Assembly: GCA_964016885.1 (NCBI GenBank)
Contig: OZ024740.1
Location: forward strand, 93,124,001-93,188,000
DNA: 64,000 bases
Origin: Eledone cirrhosa
Lineage: Eukaryota
Reading direction: 5' to 3'
Below the pieces are notes generated by a model that ran no database searches, was not told where the DNA came from, and saw only the letters and a program-made list of their open reading frames with translations. Of the stretch, positions 1-64,000 are shown piece after piece. A program made the position numbers and the translations under genes. Every line of letters begins with the position of its first letter. Position 1 is the first letter of the stretch.

Positions 1-3000
1 CCAGATAACGGAGGAACCACCCGAAACAGACAATGATCTGAATGATGAGATAAATAATGCCTGGAACAGAGATACGGCCACTGAGGAGATGAATGCTGAC
101 GGGCTAGGACAAGATTTGGTAGATATCCTAAACTTAGTGGTATTGAACAATGATAGTGGGAGACCTATGGACCTAAGATTTGTAGACAGGAAAAAGTTAA
201 AAGAAACAACAGTTAAGGTAAACAAAGTCATCCCATACCTTGAGGTGAGGAGCCTTCACCAGTGCAACAATATCCTCAAAGCAACAGCAAATTCTGTAAG
301 GAAACTACTTGGTATAAAAGCGAGAGGAAACAACAGACAAGAAAGAGCAGAGCCTTGGTGGAAGAAACGACTGAGTGGTCAACTTAGGGAAATGAGAAAT
401 GACATTGGAAAGCTTGAGTCCCTACTGAATGGGACACTAAAAGACATAGACACTAAAACTAGACTGGAAATAAAGTACAAAACTAGGAGGAAAAAGCTAA
501 ATATCATCATAGAGGAAATGAAGCAACGCATTGTAGCAAAAAGTGCAAAAATCAGGCGATACGAGAACAGAGTCAGCCAGTATAGACAGAACCGCATGTT
601 CGACAACAACCAGAAGATGCTGTTGGGACAGCTTGAAGGGAAATAAAGAGGCAACGACTTGATCCCTGAGGCTGAACAAACTAAAACATTCTGGAGAGCA
701 ATATGGGAGCAGGATGTTAAACATAATGACCAGGCAGTGTGGATTGAGACAGTACAGAAGGAGATCAGTGAACAGGCACGCCAACAAACTGATTTCAGTA
801 TCACAGTTGAAACTCTTAAGGGGCAGGCCAAAAAACTAACCAACTGGAAATCACCAGGCCCAGATGGTGTGCAGGGGTACTGGATTAAAAATATAACATC
901 CCTCCACCCGAAACTGACAACCATGTTCAATGACTGCTTGATGTCAGGTGAGTTACCAGAGTGGTTGACAAAAGGTACCACAGTTCTGATAATGAAAGAC
1001 CGAATCAAGGGTAATGATGTTACCAATTATAGACCTATCACATGTCTATCCGTAATGTGGAAACTGTTAACAAGCATTATCTCTGAGTAAATCTACCATC
1101 AACTCCACACAAAAAACTTGTTACCGGACGAACAGAAAGGATGCCGAAAGAAGTCACGTGGTACAAATGACCAGTTACTTATTGATAAGATGGTAATGAG
1201 GAATTGCAAGAAGAGACACACTGGTCTTGCCATGGGATGGATAGACTACAAAAAGGCATTTGACATGGTGCCTCATTCTTGGATCACCAAAACGCCTGGA
1301 GATCTTCAAGGTGGCAGATAACATCAGGCATTTTTTGGTCAAAAGTATGAGGTCCTGCGAAACAGATTTAACATCAACTGGAGAATCCTTGGGAAGCGTG
1401 AAGATCAAGAGAGGTATCTTCCAGGGAGATAGTCTGTCCCCTCTGTTGTTTGTTCTTGCCCTGATGCCCCAGACCAGTGTACTGCGAAAAGTGAGAGCAG
1501 GATACAGGTTGGGAAAGGGAGGGCTAACCATCAATCACCTCCTCTTCATGGACGATCTTAAGCTCTTCGGGAAGAGTGAGAAGGAGTTGGATGTGCTTGT
1601 TGACACTGTCCGTATTTTCAGCAATGATATATGTATGCAATTTGGTATCAGTAAGTGTGGAGTCATCGTGATGAAGTTGAGCAGAAGTAACGGAATCCAA
1701 GTACCAACGGGTGAGATGATAAAGGAAATTGACTCTGAAGAAGGATACAAGTATTTGGGCGTTCTGGAGGCTGATGACATCAAGAACAAAAAAATGAAGG
1801 AATTGATAAGAACTGAATACATTCGGACACTAAGGAGCGTATTAAAGTCACATCTGAACAGTAGGAATGCCATAAGTGCAGTAAATTCCCGAGCTGTGTG
1901 TATTATTAGGTACAGTGCGGGAATTCTCAGATGGAATGTTGCTGAACAAAAAGAAATGGATAGGAAGACTAGGAAGCTATTGACTATCTACAGTATGTTC
2001 CACAGGAGGAATGATGTCGATAGACTCTACTTTGGGAGTTCTGAGGGTGGAAGAGGTCTTATCAGCATAGAGGAATGTGTTCAGATGGAGAAAAACAACC
2101 TACACACATACGTGACTGATAGTAAGTAGCCAATGCTCAGAGCTGTACTGAAGGAGGGGACAATAGGCCAGGGTATGTCCAAGGAGGAAATAACATCAAG
2201 GAGAAAGAGCAGCCTTCAGGAAAAATCCCTTCATAGTACCTTCTTTGAGAACACTGGAACTGATTGAAAAGATGAGACATTAAAAAGGCTACAGAAGGAA
2301 TGTTAATGGCTGCGCAGGAGCAGGCTTTCAAAACGAAGTGGTTGACAGACCACATTTACAAGGAGGAGGCTAGCCCACTGTGCAGGATCTGTGGAGAGAG
2401 AGAGGAGACTGTGGCTCACATTGTATCCCAGACTCACTATAAGTGCTGGAGACATGATGTGATGGGCAGGGTGATCCACTGGCACCTATACAAAGTAAAC
2501 AATTTACCACACTCTGAGAAGTGGTATGAGCATAAACCAGAGGCTTTGATAGAAAACGATCAGGTGAAGGTGCTGTGGGATTTTAGGATACAGACGGACA
2601 AGAAACTGGAACACAATAGACATAACTTGTGGTTTTGGACAAAGAAAAAAGATCGTGCCTGATTGTGGATGTCGCCTGCCAATTCGACACGAGAGTGCAA
2701 GAGAAGGAAAGGGAGAAAATAAACCGATACCAGGACTTAAAGTGGGATGTAAAAAGGATTTGGAACTGCCATGAAGTCAAGGTGATCCCGATTGTCATAG
2801 GCGTACTAGGGACTATCTCAAAAAGTTTCCAGGGATGGTTAAAGAAAATTGGCCCCTTCACGCTTTTTGGAACGCTTTAAAAGGCATGCTTGCTTGGAAC
2901 AGCAAGAACCCTCCGATACGTCCTGAATATCTGAGGCTGCAGGTAGTGGCTTGATATTTTTCTCAACAAACTTTCCAGTTAACTAACATCAATGACTGTG

Positions 3001-3045
3001 ACTCAAAGAGTAATAACAATAATAATAATAATAATAAAAATAATA
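1..3045 (+). mobile_element. Non-LTR retrotransposon, R4/Dong-like (RT + CCHC knuckle + restriction-like endonuclease); frameshifted and stopped; 5' end outside window
   Basis: ORF pieces 89-646, 659-1090, 1118-1321, 1260-2129, 2300-2662 and 2629-2880 carry [87 protein letters not shown] and PIVIGVLG. Ends in a (TAA)n tail at ~3010-3045. Confidence 0.9.
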
Positions 3046-3340
3046 AAGTTGGAATTAAAAAGTATTTGGGATTGTTAAGAGCACAAGTTCGTCCTGATTT
3101 TCATAGGTGCACTTGATACTATCTCAAAAAATGTTCAATGATGATTAAAGAGTAATTATCCAGTCCCCTTTTTAGAACACTTCAACATGAATGTTTGCTA
3201 GGAACAGCAATAACCCTCTGAAACGTCCTGAAAAGCTGAGGCTCCAGGTAGCGGCTTGATGTTCATTCGAACAAAGTTTACAGTCAAATAACGTCAGTGA
3301 CTGAGACGCCGAGAATAATACTAATACTGATAACAATAGA
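3046..3340 (+). mobile_element. Second, 5'-truncated and diverged 3' end of a related R4/Dong-like LINE
   Basis: Re-uses motifs of ~2740-3020 (actatctcaaaaa, tgct-ggaacagcaa, ctgaggct-caggtag-ggcttgat) and has a TAA-like tail. Confidence 0.75.
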
Positions 3341-3469
3341 AGAAGCAGGTGGTGTTTGCATTTTTATGGATTCGCACCCGTAAGATTTTTTTGTTTTGCA
3401 TATTTAAATCAATTGTGACATAATAACACGGGAGATGTTAGGTGAGTGGGAGAAAAACTCTGTTGGAAA

Positions 3470-4860
3470 TTTGACATAAACGTATGATCTACGGACTGGA
3501 CTCACGTTACCGACCGCGTTAGAATTCTTATCCTTAACATAATTCACAGAAGACTACCTGTGCTTCATGGTGGATTATACCGAGATGATGCTCTTTTGGC
3601 ATTACCTAACCATAATGAAAGCACCCTTAGTAGGAAAAACAATATAATTATCAATTTCTTTTAATAATTACCGTCTTAAACTCGAAATAGAAAATAATAA
3701 TAGAATAGTCAACTCACTAGATATAATGTAAAGCCTTAATATGTTATTTGCTATCCATTCCAATCACTATTCAAATCACCCTTGACACGTTAGATGGGCC
3801 ATAGTTAATAGTGTTCAACAAAGTATCTCTAGAGATTCTTAGAGCAAGAATATTTTCGAGAGTAAGGCTAATTAATATAACATTGCTTCAAATAGAGCAG
3901 GTTACCCTTATAACATTTAATACATTGATAAACATGATAATCCCTCACCCCGTATATAAATCAGCATGGAATAGATATTAAGACTACCACACACACATTT
4001 GATAACAATTCTAATGATGCTGATAACCAAAACCTAAGATATGGAATCAGGACAAATCTGATTTCGAATCGATATAACTCCTATAAAACCAATATTAAAT
4101 AAAACGTAAAAGAGTTCGATACCGTTCTGTTTTCTGGTATCAAGAATAAATTATTTTATGTTTTCTTTAATGCTTTTCATGAATGTTTTCCAAAAACAGA
4201 TAAATATAGTAGAATCTTTAACCGACACACAATTAAACTTTCGCACCCGACTAAAAATGTTGCCCAAAATTTAGCTAAAATTAACTATAGAAATCTCGGA
4301 ATTAATCATAGAGTGTTAACTCATAATGGTAGTCTTGGAATTACTAACGCAATTAGAAATGATTACACCAGGGACATAGACGATGAAAATATAACGTCTT
4401 ATAGACACAGAGTTGCATGACTGAACAGTAACGTAAGTAATTGTGATTTTAAAGAAAGTTATTTCTTCCTGTTAAACAATAACTGTCCTGATCGAAATTT
4501 AGTTTATAAATGCATAGTTGAAACTAAATATTAGTCACATAATTATATTGGTGCCCCCTCTTCAATATTTAAAGAAAGATTTTATAACCGTCGCCACTTG
4601 TTCCTTTCTGAATTGACTTAGGCACTTAAAAATAATATCGAATATTCCATTTTTTGGTAGAAACTTGATAATAATTTGCCTTATAAAATGCTTCCGTATC
4701 TTAAGTATCTGACGTTTCTACCACATACATTCTACATATAATACATAACAGACATTTAATGATTAATAAACGAACCGTGATATTTAGCTTTTGTCTTCAC
4801 AGAATTTTGAAAACGTTTCATACAGTTTTTTGTTAAACTTAGCAAAGAAAGAAAAAAAGA
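3470..4860 (+). pseudogene. Heavily decayed Penelope-like element (RT and GIY-YIG remnants)
   Basis: ggtggattataccgagatgat = GGLYRDD; IFNRHTIKLS at ~4213; NLVYKC...YIGA at ~4497-4555. The same motifs occur in the PLE ORFs at 44412 and 54099. Confidence 0.75.
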
Positions 4861-5429
4861 AAAACAAAATAATTGTATATGAAAGATTCTTTATTTAATT
4901 TTTAAGCAATTTTATTATGTTGACATAGAAAATGAATTGGGCCATGTTAATTGCATCATTCTTTTGGACTAATTAATTTATCCCATACTATTGTAACCAC
5001 ATCATTTCCCTTTAAAAAATAGACGAATTGAAAAAATAAGTAAACAAACATTTTTTATCATTATAAACGTTTCATCTACCTGATCTTTAGTTTCTATATG
5101 AGTAAATTAAATGTAATATACATTTATAAACTAGGCTATAATCCATTCATAATTTCTTATAATAATAGTTAATATTTTCCTCTATTCGTATAATACCTAC
5201 TTAATTATAATTGTTGAAAGGATAAATTTGGCCACCCTAATTGCATCTCTTCTTTTTAACTAATTAATTCATCTCATCTCATTATAACCATATCTGTTAT
5301 ATAAAAGAAAAACCCATACCAATTGTTAAATATATTTCCACTCACATAATATCAATCTAAATTATATACGAACAAGGAAAATTTACGTTTATAATCCTAA
5401 TTTTTGTCTTCATTATTTAGTTTCCATAT

Positions 5430-5618
5430 GGGCGGTGGATTGGCAGTATCGGTGGAAGGTCGGAGGCCATGCTTTCCAGCATAGTTACGTCCCTTTACGA
5501 TCTGAGTTCAAATCCCGCCGAGGTTTACTTTGCCTTTCATCCTTACGGGGTCGATAAAATAAAGTACCAGTAATGTACTGGGATAATTGCTGGCCTTGTG
5601 CCAAAAGTAGAAACAATA
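5430..5618 (+). mobile_element. tRNA-derived SINE (octopus-type) with target-site duplication
   Basis: A-box-like tggcagtatcgg and B-box gagttcaaatcc; body ctttgcctttcatccttacggggtcgataaaataaagtaccag; flanked on both sides by ATTTAGTTTCCATAT. Confidence 0.85.
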
Positions 5619-6054
5619 ATTTAGTTTCCATATGACTCTTGATTCCTAAAATATTCTCCTTGGTATGAAATGTATACATGTATGTATTTAGTATATCTAT
5701 TTTCAGCAAATATAAGTAACATATAAACTGTCTAACGGTCAAAACTTTTTTTTTTTGTTTGTTTTAACAATTTAATGCCGTCATAATTTAAATTTCAAAA
5801 ATGTTAAGTCCAACAGTTTTCCTCCAACTCTCGAAAGAGCCCATGCGTGGTTTCTTTTTTTCTAATCATATTCTTATGTCCAGCTTGATTGACCACCCGT
5901 ATATCAAAAGAATTCTCCATTGCCTAAGCATTTCATTTAACGAGACCATGTTATGGATGATGCCATATATTAACATTGTATCTTCGAAATATATATAAAA
6001 CAAATACAGATAATCTAAAGAAACTATCTGTTGTTTATTATTATTACCATCATA

Positions 6055-6390
6055 AGGGCGGTGAATTGGCAGTATCGGTAGAGGGTTGGACACCATGCTT
6101 TCCAGCATAGTTACGTCCCTTTACAGTCTGAGTTCAAATCCCGCCGAGGTTAACTTTGCCTTTCATCCTTACGGGGTCGATAAAATAAAGTACCAGTAAT
6201 GTACTGGGATAATTGCTGGCCTTGTGCCAAAAGTAGAAACAATAATTTCCAGCATAGTTACGTCCCTTTACAGTCTGAGTTCAAATCCCGCCGAGGTTTA
6301 CTTTGCCTTTCATCCTTACGGTGTCGATAAAATAAAGTACCAGTAATGTACTGGGATAATTGCTGGCCTTGTGCCAAAAGTAGAAACAAT
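6055..6390 (+). mobile_element. Same SINE family: a full monomer plus a 5'-truncated second monomer
   Basis: Near-identical to 5430-5618; second unit restarts at ~6247 (ttccagcatag). 16-bp TSD TATTATTACCATCATA at 6039-6054 and 6391-6406. Confidence 0.85.
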
Positions 6391-6542
6391 TATTATTACC
6401 ATCATACTCCATATATATATATATGTTTATATATATATATATATATATAAGTAGAAGGGGTTTTTAATTTGTATGAAGTCCGACAAATATCACAGTTTAT
6501 AACTGATTTAGAGCACTAAACATATAACTGGAGTAAATATTC

Positions 6543-6879
6543 AATGATATTAAATAAATGGAAACTATATTTATAAAACCATATTTATATTATTATATAT
6601 ATTTCAAGGGTACCAAGACAACATTGGTACGCTTTCATCAGATAATATACAAATGTTGTTTAATAAATAGAGATATAACCATGAAAATCATACCTTATCG
6701 ATATCCAGTGAATTTCCAACCGATAAGGTATGATTTTCATGCGTATGTCTCTATTTATAAAACAAACTTTGTATTTTATCTGATGAAAGCGTATCTATGC
6801 TGTCTTGGTACACTTGAAATATATATAATTAAATAAATATGGTTTTATAAATATAGTTTCCATTTATTTAATATCATTG
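6543..6879. repeat. Foldback palindrome (~160-bp arms) carrying two divergent hammerhead motifs
   Basis: caatgatattaaataaatggaaac... at the left end is the reverse complement of ...gtttccatttatttaatatcattg at the right end; short spacer at ~6703-6720. Confidence 0.9.
6588..6647 (-). ncRNA. Type I hammerhead ribozyme motif
   Basis: Minus strand reads tattat CTGATGA aagcgtaccaa-tgttgtc-ttggtaccctt GAAA tatata TA ataata (6-bp stem I). A weaker mirror copy lies at 6775-6833 (+). Confidence 0.7.
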
Positions 6880-6996
6880 TATATATATATATATTTATAT
6901 ATATACGTGTGTATAATGGTATCTATGGTGCTTCCATAGGCGGTATGCCAAAATTAGCACTCAATATTCATACAGAGCAGAGTGTGGATAGTATAA

Positions 6997-7672
6997 AAAA
7001 ACAAAAAAATCAGTGATGCATCTGGACTCAGTTTATTGCGTTTTACAATTGTTTCGCCGGCAGGTAGCTCGAGACATGATCACTCTATGGATCTGGCTGA
7101 TTCTACGGCTGCAGGTTCCTTCGGACACGGGCAGTTCGTACGGCGCAAATTTTCTCACTGGGGTGTTGTCGTCAAAAAACACCTTCAAGAAACATCTTCC
7201 ACTCTTGTCATGCCATTGGCTGTTGTTATTCTACGTCATCTTAAGTTCTGGTCCTTAATATACTGTTACACGTGTCATCGGCCATTTTCCGTCCGACACA
7301 CTTCAATGGAGCCCTGCTGGGTTCGGTATCTCACACTTCTGTTCTCACTCCAGGGTATTTACCCACATATACACACACACACATGCACACACACGTGCAG
7401 GCACACACACATGCATGCATACACATATGTACGCATACATGTGTAGACACACATAATCCCATACACATATATACACGCATATACACGCATATCCCTATTG
7501 ATAGGCAACAAGTACAGACATAAGCACACATATACACATAAACACACACCTGTACGTATATCTACACACATGTACATGTACTCGCATATAAACACATAGA
7601 CAAACACTGTCTTATGTGGGTGTACGTATGCGCCCACACACACACACACACACAATGACATGTATTCACACC

Positions 7673-7711
<39 letters not shown>

Positions 7712-7862
7712 ATTTATATATGTGTGTATACATACACACACACACATACACACACACATGCAGACACACACGTATACACATATACATATATGCATACGCA
7801 CACATACATACACATACACATGTATACACGCACATACACATCCATACAAAATACACATACAT

Positions 7863-7943
<81 letters not shown>

Positions 7944-8763
7944 CTACATGCATACGCACACCCACATATATATATACATATATACATGCACACATGTACA
8001 TACATATACATATACATGTACACACATGTACATACATATACATACGAACACAGACGGCCACATGCACACACATGCTCATATGCATATTTGCTTACACACA
8101 TGCTGGCACATCTCACATGAATGCGTACGGATGGATTATATATTCATTTTATTATGTATTATTTTATCATATATCCATCGTGTATGTATTTATGTATGTA
8201 TGAATATGTAAGCACGTATATGTATATACATTTATATAATATTGTAAACTATATTGTTATTTTATTATATATTTAATTTAATGTTTTGTATATATAAAAA
8301 CATTAAATTAAATATATAATAAAATATACATTATACAAAAAAATAACAATAAAATAACATAACATAACATAACAATATAGTATACAATATTATATAAACA
8401 TATATACATATACGTGCTTTCATATTCATACATACTTAAATACATACACAATGGATATATGATACAATAATACATAATAAAATTAATATATAATCCATAC
8501 GTACGCATTCATGTGAAATGTACACATATATATATACACATAAATACACATACATATAGAGACCCACATACACATACATAGGCGCACACACATATATATA
8601 CATACGCACCTACATACACACACATACTCATACACAGCTATACATATATATTTACATATATATATACATAATACACAGCCACGTTGTACATACATGTACA
8701 TGCATGCACACACACACGTATAAACTCATGAATATACGTACACATGCACACATACATACACCG

Positions 8764-8823
<60 letters not shown>

Positions 8824-11128
8824 GTATATATATATATATATATATCTACATACACACACATATACATATACATATACATATACATAAGCACAGTACTACA
8901 CATATAAACACAATTAGATAATAAAATAAAATAAATAAATTTACAATATTTTAAAATACATTAAAATCTGTATGTAACTTCACAAAGAGATAAATAAAAA
9001 AGGGGGGAGGTACAAAGAGATAAATAAAAAAGGGGGAAGGTGCATGTATCAATGTGATATATTACACACAGGTAGTATGAGGTGCAAACCTAGGTACGTA
9101 TGTGGAACACGTAAGAATAACAAAACAATAACATCAGTAATAATAATTGTTCCAAAGAGGAACATGTGGAGAGTTGATATTCACGTTTGACGGAGTACAC
9201 ATTCAAGGGGACGCTTGGCCCAGTCACCATGGGGTATGCCACCGTGGTTGGGGTGTGCTGTTCTATATGTTTGCGGTATTTGACTGGACGACCGTGGACT
9301 CCGTGTTAGTCGGTCCCGGCATAGGCGATGTAGCTGCCCAATGTTGCGGGGCCCGGTCAGGCGTGCACCCTGGTTTACTTATGTTTGTGTGAATCTGGTC
9401 CCATGCCTCTAGCCTGTGCCACTCGGAGGATTCCATGCTGCAAATATGCATCTTCTCTGGTATCTGCGGGTCACGATAATTTCAGACTTCAGGTTGATCG
9501 CGTCATCTTTCAGTCTGAGTATATCCATGGCCTCGTGTAGGCATAATCGTCACTTTCTACTTCCAGCCGAATATGCCCTCACATGGCGAACGATTCTCCA
9601 TTCCAGTGCGTACGGAGTGCCTTGGTCTTTCAGGTTCCAAACCAGGTACGCTAAGCTAGTGGAGTGCCTTTTGCTTCAGTCCCTGAAGGAATTCGTGTGA
9701 TAATACATCCGCGATTTAAAGGTCGTGTATGTTGCGACGATGTAGGTGCGATGAGAATTTTCGGTTGTAAACAGACACTTGTATATCAGGACCTTCGTCA
9801 GGGATTTTTCCTGCAGGGGGCACTGGGTGCCCGCTTTGCAGTTAAAAGTTCTGTTGTCGGTTCTTTTGCATCTGATGTCTGGGCCTCGATCTGTTATGGC
9901 CCTCTCAGGGTTCGCAGGGTGTTGTTCCGCCGACACTGTGGTCTCCCCTATGCCACTCATTCCCTCCCGGCGCTGGCCCACATGACCTTCCGCGGGCGTT
10001 CCGGCCGCCTCGGGAGCTGGGTTGTTATTTGAGGGCTGGTCGCCGGGTTGTCCCTGGCGCTCCGATAGACGGACATCCTGTCGCTGCGGTTGACGGCCAA
10101 TGCTCGCCATCTTCACCGCGTTAGTTTTAGCCATGTAGTCGGCCATGTTAGATGCTGTGGAGAAGGAAAACTTCACCGTGTGGCGGTTGAAGATTTTGTG
10201 GTACTTGTTCGTCGGCGGAAAGCACTGTCAGTGGGTGTGTGTATGTGTGGGCGTATACGTACACACACATAGGACAGGGTTGTCTATGTGTTTATATGCG
10301 GGTACATTTACTTGTGTGTAGATATATGTACAGGTGTGTGTATATGTGTGTATGTGTGCTTATGTCTTAGGAATTGTGTCTGTCCTTCATGCCTATCAAT
10401 AAGGATATGCGTGTATGTGCGTGTGTGCGTGTGTATCCATGTATGTGTCTGAGAGTGTTTGTGGGTATGGATGTGATGATGTGCCCGAACGCCGATGTGT
10501 GCCTGTGTATGCGTGCACGTGTGTGTCTGCGCGTGTGTGCGCATATGCGTGCGTGTGAGACTGGATGTATTGCGCTGTTTAGGCAGGCGCCAATAAGCAT
10601 GTGGCGGTCGGTATCTGGATGTGAATGTGCCGGGGTTTGTGGAAGAGAGGGCGAGTGTGTGCGTGATTATATGTGTATGGGTGTATGTGTGGCTACACAG
10701 GTATGCGTACATATGTGTATGCATGAATGTGTGTGTGCCTGCGCGTGTGTGTGCATTTGTGTGTGTGTGTATATATTGGGTACATACTCTGGAGTGTGAA
10801 CATATGTGTGAGATACCGAACCCAGCAGGGCTCCATTGAAGTGTGTTTGACGGAAAATGGCCGACGACCCATGTTCCAGTAAATAGTGACCAGAATTTAA
10901 GAAGACGTAGAAAAAACAACAGCTAATGGCATGACAAGAGGGGAATATGTTTTTTAAAGGTGTTCTTTGAGAAAATTTGCTCCGCACCAACTGCCCGTGT
11001 CCGAAGGACCTGCAGCCGTATAATCAGCCAGATCCATAACGTGATCATGTCTCGAGCTACCTGCCGGCGAAACAATTGTAACACGCAATAAACTGTGTCC
11101 AAATGCATCACTGATTTTTTCGTTTTTT

Positions 11129-11132
<4 letters not shown>
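6997..11132 (-). mobile_element. 5'-truncated Penelope-like element: GIY-YIG fragment, long microsatellite 3' UTR, inverted pseudo-LTR at ~10230-11132
   Basis: Minus-strand ORF 9676-10176 has KFSFSTASNM, NCKAGTQCPLQEK, LIYKC and TYIVATYTTFKSR and continues degenerate to ~9430. 6997-7640 is an inverted copy of ~10240-11130. Confidence 0.85.
8110..8520. repeat. Imperfect AT-rich inverted repeat inside the PLE 3' UTR
   Basis: catgaatgcgtacg-atggattatata... (~8116) mirrors ...tatataatccatacgtacgcattcatg (~8485-8513). Confidence 0.75.
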
Positions 11133-11179
<47 letters not shown>

Positions 11180-11249
11180 GTGGAGTGCATCATGTCTGTT
11201 ATATAAAATGTTCGTGTGATAATAAATCAACTGATTTTTATCATTCAAC

Positions 11250-11286
<37 letters not shown>

Positions 11287-11399
11287 ATATGCGTGGTGCG
11301 TGTTTGTGTGTATGTATGTGTGTGTGTGTATGTGTGTGTGTTTGTGTGTGTGTGGGTGTATGTGTGAGGGTGTTTGTGTGTGTGTGTGTGTGTAAATAG

Positions 11400-14350
11400 G
11401 GAGAAAGAACTATAATTAGTAAGAAATATTTTCTTTTTCCTTTATTTTGTTTCTCATTTTTCTTGGTTAGAAAATATTTAAAACAATATATTTAACTCTG
11501 TGTGAAGTGTTAATGTATTTGTTAATTAATTTATTAATTATCAAAAGCATTGGATTATTTATTTAATAATTATCAAATACCGGTTTCAGCATGCTATGCA
11601 TTATCAAATTATGTGTATGGGAGAGGAAAAAAAAGAGGGTGAAATTGTATTGGTCTAAAACGTAGGAGAGAAGATAAGGTGATGTTGAACATGTTATTGA
11701 AATGAGAAAGAAAGAATATTATTTTCAAACAATGTTTTTGAAGTCACAAATGGGGTGATGTCGAACATGATAAGTTAATGGCAAAGAAAGAATAATATTA
11801 TTTACAGGCATGGTACGTGAGGATAAGCAGTTCAAAAAGTGTTATTACTGCTTGGAGGAGTTGATCCATGATGATGGCAAACATCTGCCTGGGAATGGAT
11901 GTGTTTTCCCTTTTTAGAGAGTTAATATACAGGGGAAGGTAATTCAGGGTGGTTGGGTATGAGAAAGAGAGTAAAGGGGGTAATTCATTTATATAAGAAA
12001 AAGGATTAGATAGAGTGTCAGGGAGGTAACTCTTTAGATAACGTGGGAATGTTGGGCTATGGTTCATTGTTCGCTCCAGTTTTAGTTTAGTCCGAAGCTT
12101 AGTCTATTAATACAGGCTGGACTTTGTTAATGAAGTATATTTCCTCCTTCGTACAATGGATGAAAGAAGCGTTGTCTATGAATTTCTAAATGGGGAAAAT
12201 TCTAAAGTTTGGTTGTTAGTTAGGTGTACAATTGGCGATATGTTCATTAAAAGCAATCTTTCTGTATTCCTCTATTTTGATTTGTGATCTATGGACAGTC
12301 ATACGTTGTCGGAGGGTGATTTTTGTCTGTCCTCTCTAGTGCTCTCGACAACATGAGCAGGTCAAAACATAGATTAGGTTTTCAGATGCACATGTAAAGT
12401 CGTATTTAACTGTGGAATGTTGTCCTTGTTTAAAGTGGAATGTTGAACCTTCTATTAGATTTATACAAATACCTCAGTTGGGCCTTCCGCATTCTTTTAC
12501 TGTAGGGTTCATCATGAGGGTTGGTTGGATTTTGCCTTGTGTGAGGATATTTTTTTTATGGATTTAGGTTGTCTGTTGCTCTTAATGATGTTGTGTGTTT
12601 GGAGGATTTTATTCATTCTTGGGTCTCATTTTACTAAAGGAATGTTCTGGAGGATGGTGTCGAATGCCTCATTGTTGAGCGGTTTGTGTGTGGAGATGTA
12701 TGGTAGTGTTTTCTGTTTCGGGCCATTCCTTGGTTTGGGGTGTCTAGATCTTGGATGTTGTGTTTAGGGCGCGTTGGAATCCATTGTTGATTAGGGATGA
12801 CTGGTAGTTTCTGCTGATAAGTGTGTTCTTTAATTCATCTAGTCGTGTGTAGCATGTGAATGTATCTGAAACTATTGTGCAAATCCTTCTGACTAGGTTA
12901 TAATAAATTGCAATTTTGGTAGGGCGAGGGTGGCACGAGTTAAATGGAAGATATTGTTTGGTGTCTGTGGGTTTATAGCATATGTCTGTTTATTAAAGTA
13001 TATGTTGTTTGCTTTCTTGATGAAGATGTCAAGGAAAGAGAAGTGTACATGGCTCAATTCCATTGTAAATTGAATACTAATGTTGAGTCCATTTAGAAGT
13101 GTTTTAAACTCAATCAATCTTTCTATACTTTCATGCCAGAGGATGAAGAAGTAATCCAGATATCTCTTCCAATTTTTTTCTATGTGTAGATAGAAGTGGT
13201 TTCCCTATTTTTCTAGAACTTTTCGTTAGAGATTTGTTTCCACATACCCCATGAAAAGGTGGCATATTGGACGGGGTGGGGCTACTTTCGTGCCCATGGC
13301 ACTCCCAGATTTATGTCTGTAATATTTGGCATCGAATTCGAAGAAGTTATTTTCCAAGATGAATTTGAGGCCCTCCATCACAAATTATTTAGGGATGCGT
13401 TGTGGAAGTTCATTAGGGAAATCTTCAAGCCAGAATTCATTGCCTCTATACCTAGGTTGTGTGGGATATTGGAATATAGATTGATTACATCAAAGGTTAC
13501 TAGTAGGGTATCTTCATTATTAAGTGTTGTTGGAAGTAGGTTGAGCATGTCAAGGTCGTCTCTTGTGAAGCTTTTTATGTGTTTTAGAAAAGGTTTAAGC
13601 AGAATATCTATGCAGTTGCTTAGGTGGTGGGTTTCATATGTGGTACTTGCTATTATGGCTCTTAATTTGAGATCATCAGGAGGGGGTACAAAGATGTAAA
13701 TGTATGTGGCTTGCTACAGGGCCTGCATACTACTTTGATTTTGTGTATCTTTGGGATACCTTATAAACGGCAGGTTCTGCTTTTGAAATTGGTAATGTAG
13801 TTGTATTCCTTGTCGGTAAGGCCTTCTTTGTAAAGGGTTGTTAGGGATTTTAGGTTTCTAATTATCTTCTGTTGCGTGTAGTGTTGGGCCTTTTCGTAAT
13901 ATTTATGGTTTTCTAGAGTTGATAGTACTAAGTTCGTGTAGTAATCTATCCTCATAAGGACCACTGCACTCCCTTTATCCGCCTCCTTGACTGTTAGGGT
14001 TTTGACGTTCTTTAGAATGATAAGACCACTCCATTTTGTTTTGCTAAGGTTTGGTTTTTGTTTGTCTGTCTACGTGGTATGGGTACATAGTAAGGTGTTC
14101 GCAGAATTCATCGAGGAATTTGTTCTTGCCTTTTGTTGGGACGTAGTTGCTTCTATTTCTGGCTATTGAGTCATTCTGATTGTTTTTGTCGGATAGTTGC
14201 TCGCTGAGTCTTAGTTTTCTACATAATTCTGCAATATCTTATTTCATTTCGGGGTAGATTGGTCGTTGGATAGAATTTCAGACATTTGGCGAGTATGTTG
14301 TTTTGGTCTGTTGTTAATTATTTAGGGGTTAAATTAACGATTTTTATTAC
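11400..14350 (-). mobile_element. Decayed Penelope-like element, Neptune-like (RT + C-terminal GIY-YIG)
   Basis: Minus-strand pieces: KEADKGSAVVLM, LRAIIAST, LVTFDVINLYSNIPH, GVPMGTKVAP, WKRYLDY, FLDI, FTCASENLIYVLTC...GQTK.TLRQR. Many stops and frameshifts; the clade call is inference. Confidence 0.8.
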
Positions 14351-14358
14351 ATACATAC

Positions 14359-14424
<66 letters not shown>

Positions 14425-14590
14425 TGTATATATATATATATATATATATCTATTAAAATAAGAGATTAAAGTTTAACCAAAGGATCGTTGCTTTCACCCT
14501 TAACGGGATCTTCTGAAACAAATATATACTTCATATATACTTACCCTTATCGAGACCTCTTTGGATTTTATTCTTCAAATTTATTATTAT

Positions 14591-14624
<34 letters not shown>

Positions 14625-14889
14625 CTGCATCCCACACTTCCCCATATCGACCCGTTCCATGGTACTATAGTCATGTAAGTATTTCTTACCTATTTACAAT
14701 TGCCACATGTAGAACGTACTTGAATTGTGATTCTATGTCTGTATATTTCAGTGTGTATATGTGTTTATGTATGTTTGTGTGTGTGTATAAATATATACAT
14801 TTTGAGTATATGTTGGTTGTATACCAACACCGCAGTATGCAGATTGGAGCACTCGACGAAGTGCGCAGGTTGGTTTAGTTACTCCGGTG

Positions 14890-14998
14890 TAATGTAAAAT
14901 AAAATAAAATAAATAAGTCAAATATTTAAAATTTGGCTTCGTCTATTTATAAAGGAAGCAACATTTTAAACATTTGACTCATTTATTTTATTTTATAT
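14890..14998. repeat. Small imperfect palindrome
   Basis: aaataaataagtcaaatatttaaaatttggcttc mirrors gaagcaacattttaaacatttgactcatttattt. Confidence 0.6.
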
Positions 14999-15029
14999 AT
15001 ATATATATATATATAAATATCTTTAAGTC

Positions 15030-16496
15030 GTTTTGAAGCCTCGACAATGCAAATGGGTAAATTTCCGGGTAACAAGATCCGGTGGTGGAGAGAGAGATGT
15101 AAGTGTGTGTACATTGAAATGCGTGTTGTGTATAAGACGTGTAGAAGATTGAAGGAAAGAGTATAAAGGATAAAATTAAAATAAGAACACGAGAGAGAGT
15201 TACTTTGGGAGAGATTTAATTGTCCCTATATATTTCTGATTCACATCCATCAACTGGGGTTTTTTCCGGGGTGGGGGAAAGGTTTCTGTCGGAAAGGAGC
15301 GAAACACGTCCTCCGCTGTTTGTTGTTTTGAATACCTGAGGTATTCAGCAGAGCGCGCGTGCGCGTGAAATGGGGTGGGTCGGGCAGAGGTCAGCGGCCG
15401 AATGTGGGAGTGGGGTGGTGCTAGCTGTCACTCCATTATCTGCTTGTTAAATGTTACTGTGTGTGTGTGCGTATGTCGTTGCCTCGCTTGAGTGTGTGTG
15501 TGTTGTTGCCTTGTTCCTCTGTATTGGCAGTGTAGTATGTTCGTATGGTCGAATGCTACTGTGTATGTGTGCGTGCGTGTGTTGCTTCATCGTTTGTTAA
15601 CCTAAACCAGCCACTTCATTTCGCTTCTCTCGGATCGATTGTTTATTTGCGGTTCAAGGCGTTTGATAAAAAGTGCTTCCTTTTGAACGTAACGTGCCGA
15701 CGTTTCTTTCAGTCGCTAGAATTGTCACAATGGGCCTTCCGTCTTTGTTTCCGCATTTGTCTATGTGTTTCCGGAAAGACGAGGCCCTGGTTTTAGTGTG
15801 TTCCTTGCTCTGGATGTGCAAAGGTCGGATTGTGCTACCTATATAGTATTGGTTGCACCTGTCACATTCTATCTTATACACGACGTATGTGCGTAGGCAA
15901 CAGTTCGCATTGCGTATCGGGCAGTCTCTGAGGGAGCCCGTGTCAGTAGATTTCCCAGGTTTCCTGGAGAGGCATCTTCGCAGGGAGGGGCCCGACTGGG
16001 CCAGGTGGATGTGGAGGCCCTCCCTCCGTATAGCCTTGGGGATAGCGTTGGTGGTATTCTCGCCCAGGTGTAGCATTTTAAGGAAGCACTTGCCTTGGGT
16101 GCCACTCTGTCTCTTGCGTCTGGTTTCTTCTACTCTGTCTGTGAGCGAGGTAGGGTACCCGTTCGTCTCCAGCACCTTGAGGAATCGCTTCGTATGAGTG
16201 AGACCACTCGCGGGATCGCTGCATCTGTTTTTGATTCGCGCGATCTTGTTCGTGATGTATCCTCTTTTGGCACTGTTAGGGAGGGCGGACTTGTAGTTAA
16301 CGAACAGGTCCCTGCAGGCTGGCTTTCGGTAGAAGTTGCAGTGGATCCTTCCCTGTTCCGTGATGTTGATTCGGGAGTCGAGGAGGGCAAGTGACCCGTC
16401 TTCGTTGGGGTGTTCAACACTGAAGTCAATGTCCTCGTCCGTGTTGTTGAACGTCTCATAGATTCTGTTCGCCGTGTCTTGGGAAGATGTGAGGAT
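15030..16496 (-). mobile_element. 5'-truncated Penelope-like element (RT thumb + GIY-YIG + 3' UTR)
   Basis: ORF 15654-16175 reads CPIRNANCCLRTYVVYKIECDRCNQYYIGSTIRPLHIQSKEH; upstream of it are LALLD, FYRKP and LETNGYP. Confidence 0.85.
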
Positions 16497-16519
16497 GGCA
16501 ACCGAATGCAGTCATTCAA

Positions 16520-19500
16520 TGCCGTTTGTATCATTGTATTGGTAATTTAGAAGATACCCCAGGAGAGAGGTCTCGATTCGCTCAAATTTAACTTAACGAT
16601 CAAGATTATAGTGAATCGGAGGAAGATATCTGGATCAGTTGGCTGAAGTTGCCTGGAAATACAACTGAACTTGAACGGCAAAGGTTAAGTGATTTGATCC
16701 GTGATTTGCAACCATGACTTAGACAGTGTAATCATTATGTCATGGAATTCATGTTGGTGGCTGAACTGCAAAATGTTCAGCAGCAAACATTGGTGATTGT
16801 GGCTGACGCAGTTCCAATGAATCAACACGAACGGCGATATAATACCCCTGGAGGATTTCGTGAAGTTGCTGTGTTGATGGACGATAAGCCTGGATCGAGA
16901 GATATCGTCCTCAATCGCAGAGATGGTGGTCTCAAGAATATCAATGAGTCAAATAGGGCATACGATCCATTGCATTGTGTTATTTTATTCCCAAAAGGTG
17001 AAAATGGATGGAACATGTCTGTTCATTTAGATGATCATGAGAATCAGCATCAACAGGAGGTGGAAATAGACACAATAATTCAAATCGCGACTTTTACGCG
17101 TTCCATTTGAATGAGAGGAATCAACAGAGAAATGCGCAATTTCAAGCCAGCAGATTGTTCCAGGAATACTGTTGTATGGCATTCGCAAAGATCGAACAGA
17201 TCGAAAATCAAAGGCTATATTATATAGCTACACATCAGCAATATATCAGAGCTGAATTGTATAATGATATACAGGATGGGTTAACAGCCGATGCTGCCAA
17301 TTACAAGCAAATTGGTCGACGCATCATTTTGCCATCGTCTTTCATCAGCGGCCCGAGATATATGATCATTCGCTATCAGGATGCAATGGCTATTGTCAGA
17401 AAGTTTGGAAAGCCAGATTTGTTTATAACGATTACATGCAATCATGAATGGACTGATATTAAGGATGCACTTTTTCCAGGGCAACAGCCAAAGGACCGTC
17501 CTAATATTGTAGCAAGAATGTTCAAAAGATATCTGAAAAATAAAACGGATGATGTGGAAAAAGAGGGAATCTTTGGAGGTATAGTTGCTTGTACATACGT
17601 AATTGAATTCCAAAAAAGAGGATTGCCACATGCACATTTAGTGGCAATGTCAATGGTGCACAACCAATGCGGAGTGGCAAATCGGAAAGCGCCTTGCATG
17701 AACAATGGCCAATGCAGTAAGCACTATACGAAATATTTTGTCACGAACACTTCCGGGAACGATAGGAATGCTTATCCCTCATACAGAAGACGGTCACCTG
17801 CCGATGGCGGTTTGGTCGAAAATGTAAACGGTCGGCAGATTACAAATCAATGGGTTGTGCCATACAATCCATATTTGATTATGAAATATCGTTGTTATAT
17901 TAATGTGGAAATGTATAGCTCAGTGAAAGCTTGCAAATATCTATTCAAATATGTGTACAAAGGTCATGATCAGGCAATGATCAATGTCAGGAATGAGGAA
18001 GCGAATCAAGTAGATGAAGTTGGCAGGTTCCAGCATGTTATTTCGATTGGATCTAGCGAAGCTTGCTGGAGATTGTTCGATTTTCATCTCAATGAACGCA
18101 AACTGAGCCTTCAGAAAATGACGGTTCACTTAGAGAATAGTCAAATGGTCTGTTTTAAGGACACTAGAAGAGGTGTCGAAAGAATTGCTAACGCACCCCC
18201 TCCTAAGACGGAATTGACTGAGTGGTTCAAGCATAATAGGGAACATGACTTGAACCCGGATCAAAAGCAACTCTACTGCGATTCCCCTTCGCACTATACG
18301 TGGGATAAGAAGGGAAAGAAATGGAAACATACCAGGCTGTGTGTCAACATCTTGACTCCTTCAGGATGACACTGAATGGAATAACGCCATGGAAGCTGCA
18401 GGAACAACACAGATGCCAACTCAAATAAGGCAGTGGTTTGTCACGATACTAGGATTCTGCAATCCTGCCGATCGAAGAGAGTTATTTGAACGCCATTGGG
18501 GAATTATGGCTGATGATTTTAGGCATCATCTTCAGGTCGATGATGAAAATTTGATGAAGGCTATTTTTTTGCTCAATATTGCACAACTGCTTGAAGTTCA
18601 TTTCAAATGTTTAAGAGATTTCAATTTACCAATTCCTGATGAAAAACTGCGACAACGTGTCTTAGCATTGATCATGAGATTGCAGTTTAGACGGTTGCCA
18701 TTAGTTTGGAGGGAACTATCCAGTTTGTTCCACTGGAACAGCAACGTATTGTGGATGAACGTATGCCAATGTTGACCCAATCTCAGAGAGAATTGATCGA
18801 TGGCGTTCCCCACTCGATTTCCACTAATGAGCAACTTTGTGCTTTCATAGATGCTCCAGGAGGCACCGGAAAGACATTCGGTTTCAACACTATGTTATCG
18901 GCAGTCAGAGCTCAGAGGAATAGTGCTCTCCCTGTGGCTACCAGTGGGATCGCTGCCACTTTGCTGAATGGTAGAATGACCTTCCACTCATGCTTCAAGG
19001 CTCCATTGGCTCCGGATGAGTTGAGTGTCTGTAATATTAAAGGACAAAGTGAACACGCGGGCCTTATTATTTGAGACGAGTCTCCAATGGCACACATATA
19101 TTTGCTGGAGGCATTGGACAGAACTTTGAGAGATATCTGCGGTAGTGACCTGCCATTCGGTGGTAAGACTACAGTTCTATGTGGCGATTTCAGACAGGTG
19201 CTACCAATTGTTATGAATGCTCAAAGAGCGCAAATTGTCGAAGCATGTCTGAAAAAATCCCCGTTGTGACGCCATTTCAGAGTTTTGCGATTACACGATA
19301 ATATGCGACTTCGTATGTTCGGGCAAAACAAAGAGGCTGAGACATACGGCCGATGGTTGATGTAGTTGGGAAACGAGAAATTGCCACGTTGGTGATAATC
19401 AGACTGTAAGAATCCCAGACCATTTGGTCATGCCACTGAACCGACAAGCATTCATTGACTGGGTGTTCCCTTATTTGAATGCTTGTGGGCAGAATATCTC

Positions 19501-20170
19501 CTGCATATCGGAACGCGTTATTCTAACTCATACGAATGCAACGGTCGATGAAATAATTTCACAAGTAGCCGGAATCCTTCTTGGAGAGGAATGGTTATCC
19601 GTCAGTGCGGATGCAATGGAGCCTAATCAACAGAACAATATGGATGTTCCGACTGAGTATCTGAATACACTTCAAACACCCGGATTTCCCCCACATTCTT
19701 TCAGGTTGAAAAAGGGTATGCCGATTATTTTGCTTAGAAATATCAATCATAAAATGGGTCTGTGCAATGGTACCAGATTGATTGGTGAGAGATTAATTAA
19801 CGGAAGAGTTTTAGAAGCTAAACTCCCAGGCAGGGAGGAATCGGTTCTCATTCCGAGGATCATGCTGAGACCAAGTGAAGATCTGCTGCCATTCATTTGG
19901 CAAAGGAGACAGTTTGTCGTCAATTTGGCATTCTCCATTACTGTCAACAAGGCACAGGGACAGACTTTCAATCGATCGGTGTCTACTTGAATGATCCAGC
20001 ATTCAGCCATGGGCAACTGTATCTTGCTGCATCTCGAGTGTGCGATCCTGATGGTATAAAATGTGCAATTGATACCACTAATAGAGGAACAACCCTGAAT
20101 ATTGTCTATAATGAAGCTTTGAGCAGATGTATGCATAGCTTTAATGCTATCAATAAGCGACGTAAATGAT
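16520..20170 (+). pseudogene. Helitron RepHel (HUH Rep + PIF1-family helicase), disrupted and 5'-truncated
   Basis: YDPL, ILPSSFISGPRYM, GKPDLFITITCN, YVIEFQKRGLPHAHL, VVPYNP, KYLFKYVYKG, FIDAPGGTGKTF, GDFRQVLP, LLRNI...GLCNGTRL, AFSITVNKAQGQT and FSHGQLYLAASRV; stops, frameshifts and internal deletions. Confidence 0.93.
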
Positions 20171-20681
20171 TCGGACATTGGTGTCCTTTCATCAGTATTG
20201 TGAGCTTTGACAGAGTTATCATTTAGGTTCAATGTATTTTATTGTCGATGATGAGCAATAAAAACCAACAGGTATTGGTAGAAATTGCCTTCAAATGTAT
20301 CGCTTCTGATTGCAATGGTAATAAAACCTCATCATATGCTGAGTCTGGCAAAAAGTGTGCTGCCTATGGCCGGCCAGGTCTAGAGTAATAATAAAAAAAG
20401 ATTCTATTTTCGTAGTAGAAGGATCCGCCATTTGGAGTTCAAACCAGGCCACCTCCCCGAGTTGAACTCTGGGCAATATTGACTGTCTATTACACAGTGG
20501 CTAAGAGCCTGGAAATTACTGAATAAATGTTTGTGTTATATAATTTTGTGTTTTATTATTATAGCTGACCACTTATAGATAAGCATGTTATGCATATCCA
20601 TATTAATTTGGCATTTGTATAAACCATTTCATGTAAATAGGGACCTTTTTTTACATTGACCGACATCTTTTATATTAATTA

Positions 20682-21041
20682 TCTATATCTATGTCTACAT
20701 ATAATATAAAAGATTGGAACTTCCATTATCCTTTGGAGAAACGTGTAACAACCACGGCTATGCAATGATACACGTTTTACAGTCAAGCAGAAGATATACC
20801 ATCTCCTAGAGGTTACTATTCTAGGTGGGATCACATAGAATGGTTCATATACTATGCACAAACGGTACAACGAAGAATCTGGTATATCTGGAATATTCTT
20901 TTTACTGTTTTTTTGTATCACACCTTCACCACGGACTCGCCTCAGACTGTAACCAGACAAACATCCAATACAATCATTTTCTCTTTTACCTGTCTTCTCT
21001 TATCATCTGTTTACCCGGGCGAAGCTGGGTACGTCAGCTAG
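20682..21041 (+). mobile_element. Non-autonomous Helitron (~360 bp)
   Basis: 5' A|TCTATATCTA; subterminal hairpin ACCCGGGCGAAGCTGGGT (21013-21030); 3' CTAG|T. Confidence 0.8.
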
Positions 21042-21527
21042 TATGTATATATATATATCGTAATGTGTGTACATGAGAGAAGAAAGAGGGACATATTCTT
21101 TTTCATCAGCCAATAACTAGAGATTATTATGGTTTAAATATTGAAAGGCTTTAAATTTGGAACCATTTATTTATGTGCACTAAGTATGAAGGAAACGCGA
21201 TAGGGAAACATATACTACCACAGTAAATACATTAAATGTGAAAGTGTGTACAACAAAGCTGTAGATTTCACCAGTGACGCAGTCAGACGTATATGTTAGG
21301 TTAGGTGATTCGGCAACTCAAAGCATCAGAAGTTTTCACTGCTATTTGTTCAATGTTAAACCTGTTGTAAAGCTGACGGTACTGGAATGACTTGTGATCT
21401 ACCAACTGTCGGGAAACGAAACTCGAGTGACCACTGACTTTACCGTGTTGCTGCTGGAGTATGAATCGGTGACTGTTGTAGATGTATTGAGATCGAACCC
21501 GATAATCAACGATGACGTATATATATA

Positions 21528-22009
21528 TCTACTCACTCATAATTTTACTGTGAAACTCTCTGTAACGTCTTCAATACCAAATGTGGGAGATGGTCGATGG
21601 GGCCATTTATAGAAGAAAGGGCATCATCCATTATTTGGAGGTTATATTCGGTGTCACACTATCAGACAAGACATTTAAAGACATTCCTGATACAATGTTA
21701 AATATGAGAAACCTGCAACAACCACGTCTATGCAATAATATACGTTTTAAAGTCAGGCAGAAGATACACCATCTCCTAGAGGTCACTATCCTAGGTGGGA
21801 GCAAATAGAATTGTTCATATACTATGCACAAACCGTACAACGAGGAATCTGCTATATCTGGAAGTTTTTTTTTACTGTTTTTTGTATCACACAGACACCA
21901 CGGACTCGCCTCATACTGTAACCAGCAAACATCCAATACAGTCATTTTCTCTTTTACCTGTCTTCTCTTATCATCTGTTAACCCGGGCGAAGCTGGGTTC
22001 GTCAGCTAG
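21528..22009 (+). mobile_element. Non-autonomous Helitron (~480 bp), same family
   Basis: 5' A|TCTACT; the 3' ~300 bp is shared with 20735-21041; hairpin at 21981-21998; CTAG|T. Confidence 0.82.
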
Positions 22010-22529
22010 TATCATTAATTTGAACATGTAAAAAATGAATAATGATCTCGATATGCAAATGATGAATAATTCCTGTAAATTAAAAAAAAAATAGTGAGAA
22101 GTCTCTGCAAGGAATTGAACCAAGGATATCACATATTTTTTCACCAACACTTCAAACCTCACCAGCCATGGAATTACCGTTATTATACAAATTATATATG
22201 TAATGAATTTCAACCACTATTCAGGTAACTTACAACTTGCAAAATATTTGAAACCACACGCAGATAGTCCTATTGACATTTGATAACTTTTAGATAATAT
22301 TTCAATAAATAGGGTAAGTTTATTCTCCTCAAGGGTGACGCCAATGGGAAATCAAGCAAAGCACCGTTTCTACCCTGGGTGAGGACAAATGACTTCTAAC
22401 AGGAAATTACCGTATTTTTCAAATGTTTTCGAAACGTGTAAACAAATACATGGAATATTGTGAAATTCTAAATTTTGAAATATAATTGACATTCTGTAAG
22501 CAATAATCTGAGAAAAACAAAACAAATAA

Positions 22530-24263
22530 CACCGTGTAACATATTTTCCCCCCAGTTCTAAGTGTCATTTCATGGTTTTTCATATCCGATTATCATAACA
22601 GAAACACTATTATGTAATCAGAAGTTTGGGTTTGGGGTCAGGATTTTGATATTTCGAAATTTTCAGATTTAAAAAAAACAACATTTATTTAAAGGTTTAT
22701 CAGTTCATATAATTAAATCAACAGAATATATATATATTTTTATTACACAAGCTTATCAAAAGCAAACAAGTAAAAACAAATAACAGTTATAAAGCAACCT
22801 ATACACGTCAGAAATGACTGGATTTCCTGGATTTGCGGTTTTAGTTCAGGTCTCATTCGCGCACTAGCCCCCAGATATAGACCACCATCAATTTGTCATT
22901 GTAGTGGCCCTGGTACCTCCGCTCTATCTCTTTCACATCTTGGTGGAATCGTTCGCCTTGTTCTTCTGAGTAGGCGCCCATATGGTCCTTGAATTTTTCC
23001 AGGTGAGCGTCTAGCATATGGAGTTTAAGCGACATCCTGCATCCCATGGCGCCAAAAGCCTTTATCAGATGCTCCACCAGTTGATGGTAGTTTTCAGCTC
23101 TGTAGTTGCCCAGGAAGTCCTTAACAACTGCCTTTAAACAGTTCCATGCTGTTCTCTCAATCCTATTTAGCTTATTGGAGAAATCGGTAGACTCAAGCAT
23201 TCTATTTATCTGGGGTCCAACAAAATTCCACCTTTGATTTTGGCCTCAGATAAATTGGGGAAGAACTCAAGAAGGTACTTAAAAGCGGCTGTTTCTTGGT
23301 TGAGAGTCTTCACAAACTGCTTCATCAACCCCAACTTAGTGTGCAGTGGCGGCATGAGCACAATCCTGGGACCAACCAGTGGCTCCCACATGACGTTCCG
23401 GGTCCCACCTACAAATTATGTTCGCTGCTCCCATTTCTTTCTTTTGTAGCGGTCAGATGTGGCTCTGCGGGCCCAAAGGCAGAGGAAGCATTGGAACTTG
23501 ATAAAACCTCTTTGGAGACCAAGCAGGAAAGCCATCATCTTGAAGTCTCCAATGATTTCCCAATTGTTCTGGTTGTATTGCAGAGCTTCCAAGATGACTT
23601 TCACACTGTAGTAATCTTCCTTCAGGCAGACTGAATGAGCCAGGGACAGTGTCGGGAACTTGTTTCCATTGTGGAGGAGGACAGCCTTCAAACGTGTAGT
23701 GGAGCAGTCTATAAATAGCCGCCACACCTTCGGCACAAACGGCAGCCAATAACGTCAAACAGTCCAGGCACGTAATGGCAGAAGCAGAGGCCATCCCTAA
23801 GAGTGTAAAAGCCTGAGAAATATTCGTGTCGACTTCTATGACTTGTCACCTGCACTTCCTCCTTGACCAAGTTCCGCTGCTTCATCATGGAGACGAATGC
23901 TTAAAACACAACTTACCCTTTATTCAGTGTGCGAAAATCCAGTATCAATATATCTCTTTAATCCACTTTTTAACAATTTTATACTTTATTGCACTTTTAT
24001 AATTTTCTTTATGTATTACTCTTTATTTTATAATTTTAATTTAACCAGAAACATATATAACAAATCATTTAACCTAAGCAAATTAAACTTACATGCAATT
24101 TAAAACCCAGCATACGAATAATTCTAGTGAATAGCTTAGCATTTTTACAAACCCAAACTCTTAACTGTTTAATAGCACTTTTTTTAATTTATTTGGGACC
24201 TAAGCAACACAAAAAAGTGATTACAAGCCAGGATTAGAGAAAAAAAAAATGTGTTACACGGTC
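22530..24263 (-). mobile_element. Chapaev3-like (CMC) DNA transposon with a decayed transposase
   Basis: TIRs accgtgtaacatatttt (22531) and aaaatgtgttacacggt (ending 24262), 16/17 match. ORF pieces WRLFID, LKAVLLHNGN, IIGDFKM, CFLCLW, PPLHTKLGLMKQFVK, MSLKLHML and SEEQGERFHQD. Superfamily call is from motif recall. Confidence 0.75.
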
Positions 24264-27200
24264 TGATCAATTACCAAAATATATGATGGCTATAGGATTT
24301 GGTCTATTAAACATGAGAATAACTGTGATATTGACTGGCATTGCTATTCATTCATACAAATAATATACATTCGTCGAATGTTGTAATATCAGAGAATATA
24401 TTGTTTTGCCGTTACAGATCATTATAAACACCATATTTCGGAATTGAATTGGAATATCATGCCTGTGACAAATTCATTAATGCTGACAAAGCAATCGATT
24501 TAACTGCGCCTGATAATAAAACTCCATAAAGTTGTTGGATTTCCTGGAATAATCACGCCTGTCTACGACCTATACACTATCAGGAAATAACATGCTGATA
24601 TATGTTCTGCCGGTAGCAACGCATTATACTTCTAGGACATTCTCTGTACCTTAAATGAAGGCGATTGCATTTTATGTTTTTTTTTTAATAGAGTAACTAA
24701 ATTAGTGTAAACTTTCTTATGTTGAATTATTCGATTTTACATTTTTTAAATGAACGTATTAAACAAAGCTACTTTGCCCGAGTGTATACAATTCATTCTT
24801 GTTTATACAATTTTGCTCAGTAAATAGAAATAATTATTACCAGCATCCATATATTTCGGAATATGACATTAGCGAAACGCTCCGCGTTCAATATTATTTC
24901 CATTTACTTTTCAGGAAAGTTGATGAACACAATATCATCGAGATATTTAAACTTTACATAATCTTAACTATTTTATCCCGTTTGTAAAATAAGTTGGATT
25001 ATTTGAATAAATAATGAATGAATATTAAATAATGTTTCTACTAAATTTAGTAATTCTTGATTAAATATGAATAATGTTATTGCTTATTTCAAGATTGTCT
25101 TCTTTAAAATGTTCAAATGCCAACACTTCCGGTTAGCGATCGCTTATAAAAATAATACATATCGTCACTAATTTTTAAAAATAACACATAGCGTCACTAA
25201 TTCTTTTCCTAATGAAGTTTATATATAATATCGTCTTTTTTAATGTATTATGGATTGCTTAACTAGTTACAGAAGAGAGTGTAATGCAGACTTCGTTCAA
25301 TTTCTGTGTATATTGTCAATTACGATAGCATTTGACGTATCATATATATATGTGTATATATTTGCGTATACTATCAATATGCACAGTACACATGCTAGCA
25401 GCATAAACAACTCTTCAGTTGTTTTTTTTCTGCTAGTACTGCTAGTACAATTAATGTATATACATGCGTTTATAATCGTGTAAGAATCAACGTGTAAATT
25501 GAAAAACATGTTGGCGACTGATATGAAGAAACAATAACGATTGAGACAGTAGTGATAATAGAGACTTAGTTTTACAAAGGCAATAAACTAAATGTGATAC
25601 AATGTGAAATGTACACAGTTACTGCATATTTTAGTTATAATTAAGGTATGGTTTTTGCCTTAATTACAATTCTATTCTTTCAATAAACCTCTGCCCTCTC
25701 AGTCTACTCGCTGCGAATTGAGATTATTGGTGAAAACATAGACCAAAATGAAATGAGCATATTGGCTGATGAAATTGTATTTTTAACTCTTGATTTTTCT
25801 GTTTCACATCCCTCAAATATTATTTCCAACTCGAATCAGCTCTACATGACGATGTCAACTCTTAGAACATCGAGGATTCGTAAAACAGAATGGCACTTCC
25901 ACGAGCAACACATTTCCTATTATTGATTGATGCTGCTTTGAGTATCGTAGGTGATAGACAGTTATGTACCATAAACACTTCCTCATATCATCATAAAATG
26001 GTTATCTCATCTACTGTCAACCTGTACTCTAAAAAAAAAGGCATTCTATTCTGCAGTCGATTATCTGATTGTCACTCTCAAGGCTGCTACTCTAAATGAC
26101 ACTCACCGTCGAGAGCGATTCAAACCAGTCGGATAGTCCCATAACTACTATGCCAAAAACCTTGTAGAAAGTAAAGACGTTATAGAGAATTTTAAACACG
26201 AACGTATTTTGGTGCAGATAGCGTAAGCTGTGCGAAATCCCGAGAACAGGAATAATTTCACCCCAAACAATATAATTTATCTGCAGTTGTTAGAGTTGAT
26301 TTTGAATGTAGCGTCGTTCAAGGAAATGTTAAATACATATGAGAATGAAATTACAATCTAGTAATAATTCTTATTAACAAAAATAGTCCTAATTATAATG
26401 AAAGTTTGAAAATTTACTCGTGTATTAACAGTGCGTGTTGTATCCAGCTTTTCCTGAAATGTTTTAAATATGCATGATCGCAATTGAAATACACAGTAGA
26501 TAAATACATTCTACGGGTAAAAAAAAAACGAGCCGACATGCGGTTTACTACTTATAATGTTAATGATTTTAAACAAACAAACACAGAGACATATACACAC
26601 ACACATAGTCAATATAAAACTCACATATCTATAGTACAGTATATTCAGCCACGGCAGCCACCGTGCCCTATGTAAAGCAACGGTCTTCCCAAAAGAGACC
26701 AATTTATCTTTTATTTGTTATCCTCCTTGATACCTTGCTGGTTGACTTTATCCGTAACATGTATGAACAAATCCATTCCTTGGAAAATGTGCGTGGTACA
26801 GCAGCTCTCAATACGACTGAATAACAGCTCTAAATTGAGCACATTCATGATCTCAATATTAGGCATATTTTGAGTGACGTAACTCCAAAAGACCCTTGCA
26901 AGAACGCCACTTCCCTAGCGTGTAATAGTGATTGTGTTTAATTAATTACTACTGAATGAATGTGACATGTGACGTTTCATCATATATTCGTATATAAATA
27001 TAACGGCATTCGTATAGGGTTTTCAAGAAACAATAATATGATCTGGTCTTTAAGCTTTTAAAATTACAGTCTTTCACTTCGTTTCATATTAATAACGGTT
27101 CTGTTATAAAATATTAATTGTGACATGAGGATTTCAATTATATACTAAAAATGTAATTAAAATTACACATTATTCCTTCATCATGGAGAGATCATCAATA

Positions 27201-27723
27201 TTGTATGTAACTGGGTCGATAATATAAGCTGTTAATCACTCAGTGCATGGGAGAAAACAGTAGTGATTATCGTTTACAACCAACAAGATATATTATCAAG
27301 ACATTGCAACACCTGAAAGATAGGCATTTCAACAATCAGGAGAGATGCTATTTTGCCAAGCATTACACTGAATCTTCGGTAAAATGGATGATCTTTTCTG
27401 CGCTTTCATCAGTAAAAGAGATTGAACCCTGTTATTTTGAGAACAGGAATTTCGTATGGCGGCTTTGTGTATTTCTATTATAGGCTTTCCCTCAGATAAT
27501 ATATTAATATTTTATTCCTAAAATATCCCTTTCATATTCGTGAGATAGCTTTACAGAAGGCATTATTATGTCTAATATAGATTGTTATTCATGTTTTCTT
27601 TGATTATATTCTGAATTTAGAAATTTGCTTGAAATCATTCGTGTCAATGAAAAAGCTAATTGCTTTCTTTATGAATAATGGATATCACTTTTGATACTCA
27701 AAGTATAGATAATATATATGTAA

Positions 27724-27867
<144 letters not shown>

Positions 27868-27877
27868 TATATATATG

Positions 27878-28975
27878 TAAGTGGAGGCTTAGTAAAATTG
27901 AATCTTTGGCCGTGAGCAGGCAATTTTGACCTACGATATGAATGAGTTAGCAAAGCACTCGATAAGGGTAGGTCCTTAGAGAAATAAGATACGTTTAAAT
28001 AGCTTGACAAATTGAACATTGTGGTAGGCAAAATCCAACACACAATACCAAAGTAACGAAAATACTAACAGGTTGAAAAAATATACCTGGACAAATCAAA
28101 CGTTATACGTTTAAAGTTTTTCTATGAAATCCGAAATCAAATATCAGACTTACGTTACAGGTGAGCTCGTGGTATTCATGATCGAACGAAGGACTCATTT
28201 CAACAACAGGACCATCGTTCTACCAAATAACGGGCCAAACACTAAACGGTGCTGCTAACAGCAAGCGCATCGAACGTTTAGCTGTCACGTGTTGTTTCCA
28301 ACAAGGGAAACAACCCCCGCCTTTTGGCGAGTAGATTCAAAGTGTTAGTCTAAGGAAATATTATTATTTCCGCTAACATTCAGAATAAAGCTCTTGACAA
28401 GATGTTATTAAGCAAACTGAAATAATTAACCAATCAACAGAATTGTCTAATTAAATTAATTAGTTAATTATTAAATCTAGGAGAACATAATATAAGTGGA
28501 GGCTTAGTAAAATCGAATCTTTGGCTGTGAGCAAGCAAATTCGACCTACAATATGAATGAGTTAGCAAAGCACTCGATCAGGGTAGGTCCTTAGAGTAAT
28601 AACATACGTATAAATAGCTTGACAAATTGTACAATGTGGTAGGCAAATGCTAACACACAATACCAAAGTAACGAAAAAACTAATAGGTTGAAAAAAAAAC
28701 ACCTGGACAAATCAGAAGTTATACGTTTAAAGTGTTTCTATGAAATCCGAAATTAAATATCAGACTTACGTAACAGGCAAGCTCATGGTATTCCTGATCG
28801 AACAGAGGACTCATTTCATCAACAGGACTTTTGTTCTACCAAAGAACGGGGCGAACACTAAATGGTGCTGCTAACAGCAAGCGAATCGAACATTTAGTTG
28901 TCCCGTGTTATTTCCAACAAGGTAAACAACCCCTGGTTTTTGGCGGGTAGATTCAAAGTGTTAGACAAAGGAAAT

Positions 28976-28980
<5 letters not shown>
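27878..28980. repeat. Diverged direct duplication, ~480-bp units (27878-28365 and 28493-28980), between (TA)n tracts
   Basis: Both units start taagtggaggcttagtaaaat and end ...aggaaatattat. Confidence 0.85.
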
Positions 28981-29050
<70 letters not shown>

Positions 29051-30357
29051 GAGAGAGTATGTATTTGTGTACCTGCATGATGTCATTATGTCTGAATTCG
29101 CTTTTCGTTAGAGTGTAAAACTAGTCTAACCTACTCTAGTAACTGTCATAATCTATTATAAAATTCTTGACTTATCTACCGGTAGTATTTGTCAAATTAT
29201 TGAATGTATATTTCTACCACACTTTATTAAATTCCAGTCTTAGAAGTAACCCACTGGCAATGCATTGGACATTCTGCTCTATATCGATTACAAAATAATT
29301 CTACACACATCCGACATTTATATGTTCGCAAATCTGTGAATTTACAATATCATCTAGCATGGAATACTGTAACCCTATTATATCATGCCTAAGCCTAATC
29401 ATCTTAAATGAGTAATACTAATCACGTTATTGAGATGCATGGTATCTGAAGAGAAAATAATACAATGATGCACCAACAAAAATTATATCCGTACATTATA
29501 ATAAACAATAAATCTTTGGATATTAAAGAATAAATAAAATGTCTATTGAATTGCCTCACTTTGAATGATAGAGGATATTTTCAAATGAATATATATTTTA
29601 GAGTTTCAGCTTGGAATTTAAAGTGGAATCGAGGAATGTGCCACTGTCTAAGAAACATTTGTTGTCCAGGCTCAATGGAAGAGTGAGTTTTGCGTTTGCA
29701 ATTATCCTGTCGTTAACATGACACTATAAATATATACAAATATAGGACACCCACATACACAAGCTTTTATAAAACAGTCGAAGACTATCTCCTCTCCATG
29801 ACTGACCCTAGTCAATTTTGCTTTACAGAAAAGGATAGAATGTGTTAATAGAAGTGACAAAGACATATACATGAGGAGCTTAATAATTGTGTCGTTTAGG
29901 ATTATACGTTTCGGGAGATACGCTACGCTCTGAATGCAACGTCCGTTATTCTAAAGGCGCGTTTCATTTAGGCTTCTAAGAAACTTAGAAGTAAAGGGTC
30001 TACTAATTGTTTACATCCACTGAAGAGCAATAGAATTGGCAATTCCTTAACTTGATGCGAAACAGTTTTACCAAAGCCTGTCTGGAAGTTTGAGAGTTAT
30101 CAGAATCGGTTTGTACTTTTACTTAATTTATTCTTCGAATTGCATCTGGCAAACCGTATTATTTATAGTTGCTATACTATCAACCCTAGCCAATAATTTG
30201 AACACAAATATGTATGTATCTGTGTCTATCTCTCTTTACATATTAAACTATATTAACGGCTCGGAACATTTTTTCCCTCAGCAATTTTAATTGTAAGAGA
30301 CTCAATATATACTTTTGTTAAATATATACATACATACATACATACACACACACACAG

Positions 30358-30440
<83 letters not shown>

Positions 30441-31129
30441 TATGTGTGTGTATGTGTGTGTGTGTGTGTGCGTGTGTGTGTGTGTGCGTGTGTGTGTGCA
30501 AATAATCCTGATAATGTTCATCTTAACCCCTCTAATACCTTGGAATCACCTGGTATCTTAACTCTCCTTCATTTTTTCATATATATATATACAATTCAAA
30601 CGCACGTACGTTCCTACTACCATTATCTATTAACTATACAGTATCACGACTATAACCAATTATATATCTCTACAGAATCATTTTTCTGATGGTAAGTAGA
30701 ATTGGAAAGATTATATATCTTTTGATTAACGCTTTTTCTGATAATTTATTTAAGTCTAGGTTTCTTTCAATTTCACATTAGACATACCCTCATAATTGGA
30801 TCAAAGAGCTGAGATAATAATGACTTAAAATTTGAAGATAAGAAGATTATCTTGCCATTTCTTGCGCAATACACCTCGTTGAAGATGTAAAAATAATATT
30901 AACGTTCTACCGCTTTTAGAGACTACAAGTTGAAATATGGATTTTGAAGAAAGTAATGTACATTAAATTTTGTTCAGCTTTATTTTGAAATACGTATGAA
31001 CTATTTCCAAAAAAGCAACGTGGAACAATGTACTCTGATCATTGATCTTCCTGAATAATATACAGATTTTCCCTAGAAGAATTATTTCAGATGCAGGGAA
31101 ATTGGGATAGGTTTTAGAGAAAAAATTAG

Positions 31130-32560
31130 GACACACATTTCAAGTAAATGAACCTCCTTCAACTTAAGAAATTCAAGGATTCTAGAAAACAGTATGGCGT
31201 ACAGAATATTTCATAGTGCGAATGCAGAATGGATACAGAAAATAGAAGAAACATACAATAATTTAGAAAGGCAGACTTGGCAAGACATAAATATGGAAGA
31301 ACTGGAATTGGCATTAAAGAAAGACGACAATTAGAAATCTCATTGTATTGATAAAATGCCAAACTGGTTATCCTCTCTACTTGAAACCCGTGACATGTTG
31401 GTGAAATGTTATAATAAAATTATGCACAATCATGGGAAAGCCCGTGACTGGTTTGCAGAAGGGAATAACATATTTCTTGCCACAATCGACAGAAACAAAT
31501 ATTCCAAAAAATTATAGTTTTATTACATTATACAACATTCTCACATGAATCTTGACAAAGATAACGTACAAAATTATAGACGAAAATGACCTCTTCCTAT
31601 TGAGCAAAATGATTGTTGCCGTCGGTTTTACGGGTATAAAGACCAACCCTTCATTAACAACATGGTCCCTGGAAACTGTCGTAAAATTATATAATCGTAG
31701 TACTGGTTGGATCGATTATACGAAGGGAATTTGACATTGCTCCCCACTCGTGGATTTTGAATATATCGGATGTTATGAATAGCTCCCCAGTAATATCAAA
31801 ATTCCTGAAATACAACACATCATTATATAATACAAATCAATGATTATCATACAGCGATGTAACTATCAGTTTTAGCAGAAATCTATTAACTTTGGTATTT
31901 TTCAGGGTGATTCGCTTTTTCTTCTGATATGCAACATTGCTGCTGTTTTAGCCCTCCAAAAATAAAATATGGCTAGAACATAGATAGAAAACCAATAAAA
32001 CATAACTTGTTTATATCACCCAGATGCCATAACAGCGGGTGAGAACGTGACAATCCTCTGGAATTTCATATCATTACTGACACTACAATCAAGGCCAACA
32101 TAACTGATATAATGGTAAGGACAATAAAGGAAAAACGTATTTCCTAATTGACATAAGCCGTGTAACAGATCGTAACATCTTGCAATTGTTCGGAAAACTC
32201 AGTATGTGTAAATATCTATCATTTTAAATTGAGAAAATATGGCATCTTCAAGCCTGGGCAGTACAAGTGATAGTAGGCGCATTGACAAAGATAATACAAT
32301 TACTGATATATTTGTCCAATATAACTAGAAAGCTATCTCTGCACCATATACATAAAATATTGCTGACTGACACTCTCCAAGACCTGAGAAGTACATTATC
32401 AATTTAAATACCTGGCAAACACATTTAATGATGTTCGTGCACTTATGGCACCATTCCTATGACAATTCATTGCAAAATGTCTACTATTGAAGTCTGTCTC
32501 AGATGTCAGAAGCTGAAATCAATTGAAGATTCCTTTGTAATAATAATAATAATAATAACA
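31130..32560 (+). pseudogene. Old, heavily decayed R4/Dong-like LINE fragment
   Basis: ggttggatcgattat (GWIDY), ggtatttttcagggtgattcg (GIFQGDS), gtacaagtgatagtaggcgca (VIVGA); (TAA)n tail at ~32540. Confidence 0.65.
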
Positions 32561-32689
32561 TTTATAAATTATTTGTATCTAATAATATATGTTATGTTTT
32601 AGAAATTAAGATTTTCAAAGCCAAGCTATGAATAGGAACTTTGGCGGCCAGTTCCTTCTAGCAAATTCCAGCAGATAAAAGGAGGATAA

Positions 32690-32728
32690 CTGTCTATACA
32701 TTTCGACTTCTGGCTCTCATCAAGACAG
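32690..32728 (-). ncRNA. Degenerate minimal hammerhead motif within a long hairpin
   Basis: Minus strand reads ctgtc TTGATGA gagccagaagtc GAAA tgta TA gacag (C3U variant). Stem I extends via ttccagcaga (~32666) pairing with tctgctggaa (~32743). Confidence 0.5.
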
Positions 32729-33093
32729 TACTTCCTCTTGCACTCTGCTGGAACTCGAGACGGACGAAAATATATTTGTTTTGTCTGCGTATGTTAGATG
32801 TTTAGCCTCATTTAGACTTATACATATGTATTTGTGTACTTTTCTTCAACTTAAAATTAGATTTAACAGTTAGTCCGTTTGCGCGTATAAGCTCTCATAT
32901 CAGACGGACAAAATGTGGAAAAACACTCGGGCCCCGTCGTTTTGATACTGCTCTGATCTGTTTCATATAAAATATTATAATGTGCAAATAAAATATGGAC
33001 ATATGATACAATATTCAATTCGAGTCCTTTACCTATATGTATGTATATATATATATATATATATATAAATGTGTGTGTATGTATATATATATA

Positions 33094-33914
33094 TCACCAC
33101 TTGGTGCTACTGGTAACATGTATCCCAGTACAACCTGTCTCATGGTCGGGTCGTTGGCGACTAAACTGGCAACCCCACCAAGGTTTCTTGGTGAGGAGGG
33201 TGACTTTGGACATCCTGCAGGACTAAAAACAAAACCTGTCGAAGGGCAAAGGAGCTCTTAAGAGTCAATGGCCATCCAAAATCACTGGGAGAGATGACCC
33301 CTTAGCCTTTGTCAAGGCAGAATTCTAAGAGAAGGAAAACTCTGATATAACACCTGCAACCCTGATGGTATCCAATGATGTTGACTTGTTCTTCTTTTTG
33401 GTAAATATCATCTTGGTTAAGAGAGTGGGACTGGCTTTGTGCAGTGCCTTTGCTCACTATAAAAGCTTCACGGCACAGGCATTGCTTTGTATCTGGAGAT
33501 CTTTCTGCACTTGTCGTCACATGGTACCATGGGCCTAGCACTATGTGTCAATAATTGTCACAAGTGTAGTGTTTGTACCAGAGTTTTCAAGTCGCTGGCT
33601 GGACTAAAAAGTCACACTCGTTCAGCGCATCGGTAGGGGTTCTCCTACATGGATATAAAGTAGTGGCCGTACTCGAAAACGAGTTGGCAGCCACCATATA
33701 TATATGTATGTATATATATGTATGTGTATATATATGTATGTATGTGTATATATATGTATGTATATGTATGTATATATATATATGTATATATATGTATATA
33801 TATATATGTATATATATGTATATATATATATGTATATATATGTATATATATGTATGTATATATGTGTATGTATATGTATGTATGTATATATATATGTATG
33901 TATATATGTGTATG

Positions 33915-33947
<33 letters not shown>

Positions 33948-33952
33948 GTGTG

Positions 33953-34035
<83 letters not shown>

Positions 34036-34203
34036 GTATATGTATGTATGTATATATATGTATGTATATGTATATGTATGTATGTGTATGTATGTATATA
34101 TGTATATGTATATGTATATATATATGTATGTATATGTATATGTGTATGTATATATATATGTATATGTATATATGTGTATATATATATGTATATATATATA
34201 TGT

Positions 34204-34244
<41 letters not shown>

Positions 34245-34880
34245 TATGTATATATATATGTATATATATATATATGTATGTATATATATATGTATATATA
34301 TGTATGTATATATATATGTATGTCACGTCACCAGTTGGTGCTACTGGTAACACCCTCCTCACCAAGATTTCTTGGTGAGGAGGGTGACTTTGGACATCCT
34401 GCAGGACTAAAAACAAAACCTGTCAAGGGGCAAAGGAGCTCTTAAGAGTCAATGGCCATCTAAAATCACCGGGAGAGATGACCCTTTGGCCTTTGTCGAG
34501 GCAGAATTCTAGGAGAAGGAAAACTCTGATATAACACCTGCAACCCTGGTGGTATCCAATGATGTTGACTTGTTCTTCTTTTTGGTAAATATCATCTTGG
34601 TTAAGAGAGTGGGACTGGCTTTGTGCAGTGCCTTTGCTCACTATAAAAGCTTCACGGCACAGGCATTGCTTTATATCTGGAGATCTCTCTGCACTTGTGG
34701 TCACATGGTACCATGGGCCCAGCACTAAGTGTCAATAATTGTCACAAGTGTAGTGTTTGTACCAGAGTTTTCAAGTCGCTGGCTGGACTAAAAAGTCACA
34801 CTCGTTCAGCGTATCGGTGGGGGTTCTCCTACATGGATATAAAGTAGTGGCCGTACTCGAAAACGAGTTGGTAGCCACCA
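33094..34880. repeat. Two direct copies of a ~550-600-bp non-coding element (33094-33696 and 34328-34880) separated by (TATG/TA)n
   Basis: Near-identical sequence and matching spurious ORFs in both copies; copy 2 lacks ~55 bp near its start. Confidence 0.88.
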
Positions 34881-34990
34881 TATATATATATATATATATA
34901 TACATGTGTATATGTATATTTATACATATATATATATATATATATATATAAATATGTATATGTATATATATATATATATATAATATATAC

Positions 34991-35055
<65 letters not shown>

Positions 35056-35094
35056 TATATATATATATATATATATAGTATATATATTATATAT

Positions 35095-35319
35095 AGAGAG
35101 GAACGATCGACTTTGTTGTCAAATCGGACCGAGGGAACACTGTTTCCGTTGGTCTTTCCAATTGCTAATACTATCTATCGATCGCAACTCCAGGTAGAAG
35201 GAGCAACGTGAAATAAAGTGTGTTGCTCAAGGACATAACGCATCGCCTGGTCCAGGAATCGAACTCACAACCTTACGATTGCGAATACAATTCTCTAACC
35301 ACTCAGCCACACGCCTTCA
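35095..35319 (-). mobile_element. tRNA-derived SINE, second family
   Basis: Minus strand has A-box tggctgagtggt and B-box gagttcgattcc, then the tgtccttgagcaacacactt core typical of CORE/V-type SINEs. Confidence 0.8.
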
Positions 35320-35448
35320 TATAGTATATATATATATATATAGTATATATATAGTATATATATATATATATATATATAGTATATATATATATATATATAT
35401 ATATAGTATATATATATATATATATATATATAGTATATATATAGTATA

Positions 35449-35489
<41 letters not shown>

Positions 35490-35497
35490 TATATATA

Positions 35498-35553
<56 letters not shown>

Positions 35554-35598
35554 TATATATACGTATATAGTATATAGTATATAGTATATATATAGTAA

Positions 35599-35680
<82 letters not shown>

Positions 35681-35725
35681 TTACTATATATATACTATAT
35701 ACTATATACTATATACGTATATATA

Positions 35726-35779
<54 letters not shown>

Positions 35780-35824
35780 TATATATACGTATATAGTATA
35801 TAGTATATAGTATATATATAGTAA

Positions 35825-35912
<88 letters not shown>

Positions 35913-35914
35913 AT

Positions 35915-37194
35915 AATATTTTCGTTACCCTCTAAGAAGGAATATGACGTCACTTTCAGCTTATATCTGGAGTCTAAAAGACAACCACACCCAATATAAG
36001 TTACACAGGGAGATCCTAGCTAGGGCTAGATCGTATAACGGAAATAAAAGACCTTGTGACCTCTGCTCCGCTGAGGCCCTGGAAATACTCTACTCCACAG
36101 ACCACATCTTAAACAAAAAATGTGAGGCAATTTCAGCTTGTAAACATAAATTGCACAAAACTTTCCTGTATTACAGCCCCACGTTATACCCTAACGGATA
36201 GTCCGATCTATACGTGGATATATTACGTCTTGATGTGGGAGCTAAGTATATGTTTTGTTTATTCCTTTACTTATTTGCATAGGTAAGTATATATTACCCG
36301 TATGTTTTGTGAAGGTATGTATACCTTCTTGTACGTATATTTGATTGTTATGGCGTATAATTTTTATATATTCTGGTATTTAGGTTTTGGCTATGTGTAT
36401 ACTGGAGTTTTGCGTCTGCGTGAGCATGCAGGTTCGTACATATGGTGGGTCTGTGTATATGTGTACTTCTTGTTTTAGTTGACTTTCGTCTCCGAACTTA
36501 CGTGTATTTATATGTGGGTATGTGTGTGCGCTTGTTATATAAGTATTTATTTACTTATATACGTTTATATAATTATTTATGTATTTGTACACAAGCATAC
36601 ACACACACACACACACACATATTTATATGTGCGTGGTTGTATACCTATGGTAAGGTTTTGCGTATGCTTGTGTATGTAGGTATTTGTTTGGGTGTAAGTA
36701 TTTATTTATTTCTAGTACTTCTGTATTGTATTTATTTACTTTGTTCTTAACTCTGTAGCGGAGATTGATTTGTCTCCTAGTTAGACTTTTAGTCTACGAC
36801 TTCTGCTATACCATTTACGTGGTTTTGTCTTTGCGTTCTATTGTTCTCCACGCTCCACATATGACTTATTATCTTCGTTTTTTCGTTCATTACCAGAGAA
36901 CGTCTCTATGAACCACCTAAGAGAACATTAGTCTACGACCTCTTTATACCTAAACGTGGTTCTGTCTTTGCGTGTAATTGTTTTTCACCGCTCCTATTAA
37001 TGACGTATTATTCGTTTTTTCCTGTTCTTTGCCAGCGAAAGTTTCCACGAACCAAAGTATCATCTTCCTGTCTTCCTCCGGTTGCAACGTTTTTTGAAAT
37101 ATCCAGTTCTGCGTTTACAGATTGACTTTGTTAGTTTCAGAAGATCCCGTTAAGGGTGAAAGCAGCGATTATTTGCTTTAACTTTAATCTGTTA

Positions 37195-37200
<6 letters not shown>
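35915..37200 (+). mobile_element. 3' fragment of a Penelope-like element (end of endonuclease + 3' UTR/pLTR)
   Basis: TSLSAYIWSLKD...CDLCSAE...LNKKCE...CKH; internal ~115-bp duplication at ~36790-37050; flanked by (TA)n. Confidence 0.8.
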
Positions 37201-37235
<35 letters not shown>

Positions 37236-37268
37236 TTTCTTATTGGCAACATGACCCACCCAAAGTAT

Positions 37269-37311
<43 letters not shown>

Positions 37312-37422
37312 AAAATAAGTTTTTTTTACAAAATGAAAAATAACCGAGGTGTCCTACACGAGTGAAAGTATAAAGAAAATAAGATTAAATCGAAAATGCA
37401 ATTGGAGTCCTATTTAAAAAAA

Positions 37423-37459
<37 letters not shown>

Positions 37460-37659
37460 TATATATGTGTGGATGTGTGTTGCGTGGTGCGTATAATCCT
37501 AAAAATAGCAGTCTGGTTCACGACACAATTATTAAGCTCTACAAAATTCAAGGAGCCGTATTCATCAACAGTTTATATTGTGTTAGAAACTCAGAATATT
37601 CCCTTAACATTAAAGTAGCTCAATGAACTTTTTTTCGGAGCCGTGTAATATAATTCACT

Positions 37660-37848
37660 ATAATAAAGAGAGATAAACACAGATATATACATATTTGTAT
37701 TCAAATTACAAGCGACCAGATTCGCTAGGGGGAATAGTATACTAACTATAGTATACTAGTTAGTATACTATTCAGCCTAACGAAACTGATCCCTTATAAT
37801 TTGAACACAAATATGTATATACATCTGTCTTTATTTCACTTTATGATA
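37660..37848. repeat. Foldback palindrome (~190 bp)
   Basis: catatttgtattcaaatta...gaatagtatactaacta mirrors tagttagtatactattc...taatttgaacacaaatatg; the arm also resembles ~30193-30240. Confidence 0.75.
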
Positions 37849-38012
37849 TATATATATATATATATATATGTAGTGTGTGTGGGGGGTGGGTGGGGGGTTG
37901 GGGGGGGTGGGGGGGGGCGTGTGCTGTATACCCATGGAGACATATATATATATATAATAATAATTTATTGAATTGGTTCTCGGAATATACAAATTGATCC
38001 TTCCTCGACCTG

Positions 38013-38063
<51 letters not shown>

Positions 38064-38137
38064 TTATTTATTAAAATAGCAGATTAAAGTTTAAGCAAAA
38101 AATCGCTGTTTCACCCTTAACGGGATCGTCTGGGATC

Positions 38138-38928
38138 GAATATTCGCTGTGTGGATGATTAGTTTAACCACCATCTCAGTGTGTTTGGCCTTTAACGTAA
38201 GTTGTAAGCTCTAATTCATTTGAATTATCGAGCGCTCTCCACACAACTCGAAGGTTATTCTCGTTAATTCCTGAGCTGAAATTCGATTATCGCTAAGTTT
38301 TACTTTTATTAAATATCCCGAGTCCAGCTATTGGGCAGTTAATTTTATTGATTGATTTTGGTCTATTCTATTGACTGCTGAATAGCTTTGCTATATATAA
38401 CCACTCCGTCGAGAGCTATATTCGATTTGTGATATTTTGCATTTTCGCAATATTATACACAACTGAATTATTTCGCTTAATATAGGTGTTTCCTCCCTTG
38501 CTGAACACCACGTGGGGTAAGTTACAGACACATTTAAAGTGGACTTTCGAACTGAATCCCGTTGACAACGCGCACTCCCAGTTCAGTCATGATACGAGAA
38601 AGCTAACATCCTTTTATGTAAGTGGACAGTAAATGACTTATGGAGCCGCAGAAACCCCAAAACTGGACTTTCCCATCTTTCCAGGTGTCCGGGTAAGCTT
38701 TCAACCATTTATATTTTTATATACTTTTATATCTGTATATCTGTTTCACCCGAAATAGGAGATCGAATCTTCGCTGTGTGGATGATTAGTTTAACCACCA
38801 TCTCGGTGTGTTTGGCCTCTAACGTAAGTTGTAAGCTCTAATTCATATGAATTATCGACCGCTGCCACACAACTCGAAAGTGATTCTCGTTAATTCCTGA
38901 GCTAAAATTCGATTCTCGCTAACTTTTA

Positions 38929-38932
<4 letters not shown>
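38138..38932. repeat. Direct duplication of ~170 bp (38138-38310 and 38764-38932)
   Basis: Both copies read ttcgctgtgtggatgattagtttaaccaccatctc...aaattcgatt-tcgctaa-ttttactt. Confidence 0.85.
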
Positions 38933-38988
<56 letters not shown>

Positions 38989-38992
<4 letters not shown>

Positions 38993-39617
38993 TATTCCGG
39001 GTTGAATCGGAGGTAACCCTAATAAGTAAGATACTCAATACATAGCAGAGTATAAAAGTGTTAATATAGATGAGATTCTACACGACTAGAACTGTTTAGT
39101 TCTTTAGAAATCATCCGCAATCTGGGTATCAAACAATAATTAAGGTATTTATAGGCCTCTTCAGGTGGTAGGAGAGGGTAGGGAGTGGGATGGGTAGAGG
39201 TCATTGATGAAAGAAAGGGGAATTCAGCAAGAGCTAATTCTTTAAAGCTATAATTTATATTTAGATTAACAAAGGCAGAAAGAATTTTATAAACAAGTTC
39301 AGAATGGGGTGCCACTCCTTTTTTTAAGTTTCTCTTAAGTTAACAATGCCTATATTTCAGGTGTCTATAATATCGTTGGGGGTCAGTCATGGTTGATGGA
39401 TTTAAAGAAAAGGGAAATTCTTTAAAAGCTAATTCTGTAAGGTTCTACCTAGAGTGATAAACACCTAGAAAATTATATAGACCAGTTCAAAATATTGAGT
39501 GCTTATCATACCATTATCTTCAAGTTTCTCTTAAGCTATATTCCAAATGTCAACAGACACATTCACAAATACACACACACGCGCACACGCGGCGCGTGCA
39601 TCCACACGCACACATAC

Positions 39618-39701
<84 letters not shown>

Positions 39702-40045
39702 CCATATATATATATATATACACACATACATATATATACAGATATACACACACACATATATATATATATCATTGGTAGATGCTACATCAGGGTTGTCGAG
39801 GAAGAAGGCTCTCCATCTAATTCGCTTGATGAACTCGTCGGTAGTCTAATGAGTGTTTTTAGGTATAGTTACCTTGGAGGGATGGGGATGTTCTTCATGG
39901 AGGCATCAAAGTCGTGTTTGGTCAGCATAGTTTCTTGTTTATGGTTATAAGGGGCACAGAGTGTGCTAAGAGATATGTTATTCCGGGTTGAATTGGAGAT
40001 AACCACAGTAAGTAAGGTCCTCAATACATTGCAGCGTATAAAACA
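38989..40045 (-). mobile_element. PLE pseudo-LTR/5' region family, rearranged copy; related copies at 42780-43195 (-) and 52490-53275 (+)
   Basis: Shared ggttgaatcggaggtaaccc and catggttgatggatttaaagaaaaggg. 39773-39930 encodes on the minus strand [18 protein letters not shown]...[11 protein letters not shown]. Confidence 0.75.
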
Positions 40046-40054
40046 TTAAATTAG

Positions 40055-40720
40055 CCAACCACCTCAGACCCCCCAATCCCCGGACTGGGGCCTTGTGTAA
40101 TTGCCTAAATAAGGAAGTCTGCCCACTTGAAAACAAATGCCTAACAAATGATATCGTATAAAAATGCGATGTCATCTCAGGCACCGATGATTGCAATAAC
40201 AAAAAGACTTACATCGGCATGACTTCCAAGAACTTTAAGACCCGTTGGTATGCCCATACCCACTCCTTCAGAAGACCGGAAAAATCAAACCAGACAACAC
40301 TCGTCTCCTATGATTGGGACCTCAAAAGGAACTCCACCCCCTTCACGCTTAAATGGAAAATACTCCAGTAGCGCGCTCTTACAACAGAGGACACAAGGTC
40401 TGCAAACTTTCTATCTCAGAGAGCTATGAAATTTGACTCGCCAAGGGCCCGCTACTGAACAAACTCTCTGAACACTGCCCGAACTGCTTGCACAAGACCT
40501 TTGCAAATTTCAAATAACTTAATCTAGTGTTTAAGCCCGATGGCTAAAAACGACTTCCTCCTTTTAGCCCCTCTACCTCCTTCCCACACCACCCCACGCT
40601 CCTCAACCTGAAATACTGCCACTATGGTTATGTGAGTACCTCTTACCTATCTGACATCTCTGCTTGTAGAGCTGTTTTTATGTGCCGGTGTATATGCGTA
40701 TATTTATTGAGTACTGATTT

Positions 40721-40760
<40 letters not shown>

Positions 40761-40793
40761 GTATGTATGTGTATGTATATGTATGTATGTGTA

Positions 40794-40836
<43 letters not shown>

Positions 40837-41032
40837 ATATATGTGTGTATATGTATATATATATATATGTAAATATATATATATGTGTATATGTATATAT
40901 ATATGTGTATATGTATGTGTTTATATATATGTGTGTATATGTATATATATATGTGTGTGTATATATGTGTGTATGTATGTGTATGTATGTATGTTTATAT
41001 ATATGTATATGTATGTGTATATATATGTAGTG

Positions 41033-41071
<39 letters not shown>

Positions 41072-41128
41072 GTGAATGTATATGTATATATGTATTTATG
41101 TGTATGTGTATATGTATACATATATATA

Positions 41129-41199
<71 letters not shown>

Positions 41200-41290
41200 A
41201 TACTTTGGGAGGCTCATGTTGCCAATAAGAAACACACGCACCAGTGCTTTCACTTCAATTTATTATAATTAATTTATAAATTTAGGAATT
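40055..41290 (+). mobile_element. Penelope-like 3' fragment (GIY-YIG + 3' UTR)
   Basis: CNCLNKEVCPLENKCL, KTYIGMTSKNFKTRW.AH.HSF and LKWKIL in 40095-40520; the end at ~41193-41232 matches an inverted scrap at 37233-37276. Confidence 0.8.
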
Positions 41291-41521
41291 TATAAGTTTC
41301 CGGTTGGTTGATTGGTTCCACAACCAGATGTTTGTTTATATATTGTCAAAGTACTTCCGTCACATACTCTGTGACCTCTTCAGTGACTGGGGATTCTTTT
41401 CTTTGTTTTTTGTGCCTCTCCTTTGTTCTGTCCTACGCCATCTTGTCTCAACACATGTTTCAACGCACTTTTCACACACGTTTACAATTAAAGAATCTTG
41501 CTAAACAAATTCAGAAACGAA

Positions 41522-41636
<115 letters not shown>

Positions 41637-41838
41637 TGTATGTGTATATATGTATATATATATATATATATGTGTATATATATATGTGTTTATGTGTGTG
41701 TGTGTGCGTATTTATGCGTGTATATGTATGTGTTTGTGTATGTGTGTATGTGTGTATATATATGTATGTGTATGTATGTGTGTATATGTGTGTGTATATA
41801 TGTATATAGTATATATGTATGTGTGTATGTATGTATGT

Positions 41839-41964
<126 letters not shown>

Positions 41965-42053
41965 ATATGTATGTATATGTGTAGCTGTGTGCACTTGTGT
42001 GTATATGTGTACTTGTGTGTATGTGTGTATATGTATGCATATATATGTGTATG

Positions 42054-42127
<74 letters not shown>

Positions 42128-42211
42128 ATATATATGGGTATATATATATGTATATATGTATGTGTATATATATGTGTATACATGTATATATATGTATATA
42201 TGTGTGTATGC

Positions 42212-42275
<64 letters not shown>

Positions 42276-42363
42276 GGAGGTGAGTTTTATAGTAGTACAA
42301 TAAAGCAATGCAGATATTGGATACGAAGCACTCTACAGTTTGTAGGACTGGAGTATACATAAT

Positions 42364-42687
42364 ATATAAGATCAAAAGATGGTTAAAGGAGTTCCATGTA
42401 TTTTATTATGCGCATTTCAAAAACAAACATCATCATGCAATAATATTTGTGTTTTCATCAGATAAAACAGGAGGACATGATATGAAGGCTAAAAGACACT
42501 TGTGGATAGTGCAGCTTTGAATCAACATATGTTGATTCAAAACTGCACTATCCACAAATGTTTTGTAGCTTTCATATCATGTCCTCCTGTTTTATCTGAT
42601 GAAAACACAAATATTATTGCATGATGATGTTTGTTTTTGAAATGCGCATAATAAAATACATGGATCTCCTTAAAACCATCTTTTGAT

Positions 42688-42694
<7 letters not shown>
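42364..42694. repeat. Near-perfect foldback palindrome (~165-bp arms, no spacer) with two divergent hammerheads
   Basis: Centre ttgaatcaacatatgttgattcaa; ends tataagatcaaaagatgg and ccatcttttgatcttata. Confidence 0.93.
42590..42656 (+). ncRNA. Type I hammerhead ribozyme motif (mirror copy at 42401-42467 on -)
   Basis: ttttat CTGATGA aaacacaaatattattgcatgatgatgtttgttttt GAAA tgcgca TA ataaaa; 6-bp stem I and palindromic stem III ATGCGCAT. Confidence 0.75.
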
Positions 42695-42782
<88 letters not shown>

Positions 42783-43294
42783 TATTCCTGGTTGAATCGG
42801 AGGTAACCCCAAAAAGTAAGGTACTCAATACATAGCAGTGTATATAGATCATATTCTACACGACTAGAACTGTTTAATTCTTTAGAAATCATCAGCAAAC
42901 TGGGTATCAAAAAATACATAAGGTATTTATAGGCCTCTTCGGGTGGTAGGAGAGGGTAGGGAGTGGGATGGGTAGAAGTCATTGCTTGAAGGAAAAGGGA
43001 ATTCAGCAAGAGCTAATTCTTTAAAGCTATAATTTATATTTAGATTAACAAAGGCAGAAAGAATTCTATAAACAAGTTCAGAATGGGGTGCCACTCCTTT
43101 TTTTAAGTTTCTCTTAAGTTAACAATGCCTATATTTCAGGTGTCTCTAATATCGTTGGGGTCAGTCATGGTTGATGGATTTAAAGAAAAGGGAATTATGT
43201 CCTACGCCATCTTGTTTCAACACACGTTTCAACGCACGTTTCAACACACGTTTACAGATAAAGAATCTTGCGAAACAAATTCAGAAACGAAATG

Positions 43295-43340
<46 letters not shown>

Positions 43341-44411
43341 TAAACAAATAATGAATAAACAATTCCTTATATTAAACAAAAAAAGTTCATTATTTAACGA
43401 TCGTTTCTAGGGTATATATGTGTTATAATTGGTATGCATATTCAACAGATCTATGTACAAAATTATACAAAATTATACAAATTATCAAGATTAAATATAC
43501 ATACCTAACACATATATACGCCGTCTTCAGAAATAATGAAGTATATTTATTGATAATAACAACAATTCAAAATATCAGTTCAAAATTGACCAATGAAAAC
43601 ACAAAGGGTTAAAAGCAGTTCGGTGTGTGTATATACATGTAAAATCCTTACACATATTTTACAATAATGTGTGTATAATTTGTATGCGCATACTAAAAAG
43701 ATGGATGCAAACACAAAATTTCAAGGTTAATATCTCTGTAAGCTTAATGCGCTGATAAGATGCGCATTGATACTTATGGAGTCAAGCATATAAATATATT
43801 TTTTCATACTCACACATATCAGTATAATCACACATACATGCGCGTATATGCATAAATATACACATAACCACGAACATACAAACACACACACTCCCCCACT
43901 CACATTTATATATGTGGATATAAAATCATAAGCACATAGAAATTAAGTCACTCACATAAAACACTGGCACACACATTTCAAGATCAAGATACAGAAATTA
44001 GGTGGGAGGGGGGGAGATCACAAATCTAACTTTAACTCTAATCCTTCTATTAGACTTATATGTCCCTCCAAATCAGATATTGGAATAATTAGTAAAAAAA
44101 TTTTAGATAGATTCATCCCACAAATAAGAAAATACGTTATTTTACCACTCTGGGAAAACACCTCCCAGGTAATTAATTGGTTTAAAAATATTAGGTGTAA
44201 ATCTTCTGCTTCTTTCCTACAATTTGATATAGATAATTACTATTCTTCTATATCACCCATACTCCTGAACAAAGCATTAATATTTGCTAAAAATAGATCT
44301 AATTTAACTTCGGATGACATTAACATTATTACACATGCTAGACTAACACTTATTGAATTTCAGAATGAATACTGGACCAGAAACACATACAGTAATCTTT
44401 TTGATATTACT

Positions 44412-45914
44412 ATGGGTTCAAGCGATTCCGCCCAAATTACTGATCTTGTGGGCCTCTTTCTCCTTTTCAACATAAATGCCTCTTTTCCCCACCTCAAAGG
44501 TGGTTTATATCGTGATGACTGTCTTCTTCTTTCTAACAACCTTAGCCTTTCAGAAATCGAAAAAAACAAAAAACATATTAGAACTTTCCTTAAAGACTAT
44601 TATAATCTTAATATTACTTTTGAAAAAACAAGTAAAGTAGTAAATTTCCTAGATATAACTTTAGATTTAGCTACGGGTATATACCAACCTTACCATAAAC
44701 CTAACCGAAACTTACATTACATACACTCACAATCTAATCACCCTAAATCTATCCTTAAAAACCTTGCATATAATATATCACTTAGAATTTCTAACCTTTC
44801 TTCTAACCAAGATGTATTTGATAAAAATGCGACCTTTTATAATGAAGCTCTAGATAGAAGTGGCCACAAAAATAGATTAGAGTATATACCTTCTACTAAA
44901 AATACTGAAAGCATACAGCATAATATTACCAACAAACACCAAATGAAAAGTACACACCTAAATGCCACCCACAATATACCCCAAAATACTAAATCTTCTA
45001 ATATAAAGTATAGTAACCCTCAAAAAACTACTCATCATACAACTATAATAAATATTAATAATAAAACTCCTAATAAAAAAGATAAAACACCTAAATCTAC
45101 AAATATAACTAAAAATAGTTGTGGTGAGATCATTAACATTAATCCTCCTAGTAAAAATCATGATACAACCTATAAAAATAATAAAAATAATAAACAACAT
45201 AGAAACCGTAATAGACGAGTTACTTGGTATAATGCTCCTTTTAATTTACAAGTTAAGGATAATATTGCTAAAAAATTTTTTTATATCCTTGAGAAAAACT
45301 TCCCGCCAAACCACAAATACCATCAAATCTTAAATAGGTCTACAGTTAAATTCTCATACTCTACAACAAATAACATAAAACAAAATATAAGTGCATATAA
45401 TGCATATAAATGTAAGAAAACCATAAGTATACCACCAGTACATCAAATTAACAATAATATCTCCTCAAATACAGAATTAACGAAAGGATGTAACTGTAGA
45501 AACAAAACAAACTGCCCATTAAAAGGGAATTGTCTTGTTAACAACATAGTCTATAAATGTAATGTTAAAACTAAAGATTCTATTTGCTCATATATAGGAG
45601 CTACCTCTAACAATTTTAAGACAAGGTTTAATACCCACAAACATAGTTTTAAAAATGCCGCACTGGCTAATACAACATCTCTAGCAGAAAAAATCAATAG
45701 TTATAAAAATAAGAATATAAAATATGATTTGACCTGGAGTGTGCTCAAAAGAGCCACCCCTTATCAAAATAATAGAAAGGAATGTAGATTATGTTCCCAG
45801 GAACTATTTGAAATAATGAAGTCTAAGGATATCTTATTAAATAAACGACAGGAATTAATTATATCGTGTAATCATAAACTAAAAAAAACATTTAAATATT
45901 ATAAACCTAATTAA
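44412..45914 (+). CDS. PLE polyprotein, RT to GIY-YIG endonuclease (homology extends upstream to ~44050, where it is truncated)
   Basis: MGSSDSAQITDLVGL, GGLYRDD, VNFLDITLDL, SNHP, CNCRNKTNCPLKGNCL, NIVYKC, SYIGATSNNFKTRFNTH, CRLC and CNH. Confidence 0.88.
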   Translation: MGSSDSAQITDLVGLFLLFNINASFPHLKGGLYRDDCLLLSNNLSLSEIEKNKKHIRTFLKDYYNLNITFEKTSKVVNFLDITLDLATGIYQPYHKPNRNLHYIHSQSNHPKSILKNLAYNISLRISNLSSNQDVFDKNATFYNEALDRSGHKNRLEYIPSTKNTESIQHNITNKHQMKSTHLNATHNIPQNTKSSNIKYSNPQKTTHHTTIININNKTPNKKDKTPKSTNITKNSCGEIININPPSKNHDTTYKNNKNNKQHRNRNRRVTWYNAPFNLQVKDNIAKKFFYILEKNFPPNHKYHQILNRSTVKFSYSTTNNIKQNISAYNAYKCKKTISIPPVHQINNNISSNTELTKGCNCRNKTNCPLKGNCLVNNIVYKCNVKTKDSICSYIGATSNNFKTRFNTHKHSFKNAALANTTSLAEKINSYKNKNIKYDLTWSVLKRATPYQNNRKECRLCSQELFEIMKSKDILLNKRQELIISCNHKLKKTFKYYKPN

Positions 45915-46450
45915 TAACATTATTCTAGAAATTAATTTAATTTAAATGTTAGTTAACCTATAAATTTAATTTAATTAATATTTTATTACAGATGAGAAAA
46001 TATTATGTAATCATAAATTGTGAAAAACCTTTAAATATTACTAATATATACTTAGTAATTTAATTTATAGATTAATTTTAATTTATTTAAACCTTTTATT
46101 ATAATTCTTTTACAGATAAAATATAACAAAATAATATCATGTATCCAATGACGGAGAAAGAATTTTTAGTATTATAGACCTAATTAATATACATTTTGGA
46201 AATATATTTATTATTTGGTTTTAGTTTTAATCAACCTAAAACTTTAATTTTAATTTGCTTAAAATTAGTATCCTTATACAGACGAATTGCAGAATGTCAT
46301 GTAATCATAGAATGGGATGTGTTTTGGATATATACCTAGTTAATATATTCTGTGCAATTTTTTGAATAAGATATGTATATGTATATGTATATGTATATGT
46401 GTGTGTTGTGTATGTGTATCTGTATGTATGTATATGTGTGTATATATGTA

Positions 46451-46491
<41 letters not shown>

Positions 46492-47641
46492 ATATGTATG
46501 TATATGTGTATGTGTATGTATATGTATATGTATGCGTATTAATTTTGATTTCTATTTGCATATAATTATATTATGCTATTGATGAAATACAATATCTGCT
46601 TTATGTATTGTATACCTAATTAACATATACTAATTAACGTATACTATTGAAATAAATATATAATTTTTAATTTAGTTAACATATAATTTATATGCTACTA
46701 CCGATGTAATACTTTATTTTATTTTTATTTGGGTTTCTTTTCCCTATTACTAAATTCATCTCCTAATATTGATACCATAACGTTATTAACTTTAATTTAG
46801 TTATAATGTAATTAATAATCTACTACTGTTTGACTTCAAAATTCTGCTTCAAATATTATAAACCTAACTAATTTACACCTTAGAAATCAATATGTTGACT
46901 ATCTTTGGTTTAGTTAACATATGATTAATGGTATACTTATTTATTTTGAGATGCATAGATTTCGTATTTCCTAACACTGAAAATATGTAAGAACATACAT
47001 TGAATTAAGATACGGAAAATATTATATGTTTCTTGAAACATATATTTACTTTGATCCCCTTCTCCAAACCCCCCCTTTCCCCCATACTATTATCATCTGT
47101 ATTTGTAAGCGTCTATGTATGATTATATATGTAGGTAGGTGTCTATATAGGTTTGGGTATTTATATCTAAATATAAAAATACATATATGAGCATGCAAAT
47201 ATGAATGTAAGATTGTGTGTGTATATATGATTGTACATACATATGTATGTATATATATGTATATATATGTATTATATATGTATGTGTATGTGAATGTGTT
47301 GTATGTATATGTGTATGTATGTGTATATATGTGTATGTATGTGTATGCTTGTATATATAGGAATATATATATGTGTATATATGTATGTATATGTATATGC
47401 GTGTATGTATGTATGTGTATGTGTGTTGTGTATATATATGTATGTCTCTCTATTTATATGTTTATCTTCGTATCTATGTGATATATGTGTGTGTGTGTGC
47501 ACGTATGCATATGTATGTGTTTGTGTGTGTTTGTATGTGTGTGTGTATATATGTGTATGTGCGCACACTCACATACACATATATATATATATATATGTGA
47601 GTGTGTATGTGTGTCTGTGTGTGTGTGTGTGTGTGTATGTG

Positions 47642-47679
<38 letters not shown>

Positions 47680-48113
47680 GATATATATATATATACATAT
47701 ATAGGTGTCTATGTGTGAATATATGTCTTTATTCGTATGTGTGTATTTATGTATGTATATATTTATGTGTATGTATGTATGTGTATGTATGTATGTATAT
47801 ATATATATATATATATATGTATATGTATATATATATATGTATATTATTCTTTATTATTATTGTAATATAACTTATGTGTATATGTGTATAAGTGAGGTTG
47901 TGTATGTATATATAATATGTGTATATATAAGAGTAATGAAATATATATATATATATATATATGTGCATGTCTGTTTTTTATGTGTGTGTATATATATATA
48001 TATGTGTATATATGTATATATATGTATACGTGTGTGTATATAGATATATATATATATATGCATGTGGGTGTTTGTATGTGTATTTATGGTGGTATGAGTG
48101 TGTGGATATATAT

Positions 48114-48152
<39 letters not shown>

Positions 48153-48156
48153 TCTA

Positions 48157-48213
<57 letters not shown>

Positions 48214-48535
48214 ATATATAGGTGTGTGTATGTATATATATATGTGTATGTATGTGTGTATATATGTATATCTCTATTAATGCGTGTGTGTATGTATATA
48301 CATATGCCTTTTTATTATTATTTTCATTTGTATGTCTGAGTTTGGTGAGGTTGTATTGTTTTTTATGTATATACACATATATGGAAGCGTATGTATTTAT
48401 TTATATGAGTATAAGTAGGTGCATATGTATGTATGATTATATATCTAATTCTATGTATGAAGGTACATCTATATATATATATATATATACGTGTGTATGT
48501 AAGTTGTGTGTGTATGTATCTTTATGTCTATGTGA

Positions 48536-48579
<44 letters not shown>

Positions 48580-48668
48580 CGATGTGCGTATATGTATGTA
48601 CATGTATGTACATGTATGTGTGTATGTATGTGTATATATATTTAGATGTATGTGTATGTATATGTATA

Positions 48669-48729
<61 letters not shown>

Positions 48730-49717
48730 ATATATATATATATGGATATATATCTTTATTATCTATTTTTTATATATATGTGTATGTGTGTATGTGTTGC
48801 GCGTGTGTGTGTGTATGTATATATCTTTTTATATGTGTATGTGTATGTTCGTGTAAGTGTATGTGTGTGTATGACTGTATATGTATGTGTGTATGTGTGT
48901 ATGCGTAAATATCTCTATGTGCGCGTACATGTATGTATGTGTATATATATCTGTATGTGTATGTACATTATATTATATTTATTATATTTTATTGTTTTTA
49001 TTTGTGTATGTGTATGTTCGTGTAAGTGTATGTGTGTGTATGACTGTATATGTATGTGTGTATGTGTGTATGCGTAAATATCTCTATGTGCGCGTACATG
49101 TATGTATGTGTATATATATCTGTATGTGTATGTACATTATATTATATTTATTATATTTTATTGTTTTTATTTTTTTATTTTTCTTAATTTATAGATACAT
49201 TTATATTAGGCAGTCTGCTCAGACAATTGAATACTGACCCCTCCCCCCCCTCCCACCTAATTTCTGTATCTTGATCTTGAAATGTGTGTGCCAGTGTTTT
49301 ATGTGAGTGACTTAATTTCTATGTGCTTATGATTTTATATCCACATATATAAATGTGAGTGGGGGAGTGTGTGTGTTTGTATGTTCGTGGTTATGTGTAT
49401 ATTTATGCATATACGCGCATGTATGTGTGATTATACTGATATGTGTGAGTATGAAAAAATATATTTATATGCTTGACTCCATAAGTATCAATGCGCATCT
49501 TATCAGCGCATTAAGCTTACAGAGATATTAACCTTGAAATTTTGTGTTTGCATCCATCTTTTTAGTATGCGCATACAAATTATACACACATTATTGTAAA
49601 ATATGTGTAAGGATTTTACATGTATATACACACACCGAACTGCTTTTAACCCTTTGTGTTTTCATTGGTCAATTTTGAACTGATATTTTGAATTGTTGTT
49701 ATTATCAATAAATATAC

Positions 49718-49872
49718 TTCATTATTTCTGAAGACGGCGTATATATGTGTTAGGTATGTATATTTAATCTTGATAATTTGTATAATTTTGTATAATTTTG
49801 TACATAGATCTGTTGAATATGCATACCAATTATAACACATATATACCCTAGAAACGATCGTTAAATAATGAA
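49718..49872 (+). ncRNA. Hammerhead motif with a ~115-nt stem II (mirror copy at 43386-43540 on -)
   Basis: ttcattattt CTGAAGA [long hairpin: tatatatgtgtta/taacacatatata, ggtatgtatatttaa/ttgaatatgcatacc] GAAAC gatc GTT aaataatgaa; 10-bp stem I. Confidence 0.7.
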
Positions 49873-50057
49873 CTTTTTTTGTTTAATATAAGGAATTGTT
49901 TATTCATTATTTGTTTAATATTTTATCTTGACTCTGTATACCGTTTATCTTTCACCGAAAGTGGATTTTCATTACATCTCTTCTTTCCATGATATCCGGA
50001 ATACATTGAGTTCTTCATACGGATTGGACACTACCGTAAACTCTTGGTAGATTTATC

Positions 50058-50127
<70 letters not shown>

Positions 50128-50269
50128 TATATATGTATATATATGTGTATATATATATGTGTTCATGATTGTGTGTCTGTCTACGTTTATGCGTATATAT
50201 GTATGTTTTTGTGTATGTGTGTATATGTGTATATATGTATGTGTATGAATGTGTGTATGCATGTATGTG

Positions 50270-50328
<59 letters not shown>

Positions 50329-50423
50329 ATATATATGTATATGGGTACGTGTGTGCATATGTGTGTATATGTGTACTTGTGTTTATGTGTGTATATGTAT
50401 GCATATACATGTGTATGTATGTG

Positions 50424-50454
<31 letters not shown>

Positions 50455-50467
50455 GTTTATATGGTTT

Positions 50468-50516
<49 letters not shown>

Positions 50517-50711
50517 GTATATATATATGTATATATGTATGTGTATATATATGTTTATATATGTATATATATATGTATATATGTGTGTATATACTTATAT
50601 ATATATATATAAGTATTGAAATACTAGAGAGTGTTGGAGTTACACACCCTCTTCATATTATAGAAATGACAGTAAATAATTAGCTTAATGTAATTAAACA
50701 GAGCCGAAGAA

Positions 50712-52403
<1,692 letters not shown>

Positions 52404-52404
52404 A

Positions 52405-52475
<71 letters not shown>

Positions 52476-52489
52476 CGGTGCGCGCGAGT

Positions 52490-53274
52490 GTGTGAGTGTG
52501 TCTGTTTTTGAATGTGTCTGTTCACTTTTGGAATATAGTTTAAGAGAAATTTGAAGATAATGGTATGATATGCACTCAATATTTTGAACTGGTCGATAGA
52601 ATTATCTAGGACTTTGTCACTAGGTAGAACCTTACAGAATTAGCTTTTAAAGAATTTCCCTTTTCTTTAAATCCATCAACCATGACTGACCCCCAACGAT
52701 CTTATAGACACCTGAAATCTAGGCATTGTTAGCTTAAGAGAAAAATAAATAATTATAAATTATAGCTTTAAAGAATTAGCTTTTAATGAATTTTCTGTCA
52801 ACAAATGACCTCTACCCTCCCACACCAAACCCTCTCCTACCACCTGAAGAGACCTATAAATACCATATTTATTTTTCGATACTCAGATTCCTGATGATTT
52901 CTAAAGAATGAAACAGTTCTAGTCCTTTAGAATCTCATCTATATGAACACTTGTATACTCTGCAATGTATTGAGTACCTTACTTACTGTGGGTACCTCCG
53001 ATTCAACCCGCAATAACGTACCTTTTAGCACTCTCTGTGCCCCTTATAACCATCATCAAGAAACTATGCTGACCCAACACGACCTTGATGTCTCCATGAA
53101 TAACATCCCCATCCCTCCAATAAACTATACCTAAAATCACTCATCAGACGTACCGACGAGTTCATCAAGCGAATTAGATGGAGAGCTTTCTTCCTCGACA
53201 ACCCTGATGTAGCATCTACCAGAGAAGAAAAGTTCGGCTTCAAAATGAATAAGACACCACCACCAACATCCTAT

Positions 53275-53275
<1 letters not shown>
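52490..53275 (+). mobile_element. PLE pseudo-LTR with a tail extending into the first ~70 codons of the ORF
   Basis: From ATG 53066: [18 protein letters not shown]...[22 protein letters not shown]...[16 protein letters not shown] (one frameshift), comparable to KFGFRTCKNPP in the 54099 ORF. Degenerate HHR CTGATGA tttctaaagaat GAAAC at 52891. Confidence 0.7.
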
Positions 53276-53307
<32 letters not shown>

Positions 53308-53324
53308 CCCACACATATATACAC

Positions 53325-53813
<489 letters not shown>

Positions 53814-54067
53814 ATAACTCCAGAACTTATATCTTCGTTGAGTGGTCCCTATCCGCATACTGAAGTACTGAATTTTACCAACCCTTACTTTCTTGCTATA
53901 TATATATATATATATAAATATATACACCTGCACCCTTACATACATATACATACACACACATATATATACACACATATATATACATATATACATATATACA
54001 CGTATGCACATATACACACACATATATATATATATAATAGGCTGTTGGTGGTGGTGTCTTATTCATT

Positions 54068-56289
54068 TTGGAAAACGCTCCACTATGATAGAAGCCGTAT
54101 GAACTCAACATTAGAAAGTGGTGTAAACAACAAATTCGGTTTTAGGACTTGTAAAAACCCACCCACCAACCCACTATTAGATGCATTTGAGCAGGACCTT
54201 ATGAACTTAATCCTTAAAATTAAATTCAAAGGACGCAACACCAACAGCAAATTACAGAAAGATATAAAAAAACTACTGGACGACCTTAAAAACACCAAAG
54301 GAATTGTAGTAACAGCGGACAAAACATCAAACCTGTACACTATGGATTGCACTACATACAACAACTTCATTCGAAAAGAATTACATAAAAAATATAGAAA
54401 AACGAGTGAAGTAACCCTTAAGCACATCAATGATGAGGCATGCGAAATAGTGAAAAATGTCGGAATCGAAGATAGGACAGGACCACTCTTACCGGAGGTA
54501 CCCACCTTCAATCTTAAGGACCACAAGGTAAACTTTGATAATGACCCTAAAATTAGGTTAATCTGTCCCTCTAAATCAGATATAGGTAAAATAAGCAAAT
54601 ATATCTTAGATATATATGATAGAATCATCCCCCAAATTAAGGCTAAGGTTAACATTAAACTCTGGGGGAAGACCCAAGAAGCAATAAGATGGTTTAATAG
54701 CATTAGCAATAAGAATAAATCTAAGTTTATCCAGTTTGATATCGATGAATATTACTCATCGATATCACCTGAAACTTTGAATAGAGCCATTAAGTTTGCT
54801 AAGGATAACTCTGACCTTACAAACGATGAAATTAAGATTATATTAGAAGCTAGGAAAACTATAGTCAAATTTGAGAACAGTTATTGGGTACGTAAAGATA
54901 GACCCTCTAACGTTGACATAACAATGGGCTCTAACGATTCGGCGGAAATAACTGATATTGTGGGGTTATTTATCGCCTTTAGACTCCAGGAAAAATTCAG
55001 CAATCTCCACGGCAGAATATACCGCGACGATGTTCTCCTCCTAGCTAAAAACCTTAATAACCAAAAACTAGAAAAACTACGCAAAGATATAAGAAAACTA
55101 CTACTCGAAACAGGACTAACTATAACATATGAATACAACCTTAAAGTAGTTAACTTCCTGGATGTCACACTCAATTTAAACTCTGGTTTGATTAAACCGT
55201 TTCATAAATTGAATGAAAATCTCAAATACGTAAATGTTGGGTCTAACCACCCCATCTCTATAATTAAATCTATCCCTAAAAATATTTCCCTTAGAATCTC
55301 GGGTCTATCTTCTAACATACAAGTATTTAAGGAACACGCCGAGTACTACGATAACGCCCTTAGTAAAGCAGGCTACCTCAACAAAATAGAGTACATAGAT
55401 GGGAACAATCAAAACACCCAAAATAAATCCCACATAGGTAAATATAATAACACAACACCAAACCACACTTACTACCATAGTATGCACACCAGTAAACCAA
55501 CAAACAAAACTAATAGAAAGCGATGCAAAGAGTACTTATGGTATAACCCCGAATACAATAGTTCCATTAGTACAAATTTACCAGTACTCTTCTTTAAAAT
55601 AATTAAAAGACATTTTCCCACATCACACAAATACCACAAAATCCTAAACCCTACCACTATAAGACTGTCATACTCTACAGCGTTAAACCTTGAACAACAC
55701 ATAAAAAAGATCAATACTAGAAGGTTAAACGAAAACACTGAGAACTTAAGTACAAAGAACACAAAAAAAACAGTAAACAATACACTACAGAACATAAATA
55801 AACCACACCTAAGTTCGTCCGCAATACTACTCCAGAGAAAACCCAACGTACACAACTGTAACTGCACCTATCCTGACAACTGCCCCCTCGGCAATAACTG
55901 CCTGGAAAAAAATATTATTTATAAGTGTACCATTAAATCCGGAGGCAACGAGTGGTATTACGTGGGATCAACGGCAACATCGTTTCAATCTCGATTGTAT
56001 AGGCATTCTTACTCAATAAAACACCAGAGCCAAAGAAATGTAACAACTTTAGCAGAAAAAGCTTGGACGCTCAGGGATAGCGATCAAAAGTTTACCCTAA
56101 AATGGGTAAAAATTAGCTAAAACCCAAAGCTTTTCCAGGAGCCAAAATTTCTGCAAATTGTGTAATCTTGAGATTTATTACATAATCACGCACAAGAAGA
56201 AACTGCTGAATAACAGAATTGAACGAACATTATTCTGCCGTCACAGAACTAAAACCCTTTTTTCCCACTACAAGCCGAACATTACATAA
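54068..56289 (+). pseudogene. Near-full PLE RT-GIY-YIG ORF (probably Hydra clade); one frameshift at ~56110; slightly 5'-truncated
   Basis: ADKTSNLY, LKDHK, IRLICPSKSDIG, QFDIDEYY, DITMGSNDSAE, IYRDD, CNCTYPDNCPLGNNCL and WYYVGST; the shifted frame continues FCKLCNLE...CRH to TAA at 56289. Confidence 0.9.
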
Positions 56290-57152
56290 AAGAGGGACAT
56301 CCCCCAACTATATAAACCTTAATCTAGTTAGAAAAATATAAAAACAATCTCTTCTCAACATATATTAATAACCTTAAATTACCACACTAATAATGGAAAG
56401 ATATGCTGATGAGAATAGGTGCAAATATGCGATAATGAATGTGTCTAAAAACGTCCATAAGTATGTATATATATGTGAAAATGTATATAAATAAGTAAAT
56501 ATATATATATGTTTGATGTGTATAGTTAGATGTAAGTGTATTCATGTATTAAAGTGCTTATATATATATATATATGTATATATATATGTATGTATATATG
56601 TGTATATGGATGTGTATGTATGTGTATGTGTGTACACATGGACTAGAGTATGTATGTATATATGTGTGTGTCTATACGTGTGTATATAAAGATAAGTTGA
56701 GTATGAAAATGTATACACATGAGCGCGTATGTATGTACATGAATACATGTGTGTATATATATGTGTATGCATGTGTATATATATGTAAGTATGAATATGT
56801 GAATTGTGAGTATATGTATTTTGTAGAGGTGTGCAAATATATTTGTTTGTGAATGCGTGGGTCAAAGGATACGTACACTTGAAAGAAAAATTTAAGTCTG
56901 AATGTTAATTAAGTGCAAACACAAAACCAACCACGCATATCTTTACTATCTCTAATCCTTCTATAGATTTAGAAAAATAACCAATAATATATTCTATAAA
57001 AAAATGTCAAAACAACAGATGGGAATCTAATTACTCACTGCCACCAAGAATTCTCACTGCTATCGAAAAACCACTCCTTCAACTATTCTTCTAACAACTT
57101 CACCCCTCCCTCCTAATATTCTCTATAAAAACTAAATAGGTCCTCAGTAATA

Positions 57153-57272
57153 TTATTCTGATGAAATGACAGTAAATAATAACATTGAAATATTGAATGT
57201 CTGCATAACTAAAAGTTTGTAGATAGCAGCTGTTTTAGGTTATGTAACTGTTATAGAAACACGTGTCAATAA
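57153..57272 (+). ncRNA. Hammerhead motif with a branched ~90-nt stem II at the 3' end of the 54068 PLE
   Basis: ttatt CTGATGA a atgacagt ... actgttat a GAAAC acgt GTC aataa. Confidence 0.7.
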
Positions 57273-57330
57273 ATTCCTTTCAACTAAACTGTATCCATTC
57301 AAATCTTTCTATATATATATATATATACTA

Positions 57331-57456
<126 letters not shown>

Positions 57457-58107
57457 ATATACATATATATATATACCGCTAAATTAATATATATATATAT
57501 ATATATATATTTACATATAAACTTAGCGAGATACGCATTTCGGCGGGTATAAATTAGCGAAACGCAACTTCCATATTGTGCAGACAAGCGCTCCACGGAT
57601 ATGAAGAAGATACCAGAGCTATAAACATAAGTTAAAATGGTCATACTCGCTGAGACGAGGGTTAAGAAGCAATTAACCACCATAGCCAAAAAAGCGACCA
57701 AGCTAAACGGGTCAAACAAAATGAGATATGATTGATATATTTACCCGGACCCTTAGGGAAGATGGAATACTCCCAACTTGGGATTCTGCAACACCTAAAT
57801 CAATAATACTGTCTGCTTATAAAAAATAAGCTTTTGGTATAATGATCGAACAAGGCATCGCTTTCTCAACAGGTTTTAAGGGGAAAAAACACCTACTTTG
57901 GCCAGTGAATTCAGCATGTTCAGTTATTGCAAACATTTGCCAAAAAATCGCACAACACGAATTAAGCTCTCTACAGAATTGTTTTTAAAATAAACTTAAA
58001 CAAAATTTACTGGTTAATCGCTTGACTTGGGGGATTAATACAAATATAAATATAGCGAGAATCGCATCTCGGCGGGTAGAAATTAGGGAAAAACAACTTC
58101 CATATTT

Positions 58108-58152
<45 letters not shown>

Positions 58153-58179
58153 TCACACGCACACACAGACATGCGTATA

Positions 58180-58214
<35 letters not shown>

Positions 58215-58216
<2 letters not shown>

Positions 58217-59905
58217 GTAGATAAACCTACCAAAATGTACAAATTAAAGATAATATACCTAAAAAAATGTTTACTATCCTAGAGAAAAAGTTCCCGCCAA
58301 ACAACAAATACCATAACATTTTAAATAGATCAACGGTTAAATTCTCCTACTCAACAACCAAAAATATACAACAAAATATAAGTGCCTATAATGCATATAA
58401 ATGTAAAAAAACCATGAATATACCACCAATACATCAAACTAACCATAATACTAAAATAAACCACAGTAAACCACCATCTCAGTCACATACAACAAGTCGT
58501 GAAAATTCCACACCTAATTTGACTATCTCCTCTGATACAGCATTCACGAAAGGTTGTAACTATAGAAACAATGCAAATTGCCCATTAAAAGGAAATTGCC
58601 TTATTAATAACATAGTATATAAATGTAAAGTTAACACTAAGGACTCAACTTATTCATATATAGGAGCTACTTCTAACCAATTTAAAGTAAGATATAATAT
58701 CCACAAACACAGGTTTAAAAATGCCGCATTAGCTAATACAACATCTTTAGCTAAAATAATTAATAATTATAGAAAAAGGAATATATATTATAACCTGACC
58801 TGGAGTGTGCTCAAAAGGGCCACCCATTATCGAAATAATAGATATGAAAGTAAATTATGTTCCCAGGAACTTTTTTGAAATAATGAATACTAAGGATATC
58901 CTATTAAATAAACGCTAGGAATTAATTATATCATGTAATCATAAACTGAGAAGAACTCTTAAATATTATAAACCTAATTAATATACACCTTAGAAATTAT
59001 TATAATAACACTTTTTTTAAATTAGTTAACCTATAATTAATATTCTACTACTAATGAACTGCATAATTTTATTTCCCTTTTACGGCTATATTTTCATAAA
59101 ATTTATACCAATATGTATACATATAAACTATTTTAATTTCAGGTTATGATTCTATGTTCTTTATAATCTATATAAGTTTGTTATTTCTGACTAATAAATT
59201 TACCCCCCCCCCCAGACCAATAATAATTATTATTATTTTTTTATATTCCCTTCATTTTTAACAGCACTCTTCAATTACATCTAACTCTTATTTATCATAT
59301 CTATATGAATTAATATAAAATTACCAATATAAATATACCTATCAATTTAATTAATTAATTTTCTTTTTATAGATGTAAATTCCCTATATTTTAAGTAAGA
59401 TTGATATGTTTCACTAACACATTTAACGTAAAATGTCATTCTCCTTAGATATCTACATTAGCATTATTCTTTTATAACATCAATTTTTCGTGTACCTTTT
59501 ACCGACTTGACCTATTTTCATCCCGAAAATAATATTTTCATTCATCAACTCTTTCCATTCAAAATTGAAATCTGCTTTCCTCTACCCCTAAATTAGAGTT
59601 ATATTACTACTATTCTACCATCTTGACCACTTACTACCTTTCTATTGGTCAATTCAAAACCTGTTCCCAAACAGACTTCTTATATTAAATCTTTGTTGGT
59701 TTTCTTCAATAAACAAATATTATTATTTCTGAAGACAGTATATATATGTGTAGGTATGTATATTCCCTCTGATAGTTTGTAAAAATGTTACATAGATCTA
59801 TATGATATACATACCAACACAAACATATATATCCTAGAAACGATCGTAAAATGATGAATTGTTTAATATAAGGAACTGTTTCTTTGTTTTTATTCATTAT
59901 TTTTA

Positions 59906-59910
<5 letters not shown>
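58215..59910 (+). mobile_element. 5'-truncated PLE, same family as 43335-49925
   Basis: ORF 58267-58878 is highly similar to the C-terminus of 44412-45914; its 3' end (59700-59910) matches 49700-49920. Confidence 0.9.
59720..59858 (+). ncRNA. Long-stem-II hammerhead motif, paralogue of 49718-49872
   Basis: ttattattt CTGAAGA c ag ... ct a GAAAC gatc GTA aaatgatgaa. Confidence 0.68.
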
Positions 59911-59964
<54 letters not shown>

Positions 59965-60074
59965 TGAAAAAAATGAAAACGAAATTTCATTTCTCACTCT
60001 TAGTATGGCACTTACTTAAATGTAAGTATGTATGTATACGTACATACATATATGTATACAGACATACAGTAGCA

Positions 60075-60145
<71 letters not shown>

Positions 60146-60425
60146 GCATACAGGTACACATACATATATGCACGCATCAGTTTAGCCGGCGTTTATTATA
60201 ACGCCGGCCGCTTTGTTCGTTTGTTTGTCAACAAAGCGAACAGCCTGAATTTATGCCATACGGTGTTAAGGCAACCACGTCACCTTTTTGTTCAACACTG
60301 ACACAGGAACGATGTACTAGTTTAAAGCTTGTTAGCTATCATCAGCACCGTTTACCCATCTGCCAGATAGTTGAACGTTCGAAAGTATATACTTTCCTTA
60401 TGAAAATTAACGGCTGAGCAGCCTA

Positions 60426-60433
60426 ATTTGCAT
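60426..60433 (-). promoter_or_regulatory. Octamer motif ATGCAAAT, present in each complete array unit ~75 nt upstream of the HHR
   Basis: Exact octamer sequence; function not shown. Confidence 0.35.
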
Positions 60434-60586
60434 ATTGAGTGAGTTAAATCGATCAGGCATACCGAAAACGATAAGTTGAAAAAAATGAAAACGAAATTTC
60501 ATTTCTCACTCTTAGTATGGCACTTACTTAAATGTAAGTATGTATGTATACGTACATACATATATGTATACAGACGTACAGTAGCA

Positions 60587-60684
<98 letters not shown>

Positions 60685-61136
60685 TATACACATATGCATA
60701 CAGGTACACATACATATATGCACGCATCAGTTTAGCCGGCGTTTATTATAACGCCGGCCGCTTTGTTCGTTTGTTTGTCGACAAAGCGAACAGCCTGAAT
60801 TTATGCCATACGGTGTTAAGGCAACCACGTCACCTTTTTGTTCAACACTGACACAGGAACGATGTACTAGTTTCAATCTTGTTAGCTATCATCAGCACCG
60901 TTTACCCATCTGCCAGATAGTTGAACGTTCGAAAGTATATACTTTCCTTATGAAAATTAACGGCTGAGCAGCCTAATTTGCATATTGAGTGAGTTAAATC
61001 GGTCAGGCATACCGAAAACGATAAGTTGAAAAAAATGAAAACGAAATTTCATTTCTCACTCTTAGTATGGCACTTACTTAAATGTAAGTATGTATGTATA
61101 CGTACATACATATATGTATACAGACGTACAGTAGCA

Positions 61137-61218
<82 letters not shown>

Positions 61219-61403
61219 TATATACATATATATACACATATGCATACAGGTACACATACATATATGCACGCATCAGTTTAGCCGGCGTTTATTATAACGC
61301 CGGCCGCTTTGTTCGTTTGTTTGTCAACAAAGCGAACAGCCTGAATTTATGCCATACGGTGTTAAGGCAACCACGTCACCTTTTTGTTCAACACTGACAC
61401 AGG

Positions 61404-61448
61404 AACGATGTACTAGTTTCAAGCTTGTTAGCTATCATCAGCACCGTT
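61404..61448 (-). ncRNA. Minimal type I hammerhead of the tandem unit (identical at 61934-61978, 62486-62530, 63026-63070, 63560-63604; mutated at 60308-60352 and 60858-60902)
   Basis: Minus strand reads aacggtg CTGATGA t agct aaca agct t GAAAC ta GTA catcgtt; 7-bp stem I with one G-U; palindromic stem III ACTAGT. Confidence 0.8.
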
Positions 61449-61682
61449 TACCCATCTGCCAGATAGTTGAACGTTCGAAAGTATATACTTTCCTTATGAA
61501 AATTAACGGCTGAGCAGCCTAATTTGCATATTGAGTGAGTTAAATCGGTCAGGCATACCGAAAACGATAAGTTGAAAAAAATGAAAACGAAATTTCATTT
61601 CTCACTCTTAGTATGGCACTTACTTAAATGTAAGTATGTATGTATACGTACATACATATATGTATACAGACGTACAGTAGCA

Positions 61683-61760
<78 letters not shown>

Positions 61761-62208
61761 TATACACATATGCATACAGGTACACATACATATATGCACG
61801 CATCAGTTTAGCCGGCGTTTATTATAACGCCGGCCGCTTTGTTCGTTTGTTTGTCAACAAAGCGAACAGCCTGAATTTATGCCATACGGTGTTAAGGCAA
61901 CCACGTCACCTTTTTGTTCAACACTGACACAGGAACGATGTACTAGTTTCAAGCTTGTTAGCTATCATCAGCACCGTTTACCCATCTGCCAGATAGTTGA
62001 ACGTTCGAAAGTATATACTTTCCTTATGAAAATTAACGGCTGAGCAGCCTAATTTGCATATTGAGTGAGTTAAATCGGTCAGGCATACCGAAAACGATAA
62101 GTTGAAAAAAATGAAAACGAAATTTCATTTCTCACTCTTAGTATGGCACTTACTTAAATGTAAGTATGTATACGTACATACATATATGTATACAGACGTA
62201 CAGTAGCA

Positions 62209-62300
<92 letters not shown>

Positions 62301-62764
62301 TATATACATATATATACACATATGCATACAGGTACACATACATATATGCACGCATCAGTTTAGCCGGCGTTTATTATAACGCCGGCCGCTTTGTTCGTTT
62401 GTTTGTCAACAAAGCGAACAGCCTGAATTTATGCCATACGGTGTTAAGGCAACCACGTCACCTTTTTGTTCAACACTGACACAGGAACGATGTACTAGTT
62501 TCAAGCTTGTTAGCTATCATCAGCACCGTTTACCCATCTGCCAGATAGTTGAACGTTCGAAAGTATATACTTTCCTTATGAAAATTAACGGCTGAGCAGC
62601 CTAATTTGCATATTGAGTGAGTTAAATCGGTCAGGCATACCGAAAACGATAAGTTGAAAAAAATGAAAACGAAATTTCATTTCTCACTCTTAGTATGGCA
62701 CTTACTTAAATGTAAGTATGTATGTATACGTACATACATATATGTATACAGACGTACAGTAGCA

Positions 62765-62852
<88 letters not shown>

Positions 62853-63304
62853 TATACACATATGCATACAGGTACACATACATATATGCACGCATCAGTT
62901 TAGCCGGCGTTTATTATAACGCCGGCCGCTTTGTTCGTTTGTTTGTCAACAAAGCGAACAGCCTGAATTTATGCCATACGGTGTTAAGGCAACCACGTCA
63001 CCTTTTTGTTCAACACTGACACAGGAACGATGTACTAGTTTCAAGCTTGTTAGCTATCATCAGCACCGTTTACCCATCTGCCAGATAGTTGAACGTTCGA
63101 AAGTATATACTTTCCTTATGAAAATTAACGGCTGAGCAGCCTAATTTGCATATTGAGTGAGTTAAATCGGTCAGGCATACCGAAAACGATAAGTTGAAAA
63201 AAATGAAAACGAAATTTCATTTCTCACTCTTAGTATGGCACTTACTTAAATGTAAGTATGTATGTATACGTACATACATATATGTATACAGACGTACAGT
63301 AGCA

Positions 63305-63386
<82 letters not shown>

Positions 63387-63838
63387 TATACACATATGCA
63401 TACAGGTACACATACATATATGCACGCATCAGTTTAGCCGGCGTTTATTATAACGCCGGCCGCTTTGTTCGTTTGTTTGTCAACAAAGCGAACAGCCTGA
63501 ATTTATGCCATACGGTGTTAAGGCAACCACGTCACCTTTTTGTTCAACACTAACACAGGAACGATGTACTAGTTTCAAGCTTGTTAGCTATCATCAGCAC
63601 CGTTTACCCATCTGCCAGATAGTTGAAAGTTCGAAAGTATATACTTTCCTTATGAAAATTAACGGCTGAGCAGCCTAATTTGCATATTGAGTGAGTTAAA
63701 TCGGTCAGGCATACCGAAAACGATAAGTTGAAAAAAATGAAAACGAAATTTCATTTCTCACTCTTAGTATGGCACTTACTTAAAGGTAAGTATGTATGTA
63801 TACGTACATACATATATGTATACAGACGTACAGTAGCA

Positions 63839-63924
<86 letters not shown>

Positions 63925-64000
63925 TATACACATATGCATACAGGTACACATACATATATGCACGCATCAGTTTAGCCGGCGTTTATTATAACGCCGGCCG

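Follow-up and report, generated by a model that had tools for sequence, protein, structure and literature searches.

How a tandem array of hammerhead-bearing repeats came to lie at one end of a 64,000-nucleotide stretch of the Eledone cirrhosa genome (contig OZ024740.1 of assembly GCA_964016885.1, positions 93,124,001 to 93,188,000; hereafter the window) is the question addressed here. A first-pass annotation of this stretch had proposed a non-LTR retrozyme mobilised by PLEs. Mobilisation of animal retrozymes by PLEs has so far been proposed from co-occurrence and terminal homology, and a circular template has been suggested; one account calls the dependence of retrozymes on PLEs a possibility (PMC8969392). 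The class itself is already known. What the family described here adds is direct integration evidence for mobilisation by a PLE, together with a ready test system: thousands of young insertions with mapped starts, ORFs that could encode the helper, and a diverged sister family by way of natural control. Because young insertions, sister family and candidate helpers occur in one genome, the questions of mobiliser and template become testable.

The window ends in a tandem array of non-coding units

The array enters the window at 59963 and runs to its last position, 64000, with the minus strand as its inferred RNA sense. Units start at 59963, 60475, 61025, 61571, 62101, 62653, 63193 and 63727, which gives seven complete units and one partial unit with periods of 512–552 bp. 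Beyond the window the array continues for 3,968 bases, to G000:C1:93191968, so that the window holds units 1–8 of 15 unit starts in total; the final unit is broken off just 5' of stem I of its hammerhead. A single unit consists of 452 bp of near-invariant sequence and a (TA)n tract of 60–120 bp (in unit 3, 61141..61234 on the minus strand, predicted to form the tip of a long hairpin). With the tract left aside the units are 99–100% identical, in agreement with the annotation's seven or more near-identical copies. They are also non-coding, as had been claimed: the only reading frames, of 130–134 codons, run through the (TA)n tract on the strand opposite to the ribozyme. The unit has no PBS or PPT, none of 68 mapped insertions shows LTR structure, and no ORF with RT and GIY-YIG domains lies inside the element, which is not an autonomous PLE.

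At its left end the array closes, as had been noted, with a run of seven T residues followed by (TA)n. This (TA)n target at the 3' junction occupies 59909..59958, and the flank outside the element (59693..59908, plus strand) consists of a terminal repeat from another PLE family, which ends in the same (TA)n. The tract does vary in length, as the annotation stated, but its description of the unit as unusually long was overstated, since related units measure 418–536 bp overall, the excess is mostly (TA)n, and retrozyme consensus lengths of 51–972 bp have been reported (bioRxiv 10.64898/2026.07.22.740005).

Each complete unit carries a type I hammerhead motif

Seven minus-strand type I hammerhead motifs occur in the window, one per complete unit. 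The motif comprises a 7-bp stem I with one G.U pair, CUGAUGA, a U.U followed by a 4-bp stem II, and GAAA; stem III is one A-U pair capped by a palindromic CUAG loop, and the triplet is GUA. Stem I, stem III and triplet are thus as first described. The motif is unmutated in units 4 (61934..61978), 5 (62486..62530), 6 (63026..63070) and 7 (63560..63604) and in unit 3 (61404..61448), where the cut after GUA is predicted between 61411 and 61410, all on the minus strand. The unit 2 hammerhead (60858..60902, minus) has a single mismatch in stem II, and in unit 1 (60308..60352, minus) GAAA has become UAAA; with G12, the catalytic base of the hammerhead core, changed, the latter is predicted to be inactive. 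Hence the claim of one type I hammerhead per unit holds for the motif in all seven window units, but the exact motif is found in only five of them because of these two changes (11 of 15 over the whole array).

An Rfam search returned no match in the array at the gathering score, although Hammerhead_HH9 scored below threshold at the right place (61393–61455, minus strand; 18.5 bits against 52, E 0.078). Class membership is read here from the core CUGANGA / GAAA / UH with stems I and II, which is present, while the motif stays below the Rfam gathering score. Matches of the mir-297 type at the E-value level reflected (UA)n composition and were rejected. Weak activity would be predicted from the U.U that opens stem II and from a stem III of only one pair. 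Pairing between two CUAG palindromes was computed at −6.8 kcal/mol, and a dimer route via a palindromic stem III has been described (PMC4209133). The folding model also places an internal loop 6–7 bp out along stem I.

The predicted RNA fold varies in a compensatory manner

In the predicted fold, the ribozyme sits at the tip of a long interrupted arm that extends stem I (61385..61469, minus strand), and the window unit and the unit of the sister family (below) are predicted to form helices in the same order. The folding z of the window unit, −13.3, is inflated by its UA tract; the sister unit, which has no long tract, scored −10.7. A fold computed for the circle was set aside, since the stretch used contained the mutated ribozyme of unit 2. 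When 11 units selected to be diverse were compared, two-sided changes appeared at 26 of 106 predicted pairs, as compared with 10.3 in shuffles (0 of 500 reached 26) and 3–8 with a slid structure; these controls overstate the signal because the structure itself came from these 11 related sequences. Compensatory changes also fall within the same predicted fold in the sister family. The covariation is support for, rather than proof of, constraint on the RNA fold.

Stem I pair 3, scored by eye in the first 100 variant-core matches listed, was U.G in 47, G.U in 38, A-U in 13 and U.U in 2, a variation that reflects few events. Core position 7, a tolerant position in hammerheads, is variable among variant-core copies.

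The family is young and dispersed

Pattern searches of the genome found 10,672 copies of an exact 32-letter core and 24,598 dispersed copies of a looser variant core. Control patterns read backwards gave no genome match for either search, so these counts are not due to chance. Copies of 341 bp are 100% identical on seven contigs. Genome-wide copies with independent junctions rule out an assembly artefact, which had also been considered. The word satellite, which the annotation used, suits the tandem units but is misleading as a label, since insertions span a median of 1.97 units (51 of 68 exceed 1.3 units) and are spread genome-wide.

Older subfamilies have units of 418–433 bp with short TA tracts. 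Six sequencing runs of unrecorded kind, none of them listed as RNA, were returned as holders of the sequence; contigs of four were aligned, one of which gave no result. Two runs from the same organism, X1 and X6, differed strongly over 60900–61700 of the window in allele shares at 61427 and 61437, where the letters of an older subfamily made up about half in one run and nearly all in the other. A diverged sister family, found via the variant-core search, has 1,317 exact ribozyme copies, in which stem II starts with the textbook G-C pair and the triplet is GUC. This family (L155, G000:C1:163575681-163577143) has a unit of 469–470 bp and a tail of ~70 nt, and long arrays of it lie at C1:95.62 Mb and C1:14.04 Mb.

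A occupies the cleavage site in 15,358 copies, and a different base does so in 207. More than half of 100 listed non-A copies (of the 207) belong to one local array at G000:C3:12272037-12321287, ~50 kb or more in length, with more than 50 units among those listed carrying G at the cleavage position. This GUG array, predicted to be uncleavable, represents local growth at the DNA level of a ribozyme that is likely dead.

Insertions begin at two fixed sites and invert as in PLEs

Insertion ends were mapped at 65 loci (12 best matches from the search that gave the 341-bp copies, 40 consecutive loci from the head of the exact-core list and 13 further loci from that list), which yielded 69 clusters of at least 200 bp; one at a locus edge was dropped, leaving 68 insertions. 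When 3' ends were scored, the ribozyme strand was taken as the RNA sense. The 109 RNA 3' ends comprised 54 long ends (unit positions 1–9) and 41 short ends (48–66), ~55 nt apart, and at least four of the remaining 14 were splits at very long TA tracts (L039, L060, L071 and L078). Flanks were TA-rich at 47 of 54 long and 34 of 41 short ends (81/95), against 8.6% of 30-mers in the window. Two arms were present in 41 of the 68 insertions, all head-to-head with their 3' ends outward and none simply tail-to-tail; 26 were one-armed and one was compound. Where both ends could be classed, a long end was paired with a short end in 28 of 29 cases (~6e-8, fair-coin binomial). The same pairing was seen by eye in 17 of 17 inverted sister-family insertions with both outer ends among the rows listed; two further insertions were unresolved and 59 rows lay outside the listing. 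Both start sites have a few A/U letters in common with the target. The 5' ends and inversion points are scattered along the unit, those inversion points at positions 116 and 452 being partly artefacts of a query split at the TA tract. Target-site duplications could not be read, the junctions lying within (TA)n.

In the window array, a PLE-like 'tail' (59963..60016, minus strand) separates the two fixed 3' ends, the long one at 59963 and the short one at unit position 55; it holds a hairpin and a U-rich end, with the short end placed by the model in the hairpin loop. Loci of the older subfamilies (C1:11021 and others, L094–L113) show the same two ends, at positions ~4–7 and 55–65, and inverted arms.

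Two fixed 3' ends, an inverted 5'-truncated second copy and a microsatellite target bias are all traits of PLE-mobilised elements. PLEs are described as targeting (TA)n, as leaving inverted copies with truncated 5' ends and as carrying a tail that is often confined to one end (PMC8557442; PMC3846280, which also gives the head-to-head polarity), and with an anole PLE in vitro the tail equals the distance between two RT start sites (PMC11167929). At the loci studied here, two ORF-bearing PLE families of this genome each had two end sites, used by 29 of 33 copies of one family and by 26 of 27 of the other, largely in TA, with PLE tails of ~85–110 nt in this genome. The proteins of both families carry RW[KR], DKT, CxCx5C, CxxC and CxH motifs, the set given for the (TA)n-targeting Hydra clade (PMC8557442), and motif matching suggests that both are Hydra-type. 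With the fixed double 3' end, the head-to-head arms and the (TA)n targets, mobilisation by a PLE, which had been a guess, is now well backed, and taken by itself we consider it highly probable; the two ends and the target bias are also those of the resident PLEs. The near-strict pairing of long and short ends on opposite arms constrains how the PLE enzyme handles two DNA ends.

PLE ORFs with Hydra-type motifs lie in the window at 43947–45914 (+), 53721–56120 (+), 58225–58878 (+) and 9676–10227 (−), and a minimal hammerhead of its own, at 53714, precedes that at 53721–56120. The window also holds a PLE-like RT/GIY-YIG fragment that is more divergent (15654–16511, −) and has no BLAST match to the other window PLE ORFs. 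Pfam assigned no family to five PLE-like ORFs, and Atlas grouped one PLE-like ORF with RT/GIY-YIG/HTH_animal clusters. A solitary canonical hammerhead of another family, with a GUCC stem II and a GUU triplet, occupies 50745–50805 (−).

Multi-unit insertions are most simply read from a circular template

Only 2 of 109 5' break points fell within 10 nt of the cut site, against 5 expected, and 12 of 12 inspected copies with a non-A cut site were point changes rather than truncations. As 5' ends do not accumulate there and the inspected copies are not truncated, the cut linear monomer is not the template, although read-through of the cut site was partly selected for, the loci having been picked by their ribozyme core. 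That all 68 insertions span this site was discarded as a circular argument. In 29 multi-unit loci, 3–19 alleles are fixed across all units and both arms, and the differences between units are mostly singletons; the mean difference is 3.6 between opposite arms, and the median 17 between loci. Two loci depart from this pattern, the older L129 and a 45-unit array with mixed alleles and higher-order repeats. Each insertion therefore stems from one haplotype, and many haplotypes have founded multi-unit insertions. A circular template would account for such one-haplotype, multi-unit insertions most simply, and circular RNA has been proposed as the template of animal retrozymes (PMC7229834).

Our preferred reading, which we put at a probability of roughly 0.55, is that the family is a protein-free non-LTR retrozyme inserted in trans into (TA)n by a PLE enzyme from a unit-length circular RNA. 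Features read from DNA (tandem, non-coding, dispersed units; type I hammerheads in consecutive units; a highly self-paired predicted fold) support its placement with the animal non-LTR retrozymes, for which tandem type I hammerheads in at least two consecutive units have been used as a criterion (bioRxiv 10.64898/2026.07.22.740005). Arrays would be transcribed into multimers, the hammerheads would cut after GUA, likely as dimers via the CUAG palindrome, and a host ligase would close the monomer into a circle, the last two steps by analogy with tested retrozymes. A PLE RT/GIY-YIG protein, likely of the (TA)n-targeting Hydra type, would then cut the target. Reverse transcription would start at two internal sites ~55 nt apart, one per DNA end, consistent with the observed ends and their pairing. 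Each cDNA would pass the cut site for the 0.1 to 9 units seen in the DNA, until the two cDNAs run into each other head-to-head or a single arm is joined to the flank, both of which arrangements are found. A few arrays would later grow by DNA-level duplication, as the 45-unit array has done. If a PLE does insert a 450-nt RNA in trans into (TA)n, a minimal cis-element for the reaction is defined.

A bolder form of this reading, which we put forward tentatively, holds that a viroid-like circle without kinship to the resident PLEs captures the PLE enzyme by its shape alone, and that an enzyme dimer, starting at two fixed sites, rolls the circle onto both ends of a cut (TA)n, with thousands of two-armed multimer insertions as the outcome. 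If true, these insertions would record, across an animal genome, target-primed reverse transcription of the rolling-circle kind.

A circle is not the only template compatible with these insertions. The family may instead be a non-autonomous PLE derivative, an ORF-less terminal repeat whose parent is lost or unfound, copied from linear multimers or by template jumps, with the hammerhead in another role and no circle. This explains every insertion mark equally well. Uncut RNA is the main substrate of the anole PLE in vitro, and its ribozyme mutants still insert (PMC11167929), so a linear multimer accounts equally for read-through of the cut site; homogeneous arrays could likewise arise from homogeneous source arrays. 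Of nine Xenopus retrozyme dimers, one was cleaved in vitro, and these retrozymes are related to PLE terminal repeats (bioRxiv 10.64898/2026.07.22.740005); ORF-less, head-to-tail multicopy derivatives of Chlamys PLEs are known as well (PMC8557442). Flush joins to PLE ORF pieces at four loci (the window array, L052, L055 and L108) may mean template switching, or may be chance, since PLE ORF remnants are common in this genome. On the other hand, many haplotypes each have their own homogeneous multi-unit insertion, which requires repeated passage through one unit, and the ribozyme has canonical helix sizes, unlike the long helix II of the resident PLE ribozymes. Nor did 20 inspected loci of 282 variant-core matches contain an autonomous, ORF-bearing element homologous to the unit: they were family copies, the sister family, two without a unit match and one with a distant PLE piece. 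The PLE abutting the array and the PLE fused at L052/L055 both have terminal repeats unrelated to the unit. That no PLE with a homologous terminal repeat turned up among these also weighs against the preferred reading. We regard a PLE derivative copied without a circle as possible, though less probable than the retrozyme with a circular template.

An older retrozyme copy lies behind the 3' end of the L052/L055 PLE in 1 of 13 loci. At L108 (4466–7589), an older retrozyme arm and a 5'-truncated PLE endonuclease end are joined in opposite orientations; the joined pair occurs twice, as an inverted duplication, and may be a chimeric insertion.

LINEs, DNA-level spread and the abutting PLE are improbable explanations of the family

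Twin priming yields inverted 5' parts, and LINE remnants are present in the window (ORFs at 2–2662), which would suit a SINE-like element moved by a LINE. However, twin priming leaves a single fixed 3' end together with an internal start that varies, whereas the insertions here have two fixed outer ends that pair as PLE ends do; neither poly(A) nor a 3' end in common with LINEs was seen, and we consider this route very improbable.

An ordinary satellite spread by unequal exchange or extrachromosomal DNA circles, with the hammerhead as a relic, would fit the higher-order duplication and mixed alleles of the 45-unit array, the ~50 kb GUG-type array on C3, and the two changes that units 7 and 9 of the window array have in common. 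Fixed strand-specific ends, head-to-head polarity, (TA)n targets and compensatory RNA pairs are all unexpected under this explanation, which is slightly less probable still. DNA-level spread applies only to later array growth; as a dispersal route it is refuted by the end statistics.

The annotation had held that an adjacent PLE ORF would turn the array into amplified pseudo-LTRs. Such an ORF is indeed present: a PLE RT fragment (a 341-codon frame and its continuation) runs on the same strand into the 5' end of the array without a spacer and is broken off at the junction, before its endonuclease. The reclassification does not follow, because all 14 other copies inspected (of 39 listed; 98% identical) continue into their own endonuclease and an unrelated terminal repeat, without a match to the retrozyme unit outside TA-like parts; that family also carries a different hammerhead. 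For this PLE the explanation is refuted by those copies, and it is the least probable of all. The join reflects either a target deletion or a template switch.

Relation to known retrozymes and PLEs

Like the metazoan non-LTR retrozymes (axolotl Rtz331/Rtz353, newt satellite 2, mussel and coral), the family is built of tandem, non-coding and highly self-paired units that each contain a single type I hammerhead, and it occurs in a genome that also has PLEs (PMC7229834). Its hammerhead resembles HHR_Amex1 of the axolotl in the one-pair helix III with a palindromic tetraloop, and HHR_Amex2 in the U.U at the base of helix II (PMC7229834). It differs in a unit of 420–570 bp, against 150–450 bp, and in the internal (UA)n hairpin; expression and circles are described for the metazoan retrozymes, whereas this family is known from DNA alone (PMC7229834). 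We found no report in the open-access literature of a tail and inverted-arm footprint for any retrozyme, nor of a cephalopod retrozyme. The Xenopus and other vertebrate retrozymes belong to the same class and have the same proposed helper, but there the link to PLEs consists of pseudo-LTR homology and co-occurrence, in contrast to an integration footprint here, with no homologous PLE among those examined (bioRxiv 10.64898/2026.07.22.740005).

With the EN+ PLEs (the Hydra clade and the anole Poseidon PAc) the family has in common two 3' ends, a head-to-head copy, partial tandems, 5' truncation, (TA)n targets and a hammerhead upstream of the tail; it departs from them as a retrozyme without an ORF, with many units per arm, and with a tail of ~55 nt (~70 in the sister family) against 30–40 bp (PMC8557442, PMC11167929). 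Both retrozyme starts overlap the target by a short AU stretch; PAc, by contrast, initiates without homology (PMC11167929). Chlamys non-autonomous elements such as MRC1 are likewise ORF-less, head-to-tail multicopy and moved by PLEs, but their 3' end is similar to that of their autonomous partner, and Chlamys elements are described as mostly without canonical hammerheads (PMC8557442).

Other broken frames in the window

Two further stretches of the window contain broken frames on the plus strand. Those at 2–2662 encode a reverse transcriptase that we take to be of LINE type, and those at 16718–19990 presumably derive, judging by their motifs, from a Helitron Rep/helicase.
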